Shown here: positions 1 to 64,000 of the stretch, in pieces | How the letters are laid out: every line of letters begins with the position of its first letter | Position numbering within the stretch: the stretch's first letter is position 1 | Source of the DNA: Escherichia coli | GTDB lineage: Bacteria > Pseudomonadota > Gammaproteobacteria > Enterobacterales > Enterobacteriaceae | Strand: one strand, 5' to 3' | NCBI RefSeq assembly: GCF_016903815.1 | Contig: NZ_CP069973.1 | Length of the DNA: 64,000 bases | Translations under genes and position numbers: made by a program | Notes under the pieces: model-generated | What the model saw: the letters and a program-made list of their open reading frames with translations, nothing else | Told to the model about the DNA's origin: nothing | Database searches by the model: none

Positions 1-284
1 CAGATCATATCCATATGCTTGTGGAGATCCCGCCCAAAATGAGCGTATCCGGGTTTATGGGATATCTGAAAGGGAAAAGCAGTCTGATGCTTTACGAGCA
101 GTTTGGTGATTTGAAATTCAAATACAGGAACAGGGAGTTCTGGTGCAGAGGGTACTACGTCGATACAGTGGGTAAGAACACGGCGAAGATACAGGATTAC
201 ATAAAGCACCAGCTTGAAGAGGATAAAATGGGAGAGCAGTTATCGATTCCCTATCCGGGCAGCCCGTTTACGGGCCGTAAGTAA
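1..284 (+). CDS. tnpA: IS200/IS605-family (Y1/HUH) transposase TnpA, C-terminal fragment; gene runs off the window start
   Basis: ORF 15..284 translation (…YLKGKSSLMLYEQFGDLKFKYRNREFWCRGYYVDTVGKNTAKIQDYIKHQLEED…) matches the conserved C-terminal half of IS200 TnpA as recalled; stop codon at 282..284. Confidence 0.8.
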   Translation, partial: DHIHMLVEIPPKMSVSGFMGYLKGKSSLMLYEQFGDLKFKYRNREFWCRGYYVDTVGKNTAKIQDYIKHQLEEDKMGEQLSIPYPGSPFTGRK

Positions 285-400
285 CGAAGTTGGATGCAAA
301 TGTCAGATCGTGTGCGCCTGTTAGGGCGCGGCTGGTAAGAGAGCCTTATAGGCGCATTTGAAAAACCTCCGGCTATGCCGGAGGATATTTATTTCTTACT
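1..400 (+). mobile_element. IS200-like insertion sequence, right-hand part; right boundary approximate
   Basis: tnpA fragment followed by hairpins at 314..329 (gcgcc-tgttag-ggcgc) and 366..384 (cctccggc-tat-gccggagg) then a T-rich tract; IS200-family ends carry subterminal hairpins. Exact terminus not determinable without a reference copy. Confidence 0.5.
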
Positions 401-553
401 AAAAACGACACTTAACAAGTACCAGGTATAAAATATGCCTTATGGCCGAGCGGAAGTGTTTTCCGTATCCATAAATACAAAAGTATTTTGTATGCGTGGT
501 TTTAAATTTATTGATGGTGAATATTAATATTTTTTCTAGGGACAACTAAAAGA

Positions 554-943
554 ATGGAATCATACTCGCAAAACAGCAATAAATTAGATTTTCAGCACGA
601 GGCCAGGATATTAAACGGTATATGGCTCATTACCGCTTTGGGTATGGTGGCAACCGCAGGGCTGGTCCTGGTGATCATCATGAATGCCGCATTAATGAGT
701 GAACGACCCGTTTGGGTAATAAGTTGCTTAATGATAGTGTTATGGTCAGGCATTATCTCGCATGGACGAAATAAGCTCCTTGAACTGGCAGGAAAATGCC
801 ATAGCGAAGAGTTGTGGAGTCCGGTTCGTTGCGCTTTTACAGGTGCATTAACACTCTATTACTATTTTATCGGCTTCTTTGGGATACTTGCCGCTATAGC
901 TATAACGCTTGTCTGGCAAAGGCATACGCGTTTTTTTCATTAG
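554..943 (+). CDS. hypothetical small membrane protein (129 aa, about 3 predicted TM helices); AT-rich, probably accessory
   Basis: Intact ORF with hydrophobic stretches (LITALGMVATAGLVLVIIM, VISCLMIVLWSGII, LTLYYYFIGFFGILAAIAITLVW); AT-rich upstream region 421..553; no recognised homolog. Confidence 0.45.
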   Translation: MESYSQNSNKLDFQHEARILNGIWLITALGMVATAGLVLVIIMNAALMSERPVWVISCLMIVLWSGIISHGRNKLLELAGKCHSEELWSPVRCAFTGALTLYYYFIGFFGILAAIAITLVWQRHTRFFH

Positions 944-978
944 TCGTAAATGCACATACTAAAGAACTTAACTAAACT

Positions 979-1935
979 TCACATCGCCGCTTCATTTTTC
1001 GCTCGTAGCTTCTTCGCCTGGCTTTCCAGTAGCAGGTAACAGATCAGCGCCAGCAGCAGCGGGATAAAGTAATACAGGACGCGATAAGCGAGCAGGGCGG
1101 CGATAATGCTCCCTTTCGAGGTATGCTCCCCAGCCAGTAGCGCGATAAATACCGCTTCCAGCACACCAATCCCCGCCGGAATATGCACGATGACGCCAGC
1201 AATACTACTAACCAGTAACACGCCCAGTACAAAGAAATAGTTCACGCTTTGACCAAGTAACAGCCAGATAATCGCCCCCATTACCATCCAGTTAACGCTG
1301 GAAATCAGCATCTGGGCGAGGGCAAATTTCCATGAAGGCAGCACCAGCTTTTGTCCTTTGATGGTCATATGGCGGTGCTTCGCGAAAGCGCAAAACCACA
1401 AATAAACCGCGATAATCATCAATAAGCCAATGCCGAGAATACGCAGCGTGGTTTGATCGACATACCAGTGATCCGGCAACTCCACCACGCCTGCGGTAAA
1501 GATAATCCCTGCCAGTAAAATATAGCCCAGCCAGTTGGTGGTAATACTGAGCGAGAAAATCCGCGTAATAGTGCTGCCCGGTAACCCTAGCCGGGAGTAC
1601 AAACGATAGCGCATACCAATGCCGCCGACCCAGGTACTGAGCGTCAGGTTGAAGGCGTAGCAGATAAACGACACCAGCATCACCTGGCGCTTCGCCAGTT
1701 TGTGACCGCAGTAAAAGCGGGCGAGCAGATCATAGCAGCCGTAAATCAGATAACTGACGACCACCAGCCCGACCGCACTGAGCAACGCAACGCGATTGTA
1801 GTCGCGGATGACCTTCCAGACCTCTTCCCAGTCCACCTTTTTGGCGTAGACCACCAGCAACACTATCACCGCGATAAAAAACAGCCAGGTGAGGATCTTC
1901 TTTGCTAAGCGCCAGCGTGGGTGTGATTTACTCAT
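979..1935 (-). CDS. ybhN: inner membrane protein YbhN (UPF0104 family)
   Basis: 318-aa polytopic membrane ORF directly upstream of and overlapping clsB, as in K-12. Confidence 0.85.
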   Translation of the reverse strand: MSKSHPRWRLAKKILTWLFFIAVIVLLVVYAKKVDWEEVWKVIRDYNRVALLSAVGLVVVSYLIYGCYDLLARFYCGHKLAKRQVMLVSFICYAFNLTLSTWVGGIGMRYRLYSRLGLPGSTITRIFSLSITTNWLGYILLAGIIFTAGVVELPDHWYVDQTTLRILGIGLLMIIAVYLWFCAFAKHRHMTIKGQKLVLPSWKFALAQMLISSVNWMVMGAIIWLLLGQSVNYFFVLGVLLVSSIAGVIVHIPAGIGVLEAVFIALLAGEHTSKGSIIAALLAYRVLYYFIPLLLALICYLLLESQAKKLRAKNEAAM

Positions 1936-3176
1936 CAGGGTTTTACCCCCGTGTTTTCAGTTTCTACCCGATCCTGCGTTTCCATTGTCGGCTGAGCGGG
2001 CGGGTCAACCTGCGCCAGACGTGGTGTGTGTGCCGGAAGCCAGCCGACCAGCGCCGGGAAGTGGCGTAAAAAGTGGAAGGCCAGCACGCTTTTGGTCAGA
2101 TTCCACCAGGTGCGTTTCGGCAGCATGGTTTCATCCACCTGCTGGCAGTCTGCGGCGATAATGCCGTTCAGATTATCGCGCAGCGTCTGGTTAAAATGAC
2201 GATCGTGGATGATGACATTTGCTTCGAGATTCAGTGACAAACTGAGCGGATCGAGATTACTGGACCCTACCGTCGCCCAGTGATCGTCCATCAACGCCAC
2301 TTTGCCGTGGAGCGGGCGGCGGCGATACTCAAAAACCTGAACGCCGCCTTTAACCAGATAGTTATACAGCAAGCGCGCGCCGACTCTGACAATCGGCATA
2401 TCCGGTTCGCCCTGAATGATCAGTTTGATCCGCACCCCGCGCCGTGCCGCTTTACGCAAGGCGTGTAAAAATCGATAGCCGGGGAAGAAGTAGGCGTTGG
2501 CGATAATCACTTCCCGCCGTGCCTGAGTGAGCATTTTCAGATAGTGACGTTCAATATCATCGCGATGTTCTTCGTTATCGCGCCAGACCAGCAATACCTG
2601 CGCTTCTCCCGGCTGGCGGTTCTCTTCCGCTTTGTGATGACGTCGCCACCAGCGTCGTGCCGCGCTCTGTCCTGGCAGGTTTTCCAGTTCAAATTGCAGA
2701 ATATCTTCGACAATCGGCCCTTCAAGGCGCACCGCGTAATCCTGTTTAGCCTCTGGACCGTAGCTGGACATATGCTCGGCGGAGTAATTCAGCCCGCCAA
2801 TAAAGGCGATATGCGCGTCGATCACCACAATTTTGCGATGCATCCGGCGAAACACATTGGTGCGCATACCAAAAAGGCGAGGGCGGGGATCGTAGTAGCG
2901 GAACACCACGCCAGCGGCCGTCAGTTCATTGACAAACTCATCGCTGAGATCCGGCGAACCGTAGCCATCAAGTAAGACTTCCGCTTTTACCCCGCGTTGC
3001 GCTGCTGCCAGTAGTGCCGCATGCAGTTGTTTGCCGACGTCATCCTCAAACCAGATAAACGTTTCAAGAATGATGCGTTCTTGTGCCTCGCCAATCGCCT
3101 TAAACACCGCGGGATAATATTGCTCGCCGTTTTCCAGCAACTGGATCTTATTGCCTTCGCGCCAGCTACATTTCAT
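1935..3176 (-). CDS. clsB: cardiolipin synthase B (phospholipase D superfamily)
   Basis: 413 aa with two HKD motifs visible (HRKIVVID…; [20 protein letters not shown]). Confidence 0.9.
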
Positions 3177-3934
3177 AAATGAATCTCCGCACTTAAAGGG
3201 GCATGATCAGAAAGGTGTCGCCATGTCCGCAGCGGCAACGCGGTTGGCGCGCTGGCGCTGGCATTTTTGACGTAGATCCTGTCCAGTCGTAGTAGAGGAA
3301 ATTGCACCGGAAACGTGCGCGCCGGGCGTCCGTGGGCGCGGGTAAAAATCTCATCCAGTCCGGCCTGCACTTTTAACGGATGATTAGCTTTTTGCCGCCA
3401 GTCATTGAAATCACCCGCCACCAATACCGGTTCGCCGTCCGGTAGCTCATTCACCCATTCGGCGAGCATCGCAAGCTGCGCCTGACGGTGCGCCTCACGC
3501 AGGCCCAAATGTACGCACATTACATGAATCGCTTTTCCGGTCATCGGCGGCACAATGCGGCAGTAGAGCACGCCGCGCTTTTCCGCACCATCGACCGAAA
3601 CATCGCGGTTTTCATAATGTTCAATGGGATAGCGCGACAGTACGGCGTTACCGTGATGCCCTTCCGGGTATACGGCATTGCGACCGTAGGCAAAATCGCT
3701 CCACATAGTGTCGGCGAGAAACTCGTAGTGCGAGGTATCGGGCCAGTTTTCCACATGCAGCGGATGAACTTCGTGCGCGCCCATCACTTCCTGCAGGCAA
3801 ACAATATCGGCGCTGACGGTACGCACGGCGTCGCGAAGTTCCGGCAAAATGAAGCGTCGGTTAAACGCGGTAAAGCCTTTGTGAATGTTGATGGTGAGCA
3901 CCTTGAACGAAAATTGTTGTGTTTGATCGGGCAT
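3173..3934 (-). CDS. ybhP: endonuclease/exonuclease/phosphatase family protein YbhP
   Basis: 253 aa, overlaps clsB start by 4 nt; matches K-12 synteny. Confidence 0.85.
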
Positions 3935-4066
3935 AATTTTCCTGTCTTTGCCTCTTATCTCATTGAAATAGTGTAGTCGGCGTCACAAAAAGGTGCGGTC
4001 TTACGGAATTTTCCGTAAAGTTCGGTACTCTGAGTAAGTAGAGATAAATTCTTCAGGAGAGAAGCC

Positions 4067-4477
4067 ATGAAGTGGCAACAACGTGTTCGTGTCGCAACGG
4101 GTCTAAGTTGCTGGCAGATTATGTTGCATTTACTGGTAGTGGCGCTGCTGGTGGTGGGCTGGATGAGTAAGACTCTGGTTCACGTCGGCGTGGGATTATG
4201 CGCACTGTATTGTGTCACGGTAGTGATGATGCTGGTGTTTCAGCGCCACCCCGAGCAACGCTGGCGTGAGGTGGCAGACGTGCTGGAAGAGCTGACTACG
4301 ACCTGGTATTTTGGCGCAGCGCTGATTGTGCTGTGGCTGTTGTCCCGCGTACTGGAAAACAACTTTTTGCTGGCGATTGCAGGGCTGGCAATCCTTGCCG
4401 GCCCGGCGGTGGTGTCTTTGCTGGCGAAAGATAAGAAGTTACATCACCTTACGTCTAAACATCGCGTACGCCGCTGA
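4067..4477 (+). CDS. ybhQ: inner membrane protein YbhQ
   Basis: 136-aa hydrophobic ORF divergent from ybhP; 3' end overlaps ybhR 3' end. Confidence 0.8.
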
Positions 4478-5545
4478 CCCTGTTGTGGCCGTTATCACCA
4501 GTAGCGGCCACAAACTATTCCACACAATATCCAGACTCGCATCCTTCAAATAAATCTGCTTGGTAATGTCCGTAAAGTGGCGAATAGGGTTAATCCACGT
4601 CAGGTTTTGCAGCCATACTGGCATGTTTTCCACCGGAGAAACGTAACCGGAAAGGAGAATGGCGGGCATCATAAAGACAAACACGCCGATAAACGCCTGT
4701 TGTTGTGTTGAACAGAGTGATGAAATCAACAGACCGAATCCCACCAGCGATAAACCGTAAATCACCATCGTAAAGTAGAACAGCGCCAGCGATCCGGCGA
4801 AGGGGATTTGATACGCCCAGATACCAATCGCCAGCACAATGGTGGCCTGGAAGGTGGCGACAATTAATGCCGGTACGGCTTTGCCGATGAATATCTGCCA
4901 GGTGGTGAGCGGCGAAACCAGTAACTGATCGAGCGTACCTTGTTCACGTTCGCGGGCAACAGAAAGTGAAGTGACGATCATCACGCCAATAGTGGTGATC
5001 ATGGCGATCAGCGACGGCACCACAAACCATTTGTAGTCGAGATTCGGGTTATACCAGTTGCGTACCACCAGCTCGCTGTTGTTGGGTTTCGGTTTTCCTT
5101 CCAGCAGCTCCTGCTGATAATTTTTGACGATCTGTTGCAGGTAGTTGGCGGCAATTTGCGCACTGTTGGAGTTACGCCCGTCGAGGATCAACTGCAACGG
5201 CGCGGTCTGGAAGGTATCCAGTTTGCGCGAGAAGTCAGCCGGGAAACGCACAAGTAGTAACGCCTTTTGTGTGTCGATGGTCGGGCGGATCTCCTGCGGG
5301 CTTTTCAGCAGCAGCACATGGGTAAAGGCGCTGGCGCGGGCAAAACGTTGAGTAAGTTCTACCGAGTGCTCGCCGTTATCTTCATCGTAGATGGCGATGG
5401 TGGCGTTGGTCACTTCCAGCGTGGCGGCGAACGGGAACAGGATCACCTGAATCAGCACGGGTAAAATCAGAATTGCGCGGGTTTGCGGTTCGCGCAGCAG
5501 CGACTGCAACTCTTTGCGGATTAACGTCCATAAGCGATGAAACAT
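4439..5545 (-). CDS. ybhR: ABC-2 type exporter permease YbhR
   Basis: 368-aa membrane protein, last gene of the ybhG-ybhF-ybhS-ybhR operon. Confidence 0.9.
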
Positions 5546-5555
5546 GCTCTTCTCC

Positions 5556-6681
5556 CTAATCCAGCCGACGTTTGGTTTTCAGCCACGTCAGGCCGATAAA
5601 CATCACCGCCGAAGCGATCAAAAACAGCACGTTCACCACCAGTACCACCGGAATATTCCCGGCGAGGAACAGGCTTTGCAGGGTGCTGACGAAATAACGT
5701 GCGGGAATAATGTACGTCACCGCGCGGATCACCTCGGGCATACTGTCGATCTGAAAAATAAAGCCGGAAAGCATAATCGACGGCAGAAAAGCCGCGTTCA
5801 GAGCGACCTGAGCGGCATTGAACTGGTTGCGGGTAATCGTGGAAATCAGTAGCCCCATCCCCAGGGTACTGAGTAAAAACAGGCTGGAGATAAAAAACAG
5901 AATCAGCAGTGACCCACGATACGGCACGCCGAGAATAAACACTGACACCAGCATACACAGCAGCATCGCCAGCATCCCGAGAAAGTAATAAGGGATCAGC
6001 TTACACAGCAGCAGTTCCGTGCGGGTAATCTCTGTAGAGAGCAGAGCCTCCATGGTGCCGCGTTCCCATTCTCGCGCTACCACCAGCGAGGTGAGAATCG
6101 CGCCGATGACCGTCATGATGATGGTCACCGCACCGGGGATAATAAAGTGCTGGCTAATCGCCGCCGGGTTAAACCAGTAGCGGGTTTGTACATCAATAAG
6201 CGGTTCAAAAGTCTGCCCGTTGTCCTCCGCTCGCTGCATTTGCCAGATCTGCCAGATCCCTTCGACATACCCCTGCACAAAGTTAGCGGTATTCGGCTCA
6301 CTGCCGTCGGTGATCACCTGAATCGGTGCGGTGGCGTTGGCGCGCTCCATTTGTTCGGCGAAATCCACCGGAATAACCACCAGACCGCGAATTTTCCCCG
6401 CCTGCATTTTGGCGATCAGTTCCTGACGGTTATCGCTGATGGTGGCGTCGATGTAGGGCGAACCGGTCATAGTGTGGGTGAAATCCAGCGCCGCTTCGCT
6501 ACGCTGTTCCAGCAATATCCCGACCCGCAGCTTGCTGGAGTCGAGGTTAATGCCGTAACCAAAAATAAACAGCAGTAGCAGTGGGATCACTACCGCAATC
6601 AGCCAGCTACTCGGATCGCGAACGATCTGCCGTGTCTCTTTGACGCACAGCGCCCGCACGCGACGCCAGGACAGGATCGGA

Positions 6682-6689
<8 letters not shown>
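5556..6689 (-). CDS. ybhS: ABC-2 type exporter permease YbhS
   Basis: ORF 5556..6695; start chosen at MSNPILSW (377 aa) to match K-12 length. Confidence 0.88.
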
Positions 6690-10080
<3,391 letters not shown>

Positions 10081-10308
10081 CGCACAGTCCATTCTTAATC
10101 AAATGATTGATTAAGATTATGACTCCATATGGGAGTTGTCCAGTATGACCAGGAATTTTAGCAACGCCAGTCACAGGGATAATTTATGCGCTGCGTCACA
10201 AAAACTGCTACACTCCGCTCCCTCATGACATTGTGGTTTTTGTCATTTTCCTTTTCAGTATCTCCCTGAAAACTACACCGGTAACGGTCGGGGCGGTTCG
10301 GAGTAGTT

Positions 10309-11673
10309 ATGTCTTTCGATTCTTTGGGTTTAAGCCCTGATATCCTGCGCGCCGTTGCCGAGCAGGGTTACCGTGAACCCACCCCTATTCAGCAGCAGGC
10401 GATCCCTGCGGTGCTGGAAGGCCGCGACCTGATGGCTAGCGCCCAGACTGGCACCGGCAAAACAGCGGGCTTTACGCTGCCGCTGTTGCAACACCTGATC
10501 ACTCGCCAGCCGCACGCCAAAGGGCGTCGTCCGGTACGTGCGCTCATTCTTACCCCGACCCGTGAACTGGCGGCGCAGATTGGCGAAAACGTCCGTGATT
10601 ACAGCAAATACCTGAACATTCGTTCGCTGGTGGTGTTTGGCGGTGTCAGCATTAACCCGCAGATGATGAAGTTGCGCGGCGGCGTTGATGTGCTGGTTGC
10701 AACGCCGGGACGTCTGCTGGACCTGGAACATCAGAATGCGGTGAAGCTGGATCAGGTTGAAATCCTCGTCCTCGATGAAGCTGACCGCATGCTCGACATG
10801 GGCTTTATCCACGATATCCGTCGCGTGTTAACAAAACTACCTGCGAAGCGCCAGAACCTGTTGTTCTCCGCGACCTTCTCTGACGATATTAAAGCTCTGG
10901 CGGAAAAACTGTTGCACAACCCGCTGGAAATCGAAGTGGCACGCCGCAATACCGCGTCTGATCAGGTGACCCAGCATGTTCACTTTGTTGATAAGAAACG
11001 CAAACGCGAATTGTTGTCGCACATGATTGGGAAAGGGAACTGGCAGCAGGTGCTGGTGTTTACCCGTACCAAACATGGCGCTAACCATCTGGCTGAACAG
11101 CTCAATAAAGATGGCATCCGCAGTGCGGCGATCCACGGCAATAAATCGCAAGGTGCGCGTACCCGTGCGTTGGCTGATTTTAAATCGGGCGATATTCGTG
11201 TACTAGTGGCAACTGACATCGCTGCGCGCGGTCTGGATATCGAAGAGTTGCCGCACGTGGTCAACTATGAACTGCCAAACGTACCGGAAGATTATGTTCA
11301 CCGTATCGGGCGTACCGGTCGTGCGGCTGCTACCGGTGAAGCGTTGTCGCTGGTGTGTGTTGATGAACACAAACTGCTGCGTGATATCGAAAAACTGCTG
11401 AAAAAAGAGATCCCGCGCATTGCGATTCCGGGCTATGAGCCGGACCCGTCAATCAAAGCCGAACCAATCCAGAACGGTCGCCAGCAACGTGGCGGCGGCG
11501 GTCGTGGGCAAGGTGGTGGTCGCGGTCAACAGCAACCACGCCGCGCTGAAGGTGGCGCAAAATCTGCGAGCGCGAAGCCTGCAGAAAAACCATCTCGTCG
11601 TCTTGGCGATGCCAAACCGGCAGGCGAACAACAACGCCGCCGCCGTCCGCGTAAACCTGCCGCTGCGCAGTAA
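10309..11673 (+). CDS. rhlE: ATP-dependent DEAD-box RNA helicase RhlE
   Basis: 454 aa with Q-motif, Walker A (AQTGTGKT), DEAD box ([13 protein letters not shown]) and Arg/Gly-rich C-terminal tail. Confidence 0.93.
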
Positions 11674-11679
11674 TCTTTT

Positions 11680-11700
11680 ATGCCGGGCGATGCCCGGCAT
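11680..11700 (+). terminator. GC-rich hairpin just after rhlE stop (weak or no U-tract)
   Basis: atgccgggc-ga-tgcccggcat palindrome immediately 3' of rhlE; no strong T-run follows. Confidence 0.35.
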
Positions 11701-11760
11701 CTTCGCAACAAGTCTCTTTCTACCGCAATTTTATCCTGGGCAATTTACGATCAAGGTGCT

Positions 11761-11779
11761 GCAATTTATTATTAATTGC
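11761..11779 (+). promoter_or_regulatory. inverted repeat GCAATT-N7-AATTGC in the toxin-antitoxin promoter region (candidate autoregulation operator)
   Basis: Palindrome gcaatttattattaattgc read in sequence about 50 bp upstream of the antitoxin start; AT-rich promoter-like context. Confidence 0.35.
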
Positions 11780-11829
11780 TCTATCTTTAATTATAAATTG
11801 CATGCTGTATACAAAGAGGTTAGCGCATT

Positions 11830-12270
11830 ATGGCACCAGAAACGATCGATCACTCAACCTTACATAAACTGGTTGAATCTGGCGTAGTGGATGCAGCACA
11901 CGTTATTGGCACCCAGGGAGGCTGGTCGTTGACCGTGAAATACGGCCACACTGAACGGCCTCTTGCAGCACAACGCAGTCGGCAAATCCGCCTGTTCAAA
12001 CGGCTGGAAACGGTTGTCAACTACCTGAAAGATGTTGGTATTGCCCGGTTTGAAGTCGACGCCTCTAATTACGACCCGGACGGTCAGAAGAAAACGACCC
12101 GACCAGACAGGGCTGAGGCATTAAAACGAGCTCATGAAGCTGCCGCGTATGATGCCTGGTTTCGAGAGCAGGTGCAGGCCGCCATTGACGATCCACGCCC
12201 GGCACTCTCTCATGAAGAGGCCAAAAGTCTATTTGCTGCCCGTAAAAAAGCCTTGCTGAAGGGGGATTAA
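11830..12270 (+). CDS. putative antitoxin, 146 aa: uncharacterised N-terminal domain fused to a PaaA2/ParD-like C-terminal ParE-neutralising segment
   Basis: C-terminal AYDAWFREQVQAAIDDPRPALSHEEAKSLFAARKKALLK resembles PaaA2-type antitoxins (…DPRPAIPHDEV… as recalled); stop overlaps the toxin start (taATG); SD-like aagagg upstream. Confidence 0.6.
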   Translation: MAPETIDHSTLHKLVESGVVDAAHVIGTQGGWSLTVKYGHTERPLAAQRSRQIRLFKRLETVVNYLKDVGIARFEVDASNYDPDGQKKTTRPDRAEALKRAHEAAAYDAWFREQVQAAIDDPRPALSHEEAKSLFAARKKALLKGD

Positions 12271-12551
12271 TGCGTCTGGAATGGAAGCCAATGTCCCTGT
12301 CTGACAGGGAGCAAATCATGGAATACATCAGTAAAGATAATCCGCTAGCGGCAATAGCCCTTGATAATCAATTTGAAGCCATTGCGGAACAGGCCTGTGA
12401 ACGCCCGGAGATGTACCGGGCCGGACGAGTCGCTGGTACACATGAAGCCGTTGTCAGGCCGCATTATGTGCTTGTCTATCAAGTGGAGGGCGATACGCTC
12501 TCGGTACTGCGTGTTTTACATACCGCTCTGCAATGGCCGCCAGCGGAATAA
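12270..12551 (+). CDS. parE: ParE/RelE-superfamily toxin (type II toxin-antitoxin system)
   Basis: 93 aa; …YVLVYQVEGDTLSVLRVLHTA… is the typical ParE C-terminal signature; translationally coupled to the upstream antitoxin. Confidence 0.75.
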   Translation: MRLEWKPMSLSDREQIMEYISKDNPLAAIALDNQFEAIAEQACERPEMYRAGRVAGTHEAVVRPHYVLVYQVEGDTLSVLRVLHTALQWPPAE

Positions 12552-12687
12552 GCTGATGTACAATGTCTTTTGCTGCACAATGATGTTTCTTCTGCCGCGA
12601 GAAAACTTCACATCCGGAAAACGTTATTGCGAGCCGCTTTCCAGAAACAGAAAAACCATTACCCCTGAAAACCGAAAAATGCCACAA

Positions 12688-12707
12688 TATTGGCTGTTTA
12701 TACAGTA
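12688..12707 (+). promoter_or_regulatory. LexA (SOS) box of the dinG promoter
   Basis: tattggctgtttatacagta (CTGT…ACAG type) 15 bp upstream of the dinG ATG; dinG is a known LexA-regulated gene. Confidence 0.6.
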
Positions 12708-12721
12708 TTTCAGGTTTTCTC

Positions 12722-28628: not shown

Positions 28629-29516
28629 TTAATTAATGTCTAATTCTTTTATTTTGCTCTCTTTGCGTACTGTCAGCGTAGACCCCATTGAAGCGGCGAT
28701 GATAGCGCCGAGCGCCAGCAGCTGTATGGGTGTCAGTGTTTCTCCGAGGAAAATCATCCCGGAAACGGCAGCCAGCGCCGGTTCCATGCTCATCAGCGTA
28801 CCAAATGTCCGTGTTGGCAAACGGGTGAGGGCAATCATTTCCAGCGAATAAGGCAGAGCGGTCGAGAGAATAGCGACCGCCAGACCCAATGGAATAACCG
28901 ACCAGTGCCAGAGTGCTTCACCAGCCTGAAGCGCTCCAATTGGCACGAAAATTAACGCTGCAATCAACGAACCAATTGCCACCGTCGCAGGGCCATGTTC
29001 TGCTCCTGCGCGTTGCCCACTTAAAATGTAAATAGCCCAACAAGCCCCGGCCCCCAGAGCCAGCGCACAGCCGGTTAAATCGACATGGGAAACGTCTTGC
29101 CCCAGCGGTAGCAGGAACCACAGACCAAGAACCGCCAGAACAACCCAGACGAAATCTACCGGGCGACGAGAAGAGAACAGCGCCACCGCCAGTGGTCCGG
29201 TGAACTCCAGCGCCACCGCAATACCCAGCGGTACCGTCTGAATAGAAAGATAAAAAAGATAATTCATCCCCCCCAGCGAAACGCCGTAAAACAACAGCGG
29301 TAACCGTTGCTCTTTGGCAAAGCGCAGTCGCCATGGCTTAAAGAACGCGATGAGGATCAGCGTTCCTAATGCCAGACGCAGCGCAGTGACACCCGGTGCG
29401 CCCACCAGAGGAAAAAGTGACTTAGCTAACGAGGCTCCACCCTGAATAGACGCCATGGCAACGAGCAATATGACTATTGGTAACCAGACCGGCATTTTAC
29501 GTAATGAACCAGGCAT
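28629..29516 (-). CDS. rhtA: threonine/homoserine exporter RhtA (EamA/DMT family)
   Basis: ORF 28629..29528; start placed at MPGSLRKMPVWLPIV (295 aa). Confidence 0.9.
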   Translation of the reverse strand: MPGSLRKMPVWLPIVILLVAMASIQGGASLAKSLFPLVGAPGVTALRLALGTLILIAFFKPWRLRFAKEQRLPLLFYGVSLGGMNYLFYLSIQTVPLGIAVALEFTGPLAVALFSSRRPVDFVWVVLAVLGLWFLLPLGQDVSHVDLTGCALALGAGACWAIYILSGQRAGAEHGPATVAIGSLIAALIFVPIGALQAGEALWHWSVIPLGLAVAILSTALPYSLEMIALTRLPTRTFGTLMSMEPALAAVSGMIFLGETLTPIQLLALGAIIAASMGSTLTVRKESKIKELDIN

Positions 29517-29868
29517 CCTTTCTCCCACAAATATCTAGACTTAAGTAAAGCGTGGAGTGTACTGGATATACCCAATGCTGGTTGAGCATTTGTTGAAAAA
29601 ATTTTCCCCCGTTTTGACTAAAATGCGCCAGGATTGATGGAATCATTAGTCTGGTGATTAGGAATAATCTGGATGAATGACAGGGAAAACATGCGTAATA
29701 CTTACGCAGTTCTCTGAAAAAGTGATTTAAATTTAGATGGATAGCGGTGTATGGAAACGTTCTGTTACATGAAATGGCCCGTTAGACATCACAAATCGCG
29801 AAGAGTTTCCCATTAATTTTTGATATATTTAAAACTTAGGACTTATTTGAATCACATTTGAGGTGGTT

Positions 29869-30384
29869 ATGAAAAAAATTGCATGTCTTTCAGCACTGGC
29901 CGCAGTTCTGGCTTTCACCGCAGGTACTTCCGTAGCTGCGACTTCTACCGTAACTGGCGGTTACGCACAGAGCGACGCTCAGGGCCAAATGAACAAAATG
30001 GGCGGTTTCAACCTGAAATACCGCTATGAAGAAGACAACAGCCCGCTGGGTGTGATCGGTTCTTTCACTTACACCGAGAAAAGCCGTACTGCAAGCTCTG
30101 GTGACTACAACAAAAACCAGTACTACGGCATCACTGCTGGTCCGGCTTACCGCATTAACGACTGGGCAAGCATCTACGGTGTAGTGGGTGTGGGTTATGG
30201 TAAATTCCAGACCACTGAATACCCGACCTACAAACACGACACCAGCGACTACGGTTTCTCCTACGGTGCTGGTCTGCAGTTCAACCCGATGGAAAACGTT
30301 GCTCTGGACTTCTCTTACGAGCAGAGCCGTATTCGTAGCGTTGACGTAGGCACCTGGATTGCCGGTGTTGGTTACCGCTTCTAA
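29869..30384 (+). CDS. ompX: outer membrane protein X
   Basis: 171 aa beginning MKKIACLSALAAVLAFTAGTSVA, ending …AGVGYRF; matches OmpX. Confidence 0.95.
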   Translation: MKKIACLSALAAVLAFTAGTSVAATSTVTGGYAQSDAQGQMNKMGGFNLKYRYEEDNSPLGVIGSFTYTEKSRTASSGDYNKNQYYGITAGPAYRINDWASIYGVVGVGYGKFQTTEYPTYKHDTSDYGFSYGAGLQFNPMENVALDFSYEQSRIRSVDVGTWIAGVGYRF

Positions 30385-30400
30385 TCACTTCGTTGATATA

Positions 30401-30436
30401 AAAAATCCGCCTCTCGGGGCGGATTTTTGTTTTTAA
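30401..30436. terminator. bidirectional rho-independent terminator between ompX and opgE
   Basis: aaaaatccgcc-tctcgg-ggcggattttt hairpin with flanking A and T runs. Confidence 0.75.
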
Positions 30437-32016
30437 GGTTTCGGGTCGAAAATATCGGTTCCGAGATGGTTGTAATCCACCTTCTGTAACTGGAAGTTGG
30501 TGATGTATATCGGCCCGGCTTTCTTCTCAGATATAAACGGGTATTTGATGTTAATTTCCTTCGCTTTAATTCCCGTCCACTGGGAGAAAAAGCCTAAGAA
30601 GTCATTGGCAGAGCGGCGGGCTTTAATCACCCGATGCGCTTTATCGTCGCTCGAAATGACCATAAAAGGCACCTGGAAATTTTGCTGATATTTATCATCA
30701 TGGGCAAGGTATTGCACGTCTTTGCCGCGCTCTTTAAAAGCCAGACCGTGGTCAGAAAAGTAAACCAGCGAGAAGCTGCTGCCGCTGTTGCGTAACTGAT
30801 CGTACAGCTTGCGCAGTAAATCGTCTGTTTGCGTCATGGTATAGAGATAGCACGACGTTTCTTTCGATTGCACAAAGGTTTCGTATTTGCCTTGTGTTCG
30901 GTCGCAGGCCTGCGGATGTGAGCCCATCAGATGTAAAACAATCAGCTGCGGTTGCGAGTGCTCTTGCGCCAGCACTTGAGCGGTCATATCCAGTAACGCT
31001 TCGTCTTTCGTGTTTTTATCTGCTTCAAAATTACCTTCTTTCAGGAAGTACACTTCATCTGCACGTTTGGCGATGCTGGCGATGGCGGTATCGTATTCGC
31101 CGATTTGGCCCTGGTTGGAAAACCACCAGGTCTGGAAGCCCGCGCGATTTGCCAGGGTGACAAAGTTATCCTGAAACTGTGGTTTGCCATCGACTACGCG
31201 ATTGAGCGTTAAGCCAAGCGATTTCTGCGTGGAGCCACTGGCGGCAATGTAGTCAGCAAATATCAAACCGTTAACGCTGCTGGCAAACGGGGTATTGTCC
31301 CAGTGACCGCCAAAGGCACCGAGGGCATCGCGACGCGCGCTTTCACCGATCACCACCACATAGGTCTGATACTTCGGCTTAACGGCAGTGACCGTCCAGG
31401 TATCTTTCATTCCGGACAGTTTTGCCATCCGTTCTTGCTCTTCAATCACCTCGTTATTATTGACGATGACATCCTTAGCAAAACGAAATACCGGATAGCC
31501 AGTATCTTTCAGTTTAAATACGCCACCCCAGGCCAGGTTTTGCACGGGAGCAACAAAAAATGTCGCCACACTGAATACCAGACACAGGCTGTCGAAGGTA
31601 TTCCAGCGCGCTTTTTCATTCTCTTTTTTTCGCCTGATTGCTATTACGCCGAGCGCAAAAATAAATAAGCCGACCAGGTAGCTGTACCACGGAAAAATCG
31701 TCAGGATTTCGGTCGACTCTTCCATATTGGTGGAGTGCAATGCCAGCAATGTATTGAAATTAGGCGCGCCGTAGGCCTGAGCAAAAGGGAAATAACAAGC
31801 CGCCACCAGCGAACTGACACCGACCAGAACTTTTTGTACGCGAGGCAATGTTCGCCATAGCAAAAGCAACATAGCCGTAAACGCAGCGGTGTAGAGCAAA
31901 CTGAAGGGATAACCTAAGCCGAGGTTAATTAATAGCGACTGTAAAAAGTAGAACGCAGTCCACGGGCTAAATACCCGGCTACGGGTAACAAGCGATTCTT
32001 TGAGGGTTAAATTCAT
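30433..32016 (-). CDS. opgE: phosphoethanolamine transferase OpgE (YbiP)
   Basis: 527 aa; N-terminal TM helices plus sulfatase-like periplasmic domain. Confidence 0.88.
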   Translation of the reverse strand: MNLTLKESLVTRSRVFSPWTAFYFLQSLLINLGLGYPFSLLYTAAFTAMLLLLWRTLPRVQKVLVGVSSLVAACYFPFAQAYGAPNFNTLLALHSTNMEESTEILTIFPWYSYLVGLFIFALGVIAIRRKKENEKARWNTFDSLCLVFSVATFFVAPVQNLAWGGVFKLKDTGYPVFRFAKDVIVNNNEVIEEQERMAKLSGMKDTWTVTAVKPKYQTYVVVIGESARRDALGAFGGHWDNTPFASSVNGLIFADYIAASGSTQKSLGLTLNRVVDGKPQFQDNFVTLANRAGFQTWWFSNQGQIGEYDTAIASIAKRADEVYFLKEGNFEADKNTKDEALLDMTAQVLAQEHSQPQLIVLHLMGSHPQACDRTQGKYETFVQSKETSCYLYTMTQTDDLLRKLYDQLRNSGSSFSLVYFSDHGLAFKERGKDVQYLAHDDKYQQNFQVPFMVISSDDKAHRVIKARRSANDFLGFFSQWTGIKAKEINIKYPFISEKKAGPIYITNFQLQKVDYNHLGTDIFDPKP

Positions 32017-32287
32017 ATGCCACTATCGTAACAAACGCCATGTGCTTACCCTGGCGTCAAGGGTCAATACCTGCAAGAGTGCGTGAAGAGGGGAAAGGGG
32101 TCCGCATCCGCGAGCCGCAATATACGCAGGGCTGCAAGAAGATAGAGCGAGCCGCCGTTCAGGTCAACTACTGACGAACAAATCTTTTGCGAAGGAGATT
32201 GCAAATCCGACAAAAAGTGGGGTTTTTCAGACCAAAACGCGTTGTGCCTGCATAAAAGCAGGAGTGAAGCGGCGTACCGCGACGCCG

Positions 32288-32416
32288 CTATTTATCGGAA
32301 GGTTTATCTTGCTGCGGTTTGTTGTTGACCATATCGCACAACATAGAGAGCAGCATTAACCGTACTTTAAAGGGAGAATGACTAAACACGCGCATACACC
32401 TCTTGAACTCATTCAT
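32288..32416 (-). CDS. mntS: small protein MntS (42 aa; lies within the RybA transcript)
   Basis: Minus-strand translation from ATG at 32416 gives MNEFKRCMRVFSHSPFKVRLMLLSMLCDMVNNKPQQDKPSDK, stop at 32288..32290; absent from the supplied ORF track. Confidence 0.85.
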   Translation of the reverse strand: MNEFKRCMRVFSHSPFKVRLMLLSMLCDMVNNKPQQDKPSDK

Positions 32417-32473
32417 AAGACCTCCTGACTTGCTAATCCCGTCGATCCTTGAGGGATGATTGCATTACATACA

Positions 32474-32505
32474 AATATAGCACAGGCTATATTATATAGC
32501 TATTA
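32474..32505. promoter_or_regulatory. MntR operator dyad(s) in the mntS promoter
   Basis: Perfect palindrome aatatagc-acag-gctatatt (32474..32493) followed by a second atatagctat element; resembles the MntR box (…ATAGC-N-GCTAT…). Confidence 0.5.
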
Positions 32506-32601
32506 CTAAAACGTTAATTTTTTGTACCTTCGCAACTCTGGTTTACAATGTGCGCACGAAATGAGAACGCTAGGTATGCGTCACCATAATGAGGAAGCAC
32601 A

Positions 32602-33069
32602 ATGAGTCGTCGCGCAGGTACGCCAACAGCAAAAAAAGTGACGCAGTTAGTGAACGTGGAAGAGCACGTTGAAGGGTTCCGCCAGGTCAGAGAGGCGCAT
32701 AGGCGCGAGCTTATTGATGATTACGTTGAGCTGATTTCTGACTTGATCAGGGAAGTGGGGGAAGCTCGTCAGGTAGACATGGCTGCTCGTTTGGGAGTTT
32801 CGCAACCGACGGTGGCTAAAATGCTTAAGCGACTGGCAACTATGGGGCTGATTGAAATGATCCCCTGGCGTGGCGTGTTTTTAACGGCAGAAGGAGAGAA
32901 GCTGGCGCAGGAAAGCCGCGAGCGACATCAGATAGTCGAAAATTTCTTGTTGGTGTTGGGCGTCAGTCCGGAAATTGCCCGTCGCGACGCGGAAGGCATG
33001 GAGCACCATGTTAGTGAAGAGACGCTGGATGCCTTTCGTTTGTTTACCCAGAAACACGGTGCCAAATGA
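32602..33069 (+). CDS. mntR: manganese-responsive transcriptional regulator MntR (DtxR family)
   Basis: 155 aa with N-terminal HTH and metal-binding region. Confidence 0.92.
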
Positions 33070-34184
33070 GCCTGCCTTTTTTACGCACGCTGCAAGGCGA
33101 TCCTTTTTTTCAGTTATTAATTCTTGTTGGCGTCGGATTAAGTTTTTTTGTTCCCTTTGCACCGAAATCCTGGCCTGCTGCTATCGACTGGCACACCATC
33201 ATCACCTTAAGCGGCCTGATGCTGCTGACTAAAGGTGTGGAGCTAAGCGGTTATTTTGATGTGCTGGGGCGCAAAATGGTGCGCCGCTTTGCTACGGAGC
33301 GTCGGCTGGCGATGTTTATGGTGCTGGCGGCGGCGCTGCTTTCTACCTTTCTGACCAACGATGTCGCGCTGTTTATTGTTGTTCCGCTGACTATCACGCT
33401 AAAAAGACTGTGTGAGATCCCGGTTAATCGGCTGATTATTTTTGAAGCGCTGGCAGTCAACGCTGGTTCGCTACTGACGCCAATTGGCAACCCGCAAAAT
33501 ATTCTTATCTGGGGACGTTCTGGTCTTTCGTTTGCCGGATTTATTGCCCAAATGGCACCACTGGCTGGCGCAATGATGCTGACGCTCCTGCTCCTGTGCT
33601 GGTGTTGTTTCCCTGGAAAGGCGCTGCAATACCATACGGGGGCGCAAACGCCGGAGTGGAAACCGCGGCTGGTGTGGAGTTGTCTGGGGCTGTATATCGT
33701 CTTTCTGACGGCGCTGGAGTTAAAACAAGAGCTGTGGGGACTGGTGATTGTGGCGGCGGGCTTTGCGCTGCTGGCACGTCGCGTGGTGTTGAGTGTGGAC
33801 TGGACGCTGCTGCTGGTGTTTATGGCGATGTTTATCGACGTCCATTTACTGATCCAGCTTCCAGCGTTGCAAGGCGTGTTGGGTAACGTGAGTCATTTAT
33901 CTGAACCCGGGTTATGGTTAACGGCAATCGGTTTATCGCAGGTGATCAGTAACGTGCCGAGTACCATATTGTTGCTGAACTATGTGCCGCCGTCGTTGCT
34001 GCTGGCATGGGCGGTAAACGTGGGGGGCTTTGGTTTATTACCCGGATCGCTGGCAAATTTGATTGCGTTACGGATGGCGAACGATCGCCGTATCTGGTGG
34101 CGTTTCCATCTCTATTCAATACCGATGCTGTTGTGGGCGGCGCTGGTGGGATACGTTTTGTTGGTTATGATCCCGGCCTGGTAG
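33066..34184 (+). CDS. ybiR: inner membrane transporter YbiR (ArsB/NhaD permease superfamily)
   Basis: 372-aa polytopic membrane protein overlapping the mntR stop. Confidence 0.85.
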
Positions 34185-34195
34185 GGTCTGGCAAA

Positions 34196-34230
34196 TAAAA
34201 AAGGCGGATGATGAGTCCGCCTTTGTTTTA
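34196..34230. terminator. bidirectional rho-independent terminator between ybiR and ldtB
   Basis: aaaaaggcgga-tgatgag-tccgcctttgtttt. Confidence 0.7.
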
Positions 34231-34241
34231 CGTTTTGACGA

Positions 34242-35162
34242 TTAATTCAGACGAACCGGCATCCCGGAACGATTTTTGATCGCTTCATCCAGAACAACCT
34301 GATCAACATCTGGCTGACCGGTCACTGTCTGCACGCTCTTCGTCAGGGTAATTGGCACAATTTCCTGACCTTCAAACTGGGCTTCGGTGGTAGACAGCGG
34401 ATTATGGACTTCAATATAACGGCTGCCGTCTGGCTCGGTGGTCGCTTTTACCGGCTCATCAATAAACTGTACGCGGGTACCGACCGGTACTTTCTCGAAC
34501 AGGAATTTGATGTCTTCGTTACGCAGACGCACACAACCATGACTTACACGCAGGCCGATACCGAAGTTGGCGTTGGTGCCATGGATAGCATACAGGCGAC
34601 CGATGTAGAGTGCATACAGCCCCATCGGGTTATCCGGACCAGCCGGAACGACCGCCGGAAGCGGTTCGCCCGCAGCGCGGTACTCTGCGTGCATTTTGGC
34701 GGTCGGCGTCCAGGTCGGGCCTGCTTTCTTACGCTCAACTTTGGTGGTCCAGTTGATAGGCGTGTCTTTGCCTAACTGACCAATGCCGATCGGCAGCACG
34801 ATAACGGTGTTGGTCCCTTTCGGATAGTAATACAGACGCATCTCTGCACTGTTAATGACGATGCCTTCATGAACGGTATCCGGCAGGATCAGCTGCTGCG
34901 GAATGTTCAGTACAGTACCGCCTTTCGGCAGGAAGGTATCCACACCCGGGTTCGCTTCCATCATATTGGAAAGCCCCATCTGGTACTCGGCGGCAAAATA
35001 CTCCAGCGGCTGAGTGTTACCTTCAGGAATGGTGATCACCTGATTCTGACCAACCAGGCGACTCCCGTCGGTTGGCAGAGGATAAGTTACCGCAGAGGCG
35101 GTACTGCAAAAGCCGACAACAGCGAAGGCCGCTGCGAATAATGTTTTCAATTTCATATTCAT
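34242..35162 (-). CDS. ldtB: L,D-transpeptidase LdtB (YbiS)
   Basis: 306 aa with signal peptide and YkuD catalytic motif (RVSHGCVRL). Confidence 0.92.
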
Positions 35163-35380
35163 GTTAAGCGAGATTTTGTGCCTGGCAGGCCATTGGGTTG
35201 AGAATATTAGAGTATTGGAAGCGCATTATAAGTTCATTCCAGCTCACAGTGAAATCAGATGTGTACGAAATCACATTTTTTGCCTTTGGCTTGAGTGTAG
35301 ACCTTAAGCGAGGAGCAGGATCTTCTTTCAGACTTATGGCATAATGCGCGGTTTGTCATATCTCTTTTCAGGATACGCCT

Positions 35381-36976
35381 GTGTTAGTTTCCAGTAACGT
35401 CACCATGCAGTTCGGCAGTAAGCCGTTGTTTGAAAACATTTCCGTCAAATTTGGCGGCGGCAACCGTTACGGCCTGATTGGCGCGAACGGTAGTGGTAAA
35501 TCCACCTTTATGAAGATCCTCGGCGGCGACTTAGAGCCGACGTTGGGTAACGTTTCCCTCGATCCCAACGAGCGCATTGGTAAGCTGCGTCAGGATCAGT
35601 TTGCCTTTGAAGAGTTCACTGTGCTGGATACGGTGATCATGGGGCATAAAGAGTTGTGGGAAGTGAAGCAGGAGCGTGACCGCATCTATGCTTTGCCGGA
35701 AATGAGTGAGGAAGACGGCTATAAAGTGGCCGATCTGGAAGTGAAATACGGCGAAATGGACGGTTACTCTGCGGAAGCTCGCGCCGGTGAACTGTTGCTT
35801 GGCGTGGGAATTCCAGTGGAACAGCACTACGGCCCGATGAGTGAAGTTGCTCCTGGCTGGAAGCTGCGTGTGCTGCTGGCGCAGGCGCTGTTTGCTGATC
35901 CGGACATTCTCCTGCTCGACGAACCGACCAACAACCTCGACATCGACACCATTCGCTGGCTGGAACAGGTGCTGAACGAGCGTGACAGCACCATGATCAT
36001 CATCTCGCACGACCGTCACTTTCTTAACATGGTTTGTACCCACATGGCGGATCTGGATTACGGCGAGCTGCGCGTTTATCCGGGCAACTACGATGAGTAC
36101 ATGACGGCGGCGACCCAGGCGCGTGAACGTCTGCTGGCTGATAACGCCAAGAAGAAGGCGCAGATTGCTGAGCTGCAATCTTTCGTTAGCCGCTTTAGTG
36201 CCAACGCCTCGAAATCTCGCCAGGCAACTTCGCGCGCGCGCCAGATTGATAAAATCAAACTGGAAGAGGTGAAAGCCTCCAGCCGTCAGAACCCGTTCAT
36301 CCGTTTTGAACAGGATAAGAAACTGTTCCGTAACGCGCTGGAAGTGGAAGGTCTGACCAAAGGGTTTGATAACGGTCCGCTGTTTAAAAATCTCAACCTG
36401 CTGCTGGAGGTCGGTGAAAAACTTGCGGTACTGGGTACCAACGGCGTCGGTAAATCAACGCTGCTGAAAACGCTGGTGGGCGCTCTGCAACCGGACAGCG
36501 GCACCGTAAAATGGTCTGAAAACGCACGCATTGGTTACTACGCCCAGGACCATGAATATGAGTTCGAAAATGATCTGACCGTGTTCGAATGGATGAGCCA
36601 GTGGAAGCAGGAAGGCGATGACGAGCAGGCGGTACGCAGCATTCTCGGTCGTTTGCTGTTCAGCCAGGACGACATCAAAAAGCCAGCGAAAGTGCTTTCC
36701 GGTGGAGAAAAAGGGCGGATGCTGTTTGGTAAGTTAATGATGCAGAAGCCGAACATTCTGATCATGGACGAACCGACCAACCACCTGGATATGGAATCCA
36801 TTGAGTCGCTGAACATGGCGCTGGAACTGTATCAGGGCACGCTGATCTTTGTTTCTCACGACCGTGAGTTTGTAAGCTCCCTGGCGACCCGCATTCTGGA
36901 AATCACCCCGGAACGCGTGATCGACTTTAGCGGTAATTACGAAGATTATCTGCGTAGTAAAGGGATCGATGGTTAA
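35381..36976 (+). CDS. ybiT: ABC-F family ATPase YbiT (two nucleotide-binding domains, no membrane domain)
   Basis: 531 aa with two Walker A motifs ([18 protein letters not shown]) and two signature motifs. Confidence 0.92.
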
Positions 36977-37155
36977 TTCCCCGCCGTCTTTCATGCGGCA
37001 GATGCATTGGCTTCACCTGTTCACCCCGGTCACTTACTTATTTAAGCTCCCGGGGTTTACAGGTTTGCTGCCTTCCTGCAGCGTGAAATACTGAGGTAAA
37101 GGATTCGATGGCTGGACCGGGTAAGGCGCAGTCGCCTCCCGGCCCCGGTAATGAT

Positions 37156-39531
37156 TTAACGCATCCATTCACTCCCTTCAACACCATTGACCAGCAGCGT
37201 GCGTTTTTCTTCCACTGGTAATGACACTTTCAGTGCACTCCATGCAGGTCGATAATCCCCGCGCGCGTTGACTTTCAGGTTGATGGTCGCCCCATCGCAA
37301 ACCATTTCCCATTCCACCCAAAGCGCATTACCAGTTTGGTAGCCCCAGCTTTCGCCATCGTCTTCAAACAGCAGGCCGGACGTTGTGCCCACACCTTTCA
37401 GCGGGAACAGTTTCAGTTCGCGGGTATCGTCTTGTTCTGCGCTCACATAGGTGATGCGTTTGCTGAGCGGTAGACCAGCCCCGGCACGCACCATCAGCGG
37501 CAGTTTCTCCAGCGGTGCGTCGAGGGTGATCCACTGACCGCCACTGAACCATTCGCCGTTGTAGAAATCGTACCAGCCAGTTTCGTTATCTGGCAGCCAT
37601 ACACGGCGCTGGCGCTCGCCTTGCTCTACGACGCTGGCAACCAAAATATCGCGACCAAGCAGGAAGTCATCACACTCTTCAAAAGTCTGAACGTCGTGCT
37701 CGTGGTCAAGGAAAGTCGGACGTAGCATTGGTTCATCATCGGCGTATGCCTGCCACATCAGGGTATAAAAGTAGGGCAGCAGGCGATAGCGCAACTCAAT
37801 AGCGCTGCGGATCGCCGGAGTGACGCCCGGATACATCCACGGTTCGTTTACGGTATGGTCATCGTTCCACGAGTGAATCGTAAAGCGCGGATGCATCACG
37901 CCGTTTTGTACCCAGCGTACAAACAGTTCCGGGTCCGGCTTATCACCGGAGAAACCGCCGACGTCGTGACCGAGGTTATACAGCCCGGAGAGGCTCATCC
38001 CCAGACCCATGCGGGTGTTGTAGCGCAGAGTGTCCCAGCTAGTGCGGTTATCGCCGCTCCAGGTCTGCACATAGCGCTGCATTCCCGCGCAGCCGGAGCG
38101 GGAGATCAAGTACGGACGTTTTTCCGGAGCGAAACGTTGCTGGGCTTCCATCGAGGCTCGCATCATCAGCAGTGGCATCACCGGGCGAATATGTTTGATC
38201 GCGATCGTCTGACCAAAGCCGTGACAGCGTGCTTCACCGTCCCATACTTCGAATTCGTTGTTGTCGTTCCAGGTGGAGTCGATACCCATCTCCAGAAGCT
38301 GTGTGGTCACGCCTTCCTGCCACCACTGGATGGTCTGCGGATTAGTAAAGTCGAGGTTAGAACCTTCGTCATCCCAGAAGCTGGAACGTTCTGGTTCATC
38401 TGTTTCTGAATCACGGATGAACAGTCCTCTTTCTGCCACTTCGTTATAGCGTGGGTGATCCTGCAACAGGCACGGCTTGATATTGGCGGCCAAGTGCAAA
38501 CCAGCATTGTGAAATGCCTGGCTCATCACTTTCGGCTGCGGCACTTTGTCGTAATTCCAGTTGAACACATAGCGCTTGCCGTTAATTGAGGTATAACCGG
38601 AAGAGAGCTGGAACGAATCGCAGGGAATCGCATGTTCTTCACACAGGCGGATAAAGTTCATCAACTGATTTTGTGCGTCCGGCGCATCGGTGTAGTGCAT
38701 AGTTGAACCGCTGTAGCCCAGGCTCCATTTCGGTCCGAACAGGGTTTTGCCGGTCAGGCGTACGAAGGCTTTGGTGATATCAAGTACGCGTTCGCCGGTA
38801 AACAGGTAGTAGTCGATATCACCCGCTTCCGCCTGCCAGCGGCGATAGGCGGTGTGGTAGTTGTCGATCTCGTTGCCCAGATCCAGCCAGCAGCTGCTGA
38901 GGTTGTCATAAAACAGGCCGAAGCTAACGTCATCGCGGCGGGTGATGGTGAATGGAATGTGTTTGTACAACGGGTCAGTACTCACGGCGTTGTAGCCCAT
39001 CGCGTCGAGGTTACGCATCTCGTAACGTTTACCGTTGCGTTGCAGGTCGCCGGCTTTATCTCCGAGGCCATAAAAGCGTTCATCTTTACGACGGCTCTGA
39101 TAGTGCGCCACGCCGTCGCCGTGGGCATTCAGCAGATAAGCGCTGGTCGGGCGGTCATTCACCAACGGCAGCCATTCGCCTTCGTTGTTACGATAGTGCC
39201 ACTCCAGCCACAGCGGCTGGTGAACGGTGGCACGCAGTGACTCGGTGGCGATAACCACGGTGTCGTCGTGCTGGATCAATGTCCACGCGGGCAGGCTAAA
39301 GCCGCTGAGATCTTCGCGGCTGCGCCCTTCCCATGGCACATCCTGCGCCGGAGCAATGCTCCAGGTGCGATCCAGCGCCAGCTCGCCTTTGCGTTTTAAC
39401 AGCACGCGGAACAGATTTTCTTCCAGCACGTACAGGCACAGGATATGCTGGCCATCGACCAGCAGTTCAACGTGGTGGGCAGACTGTTTGTGCAGGGTCC
39501 AGTTTTTCAGCGTTTTCATGTTTACATCCAC
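37156..39531 (-). CDS. glycoside hydrolase family 31 enzyme (alpha-glycosidase), substrate unknown
   Basis: 791 aa; GH31 nucleophile region (GIDSTWNDNNEF, like WiDMNE) and acid/base region (GHDVGGF, like GADICGF); translationally coupled to the upstream MFS gene; not in K-12 between ybiT and ybiU as recalled. Confidence 0.75.
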   Translation of the reverse strand: MDVNMKTLKNWTLHKQSAHHVELLVDGQHILCLYVLEENLFRVLLKRKGELALDRTWSIAPAQDVPWEGRSREDLSGFSLPAWTLIQHDDTVVIATESLRATVHQPLWLEWHYRNNEGEWLPLVNDRPTSAYLLNAHGDGVAHYQSRRKDERFYGLGDKAGDLQRNGKRYEMRNLDAMGYNAVSTDPLYKHIPFTITRRDDVSFGLFYDNLSSCWLDLGNEIDNYHTAYRRWQAEAGDIDYYLFTGERVLDITKAFVRLTGKTLFGPKWSLGYSGSTMHYTDAPDAQNQLMNFIRLCEEHAIPCDSFQLSSGYTSINGKRYVFNWNYDKVPQPKVMSQAFHNAGLHLAANIKPCLLQDHPRYNEVAERGLFIRDSETDEPERSSFWDDEGSNLDFTNPQTIQWWQEGVTTQLLEMGIDSTWNDNNEFEVWDGEARCHGFGQTIAIKHIRPVMPLLMMRASMEAQQRFAPEKRPYLISRSGCAGMQRYVQTWSGDNRTSWDTLRYNTRMGLGMSLSGLYNLGHDVGGFSGDKPDPELFVRWVQNGVMHPRFTIHSWNDDHTVNEPWMYPGVTPAIRSAIELRYRLLPYFYTLMWQAYADDEPMLRPTFLDHEHDVQTFEECDDFLLGRDILVASVVEQGERQRRVWLPDNETGWYDFYNGEWFSGGQWITLDAPLEKLPLMVRAGAGLPLSKRITYVSAEQDDTRELKLFPLKGVGTTSGLLFEDDGESWGYQTGNALWVEWEMVCDGATINLKVNARGDYRPAWSALKVSLPVEEKRTLLVNGVEGSEWMR

Positions 39532-39533
39532 TC

Positions 39534-40841
39534 TCAGGCGCGTTTTGCGCGACGTTCAGCAATAAAGGTGACCAGGAAGAAAGCACCAATCAGGTCAAAG
39601 AAGCCCATGGCGATAAACAGGGGGTTAAAGCCGATTTTGTCAGCGGTAACCCCGATAATCAGGGAGAACAGGAAACTTGCGATCCACGCGGCAGAACCGC
39701 GCATGCCGTTAACAGTGGCCATCTGACCTTTGTCGAAGGATTCCACCACCAGTGCGCTCAGCATGCAGGAGATGATCTGGTGACCGAAGCCGCCGATGGA
39801 AATAAGGACGATGGCGATATACGGGTTATTGGTAAAGGCCATCACCGCCAGCGAAACCATCAGGAATGCGCCACTGACCGATGATGCGACAACGGAGTTC
39901 ACACGACTCAGCCCAAACAGGCGGGTGTAAAGTTTGGTCAGATAGCCGCTGGCAATACTGCCAAGATCAGCGGCGAGGAACGGCAACCAGGCGAATAATG
40001 CGATCTGCTTCAGGTCCATGCCATAGGTTTTGGACAGGTATAGCGGAACCCAGAAACTCATCACCGCCCACGCCGGTTCTGCCATAAAGGCCGGGATAGC
40101 GATACCGTAAAAGCGTTTATTTTTGCCTACGGTTTTCAGTGCGGTCAGAAAGGGTAACTTGACAGGGGGCGCTTCGTTATCCTGGCGGATAAAGTCCAGC
40201 TCGGCTTTGCTGAGGTTAGGATGCTTATCCGGGTTGTGATAGAACGCCCACCACAGCACCACCCACAGCATCGCCAGGATGCCAGTGAACATAAATGCAC
40301 CCTGCCAGCCGAATGAAGCGTGGGCAAAATAGATAATCGGTGGGGCCAGCATGGCACCGATGGAAAAACCGACGCCTGCCCAGCCTGCGGCGATCGGGCG
40401 TTCTGATTTTGGAAACCATTCACCGATGGTTTTGGCGTTTGCTGGGGTTGCCGCGGCTTCCGCACCGCCCATAAAGAAGCGCAACAGCGCCAGATGTACC
40501 CAGTTTCCCGCCCCCGCATGCATCAGACAGGCCAGCGCCCACAGTCCCGCGCAGATCATAAAGCCCAGTTTGAGGCCAATGACGTCAATCAGCCATCCAC
40601 ACAACGGTTGGAATAGGGTATAGGCGAGCTGGAAAGCACCTACAATCCAGGAATATTGTTCGGTGGTAATCCCCAGGTTGCTTTTCAGTTCGGGGGCGAG
40701 AATACCCAGCGAGTTACGCGTGATGTAGTTGACAGTAACACCGAGCAAAAAAAGGACCAGTATCCACCAACGCAGATTTTTGACGATATGGCGCGGTTTA
40801 CTGGCAGTCATATCGTTATTGATACCCTGACTCATATGCAC
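39534..40841 (-). CDS. MFS transporter, anion:cation symporter (ACS) family, ExuT/GudP-like
   Basis: 435 aa, about 12 TM helices; clear similarity to hexuronate transporter ExuT as recalled (…NYITRNSLGILAPEL…EQYSWIVGAF…GFGHQ…); annotated start is GTG at 40841 with an ATG two codons downstream. Confidence 0.75.
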   Translation of the reverse strand: MHMSQGINNDMTASKPRHIVKNLRWWILVLFLLGVTVNYITRNSLGILAPELKSNLGITTEQYSWIVGAFQLAYTLFQPLCGWLIDVIGLKLGFMICAGLWALACLMHAGAGNWVHLALLRFFMGGAEAAATPANAKTIGEWFPKSERPIAAGWAGVGFSIGAMLAPPIIYFAHASFGWQGAFMFTGILAMLWVVLWWAFYHNPDKHPNLSKAELDFIRQDNEAPPVKLPFLTALKTVGKNKRFYGIAIPAFMAEPAWAVMSFWVPLYLSKTYGMDLKQIALFAWLPFLAADLGSIASGYLTKLYTRLFGLSRVNSVVASSVSGAFLMVSLAVMAFTNNPYIAIVLISIGGFGHQIISCMLSALVVESFDKGQMATVNGMRGSAAWIASFLFSLIIGVTADKIGFNPLFIAMGFFDLIGAFFLVTFIAERRAKRA

Positions 40842-40863
40842 TCCACAGAATGGTATAGGGTTT

Positions 40864-40894
40864 GTGTGGCAACGTCAGAATGGAGTTGTCACAC
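40864..40894. promoter_or_regulatory. imperfect inverted repeat gtgtgGcaac-N11-gttgtCacac in the divergent MFS/LacI promoter region (candidate operator)
   Basis: 9 of 10 bp arm complementarity read in sequence, 23 bp upstream of the MFS start. Confidence 0.3.
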
Positions 40895-41129
40895 CACTTT
40901 TAACTTTTTGATAAATAAAGTCTTTATTGTTCGTTTTTCCATTATTTTTGTATGGAAGTTGTTCTACCAATTCACAGTAAGAGACCCTAAAAGCGAAAGA
41001 AAGCGGGTTTTGTGCACGTTTTTCCATGAGTGACTGATATACATTACTGAAATGGATTTAATGCCAGACAGAATGGGCTTTTTTGCTCATGAAAATTCTG
41101 TCATTTCCGAATTAGAGGCAGATCACAAA

Positions 41130-42233
41130 ATGGACAAGAAGCTGAAAATCGCCGATATCGCCGCACGTACCGGGCTATCGCCGAGTACGGTTTCGCGGGT
41201 GCTGGCTGGCAAAGCGAATACCAGTGCACGCGCTCGCGAACAGGTGCTGGCCTGCGCGCGTGAGTTGGGCGTGATGGATGGCATGGCAGCAGGTCGTATG
41301 TTGCTGAACAACCTGATTATTTTCGCGCCGCAACGCGCTTTTGACCAACGATCTGATATCTTTTATTACCGTGTGATCCAGAGCATCAGCAAAGCGTTAT
41401 CGCCGCATGAAGTGCGGCTGCGTTACTGCGCGCTGGAGGAGTTTGACAGCGATCCCGCGCTATTTCTCTCGCGGATGAATGAAGCAGATACGCAGGCGGC
41501 GATCCTGCTGGGGATTGACGATCCGCACATCCATGATCTGGCCGCCGATCTCGCTAAGCCTTGTGTGCTGATCAACTGCCGTGATGAACGAATGCGCCTC
41601 CCGGCGATTGCGCCGGACCATCGGTTAATTGGCGCGTTCGCCGCCCGCTATCTGTTTGAAATGGGTCACCGGGAGGTGATGAATGTGATGTGCCTGCGCC
41701 GCTACACTATGGAGCAGCGGTTTGCAGGGATTAAAGAATCATGGCGTCAGCATAATCTGGCCTTTCACCATGACCGTCATTTGCTGAATATCAGCAGTTT
41801 TAGCGCTAAAGAAGCGGAAGAAAAGGTCGGAGCGTGGCTGGATGCCGCCAATGGCAAGACGTTGCCGACGGCGTTTCTGGTCGGCGGGGATTTTATGGCG
41901 GCGGGAACGGTAAATGCGCTACATCGTCGTGGTCTGCGCGTACCACAGGATGTCTCGGTGATGAGTATCGACGGCTTTAACCTTGCGGCAATCGAGGATG
42001 TTCCCCTGACGGCTGTGCATGTGCCACGCGATGAGCTAGGCAATGAAGCGGTGCAAATGTTGCAACAGCGGCTGATTCGCCCGGATGCTCCGGTGGGCTC
42101 GCTGCTGCTGCACGGACGATTGGCGGTGCGGGAGTCAGTGCGGCGGGTTCGCCCAGGAAAAGGGAACACCGCCGTGGAACGGGAAGGGCTGTACGACACT
42201 CAGCTGTCGATTCCCAACGCTCGCTTACCGTGA
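41130..42233 (+). CDS. LacI/GalR-family transcriptional regulator
   Basis: ORF 41052..42233; start placed at MDKKLKIADIAARTGLSPSTVSRVLAG (canonical LacI HTH), 367 aa; periplasmic-binding-protein-like effector domain; 3' end overlaps the ybiU 3' end. Confidence 0.8.
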   Translation: MDKKLKIADIAARTGLSPSTVSRVLAGKANTSARAREQVLACARELGVMDGMAAGRMLLNNLIIFAPQRAFDQRSDIFYYRVIQSISKALSPHEVRLRYCALEEFDSDPALFLSRMNEADTQAAILLGIDDPHIHDLAADLAKPCVLINCRDERMRLPAIAPDHRLIGAFAARYLFEMGHREVMNVMCLRRYTMEQRFAGIKESWRQHNLAFHHDRHLLNISSFSAKEAEEKVGAWLDAANGKTLPTAFLVGGDFMAAGTVNALHRRGLRVPQDVSVMSIDGFNLAAIEDVPLTAVHVPRDELGNEAVQMLQQRLIRPDAPVGSLLLHGRLAVRESVRRVRPGKGNTAVEREGLYDTQLSIPNARLP

Positions 42234-43465
42234 ATGTTGAGGTCGGCAAGCGTAAAGCGTCCTTCCCAGTTTGTTTCATAGTCCTCGCGCGGGAAGTCGC
42301 CCGGCGATGCGCCTTTTTCCAGTGCGGCCTTCACCTTGTGCGCGTAGGCAAGATTTTTCTCGCACATCGGTGCCGCAGGAATGTACATCACGTTGCCCCA
42401 GCCCTGTTGATTTTCAACGGGGGCAACGGAATGGATGACGTCGCAGTGCCACCAGACGGAGTCTCCGGCTTCGAGTTTTGGAATGCTGGTTAACGCCTCA
42501 ATCAACAGTGGATGCCATTGCTCTGATACCGGCAATACTCTTCCGGGCGCTACGCCGCACAGTTCATCCTCCGGCACATCATCAAGCAGCGGACGTAACA
42601 GTACGTACGCCATGGCTTCAGGAATGGGCACGACGTGCAGCAGCCCCTGACCAGGCAGCATATCAGAGAGCGCTGTCCAGCCCTGGAATGTCCGAAACAC
42701 GGAACATTTGGTGGTGTTGTCCACCGTGTACTCTTCAACTTCCGTACGATGTGCCGCATGCCAGGGATCGTATTTCGCCAGATTGCCATTAAAGACGTTG
42801 GCGAAAACGTGCTGATACGCTGGAAGCAGCCAGCGTTCCAGCGCCCCGGAGTCGGTATGCGCTCCAAGACCTTTGGAGGTCGTTCCGGGCGGACGGCGGC
42901 GGATACGGTCAGGGTAGATGACGCTCACATCCGGGTTAAACCATTGCTTTCCATCACTTTCAAATGTCCACAGACGATTGAGAAACGACTGCACATTCGC
43001 CATTTCTTCACTCTGGCGGGCCTGCATTTGCGCCTGCGACCAGTAGATGGGGTAAATCTCGGGACGTGAAGCGCTGAGCGTCCCGAAGAAATTATCGCCG
43101 GGGCCTTTGTAGACCTCGTCAAAGCGGTTGCGGTCCAGATAGTCCAGCATCGACTGATCCCAGCCTAGCGCTTGTTCGCGGGGGAAATGGCCTTTTATCA
43201 CCGCACAACCGCGACGTTTAATCTGTTCGCGCTGCTCTGCAGTAACATGACCTGCTTTGATATCGGCATAAGACAGCACCGGCCAGACGGCATCGCCCTG
43301 TGCTTTGAGTGCGTTGATTTCAGCCACTCGCGTGGCAATGTCATCGCTTAGCTGATTAAAGATCTGCTGGACGTCGCCAAGCTGCGCCCGCAGCGCGTGC
43401 TTCATCTGACGGATAGCTGCTTTGTGATCGGCAGGCAATGTGTCGCTGGTAAAAGTAGAAGCCAT
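42200..43465 (-). CDS. ybiU: DUF1479-family protein YbiU
   Basis: ORF 42200..43471; start placed at the ATG giving MASTFTSDTLPADHK (421 aa). Confidence 0.85.
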   Translation of the reverse strand: MASTFTSDTLPADHKAAIRQMKHALRAQLGDVQQIFNQLSDDIATRVAEINALKAQGDAVWPVLSYADIKAGHVTAEQREQIKRRGCAVIKGHFPREQALGWDQSMLDYLDRNRFDEVYKGPGDNFFGTLSASRPEIYPIYWSQAQMQARQSEEMANVQSFLNRLWTFESDGKQWFNPDVSVIYPDRIRRRPPGTTSKGLGAHTDSGALERWLLPAYQHVFANVFNGNLAKYDPWHAAHRTEVEEYTVDNTTKCSVFRTFQGWTALSDMLPGQGLLHVVPIPEAMAYVLLRPLLDDVPEDELCGVAPGRVLPVSEQWHPLLIEALTSIPKLEAGDSVWWHCDVIHSVAPVENQQGWGNVMYIPAAPMCEKNLAYAHKVKAALEKGASPGDFPREDYETNWEGRFTLADLNIHGKRALGIDS

Positions 43466-43481
43466 AACCACCTCGCATTAA

Positions 43482-43494
43482 CTTTCATTCGAAA
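43482..43494 (-). promoter_or_regulatory. conserved 13-mer TTTCGAATGAAAG, copy A (ybiU 5' region)
   Basis: Exact 13-mer on the minus strand, 16 nt upstream of the ybiU ATG; identical copies at 44503..44515 and 47951..47963. Confidence 0.4.
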
Positions 43495-43583
43495 CTATAA
43501 TGATTTGCATGTGACAATATAAGTTATAAATAAGTTAATGCAAGTTTAATGATTTGATGTGATGTACAGGATGTAAAAAGAAG

Positions 43584-43608
43584 GGAAAACCGGAGCGCAT
43601 GGCTCCGG
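43584..43608 (-). terminator. rho-independent terminator after ybiV
   Basis: Minus-strand ccggagccatgcgctccgg hairpin followed by ttttccc. Confidence 0.6.
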
Positions 43609-43616
43609 TAGAGAGG

Positions 43617-44432
43617 TCAGCTGTTAAAAGGGGATGTGTTATCCAGCACAGCCTGAATCACGTTCAGCGCGCCTTCATGATTATTATCATCGGTAGCGTA
43701 ACGGGCGATTTGTTTAATGTTTTCCGCAGCATTGCCCATCGCAAAGGAATAACGCGCCATTTTCAGCATCTCCGCATCGTTACCGCTGTCGCCAATCGCT
43801 ACCACATTTTGCGGCGACAGATCCCAGCGTTTCAGTAACCGCGAAATACCATTCGCTTTATGCAGGCCAGGAATAATCAGGTCGATAAAGCCAAAACCAC
43901 TGGTGACGGGTTTCATAATGCCATCCAGCGCTATGTGCAGTTTGTCGATCACTAACGGGATTTGTTCATCCGGCAGGTTGAGCGAAAACTTGAACAGTAC
44001 GTCGTCAATCTCCTGATAATCTTTTACAGGTTTCAGGCGATGGTAGTGTTTTGCCATCAGTGCGACAAATGCTTCAGGGGCATTTTCGCTGACATATGCA
44101 CTTTGCAGACCGCAGGCGACAAAATTGAGTTGCTTATCTTTTAGCAACTCGCCAATCACAATCCGCGATTCATGTCGGGTCAGTTCGCCGTGGAACAACT
44201 GCTTGCCATGTTCGTAAACCAGTGCGCCGTTTTCCGCGACAAAAGAGATCTCATCCTTTAGCTCAGGAAAGAACGAAATAAGCTGGTAATACTGATTACC
44301 GCTAGCGACAACGAACTCAATGCCGCGCTTTTTCAGTTCCTGATATTGCGCCATAAAACGTGGTTGGTTGTACGTTTTGGCGTCGTTAAGAAAAGTACCG
44401 TCCATGTCTGTGACGATAACTTTTACGCTCAT
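43617..44432 (-). CDS. ybiV: HAD-superfamily (Cof-type) sugar phosphatase YbiV
   Basis: 271 aa with N-terminal DxDGT motif ([13 protein letters not shown]). Confidence 0.9.
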
Positions 44433-44502
44433 AGGTGTGCTCCTGGCTCGAAAATGAAACCGTAACAGTGTAATAACAATGTGACGCAGAGCACAAATTA
44501 TA

Positions 44503-44515
44503 TTTCGAATGAAAG
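44503..44515 (+). promoter_or_regulatory. conserved 13-mer TTTCGAATGAAAG, copy B (ybiV upstream / ybiW downstream)
   Basis: Exact 13-mer about 70 bp upstream of the ybiV start; preceded by attata, as copy A is by ttatag. Confidence 0.4.
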
Positions 44516-44577
44516 CGAGGCTGAAATTGATGATGTGAATGATTTGGCCCGGCGACGCCGCCGCCGGGCTGAGGGGA

Positions 44578-47010
44578 TTACAGCATATGTTCAGTACGGG
44601 CGATGATATCGTCCTGTGCGTCTGGAGAGAGCGCGGTGAAGAAGGCGGAATAGCCCGCGACGCGCACTACCAGATCGCGATACTGATCGGGATGTTTTTT
44701 CGCCTCCAGCAGCGTTTCGCGGGAAACGATGTTGTACTGAATATGCCAGCCTTTATGCACCTCGAAGAAGGTGCGCAGCAGGATCATCAGTTTCTGCTTG
44801 TCAGATTCGTTCTCCAGTGTTGCTGGATTCAGTTTCTGGTTGAGCAACACGCCGCCGAGAATCGCTGCCGTAGGCAGTTTACCCACCGAGCCAATGACCG
44901 CAGTAGGGCCAAGATGATCAGTACCGGAAGCCGGGCTTGCGCCTTCTGCCAGCGGGGTGTGGGCTTTACGCCCGTCCGGTGTTGCCATAGTCTGCGCGCC
45001 AAACGGTACGTTAGCGGAGATAGACGACGTACCCGCGTAATAGTTGCCGCCAACCGGACCACGACCGTAGCGTGGGTTATGGTACTGTTTCAGTTCGTCG
45101 ATATAGGTCTGATAAGCGCGAGCCAGCAGCGTATCGACGGTATCATCGTCGTTGCCGTACTTCGGCGCACCGTTAATCAGCCGCTGACGCAGTTGCTCAT
45201 GAGTCAGGCCATCGAAGTCATCCGCCAGTGCGGCAGCCAGCTGTTGCTGACCAATCGCGCCCTGTTCAAACACCAGTTTCCTCACTGCCGCCAGGCTGTT
45301 GCCGAGGTTGGCAATGCCGACCTGCAGGCCAGAAACCCAGTCATATTTCGCGCCGCCTTGCTTGATACTTTTTGCTCGCTCAATACAGTCATCCACCAGC
45401 GCCGAGCAGAGAATATCGTGCACATTCTCCTCCAGCATGGTGTCAACGACATATTCGATTTCGATTGATTTGCGGGTGTAGTAACGGATTTGCGTGTCCC
45501 ACGCGTCCATTACTTCATCGAAATTGTTAAAGTTCCCTGCCGACAACGCTTTTTCTTGTGGCAGGAACACTTTGCCGCTGGTGGCATCACGACCGCCTTC
45601 CAGCGCCGCCAGCATCACACGGGCGAAGTTGATAAAGCTCATGCCGGTACAGCGATAGCCCCATTTGCCACCGACGGCGGTTTCGATACAACCAATCGCT
45701 GCATAGTCGTAAGCGTCCTGCGGTTCAATACCGAGTTTAATAAATTCCGGGATCACGATTTCGTCGTTGTTGAACGCCGGCATCCCGAAGCCGCAACGGA
45801 TCACCTGTACGCAGGCGTCGAGGAAATCGTTGCTCATTCCTGCATGGTAACGCACGCTGAGGTTAGGCTGAGTGGAACGCAGGCGACCGCAGGATTCGAG
45901 GATCGCGTAAGAGAGTGGATTCACCGCGTCCATTGGTTGACCATCAACCAGATTTTGTCCGCCAATGGTGACGTTCTGATACAGCGGACTTCCCGCAGAG
46001 GCTTTCGAGTGCGAGCCGGAGCGGATTTTGTTCACTTCCAGCAGTTTCAACCAGCAGCTATGCAGCATCTCGATGGCGTGTTCACGATCCAGCGTCTGGT
46101 TGAGTTCAACGTCGCGACGATAATACGGGTACAGATACTGGTCCATACGACCAAAAGATACTGAGTGACCGTTAGATTCGATCTGCAAAATCAACTGGAT
46201 GAAGTAACACAGTTGCAGCGCCTGCCAGAAAGTCTGCGGCGGCTGGTGGGCGATAAGATCGCAGTTTTCTGCCATCGCCAGCAGTTCATCGCGACGGCTT
46301 TCGCGGGTTTCGGTCGCGGCCATTTCACGCGCCAGGGCAGCGAAACGTTCAATGTGTTCACTGACTGCCACCAGCACGATATCAATCGCTTTCAGGAACT
46401 GCTCGCCATGTAAATCTTCCAGCACCGTCAGGTTGATGCGCGAGCGACGTTCCGCTACTTTCTCGCGCAGACCATCAAGACCTTTTTCCAGCAGTAGCGG
46501 GAAATTCACCGCCAGGTGCGCATCGCCGGAGGTCATATTGCCTTCCGCTTTAATGATTCCGGTCGCCAGCAGACCTTTTTGCTCATCGGTAAACATGCCG
46601 TAGCAGCGATCCTGTACCGTCTGACCGCGCCACCAAGGGCACACTTCATGCAGAACACGTTTGTTCTCTTCGCTCACCGCAAAGCCAGCACCGGGACGAT
46701 CTGCCAGATCATCAATCTCTTTTTCGATCCAGGAGACGGTATATTCCGGGAAGATCGGCGCGGCGCGAACTTCGCTTGCCTGGTTGCCAATGATCAACTC
46801 ATCGTGCTTGATCCAGATGGTGCGATTCGCCAGGTGATGCGCCAGCGCCAGCGCGCGACGTACCGGGATCGGCTTATCGAGATGTTGTTGATACATCTCA
46901 GTATAGTGCTGCGCGCGCTCGGTACAGACCGGCGGTTTCACAATATGCACCAGCGCATTTTTGTGCGCTTTAATGCGATCGCTGAGCGTGTCCAGTTTCA
47001 GTGTGGTCAT
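44578..47010 (-). CDS. ybiW: glycyl radical enzyme YbiW (PflF), pyruvate formate-lyase-like; substrate not established
   Basis: 810 aa; C-terminal glycyl-radical motif RVAGYSA present. Confidence 0.92.
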
Positions 47011-47015
47011 GGTTG

Positions 47016-47915
47016 TTATCCTCGTAAGGTCGCGGTTAACCCTTTCTGGCAGGCATACTGCTGGGCAAAGTCGAGCAGTTCTGGCGCATCAAGCGGTTGT
47101 TCCGGGGCGTCATAGGGCAGATTAAGTAAGTGATATTTGTTGATGCCCAGCGTGTGGTAGGGCAGGAAATGAATTTCGCTAACGTGCAGCTCGTCGGCGG
47201 CAAAATCGGTAATGGCTTTTACAGAGGTTTCGTCGGCATTAAAGCCCTGAATCAGCGGCACGCGGATAATGATTTTTTTGCCCGCTGCGGCGAGTTTTTT
47301 CAGGTTATCCAGCACTCTGGCGGCGTTACCGTCGGTCCACTGTTTAAACGGCGCGTCGGCAACGTGTTTTAAATCGGCAAGAAACAGATCGATATAGGGC
47401 AGAGAAGGGGCGATATATTTCCACGGCACATGCAGACAAGTTTCTACCGCAGTATGAATGCCGGCCTCGTGGCTGGCTTGCAGCAGCGCCGTCGCCATTT
47501 CCGGCTGCATGAATGGTTCACCGCCGGAAAGCGTTAAGCCGCCGCCGCTGCGATCGTAAAACGGTTTATCCCGCAAAACGGTCGCCATGATCTCCTCAAC
47601 GCTTTTCACTTCACCACACACGGTTAACGCCTGTGTCGGACAGCAGTCGGTTAACGCCGTCAGATGCTCCGGGGTTAACTTTTCCCGATGAATAAGCAAA
47701 CCATTCAGCGCGCGCTCAATCACGTCCGGCGCGGTCTTAGCGCACAGCTCACAGCCTTCCAGGCACAGACGTGGGTCATACAGCAGATCCTGCGTGCGGG
47801 CGCGGCTTTCCGGGTTCTGACACCAGCGGCAGCCCAGCGAACAGCCTTTAAGAAATACGACCGTGCGGATACCGGGGCCATCATGGGTCGAGTAGCGTTG
47901 AATATTGAAAATCAT
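47016..47915 (-). CDS. ybiY: glycyl-radical-enzyme activating enzyme YbiY (PflE), radical SAM
   Basis: ORF 47016..47942; start placed at [15 protein letters not shown] (299 aa) with SD gagagg; CxxxCxxC cluster motif (GCSLGCRWC). Confidence 0.88.
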
Positions 47916-47950
47916 AGTTGCCTCTCTGTTTCGTTCAAACATTAAAATAC

Positions 47951-47963
47951 TTTCGAATGAAAG
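47951..47963 (+). promoter_or_regulatory. conserved 13-mer TTTCGAATGAAAG, copy C (divergent ybiY / fsaA promoter region)
   Basis: Exact 13-mer 36 nt upstream of the ybiY ATG and 83 nt upstream of the fsaA ATG. Confidence 0.4.
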
Positions 47964-48045
47964 TTAGATTGATGTGCGTCAACTGTTCAGAGAGTTTTCC
48001 CGTGATAGTCTACATTCAGACAAAAAGTACATTTTGAGGATGGTT

Positions 48046-48708
48046 ATGGAACTGTATCTGGATACTTCAGACGTTGTTGCGGTGAAGGCGCTGTCACGTA
48101 TTTTTCCGCTGGCGGGTGTGACCACTAACCCAAGCATTATCGCAGCGGGTAAAAAACCGCTGGAGGTTGTGCTTCCGCAACTTCACGAGGCGATGGACGG
48201 TCAGGGGCGTCTGTTTGCCCAGGTAATGGCTACCACTGCTGAAGGGATGGTGAATGACGCACGTAAATTGCGTTCTATTATTGCGGATATCGTGGTGAAA
48301 GTTCCGGTGACCGCTGAGGGGCTGGCAGCGATTAAGATGTTAAAAGCGGAAGGGATTCCGACGCTGGGAACCGCGGTATATGGCGCAGCACAAGGGCTAC
48401 TGTCGGCGCTGGCAGGTGCGGAATATGTTGCGCCTTACGTTAATCGTATTGATGCTCAGGGCGGTAGCGGTATTCAGACTGTGACCGACTTACACCAGTT
48501 ATTGAAAATGCATGCGCCGCAGGCGAAAGTGTTAGCCGCGAGTTTTAAAACCCCGCGTCAGGCGCTGGACTGCTTACTGGCAGGGTGTGAATCAATTACT
48601 CTGCCGCTGGATGTGGCACAACAGATGATTAGCTATCCGGCGGTTGATGCCGCTGTGGCGAAGTTTGAGCAGGACTGGCAGGGAGCGTTTGGCAGAACGT
48701 CGATTTAA
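48046..48708 (+). CDS. fsaA: fructose-6-phosphate aldolase 1
   Basis: ORF 47974..48708; start placed at [16 protein letters not shown] (220 aa); transaldolase-like fold. Confidence 0.92.
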
Positions 48709-48783
48709 CCGGACGTTCTGCATCCTCATAAATTGCTGATGACGTGGCGGAGTGCCGCGTCTTATCTGGCCTGGAGGTGGCAG

Positions 48784-49533
48784 TTACTGCCCGCACACCT
48801 CACACCCCGGATTGCGCATCAGTTTCATTTCGCGAAACTGACAGGTCATCGCATCGTACATCACGATTTTCCCGCTGGCTGGTTTGCCATAACCTGCCAG
48901 CAGTTTGATTGCTTCCATTGCCTGCAACGAACCAATTACGCCGATTAACGGTGCCATCACGCCTGCTTCTACGCAGGTTAACGCGTTCTCGCCAAACAAA
49001 CGGCTGAGGCAGCGATAGCAAGGCTCGCCGTCCTGATAAGTGAAGACCGTGATTTGACCTTCCATACGAATTGCCGCGCCGGAAACCAGCGGCACCTTCG
49101 CGGCAAAACAGCCTGCGTTCAGTTGATTACGTACCGCAACGTTATCCGTACAGTCGAGCACCAGATCGTGTTTTGCAATCATCGCAGCAAGTTCAGCGTC
49201 ATCAAGCAGCGCATTGACTGGCGTAATCGCGATATGTGGGTTGATCCGCGTCAGGGCGTCACGGGCGGATTCCACCTTCGGTTGCCCGACCGTGGCATCG
49301 CTGTGCAGCGTCTGGCGTTGCAGATTCGAGAGCGAAACCGTGTCGAAGTCGAGCAGCGTCAGGTTGCCGACACCGGCGCTTGCCAGATACTGCGAAGCTG
49401 CACAGCCGAGTCCACCGAGGCCGACGATCAGCACACGAGAATCTTTTAGCGCCTCCTGACCGTCAAAATCAAAACCGCGCAGAATGATTTGCCGGTTGTA
49501 GCGCAGCATCTCCTGATCGCTGAGTTCCGCCAT
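48784..49533 (-). CDS. moeB: molybdopterin-synthase adenylyltransferase MoeB
   Basis: 249 aa with ThiF/MoeB nucleotide-binding motif (GLGGLGC) and C-terminal Cys pairs. Confidence 0.93.
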   Translation of the reverse strand: MAELSDQEMLRYNRQIILRGFDFDGQEALKDSRVLIVGLGGLGCAASQYLASAGVGNLTLLDFDTVSLSNLQRQTLHSDATVGQPKVESARDALTRINPHIAITPVNALLDDAELAAMIAKHDLVLDCTDNVAVRNQLNAGCFAAKVPLVSGAAIRMEGQITVFTYQDGEPCYRCLSRLFGENALTCVEAGVMAPLIGVIGSLQAMEAIKLLAGYGKPASGKIVMYDAMTCQFREMKLMRNPGCEVCGQ

Positions 49534-50768
49534 TACAGGCCTCCGAACAACGCGTTAAACGGTTCTACTTCCACCCATTCGCCCGCTTCAACATTGCCGC
49601 GATCGCGCTCCAGCACGATAAAGCAGTTACCGAGGCTAAAGGAGCTAAATATATGTGAACCCTGATGTCCGGTGGTCGTCACTTCCAGTTCGCCATCGGC
49701 GTTGCGTTGCAGCACGCCGCGCTGGAAATCAAGGCGTCCTGGCGATTTCTTCAGAGGCGATGCCGTGCGCACACGCTGGCGCGCGGGCAGGCCGCTGGCG
49801 GTATTGCCGCTTAGTTTTGCCAGCAAAGGCTGTACCAGTTGATAGAAGGTCAGCGTCGCTGAAACCGGGTTGCCCGGCAGGCCGCAGAACCAGCTATTAG
49901 AAAGTTTTCCGAACGCGAACGGTTTACCTGGTTTAATCGCCAGCTTCCAGAAGGCGATCTCCCCCAGCTCTTCAAGAATGGTTTTGGTGTAATCCGCTTC
50001 ACCCACTGAAACACCGCCGGAACTGATCACCACATCCGCCTGGCTGTCGGCTTCAATAAAAGCGGCGCGCAGGGCATGGGGATCGTCGCGGATAATCCCT
50101 AAGTTGATTACCTCGCATCCCAGCTGTTCTAACATCAGGTGTACGGCGAGACGGTTGGTATCGTAGATTTGGCCGTCGCCCAGCGGCTGGCCTGGCAACT
50201 GGAGTTCATCACCGGTAGAAAACAGCGCTACACGCACTTTACGAATCACCGGAACTTCGGCAATCCCCAGTGAAGCAATTACTGGCAGCTCTGCGGTAGT
50301 CAGGCGTGTTCCCGCCGGGAAAACAACCGCACCCGCAGAGATATCTTCACCGCGACGGCGAATATTTTGCCCGCTACGCACTTCAGCAGTAAAACGCACG
50401 CCATTGTCCGTTTGTTCAGTCTGTTCCTGCATGACCACCGCTTCGCAGCCTTCTGGCACCGGCGCACCGGTCATAATACGAATGCAGGTACCCGCAGGCC
50501 ATTCACCATGGTACGGCTGACCGGCAAAGGATTTACCGGCAACGGGCAGCGGTTGCCCGGAGGCAATATCGGCTAAACGCACCGCGTAGCCGTCCATAGC
50601 GGAGTTATCAAACCCCGGGACATCAAGCGGCGAAACGACATCGCTCGCCAGAATACGACCAAAACACTGTACCAGTGGCAGCGTTTCCTGGGCGGTCAGT
50701 GGGGTGACGCGAGAAAGCATCTCATTAAGCGCGGTGTCGAGCGACATCAATCCGGTGGTAAATTCCAT
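49533..50768 (-). CDS. moeA: molybdopterin molybdenumtransferase MoeA
   Basis: 411 aa; moeA-moeB operon arrangement with overlapping stop and start. Confidence 0.93.
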
Positions 50769-50971
50769 GAAAACACTCCTGCGGAGGCAAAATCGAATTT
50801 GCCTATTATGTCAGAAAAACGCCACAGACTGTATGCCACCTCGGGCGTAGCGCTGGCTCCTGCCTTTACATGCCATATCCATCTTTCTATATTCAAAAAT
50901 TGAATGAGTAATTCATAAAAATTCTGATATTTATAGCAAAAGTGGCGAGCCACCCTTAATGGATGAATACT

Positions 50972-51937
50972 ATGGGCAAAGCAGTCATTGCAATTCATGG
51001 CGGCGCAGGTGCAATTAGCCGCGCGCAGATGAGTCTGCAACAGGAATTACGCTACATCGAGGCGCTGTCTGCCATTGTTGAAACCGGGCAGAAAATGCTG
51101 GAAGCGGGCGAAAGTGCGCTGGATGTGGTGACGGAAGCGGTGCGTCTGCTGGAAGAGTGTCCACTGTTTAACGCCGGAATTGGCGCTGTCTTTACGCGTG
51201 ATGAAACCCATGAACTGGACGCCTGTGTGATGGATGGTAACACCCTGAAAGCCGGTGCGGTGGCGGGCGTTAGTCATCTGCGTAATCCGGTTCTTGCCGC
51301 CCGGCTGGTGATGGAGCAAAGCCCGCATGTGATGATGATTGGCGAAGGGGCAGAAAATTTTGCGTTTGCTCATGGCATGGAGCGCGTCTCACCGGAGATT
51401 TTCTCCACGCCTTTGCGTTATGAACAACTAATGGCAGCGCGTGAGGAAGGGGCAACAGTCCTCGACCATAGCGGTGCGCAACTGGATGAAAAACAGAAAA
51501 TGGGCACCGTGGGGGCCGTGGCGTTGGATTTAGACGGCAATCTGGCGGCAGCCACGTCCACGGGCGGAATGACCAATAAATTACCCGGACGAGTTGGCGA
51601 TAGTCCCTTAGTGGGTGCCGGATGCTACGCCAATAACGCCAGTGTGGCGGTTTCTTGTACCGGCACGGGCGAAGTCTTCATCCGCGCGCTGGCGGCATAT
51701 GACATCGCCGCGTTAATGGATTACGGCGGATTAAGTCTCGCGGAAGCCTGCGAGCGGGTAGTAATGGAAAAACTCCCTGCGCTTGGCGGTAGCGGTGGCT
51801 TAATCGCTATCGACCATGAAGGGAATGTCGCGCTACCGTTTAACACCGAAGGAATGTATCGCGCCTGGGGCTACGCAGGCGATACGCCAACCACCGGTAT
51901 CTACCGTGAAAAAGGGGACACCGTTGCCACACAGTGA
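50972..51937 (+). CDS. iaaA: isoaspartyl peptidase / L-asparaginase IaaA (Ntn hydrolase)
   Basis: ORF 50963..51937; start placed at [13 protein letters not shown] (321 aa); Thr nucleophile region GTVGAVALD. Confidence 0.92.
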
Positions 51938-53795
51938 TGAACTTGATGCCGGTGATGTGCTGGCGGTTGAAAATCTGAATATTGCCTTTATGCAGGACCA
52001 GCAGAAAATAGCTGTGGTCCGCAATCTCTCTTTTAGCCTGCAACGCGGTGAGACGCTGGCAATTGTTGGCGAATCCGGCTCTGGTAAGTCAGTGACTGCG
52101 CTGGCATTGATGCGCTTGTTGGAACAGGCGGGCGGTTTAGTGCAGTGCGATCAAATGCTGTTGCGGCGGCGCAGTCGTGAAGTGATTGAACTTAGCGAGC
52201 AGAGCGCTGCACAAATGCGCCATGTGCGCGGTGCGGATATGGCGATGATATTTCAGGAGCCGATGACATCGCTGAACCCGGTATTTACTGTGGGTGAACA
52301 GATTGCTGAATCTATTCGTCTGCATCAAAACGCCAGTCGTGAAGAAGCAATGGTCGAGGCGAAGCGGATGCTGGATCAGGTACGCATTCCGGAGGCACAA
52401 ACCATCCTTTCACGTTATCCGCATCAACTCTCTGGCGGGATGCGCCAGCGAGTGATGATTGCGATGGCGCTGTCATGCCACCCGGCGGTGCTGATTGCCG
52501 ATGAGCCAACCACCGCGCTGGATGTCACTATTCAGGCGCAGATCCTGCAATTAATCAAAGTATTGCAAAAAGAGATGTCGATGGGCGTTATCTTTATCAC
52601 TCACGATATGGGCGTGGTGGCAGAGATTGCCGATCGGGTACTGGTGATGTATCAGGGCGAGGCGGTGGAAACGGGTAGCGTCGAACAGATTTTTCATGCA
52701 CCGCAACATCCTTACACCCGTGCGCTGTTAGCTGCTGTTCCGCAACTTGGTGCGATGAAAGGGTTAGATTATCCCCGACGTTTCCCATTGATATCGCTTG
52801 AACATCCAGCGAAACAGGAACCACCCATCGAGCAGAAAACGGTGGTGGATGGCGAACCTGTTTTACGGGTGCGTAATCTGGTCACCCGTTTCCCTTTGCG
52901 CAGCGGTTTGTTGAATCGCGTAACGCGGGAAGTGCATGCCGTTGAGAAAGTCAGTTTTGATCTCTGGCCTGGCGAAACGCTATCGCTGGTGGGCGAGTCT
53001 GGCAGCGGTAAATCCACTACCGGGCGGGCGTTGCTGCGCCTGGTCGAATCGCAGGGCGGCGAAATTATCTTTAACGGTCAGCGAATCGATACCTTGTCAC
53101 CCGGCAAACTTCAGGCATTGCGCCGGGATATTCAGTTTATTTTTCAGGACCCTTACGCTTCGCTGGACCCACGTCAGACCATCGGTGATTCGATTATCGA
53201 ACCGCTGCGCGTACACGGTTTATTGACAGGTAAAGAAGCGGCTGCACGCGTTGCGTGGTTGCTGGAGCGCGTGGGCCTGTTACCTGAACATGCCTGGCGT
53301 TACCCGCATGAGTTTTCCGGCGGTCAGCGCCAGCGCATCTGCATTGCTCGCGCGTTGGCATTGAATCCAAAAGTGATCATTGCCGACGAAGCCGTTTCGG
53401 CGCTGGATGTTTCTATTCGCGGGCAGATTATCAACTTGTTGCTCGATCTCCAGCGTGATTTCGGCATTGCGTATCTGTTTATCTCCCACGATATGGCCGT
53501 GGTAGAGCGGATTAGTCATCGTGTGGCGGTGATGTATCTCGGACAAATTGTTGAAATTGGTCCACGGCGCGCGGTCTTCGAAAACCCGCAGCATCTTTAT
53601 ACGCGTAAATTACTGGCGGCAGTTCCGGTCGCTGAACCGTCCCGACAACGACCGCAGCGTGTACTGCTGTCGGACGATCTTCCCAGCAATATTCATCTGC
53701 GTGGCGAAGAGGTGGCAGCCGTCTCGTTGCAATGCGTCGGGCCGGGGCATTACGTCGCACAACCACAATCAGAATACGCATTCATGCGTAGATAA
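51924..53795 (+). CDS. gsiA: glutathione ABC importer ATP-binding protein GsiA (two nucleotide-binding domains)
   Basis: ORF 51816..53795; start placed at the TTG giving (M)PHSDELDAG… (623 aa), overlapping the iaaA 3' end; two Walker A motifs (GESGSGKS twice). Confidence 0.85.
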
Positions 53796-53814
53796 CATTC
53801 AGGCGGAGAATAAA

Positions 53815-55353
53815 ATGGCAAGAGCTGTACACCGTAGTGGGTTAGTGGCGCTGGGCATTGCGACAGCGTTGATGGCATCTTGTGCATTCGCTGCCAAAGA
53901 TGTGGTGGTGGCGGTAGGATCGAACTTCACCACGCTCGATCCGTATGACGCAAATGACACGTTATCTCAGGCCGTAGCGAAATCGTTTTACCAGGGGCTG
54001 TTCGGTCTCGATAAAGAGATGAAACTGAAAAACGTGCTGGCGGAGAGTTATACCGTTTCCGATGACGGCCTTACTTACACCGTGAAATTGCGGGAAGGAA
54101 TTAAATTCCAGGATGGCACCGACTTCAACGCAGCGGCGGTAAAAGCGAATCTGGACCGGGCCAGCGATCCGGCGAATCATCTTAAACGCTACAACCTGTA
54201 TAAGAATATTGCCAAAACGGAAGCGATCGATCCAACAACGGTAAAGATTACCCTCAAACAGCCGTTCTCAGCGTTTATTAATATTCTTGCCCATCCGGCG
54301 ACCGCGATGATTTCGCCGGCAGCGCTGGAAAAATATGGCAAGGAGATTGGTTTTCATCCGGTGGGAACCGGGCCGTATGAACTGGATACCTGGAATCAGA
54401 CCGATTTTGTGAAGGTGAAAAAATTCGCGGGTTACTGGCAGCCAGGATTGCCCAAACTGGACAGCATAACCTGGCGTCCGGTGGCGGATAACAATACCCG
54501 CGCGGCAATGCTGCAAACCGGTGAAGCGCAGTTTGCTTTCCCCATTCCCTACGAGCAGGCCGCACTGCTGGAGAAAAACAAAAATATCGAGTTGATGGCC
54601 AGTCCGTCAATTATGCAGCGTTATATCAGTATGAACGTGACGCAAAAGCCGTTCGATAACCCGAAGGTCCGTGAGGCGCTGAATTACGCCATTAACCGCC
54701 CGGCGCTGGTGAAAGTAGCCTTCGCGGGCTATGCAACGCCAGCTACTGGTGTGGTACCGCCGAGTATCGCCTACGCGCAAAGTTATAAACCGTGGCCTTA
54801 CGATCCAGTGAAAGCGCGCGAATTACTGAAAGAGGCGGGATATCCCAACGGTTTCAGTACCACGCTGTGGTCGTCACATAACCACAGCACCGCGCAGAAA
54901 GTGCTGCAATTTACCCAGCAGCAGTTAGCGCAGGTCGGGATTAAAGCCCAGGTGACTGCGATGGATGCCGGACATCGGGCGGCAGAAGTTGAAGGTAAAG
55001 GGCAAAAAGAGAGCGGAGTGAGGATGTTCTACACTGGCTGGTCGGCTTCAACCGGCGAAGCTGACTGGGCACTATCGCCGCTGTTTGCATCGCAAAACTG
55101 GCCACCGACGCTGTTTAATACCGCGTTTTACAGCAATAAACAGGTGGATGACTTCCTGGCTCAGGCACTGAAAACTAATGATCCGGCGGAAAAGACCCGT
55201 TTATATAAGGCGGCGCAGGATATCATCTGGCAAGAGTCGCCGTGGATCCCGCTGGTGGTAGAAAAACTGGTGTCGGCACACAGTAAAAACCTGACCGGTT
55301 TTTGGATCATGCCAGACACCGGTTTCAGCTTTGAAGACGCGGATTTGCAATAA
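53815..55353 (+). CDS. gsiB: glutathione-binding periplasmic protein GsiB
   Basis: ORF 53548..55353; start placed at [26 protein letters not shown] (512 aa) with signal peptide. Confidence 0.92.
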
Positions 55354-55370
55354 GCAACGCAGGGAGTGGA

Positions 55371-56291
55371 ATGCTTAATTACGTTATCAAACGCTTACTG
55401 GGGTTGATTCCAACGCTGTTTATCGTCTCGGTGCTGGTGTTTTTATTTGTCCATATGCTGCCCGGCGATCCGGCGCGATTGATTGCCGGGCCCGAAGCTG
55501 ATGCGCAGGTTATAGAACTGGTGCGTCAGCAGCTGGGGTTGGATCAGCCGCTGTATCACCAGTTCTGGCACTATATCAGCAATGCTGTGCAGGGGGATTT
55601 TGGCCTGTCGATGGTGTCGCGTCGTCCGGTTGCCGATGAGATTGCCAGCCGCTTTATGCCAACGCTGTGGCTGACCATAACCAGTATGGTCTGGGCGGTG
55701 ATATTTGGTATGGCGGCGGGAATTATCGCCGCCGTCTGGCGTAATCGTTGGCCGGATCGATTGAGTATGACCATTGCGGTGTCGGGGATCTCGTTTCCGG
55801 CATTTGCGCTGGGGATGCTTTTAATTCAGGTATTCTCCGTTGAACTGGGCTGGCTGCCTACCGTGGGAGCAGACAGTTGGCAGCACTACATTTTACCCTC
55901 CCTGACGCTCGGCGCGGCAGTGGCAGCCGTGATGGCGCGCTTTACCCGCGCGTCGTTTGTCGATGTTTTAAGCGAAGATTATATGCGTACCGCGAGGGCG
56001 AAAGGGGTGAGCGAAACCTGGGTTGTCCTCAAACACGGGCTACGTAACGCGATGATCCCGGTAGTGACCATGATGGGCTTACAGTTTGGCTTCTTGCTCG
56101 GTGGTTCCATCGTGGTGGAGAAGGTTTTCAACTGGCCCGGACTTGGACGCTTACTCGTTGACTCCGTAGAAATGCGCGATTACCCGGTGATTCAGGCGGA
56201 AATTCTGCTTTTCTCGCTGGAATTTATTCTTATCAACTTAGTGGTGGATGTGCTTTACGCCGCCATTAACCCGGCTATCAGGTACAAGTAA
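55371..56291 (+). CDS. gsiC: glutathione ABC importer permease GsiC
   Basis: 306-aa DppB/OppB-type permease. Confidence 0.93.
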
Positions 56292-56293
56292 GG

Positions 56294-57205
56294 ATGCGAC
56301 TATTTAACTGGCGACGTCAGGCGGCGTTAAACGCCATGCCACTGGTCAAACCTGACCAGGTACGTACACCGTGGCATGAATTCTGGCGACGATTTCGCCG
56401 TCAGCATATGGCGATGACCGCCGCATTATTCGTTATTTTATTGATTGTAGTGGCCATTTTTGCACGCTGGATCGCTCCCTATGACGCCGAAAATTATTTC
56501 GATTATGACAATCTGAATAACGGACCTTCTTTGCAGCACTGGTTTGGCGTCGATTCACTGGGGCGCGACATTTTCAGCCGTGTCCTGGTTGGTGCGCAAA
56601 TCTCACTGGCGGCGGGTGTGTTTGCCGTGTTTATCGGTGCGGCGATCGGGACGTTGCTGGGCTTGCTTGCTGGATATTATGAAGGCTGGTGGGATCGGCT
56701 AATCATGCGCATTTGCGATGTGCTGTTTGCCTTCCCGGGTATTTTACTGGCGATCGCTGTTGTTGCGGTGTTGGGAAGCGGCATTGCTAACGTGATTATC
56801 GCTGTCGCCATTTTTTCCATCCCCGCGTTTGCCCGCCTGGTGCGCGGCAACACGCTGGTGTTGAAACAGCAAACCTTTATTGAGTCAGCACGCAGTATTG
56901 GTGCCAGCGATATGACCATTTTATTGCGTCATATCTTGCCTGGGACCGTCTCTTCTATCGTGGTGTTTTTCACCATGCGCATCGGCACCTCGATTATCTC
57001 TGCCGCCAGCCTGTCATTTCTCGGCCTCGGTGCGCAGCCGCCGACACCAGAGTGGGGAGCAATGCTCAATGAGGCACGAGCGGATATGGTTATCGCGCCG
57101 CATGTCGCTGTTTTTCCGGCCCTGGCTATTTTTCTGACCGTACTGGCGTTCAATTTGTTGGGCGATGGTTTACGCGATGCGCTGGATCCGAAAATTAAAG
57201 GATAG
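56294..57205 (+). CDS. gsiD: glutathione ABC importer permease GsiD
   Basis: 303-aa DppC/OppC-type permease. Confidence 0.93.
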
Positions 57206-57382
57206 TTACGTTTGAATATTGCTTGAAAGGGTAATCACCTCACAGGAAATTATTGCCCTAAGCAAGTGTTGTAACTTTCTGCTGATTTTGTAGAATCGGG
57301 TAATTTGGTTAAAAAGCCGCAGCAAGGGACAATTTTTGCAGCGGCACAGCGTTCAGATAGTTATTTTGTTAAATGTATTAAC

Positions 57383-59731
57383 ATGCTGAGTTTATACGAA
57401 AAGATAAAGATAAGGCTGATAATTTTATTTTTATTGGCAGCACTGTCATTTATTGGTCTTTTTTTCATCATTAACTATCAACTGGTATCGGAGCGCGCGG
57501 TAAAACGTGCCGATAGCCGCTTTGAACTTATTCAGAAAAACGTTGGCTATTTCTTTAAAGATATTGAACGTTCGGCCCTGACATTAAAGGACTCACTGTA
57601 TTTATTAAAAAATACAGAGGAGATTCAACGCGCCGTGATTCTTAAAATGGAAATGATGCCATTTTTAGACTCGGTGGGACTGGTACTTGATGATAATAAA
57701 TATTATCTTTTTTCGCGGAGGGCGAATGATAAAATCGTTGTTTATCATCAGGAACAAGTAAATGGACCGCTTGTCGACGAGTCAGGGCGGGTAATTTTTG
57801 CCGATTTTAACCCATCGAAACGACCGTGGTCGGTGGCTTCAGATGACTCTAACAACAGCTGGAATCCGGCATACAATTGCTTTGATCGTCCGGGTAAAAA
57901 ATGTATCTCTTTTACACTACACATCAACGGCAAAGATCATGATTTGTTAGCGGTGGATAAAATTCATGTCGATTTAAACTGGCGATATCTGAACGAGTAT
58001 CTTGATCAAATCAGCGCTAATGATGAAGTTCTATTTTTAAAACAAGGCCATGAGATCATTGCCAAGAATCAACTCGCTCGTGAAAAACTAATTATTTATA
58101 ATAGCGAAGGTAATTATAATATTATTGATTCTGTCGATACTGAATATATCGAAAAAACTTCAGCGGTGCCAAACAACGCATTATTCGAAATCTATTTTTA
58201 TTATCCTGGTGGTAATTTATTGAACGCATCAGATAAACTTTTTTATCTGCCGTTTGCTTTCATTATTATCGTATTGCTGGTGGTTTATTTAATGACCACT
58301 CGTGTGTTCCGTCGGCAATTTTCTGAAATGACAGAGCTGGTTAATACGCTGGCGTTTTTGCCTGACTCAACGGATCAAATCGAGGCTCTGAAAATTCGCG
58401 AAGGCGATGCGAAAGAGATTATCAGCATCAAAAATTCGATCGCGGAAATGAAAGATGCCGAAATTGAACGGTCAAATAAATTGCTCTCACTGATCTCTTA
58501 CGATCAGGAAAGCGGTTTTATTAAAAATATGGCGATTATTGAGTCCAACAATAATCAGTATCTGGCTGTGGGGATCATCAAACTGTGTGGTCTGGAAGCC
58601 GTGGAAGCGGTGTTTGGTGTTGATGAACGCAATAAAATCGTCAGGAAATTGTGTCAGCGAATTGCCGAGAAATATGCGCAATGCTGCGATATCGTGACAT
58701 TCAATGCCGATCTCTATTTACTTCTGTGCCGGGAAAATGTACAGACATTTACCCGTAAAATAGCGATGATAAACGATTTTGACAGCAGCTTTGGCTACCG
58801 CAATCTGCGCATCCATAAGTCTGCCATTTGTGAACCTTTGCAGGGAGAAAACGCCTGGAGTTACGCAGAAAAACTGAAACTGGCGATTTCCAGTATCCGT
58901 GACCATATGTTCTCAGAGTTTATTTTCTGTGATGACGCGAAACTCAACGAAATAGAAGAGAATATCTGGATTGCGCGTAATATTCGCCATGCAATGGAAA
59001 TTGGCGAACTATTCCTCGTCTATCAACCGATCGTTGATATTAACACCCGCGCCATTCTGGGCGCGGAGGCGTTGTGCCGTTGGGTGTCTGCGGAGCGGGG
59101 GATCATTTCACCGCTAAAGTTCATTACCATTGCTGAAGATATCGGGTTTATCAATGAGCTGGGTTATCAGATTATTAAAACGGCAATGGGTGAATTCAGA
59201 CATTTTAGTCAGCGTGCGTCGCTGAAGGATGATTTCTTACTGCATATTAATGTTTCGCCCTGGCAGTTAAACGAACCACACTTTCATGAGCGTTTTACCA
59301 CCATCATGAAAGAAAATGGCCTGAAGGAGAACAGCCTCTGTGTTGAGATCACTGAAACCGTGATCGAGCGAATTAATGAACATTTTTATCTCAATATTGA
59401 ACAACTGCGTAAACAAGGGGTACAGATATCGATTGATGACTTTGGCACCGGTTTGTCAAACCTGAAACGTTTTTATGAAATTAATCCAGATAGCATAAAA
59501 GTGGACTCACAATTTACCGGCGATATTTTCGGTACTGCGGGAAAAATTGTGCGCATTATTTTCGATCTGGCACGCTATAACCGGATCCCGGTGATTGCGG
59601 AAGGCGTAGAGAGCGAAGACGTTGCGCGCGAATTAATCAAATTAGGATGTGTTCAGGCTCAGGGGTATCTGTACCAGAAACCCATGCCATTCTCCGCCTG
59701 GGATAAAAGTGGAAAATTAGTAAAAGAGTAG
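57383..59731 (+). CDS. pdeI: c-di-GMP phosphodiesterase PdeI (YliE), membrane-anchored with periplasmic sensor and EAL domain
   Basis: ORF 57305..59731; start placed at [12 protein letters not shown] (782 aa); EAL motif (GAEALCRW) in the C-terminal domain. Confidence 0.88.
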
Positions 59732-59738
59732 TTTACGT

Positions 59739-61067
59739 ATGTCCAGAATCAATAAGTTCGTACTTACAGTCAGTCTGCTGATTTTTATCATGATTTCAGC
59801 AGTTGCCTGCGGGATCTACACTCAAATGGTAAAGGAACGGGTGTATGGCCTGAAACAGTCCGTTATTGATACTGCTTTTGCGGTGGCAAATATTGCTGAA
59901 TATCGGCGTAGCGTGGCAATTGATCTCATCAACACGCTAAACCCCACGGAGGAACAGCTGTTGGTTGGTTTGCGCACAGCTTACGCCGACTCGGTTTCAC
60001 CCTCTTATTTGTACGATGTCGGTCCTTATCTGATTTCCAGTGACGAATGTATTCAGGTAAAGGAGTTCGAGAAAAATTATTGTGCAGATATTATGCAGAT
60101 TGTGAAGTATCGACATGTCAAAAATACAGGGTTTATCTCTTTTGACGGTAAAACCTTCGTCTATTACCTCTATCCGGTAACTCATAATCGTAGTCTGATA
60201 TTTTTGCTTGGTCTGGAGCGTTTTTCTTTACTGTCAAAATCGCTGGCGATGGATAGCGAGAACCTGATGTTCTCTCTGTTTAAGAACGGTAAACCGGTGA
60301 CCGGTGATGAATTTAATGCTAAAAACGCCATCTTCACCGTTTCGGAAGCGATGGAGCACTTCGCCTATTTGCCGACCGGATTGTACGTATTTGCGTATAA
60401 AAAAGATGTTTATTTGCGGGTCTGTACATTGATTATTTTCTTTGCCGCATTGGTGGCAGTGATTTCGGGTGTCAGTTGCCTCTATCTGGTACGCAGAGTG
60501 ATTAATCGTGGTATTGTGGAGAAAGAAGCCATCATTAATAACCATTTTGAACGCGTACTGGATGGCGGGCTTTTCTTTTCGGCTGCCGATGTCAAAAAAC
60601 TCTACAGTCTGTATAACTCGGCGTTCCTGGATGACCTGACCAAAGCAATGGGCAGAAAATCCTTTGACGAAGATTTAAAAGCGCTGCCGGAAAAAGGCGG
60701 TTATTTGTGCCTGTTTGACGTCGATAAATTCAAAAACATCAACGACACTTTCGGTCATTTGCTGGGCGATGAAGTGTTGATGAAAGTGGTGAAAATCCTT
60801 AAATCACAGATCCCCGTAGATAAAGGTAAAGTCTACCGCTTCGGCGGTGACGAATTTGCGGTGATTTATACGGGTGGAACGCTGGAAGAGTTGCTATCGA
60901 TTCTAAAAGAAATTGTTCATTTCCAGGTGGGAAGCATTAATTTAAGCACCAGTATCGGTGTAGCGCATTCAAATGAATGTACTACCGTCGAACGCTTGAA
61001 AATGCTGGCGGATGAGCGGCTGTATAAGAGTAAGAAAAACGGCAGGGCGCAGATTAGCTGGCAGTAG
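59739..61067 (+). CDS. dgcI: diguanylate cyclase DgcI (YliF), GGDEF domain
   Basis: 442 aa with N-terminal TM/periplasmic region and GGDEF motif ([10 protein letters not shown]). Confidence 0.9.
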
Positions 61068-61081
61068 AATTAGAATAGTGT

Positions 61082-61107
61082 TAGTACCCCTTAATCAAGG
61101 GGTACTA
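61082..61107. terminator. perfect 11-bp-stem hairpin between dgcI and the toxin-antitoxin cassette (likely bidirectional terminator, possibly the cassette junction)
   Basis: tagtacccctt-aatc-aaggggtacta read in sequence. Confidence 0.5.
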
Positions 61108-61136
61108 ATGAATGTGGTAAATCATTTGCAAACATT

Positions 61137-61466
61137 TTACTTTGCAAAAACTTCCGGCCCTTTTATTGCCAATGTATTCAAAATACGTAATGCCGGGCCG
61201 CTCGGTTTTATTTCATTACGTTCCCATTTCGAGACACTTTCTTTTGACATTCCCATTGTATGTGCCAGCACGGATTGTGACATGCCGTATCGGGTGCGGA
61301 TGGCTTTGATCTCTTCACCCGTCATTGATTTGACTTTGGCTATACGGGCGCTGACTTCACGAGCTTTGACCATGACGGCAATGGCATCAACTTCACTATC
61401 AGACATCAGGCCCAGTGCATTCAGTTCCTTTGCATCTTCCAGCATCATTTGTAATTTATCGCTCAT
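61137..61466 (-). CDS. higA: HTH (XRE-family) antitoxin, HigA-like
   Basis: 109 aa; HTH segment …GMSQSVLAHTMGMSKESVSKWE…; located downstream of and overlapping the toxin gene by 11 nt. Confidence 0.65.
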   Translation of the reverse strand: MSDKLQMMLEDAKELNALGLMSDSEVDAIAVMVKAREVSARIAKVKSMTGEEIKAIRTRYGMSQSVLAHTMGMSKESVSKWERNEIKPSGPALRILNTLAIKGPEVFAK

Positions 61467-61842
61467 TTTTCACCTCAATCAAAAAGCCAGTTTCGATCAA
61501 ATCCTCTATTTGCTTATTGCTAAAGGCCAGAAATGCATTTGCCATTTTTTTGTAGGCCGCCAGTTCATCATCTTCGATTTCTTTGGTTCCTTTACTGCTT
61601 AGACCACTCTTGGACCAACCATCATAAAAAAACACATGATTTGCTGATTTAAAAAAGATAATTGTTCTGGCTCCACCACTCTTTCCTTGTTGGAGGGGTA
61701 AACGTTTTTTGATGACACCGCTACCTAAATCAGCCTCCCATATGCCCTGCATCACTTCTTCAGCGGCAGCCATGAGAACTTTATCGTGAATACCAAGTTT
61801 TTTCGTGCTTTGGCTGAATCGTCTTGCCTTATACACACCCAT
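61456..61842 (-). CDS. higB: putative RelE/ParE-superfamily toxin, HigB-like (toxin-first operon)
   Basis: 128 aa; toxin-then-HTH-antitoxin order is typical of HigBA-type modules; contains …GKSGGARTIIFFK…HVFFYDGWSKS…; family assignment is by gene context and recall, not alignment. Confidence 0.55.
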   Translation of the reverse strand: MGVYKARRFSQSTKKLGIHDKVLMAAAEEVMQGIWEADLGSGVIKKRLPLQQGKSGGARTIIFFKSANHVFFYDGWSKSGLSSKGTKEIEDDELAAYKKMANAFLAFSNKQIEDLIETGFLIEVKNER

Positions 61843-61857
61843 ACATCCATCCTTGTG

Positions 61858-61883
61858 GTAATGTTTACTATAGTAACCATTAC
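61858..61883. promoter_or_regulatory. 26-bp near-perfect palindrome (24 of 26) immediately upstream of the toxin SD; candidate toxin-antitoxin operator
   Basis: gtaatgtttactatagtaaccattac, 16 bp upstream of the toxin ATG. Confidence 0.4.
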
Positions 61884-62067
61884 GCTTATTTCAAGTAATT
61901 GCGATCAAAACTTTAATTTGGTGTGAAAAAGTGAGAGTTGCCTCGAGTACGATTCATTTTTCTCGATTTATGCGTCAGGGGATTTTGTGCGTAAGGGTAG
62001 GACATCGGGAAGGGTAGCAGAGGCAGATCGAAGAACAATATCCTTGTTAGATCTGCCTTAAGATTAA

Positions 62068-63393
62068 TTAAACCCGGCTACCCCACAAATCGTACTCATC
62101 GGCGTGCTCGACTTTCACACGCAGGATATCACCCGGCTTAACGTTGGTTTCACCATTGAGATAAACCGCTCCGTCGATTTCCGGTGCATCTGCCATGCTG
62201 CGACCAATCGCGCCTTCTTCGTCCACTTCGTCGATAATCACCAGAATTTCACGGCCCACTTTCTCTTGCAGGCGCTCGGCGGAAATCTGCTGCTGCAGCT
62301 GCATGAAACGGTTCCAGCGTTCTTCTTTCACTTCTTCCGGAACCTGGTCAGGCAGGGCATTGGCGTCTGCACCTTCAACCGGGCTGTATTTAAAGCAGCC
62401 AACGCGATCCAGACGCGCTTCTTTCAGGAAGTCGAGTAGCATCTGGAAATCTTCTTCTGTCTCGCCAGGGAAGCCGACAATAAAGGTTGAGCGTAGGGTC
62501 AGTTCCGGGCAGATTTCGCGCCACTGTTTGATGCGCGCGAGTTGGCGATCTACAGAACCCGGACGCTTCATCAGTTTGAGAATGCGCGGGCTGGCGTGCT
62601 GCAACGGAATGTCCAGATACGGCAGGATTTTGCCTTCTGCCATCAGTGGGATGACGTCGTCCACATGCGGATAAGGGTAAACGTAGTGCAGACGTGTCCA
62701 GATCCCCAGTTTCGATAACTGTTCGCACAGGCTGACCATGCTGGTTTTTACCGGCTCGCCGTTGTGGAAGCCAGTACGATGTTTAACATCGACGCCATAG
62801 GCGGAAGTATCCTGCGAGATCACCAGAATCTCTTTAACGCCCGCATCAACCAGACGTTTCGCTTCACTTAACACTTCGCCAATCGGACGGCTCACCAGGT
62901 CGCCGCGCATAGACGGAATAATGCAGAAGGTGCAGCGGTGATTACAGCCTTCAGAAATTTTCAGATAGGCATAATGACGCGGCGTCAGTTTCACGCCTTG
63001 TTCTGGCACCAGGCTCAGGAATGGGTTGTGTTTCGGTTTTGGCACGTAGTGATGAACGTGCTCCAGAACCTGCTCATAGCTATGAGGCCCGGTGATTTCC
63101 AGCACTTTCGGGTGGACTTCGCGGATCTGATCTTCTTTTGCCCCCAGACAACCGGTCACAATTACCTTGCCGTTTTCATTCAACGCTTCACCAATGGCTT
63201 CCAGTGATTCTTGTACCGCGCTGTCAATAAAGCCGCAGGTGTTGACGATCACCATGTCCGCATCGTCATAGCTCGGTACCACGTCATAACCTTCAGTGCG
63301 TAGTTCGGTGAGAATACGCTCTGAATCGACAAGGTTTTTCGGACAGCCAAGGGAAACAAAGCCGATTTTCGGCTGGGGAGTTACTTTGCTCAT
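62068..63393 (-). CDS. rimO: ribosomal protein S12 methylthiotransferase RimO (radical SAM MTTase)
   Basis: 441 aa with N-terminal MTTase Cys triad and radical-SAM CxxxCxxC (CNHRCTFC). Confidence 0.93.
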
Positions 63394-63605
63394 AGCTTAA
63401 AAAATATTCAGTTACAGGAAAGGTCAGGGCAGGGATTCTACAGAGTTCTGGATAAAATTTGTATCGCAATCTCATTCGCTGGCGGAGGCGAAGGAAATGT
63501 AAATTTTGTTAATTCGGCGTGAAGAATTGATCCTGGACAGCATTTTGCTCAAAAAATAGCCATACTATTTAATTGCAATAAGGCTGGAAAGAGGAGGATC
63601 GAAGT

Positions 63606-63989
63606 ATGTTCGTTGACAGACAGCGAATCGATCTGCTGAACCGGTTGATCGACGCACGCGTTGACCTCGCCGCATACGTGCAACTGAGGAAGGCAAAAGG
63701 ATACATGTCCGTCAGCGAAAGCAATCATCTACGAGATAACTTTTTTAAACTGAATCGCGAACTGCACGATAAATCGCTGCGGTTGAATCTTCATCTGGAT
63801 CAGGAAGAGTGGAGTGCTCTTCATCATGCTGAAGAAGCATTAGCGACAGCCGCAGTATGTTTGATGAGTGGGCACCATGATTGCCCGACTGTTATTACCG
63901 TCAACGCCGATAAGCTTGAAAATTGTCTGATGAGCTTAACGCTGAGTATCCAGAGCCTGCAGAAGCACGCCATGCTTGAGAAGGCCTGA
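63606..63989 (+). CDS. bssR: biofilm regulator BssR (YliH)
   Basis: 127 aa, divergent from rimO, as in K-12. Confidence 0.85.
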   Translation: MFVDRQRIDLLNRLIDARVDLAAYVQLRKAKGYMSVSESNHLRDNFFKLNRELHDKSLRLNLHLDQEEWSALHHAEEALATAAVCLMSGHHDCPTVITVNADKLENCLMSLTLSIQSLQKHAMLEKA

Positions 63990-64000
63990 AAACTAAGGGG

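Follow-up and report, generated by a model that had tools for sequence, protein, structure and literature searches.

The interval between dgcI and rimO in Escherichia coli NZ_CP069973.1 very probably carries, on the chromosome, a type II toxin-antitoxin operon of HigB2/HigA2 type (toxin family Pfam PF06296). Such an operon would have resided near gsiD and rimO in the Escherichia/Kluyvera group for a long time, and its presence or absence would persist in E. coli as a polymorphism of two alleles, not as the outcome of a recent mobile insertion. The pair is of an already known kind, two genes forming an unremarkable toxin-antitoxin module. More than 1000 complete E. coli genomes in RefSeq carry it under the annotation of a RelE/ParE-family toxin-antitoxin pair, and our literature search found no published study or experiment on this particular pair.

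Within the window, the whole 64-kb stretch of DNA analysed here, the dgcI-rimO interval holds two overlapping minus-strand genes, a palindrome and a hairpin. The open reading frames are exactly those given in the initial annotation: a toxin gene of 128 aa (61456..61842) and an antitoxin gene of 109 aa (61137..61466), overlapping by 11 nt, both assigned by Pfam, profile comparison and AF2/Foldseek. According to the ORF list, the strain-specific DNA around them contains no other substantial reading frame, only short ones or ones antisense within the two genes, and an Rfam search over 60900-62300 gave no match at E<=1. Two minus-strand Shine-Dalgarno sequences can be read from the sequence: AAGGA (61850..61854), 7 nt ahead of the toxin ATG, and GAGGTGA (61470..61476), 3 nt ahead of the antitoxin ATG. 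The latter is embedded in the 3′-terminal part of the toxin gene, which implies translational coupling. The two genes occurred together in every related locus examined.

The toxin matched PF06296 along almost its entire length (E 6.9e-33; score 113.8 bits, cut-off 27; residues 1-124 aligned to positions 1-120 of the 120-position model). This large family, with 950 representative clusters at E<=1e-3, is listed with toxin-antitoxin gene order and ribosome-dependent mRNA degradation (PMC11980606). A profile built from 19 toxin homologs retrieved VcHigB-2 of Vibrio cholerae from the PDB (E 9e-5), with the match confined to the core (residues 40-85) and a sequence identity to VcHigB2 of only about 11-16%. 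The AF2 model (pLDDT 87, pTM 0.83) was compared with the PDB using Foldseek, in which the four best matches were all HigB2 chains (8A0X/5JAA/5JA8; probability 1.0, TM 0.50-0.62), followed by YafQ, S. pneumoniae HigB, ParE1 and BrnT. In the profile alignment, R47, R59, W76 and K78 correspond to R51, R64, Y82 and K84, the active site of VcHigB2 established by mutagenesis (PMC5416850), and they are predicted to form the active site of the toxin. Among the 19 homologs, R47, R59 and K78 are invariant and W76 is nearly so, its sole exception being Tyr; judged from the alignment, replacement of Tyr82 by Trp appears conservative. Compared with VcHigB2 (110 aa), the toxin is distinguished by its 128-aa length, this Trp, and an additional C-terminal helix and strand in the predicted model. 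By its full-length family match and modelled fold, it is a RelE-fold, HigB2-type member of PF06296. The earlier caution that the sequence is "not a textbook RelE or HigB" was well placed, because the toxin had no Pfam match at E<=1 to the Rts1-type HigB families PF05015 and PF09907 or to PF05016 (ParE_toxin); no NCBIfam model matched it either. A second toxin in the window, at 12270-12548, does match PF05016.

The antitoxin matched Pfam HTH_3 (E 1.9e-9), with a C-terminal XRE helix-turn-helix domain spanning approximately residues 48-109. Its profile retrieved VcHigA-2 (5JAA_A; E 4e-6; residues 47-101 against 38-92), and the best Foldseek match of its AF2 model (pLDDT 91) was likewise HigA2 (5JAA/5J9I; rmsd 1.6 Å over 62 residues, 27% identity). 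The pairing of an XRE-HTH antitoxin with the toxin, and with it the description of a HigB/HigA-like, toxin-first module, thus stood up to the HMM search that had been proposed as a check and to comparison with solved structures, of which V. cholerae HigB2 and HigA2 are the best matches. The helical N-terminus (approximately residues 1-46), the most variable stretch of the family alignment, is presumed to neutralise the toxin. AF2 places two confident helices there (4-17 and 23-46), unlike the disordered N-terminus of VcHigA2, although a predicted model is no measure of disorder. The DNA-contacting positions R68/E71/N72/R77 of VcHigA2 align with E76/S79/K80/E85, so that none of the four base-contacting residues is conserved.

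A single sigma-70-type promoter was found upstream of the pair on the minus strand (61867..61894; 10/12 matches), consisting of a -35 box TTGAAA (61894..61889), a 16-nt spacer and a -10 box TATAGT (61872..61867); it was the only good promoter for the pair in the promoter scan. The palindrome noted earlier just upstream of the toxin Shine-Dalgarno sequence, GTAATGTTTACTATAGTAACCATTAC at 61858..61883, was confirmed, with 12 of 13 arm pairs matching (24 of 26 positions), and its centre falls on this -10 box. It can be read as two GTAA-N3-TTAC boxes around TATA. Palindromes of this quality occur only three times in the window, two of them being this operator candidate and the hairpin described below, compared with an average of 0.1 in first-order Markov shuffles. 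Its 12-bp core, TTACTATAGTAA at 61865-61876, recurs across genera in 9 of 10 related cassettes that were compared (8 distinct upstream sequences), with toxins as little as 50% identical, and one change in the outer arms is compensatory (GTAAT/ATTAC to GTACC/GGTAC). This retention of the core, while the flanking DNA can no longer be aligned, supports the palindrome as a candidate autoregulatory operator. A 42%-identical cassette carries a different palindrome in the same position. The footprinted VcHigA2 operator runs from just past the -35 box across the -10 box (PMC11006873), and the palindrome has the same placement on its promoter. The two differ in sequence and length: the candidate here is GTAA-N3-TTAC TATA GTAA-N3-TTAC (26 bp), whereas the VcHigA2 operator is TGTACGC-N5-GCGTACA (19 bp).

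Two hairpins accompany the operon. Folding and a palindrome scan placed the first between the convergent dgcI and antitoxin genes (61081..61108), with a 12-bp stem and a 4-nt loop; the initial annotation was right that the stem is perfect, but gave it as 11 bp (61082..61107). It folds at -17.7 and -23 kcal/mol (z -3.5 and -4.9), and its sequence is found once in the window. K-12, UBA5654 and Kluyvera have other, unrelated hairpins at this position, and the structure is probably a two-way terminator or a protective 3′-end hairpin. The role of a cassette border, proposed earlier, does not hold for what is a usual 3′-end hairpin of convergent genes. The second hairpin, on the minus strand at 62021..62058 (-16.2 kcal/mol, z -2.5), starts 10 nt past the rimO stop codon, inside the strain-specific DNA, and is probably a rimO 3′-end structure lying between rimO and the toxin promoter. 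Neither was called by the terminator scan because both lack a U-tract.

On the sequence, the two translationally coupled genes are read from this one promoter. If the pair works as its family suggests, the toxin would enter the ribosomal A site and cut mRNA under translation, so that growth stops. The antitoxin would hold the toxin inactive by wrapping its N-terminal region around it, and antitoxin dimers, alone or with toxin, would bind the palindrome and switch the promoter off. Degradation of the labile antitoxin, or failure to replenish it, would then free the toxin and derepress the operon. In the cell, the pair may serve selfish persistence, phage defence or a stress response.

The closest known system is V. 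cholerae HigB2/HigA2 (VCA0468/0469; PDB 5JA8, 5JAA, 8A0X), in which the toxin gene also comes first. On the predicted models, the likeness extends to VcHigB2, a ribosome-dependent mRNA nuclease, in the RelE fold with an arginine/arginine/aromatic/lysine active site, and to VcHigA2 in the combination of an N-terminal neutralising region, presumed here, with a C-terminal XRE HTH dimer domain; a single palindromic operator, here a candidate, lies between the -35 box and across the -10 box. In V. cholerae, HigB2/HigA2 is carried as a cassette of the superintegron, whereas the pair described here sits at a fixed chromosomal site. The low toxin identity, the core-only profile match, the Trp at Tyr82, the additional C-terminal elements, the predicted helical N-terminus of the antitoxin and the exchanged DNA-contact residues weigh against the assignment. 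Nothing sets it apart from the PF06296 "RelE" family (formerly DUF1044/COG4737) with HTH_3 antitoxins, within which it belongs to an enterobacterial branch whose toxins are at least 42% identical and which has a conserved candidate operator of its own. HigB/HigA of Proteus vulgaris Rts1 shares the inverted toxin-antitoxin order, the XRE-type antitoxin and a RelE-superfamily ribosome-dependent RNase, an activity that would apply here by analogy. However, the toxin lacks the PF05015/PF09907 match expected of an Rts1-type HigB, and Rts1 HigA differs in antitoxin architecture and mode of neutralisation. Rts1 HigB itself lacks the C-terminal helix and is structurally further from HigB2 (PMC5416850). 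E. coli MqsR/MqsA is also toxin-first, and the antitoxin HTH resembles the MqsA C-terminal domain, matching TIGR03830 (47 bits) and PF15731 (20.6 bits), both under curated cut-offs, as well as the MqsA structures 3GN5 and 3FMY in Foldseek; unlike MqsA, the antitoxin has no zinc-binding CxxC N-terminal domain, and the toxin is not MqsR-like. The A. baumannii "HigBA2" was considered as a relative and set aside, as no family link could be established and the shared name carries no weight.

Alignment to K-12 delimited an allele-specific segment of 995 bp (61068..62062), standing in place of a 46-bp spacer in K-12, IAI1 and CFT073. As stated in the initial annotation, rimO directly follows dgcI in K-12, at a distance of 46 bp; the cassette end that it placed at 61900 falls short of the segment end at 62062, and the hairpin and palindrome that it took as brackets are internal functional elements rather than segment borders. 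Homology to K-12 ends at the third base of the dgcI stop codon and restarts 5 nt past the rimO stop codon. The borders thus coincide with the ends of the two reading frames, and the spacer is swapped whole, not interrupted. The 46-bp spacer is identical in K-12, CFT073 and IAI1, representing three phylogroups, and is unrelated to the 995-bp segment; the alignment revealed no cassette remnant in this empty allele, and scattered MAFFT matches of the K-12 spacer inside the cassette were spurious. No transposase or integrase, terminal inverted repeats, target-site duplication or attC was found at the segment borders. On this comparison, the junction appears as a clean two-allele polymorphism without insertion scars.

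The cassette, which is chromosomal, was detected in 1129-1138 of 5426 complete E. coli genomes (~21%; median copy number one, maximum two). Its occurrence is patchy: it is present in IAI39 (phylogroup F) and O157:H7 (E) and absent from K-12 (A), IAI1 (B1) and CFT073 (B2). Three near-identical copies labelled as E. coli plasmids lie on records of 0.7-4.9 Mb that are chromosomes or misassemblies. A 100%-identical toxin also lies on a 1.2-kb MAG fragment assigned to "Collinsella sp.", which almost certainly represents contaminating E. coli DNA.

The initial annotation described the cassette as inserted. Its presence between dgcI and rimO is clear, but insertion is unproven, and that a mobile cassette recently entered a K-12-type spacer by horizontal transfer is a reading that we regard as possible though rather unlikely. 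It draws on related cassettes beside transposases on Providencia, Moellerella and Xenorhabdus plasmids, on absence from most E. coli genomes and from the representative genomes of other Escherichia species, where a one-genome-per-species scan found no close relative, and on the identity of the empty allele in three phylogroups. Against it, the borders are scarless and the spacer is replaced whole, and no near-identical copy was found on a genuine plasmid. The phylogroup E and F copies diverge by the same degree as their flanks: the cassette differs from that of O157:H7 Sakai by 1.2%, and the flanking core genes by 0.8-2.0%. Furthermore, related cassettes share the neighbourhood in other genera, adjoining gsiD in Kluyvera and lying between rimO and gsiD in the enterobacterial genome UBA5654, with a cassette identity of 75% compared with 79-84% for flanking genes. 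Because insertion scars are lacking and relatives occupy the same neighbourhood in other genera, loss in K-12-like lineages appears at least as likely as insertion. The pair may have been resident for long and been lost from other lineages, and "inserted" may name the wrong direction. Against long residence weigh the patchy distribution in E. coli, the lack of a close relative among the scanned representatives of other Escherichia species, and an empty allele free of cassette remnants. The setting next to the c-di-GMP genes pdeI and dgcI, noted in the initial annotation, is incidental, as neither gene adjoins the cassettes of Kluyvera and UBA5654.

It is unlikely that the same module is kept mainly as an abortive-infection phage defence, in which phage takeover would deplete the antitoxin, free the nuclease and kill the infected cell. 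RelE/ParE-superfamily modules have been discussed as defence toxins (PMC11980606), and being present in some E. coli strains but not in others is a pattern typical of defence genes. Escherichia phage PhiR12_3 carries a distant homolog (37% identity), and the 42%-identical cassette adjoins an integrase-like gene. However, none of the PADLOC defence models matched the toxin, and the antitoxin matched generic HTH models only. The neighbours are housekeeping genes rather than a defence island or mobile element, the position is stable across genera, unlike that of fast-turnover defence loci, and our literature search found no experiment on such a role.

That the pair is an inactive relic, its toxin non-toxic and the two genes persisting by chance or as a small autoregulated transcription factor, is very improbable. 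The Trp in place of Tyr at one active-site position and the existence of some truncated toxin variants in the protein database would fit such decay. The conservation of the predicted active site across the 19 homologs argues against it, and the intact 128-aa form is dominant (666 cluster members; exact sequence on at least 1000 contigs). The one seemingly decayed allele examined, that of strain BS-01 (92% identity, no antitoxin), reflected homopolymer-run assembly noise in the alignment and was discarded. Within E. coli, dN/dS was 0.05 for the toxin and 0 for the antitoxin, the latter compared with Sakai, and compared with UBA5654 it was about 0.05-0.08; by this measure, both genes are under strong purifying selection. 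It is extremely improbable that the toxin is instead a ParE-like DNA gyrase poison: the RelE and ParE folds are shared, the PGAP name is the generic "RelE/ParE family toxin" and ParDE1 is among the weak fold matches (E 0.65), but PF05016 is not matched, the best fold and sequence matches are to the RNase HigB2, the RNase active-site residues are retained, and PF06296 is listed with mRNA degradation on the ribosome (PMC11980606).

With a HigB2/HigA2-type operon as the preferred reading, the finding has little significance beyond bookkeeping, in that the toxin family is well populated and structurally understood. The candidate operator motif is now precise for this enterobacterial branch, namely TTACTATAGTAA flanked by GTA.../...TAC, and K-12, which lacks the pair, offers a convenient clean host for testing it. 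A stronger version of its history, which we consider quite improbable, holds that the cassette is not a drifting selfish insert but has been fixed at its locus and vertically inherited since before the Escherichia/Kluyvera split, with both alleles maintained in E. coli as a balanced polymorphism, possibly with a functional tie to rimO. Ribosomal protein S12, which RimO modifies, is located at the decoding centre, and toxins of this type act there. The gene lies on the strand of the toxin, and only a hairpin without a U-tract separates it from the toxin promoter. If this version were true, read-through from rimO could couple toxin dosage to the modification state of the ribosome. The pair appears to be a chromosomal toxin-antitoxin module that is neighbourhood-stable across genera, against the usual view of such modules as highly mobile.

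The six-frame ORF list gave two overlapping genes on the minus strand between dgcI and rimO, in agreement with the initial annotation. The toxin gene (61456..61842; 128 aa) has AAGGA ahead of its ATG and shares 11 nt with the antitoxin gene (61137..61466; 109 aa), whose ATG is preceded by GAGGTGA within the last codons of the toxin gene. An HMM family search assigned the toxin over its full length to Pfam PF06296 ('RelE'; E 6.9e-33, 113.8 bits against a cut-off of 27), and this Pfam search returned no match to the HigB, ParE, YafQ or MqsR families. A recent survey notes that PF06296 members are variously named HigB2, RelE or StbE, that their gene order is toxin-first, and that their activity is ribosome-dependent mRNA degradation (PMC11980606). 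The single toxin sequence found no match in the PDB, while a toxin profile of 19 homologs matched Vibrio cholerae HigB-2 at E 9e-5. All four top PDB matches of the AlphaFold model (pLDDT 87) were HigB2 chains; YafQ, pneumococcal HigB, ParE1 and BrnT came next. The active-site residues of V. cholerae HigB2 set by mutagenesis, R51, R64, Y82 and K84 (PMC5416850), align in the profile alignment with R47, R59, W76 and K78 of the toxin. The toxin family alignment shows no variation at R47, R59 and K78 and almost none at W76, where the lone exception is Tyr.

The antitoxin carries an XRE HTH domain by HMM search, and its sequence matches P22 C2 and V. cholerae HigA-2. The best PDB matches of its predicted model (pLDDT 91) were HigA2 chains (rmsd 1.6 Å over 62 residues), followed by MqsA, controller proteins and phage repressors. 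The antitoxin family alignment varies most in the N-terminal 46 residues, which are modeled as two helices. All four base-contacting residues of V. cholerae HigA2 differ here, which fits a different operator sequence. The PF06296 match and the predicted HigB2/HigA2 folds support the earlier HigB/HigA-like reading. The cassette is predicted to be a type II toxin-antitoxin operon of HigB2/HigA2 type, and both a promoter and a candidate operator can be identified in it. In RefSeq the pair already carries a toxin-antitoxin annotation, and the searchable literature contained no experimental characterisation of it.

A single strong promoter match was obtained for the region: TTGAAA-16-TATAGT, on the minus strand (61894..61867). 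The palindrome claimed at 61858..61883, GTAATGTTTACTATAGTAACCATTAC, is present, with 12 of its 13 arm pairs complementary, and its center coincides exactly with the −10 box. The footprinted operator of V. cholerae HigA2 spans from just past the −35 box across the −10 box (PMC11006873), and the candidate operator is placed likewise. The site admits two readings, a single 26-bp palindrome or a pair of GTAA-N3-TTAC boxes 15 bp apart. We compared the 90 nt 5′ of the toxin gene among ten related cassettes, from O157:H7 Sakai, Enterobacteriaceae UBA5654, two Kluyvera species, one metagenomic Kluyvera relative, Xenorhabdus and Providencia plasmids, and three more distant metagenomic loci. A 12-bp core, TTACTATAGTAA, was found in nine of them (eight distinct upstream sequences), with the Sakai region identical to that of the window and the Xenorhabdus copy retaining 11 of the 12 bases. 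The nine cassettes extend to 50% toxin identity, and their flanking DNA is unalignable. GTA... and ...TAC predominate in the outer arms, and Providencia shows a compensatory double change from GTAAT/ATTAC to GTACC/GGTAC. A different perfect palindrome, ATAGCACTTAGTGCTAT, occupies the operator position at equal distance from the ATG in the cassette with a 42%-identical toxin (L027, 1-2176). Taken together, this pattern would be expected if operator and repressor had co-evolved. The L027 cassette, the most distant examined, lies directly 3′ of a phage-integrase-like gene.

The whole window contains just three zero-spacer palindromes of comparable quality, against 0.1 expected per window from first-order Markov shuffles: the candidate operator, the hairpin at 61082..61107, and one at 28591-28620 between dps and rhtA, whose 13-bp arms match perfectly and which is presumably the rhtA terminator. 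The perfect hairpin, located where the dgcI and antitoxin genes converge, was confirmed, and its stem reaches 12 bp at 61081..61108 (folding at −17.7 and −23 kcal/mol; z −3.5 and −4.9). It was not called by the terminator scan and lacks a U-tract. Since the equivalent convergent junctions of K-12, UBA5654 and Kluyvera each carry their own unrelated stable hairpin, we regard it as a generic 3′-end structure of a convergent gene pair rather than a mobile-element border or, as initially proposed, a bracket of the cassette. Fold computation placed a second hairpin at 62021-62058, 3′ of rimO.

In K-12 BW25113, rimO directly follows dgcI, as initially stated, at a distance of 46 bp. Homology between the window and K-12 ends at the third base of the dgcI stop codon (TAG in the window, TAA in K-12) and restarts at ATTAATTAAACCC, 5 nt past the rimO stop codon, so the strain-specific segment is 61068-62062 (995 bp). 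In the alignment this segment substitutes for the K-12 spacer, which is not interrupted. The spacer itself folds as a strong hairpin and is base-for-base identical in K-12, CFT073 and IAI1, strains of phylogroups A, B2 and B1, respectively. Within the 995 bp, no transposase, integrase, terminal repeats or target duplication were detected, the other ORFs listed are short or antisense inside the two genes, and an Rfam search of the region gave no match.

The full segment occupies the dgcI-rimO site in 1129 of 5426 complete E. coli genomes, and at least part of it in 1138; copies are chromosomal (median one per genome, maximum two). Sakai (ECs_5399/ECs_5400, 'addiction module toxin RelE') and EDL933 are among the carriers, as is IAI39, which encodes proteins identical to those of the window. 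For each of the two proteins, at least 1000 contigs carry the exact sequence, with labels that include 'Addiction module toxin RelE'. Relative to Sakai, the segment diverges by 1.2% and the flanking genes by 0.8-2.0%; the toxin gene has six differences, one of them non-synonymous (dN/dS 0.05), and all three antitoxin differences are synonymous. Against UBA5654, dN/dS is about 0.05-0.08. The operon is under purifying selection. Among individual records, the 'complete' genome BS-01 (NZ_CP172816.1; L020, 2460-3330) has many long homopolymer runs in the cassette region and an internal stop in pdeI, which looks like poor consensus quality, not biology. STK78-E (NZ_CP162185.1; L003) has an IS1 copy between gsiD and rimO and lacks both pdeI and dgcI. 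A 'Collinsella sp.' MAG contig (JAIJJM010000872.1; L005, 1198 bp) encoding a toxin 100% identical to that of E. coli is almost certainly contamination of the bin by E. coli.

Elsewhere in the window, rhlE and dinG are separated by a second toxin-antitoxin pair that is strain-specific (11830-12551, plus strand). Its first gene encodes 146 aa with a PaaA2 'stability determinant' motif at the C-terminus (PF21217, 2e-10), and its second a 93-aa ParE_toxin protein (PF05016, 1e-13). In IAI1 this interval is instead occupied by ybiA, with an IS621 copy, and dinG, just 3′ of the pair, is annotated as frameshifted in the sequence-identical strain 7/2. Three genes between ybiT and ybiU (37156-42233), for a GH31 glycoside hydrolase, an MFS transporter and a LacI-family regulator, are missing from this interval in Sakai and IAI1. 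The window starts inside an IS200C-family transposase gene (1-284), followed by an unnamed hypothetical gene (554-943).

The initial annotation described the cassette as inserted. The absence of the two-gene segment from K-12 stands, and insertion at dgcI-rimO would accord with the patchy distribution among E. coli reference strains, the lack of a close relative in representative genomes of other Escherichia species, and an empty allele that retains no recognizable cassette remnant in the K-12 alignment. This direction is nevertheless less favored, given the gsiD neighborhood common to the E. coli, UBA5654 and Kluyvera cassettes. The UBA5654 order, bssR-rimO-(SUKH-family gene)-toxin-antitoxin-gsiD-gsiC-gsiB, keeps the relative order of E. 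coli but lacks pdeI/dgcI, and the adjacency to these c-di-GMP genes is thus incidental. Cassette DNA identity to UBA5654 is 75%, against 79-84% for the flanking genes. The UBA5654 gene between rimO and the toxin-antitoxin promoter encodes a 316-aa SUKH / SMI1-KNR4 family protein (L006, 2738-3688), a family typically comprising immunity proteins; the matching E. coli interval is only about 160 bp. True plasmid-borne relatives were found only at ~70% DNA identity, in Providencia, Moellerella and Xenorhabdus. The sole phage record with a toxin relative, annotated as hypothetical, is Escherichia phage PhiR12_3 (PV340552.1 4340-4657; 37% identity over 86% of the length). The antitoxin gene is also convergent with gsiD in Kluyvera sichuanensis, K. 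georgiana and one metagenomic relative. Because several genera are unlikely each to have acquired the cassette independently at one place, the favored, if not proven, reading is that it is an old resident of this site that most E. coli lineages have since lost or replaced.
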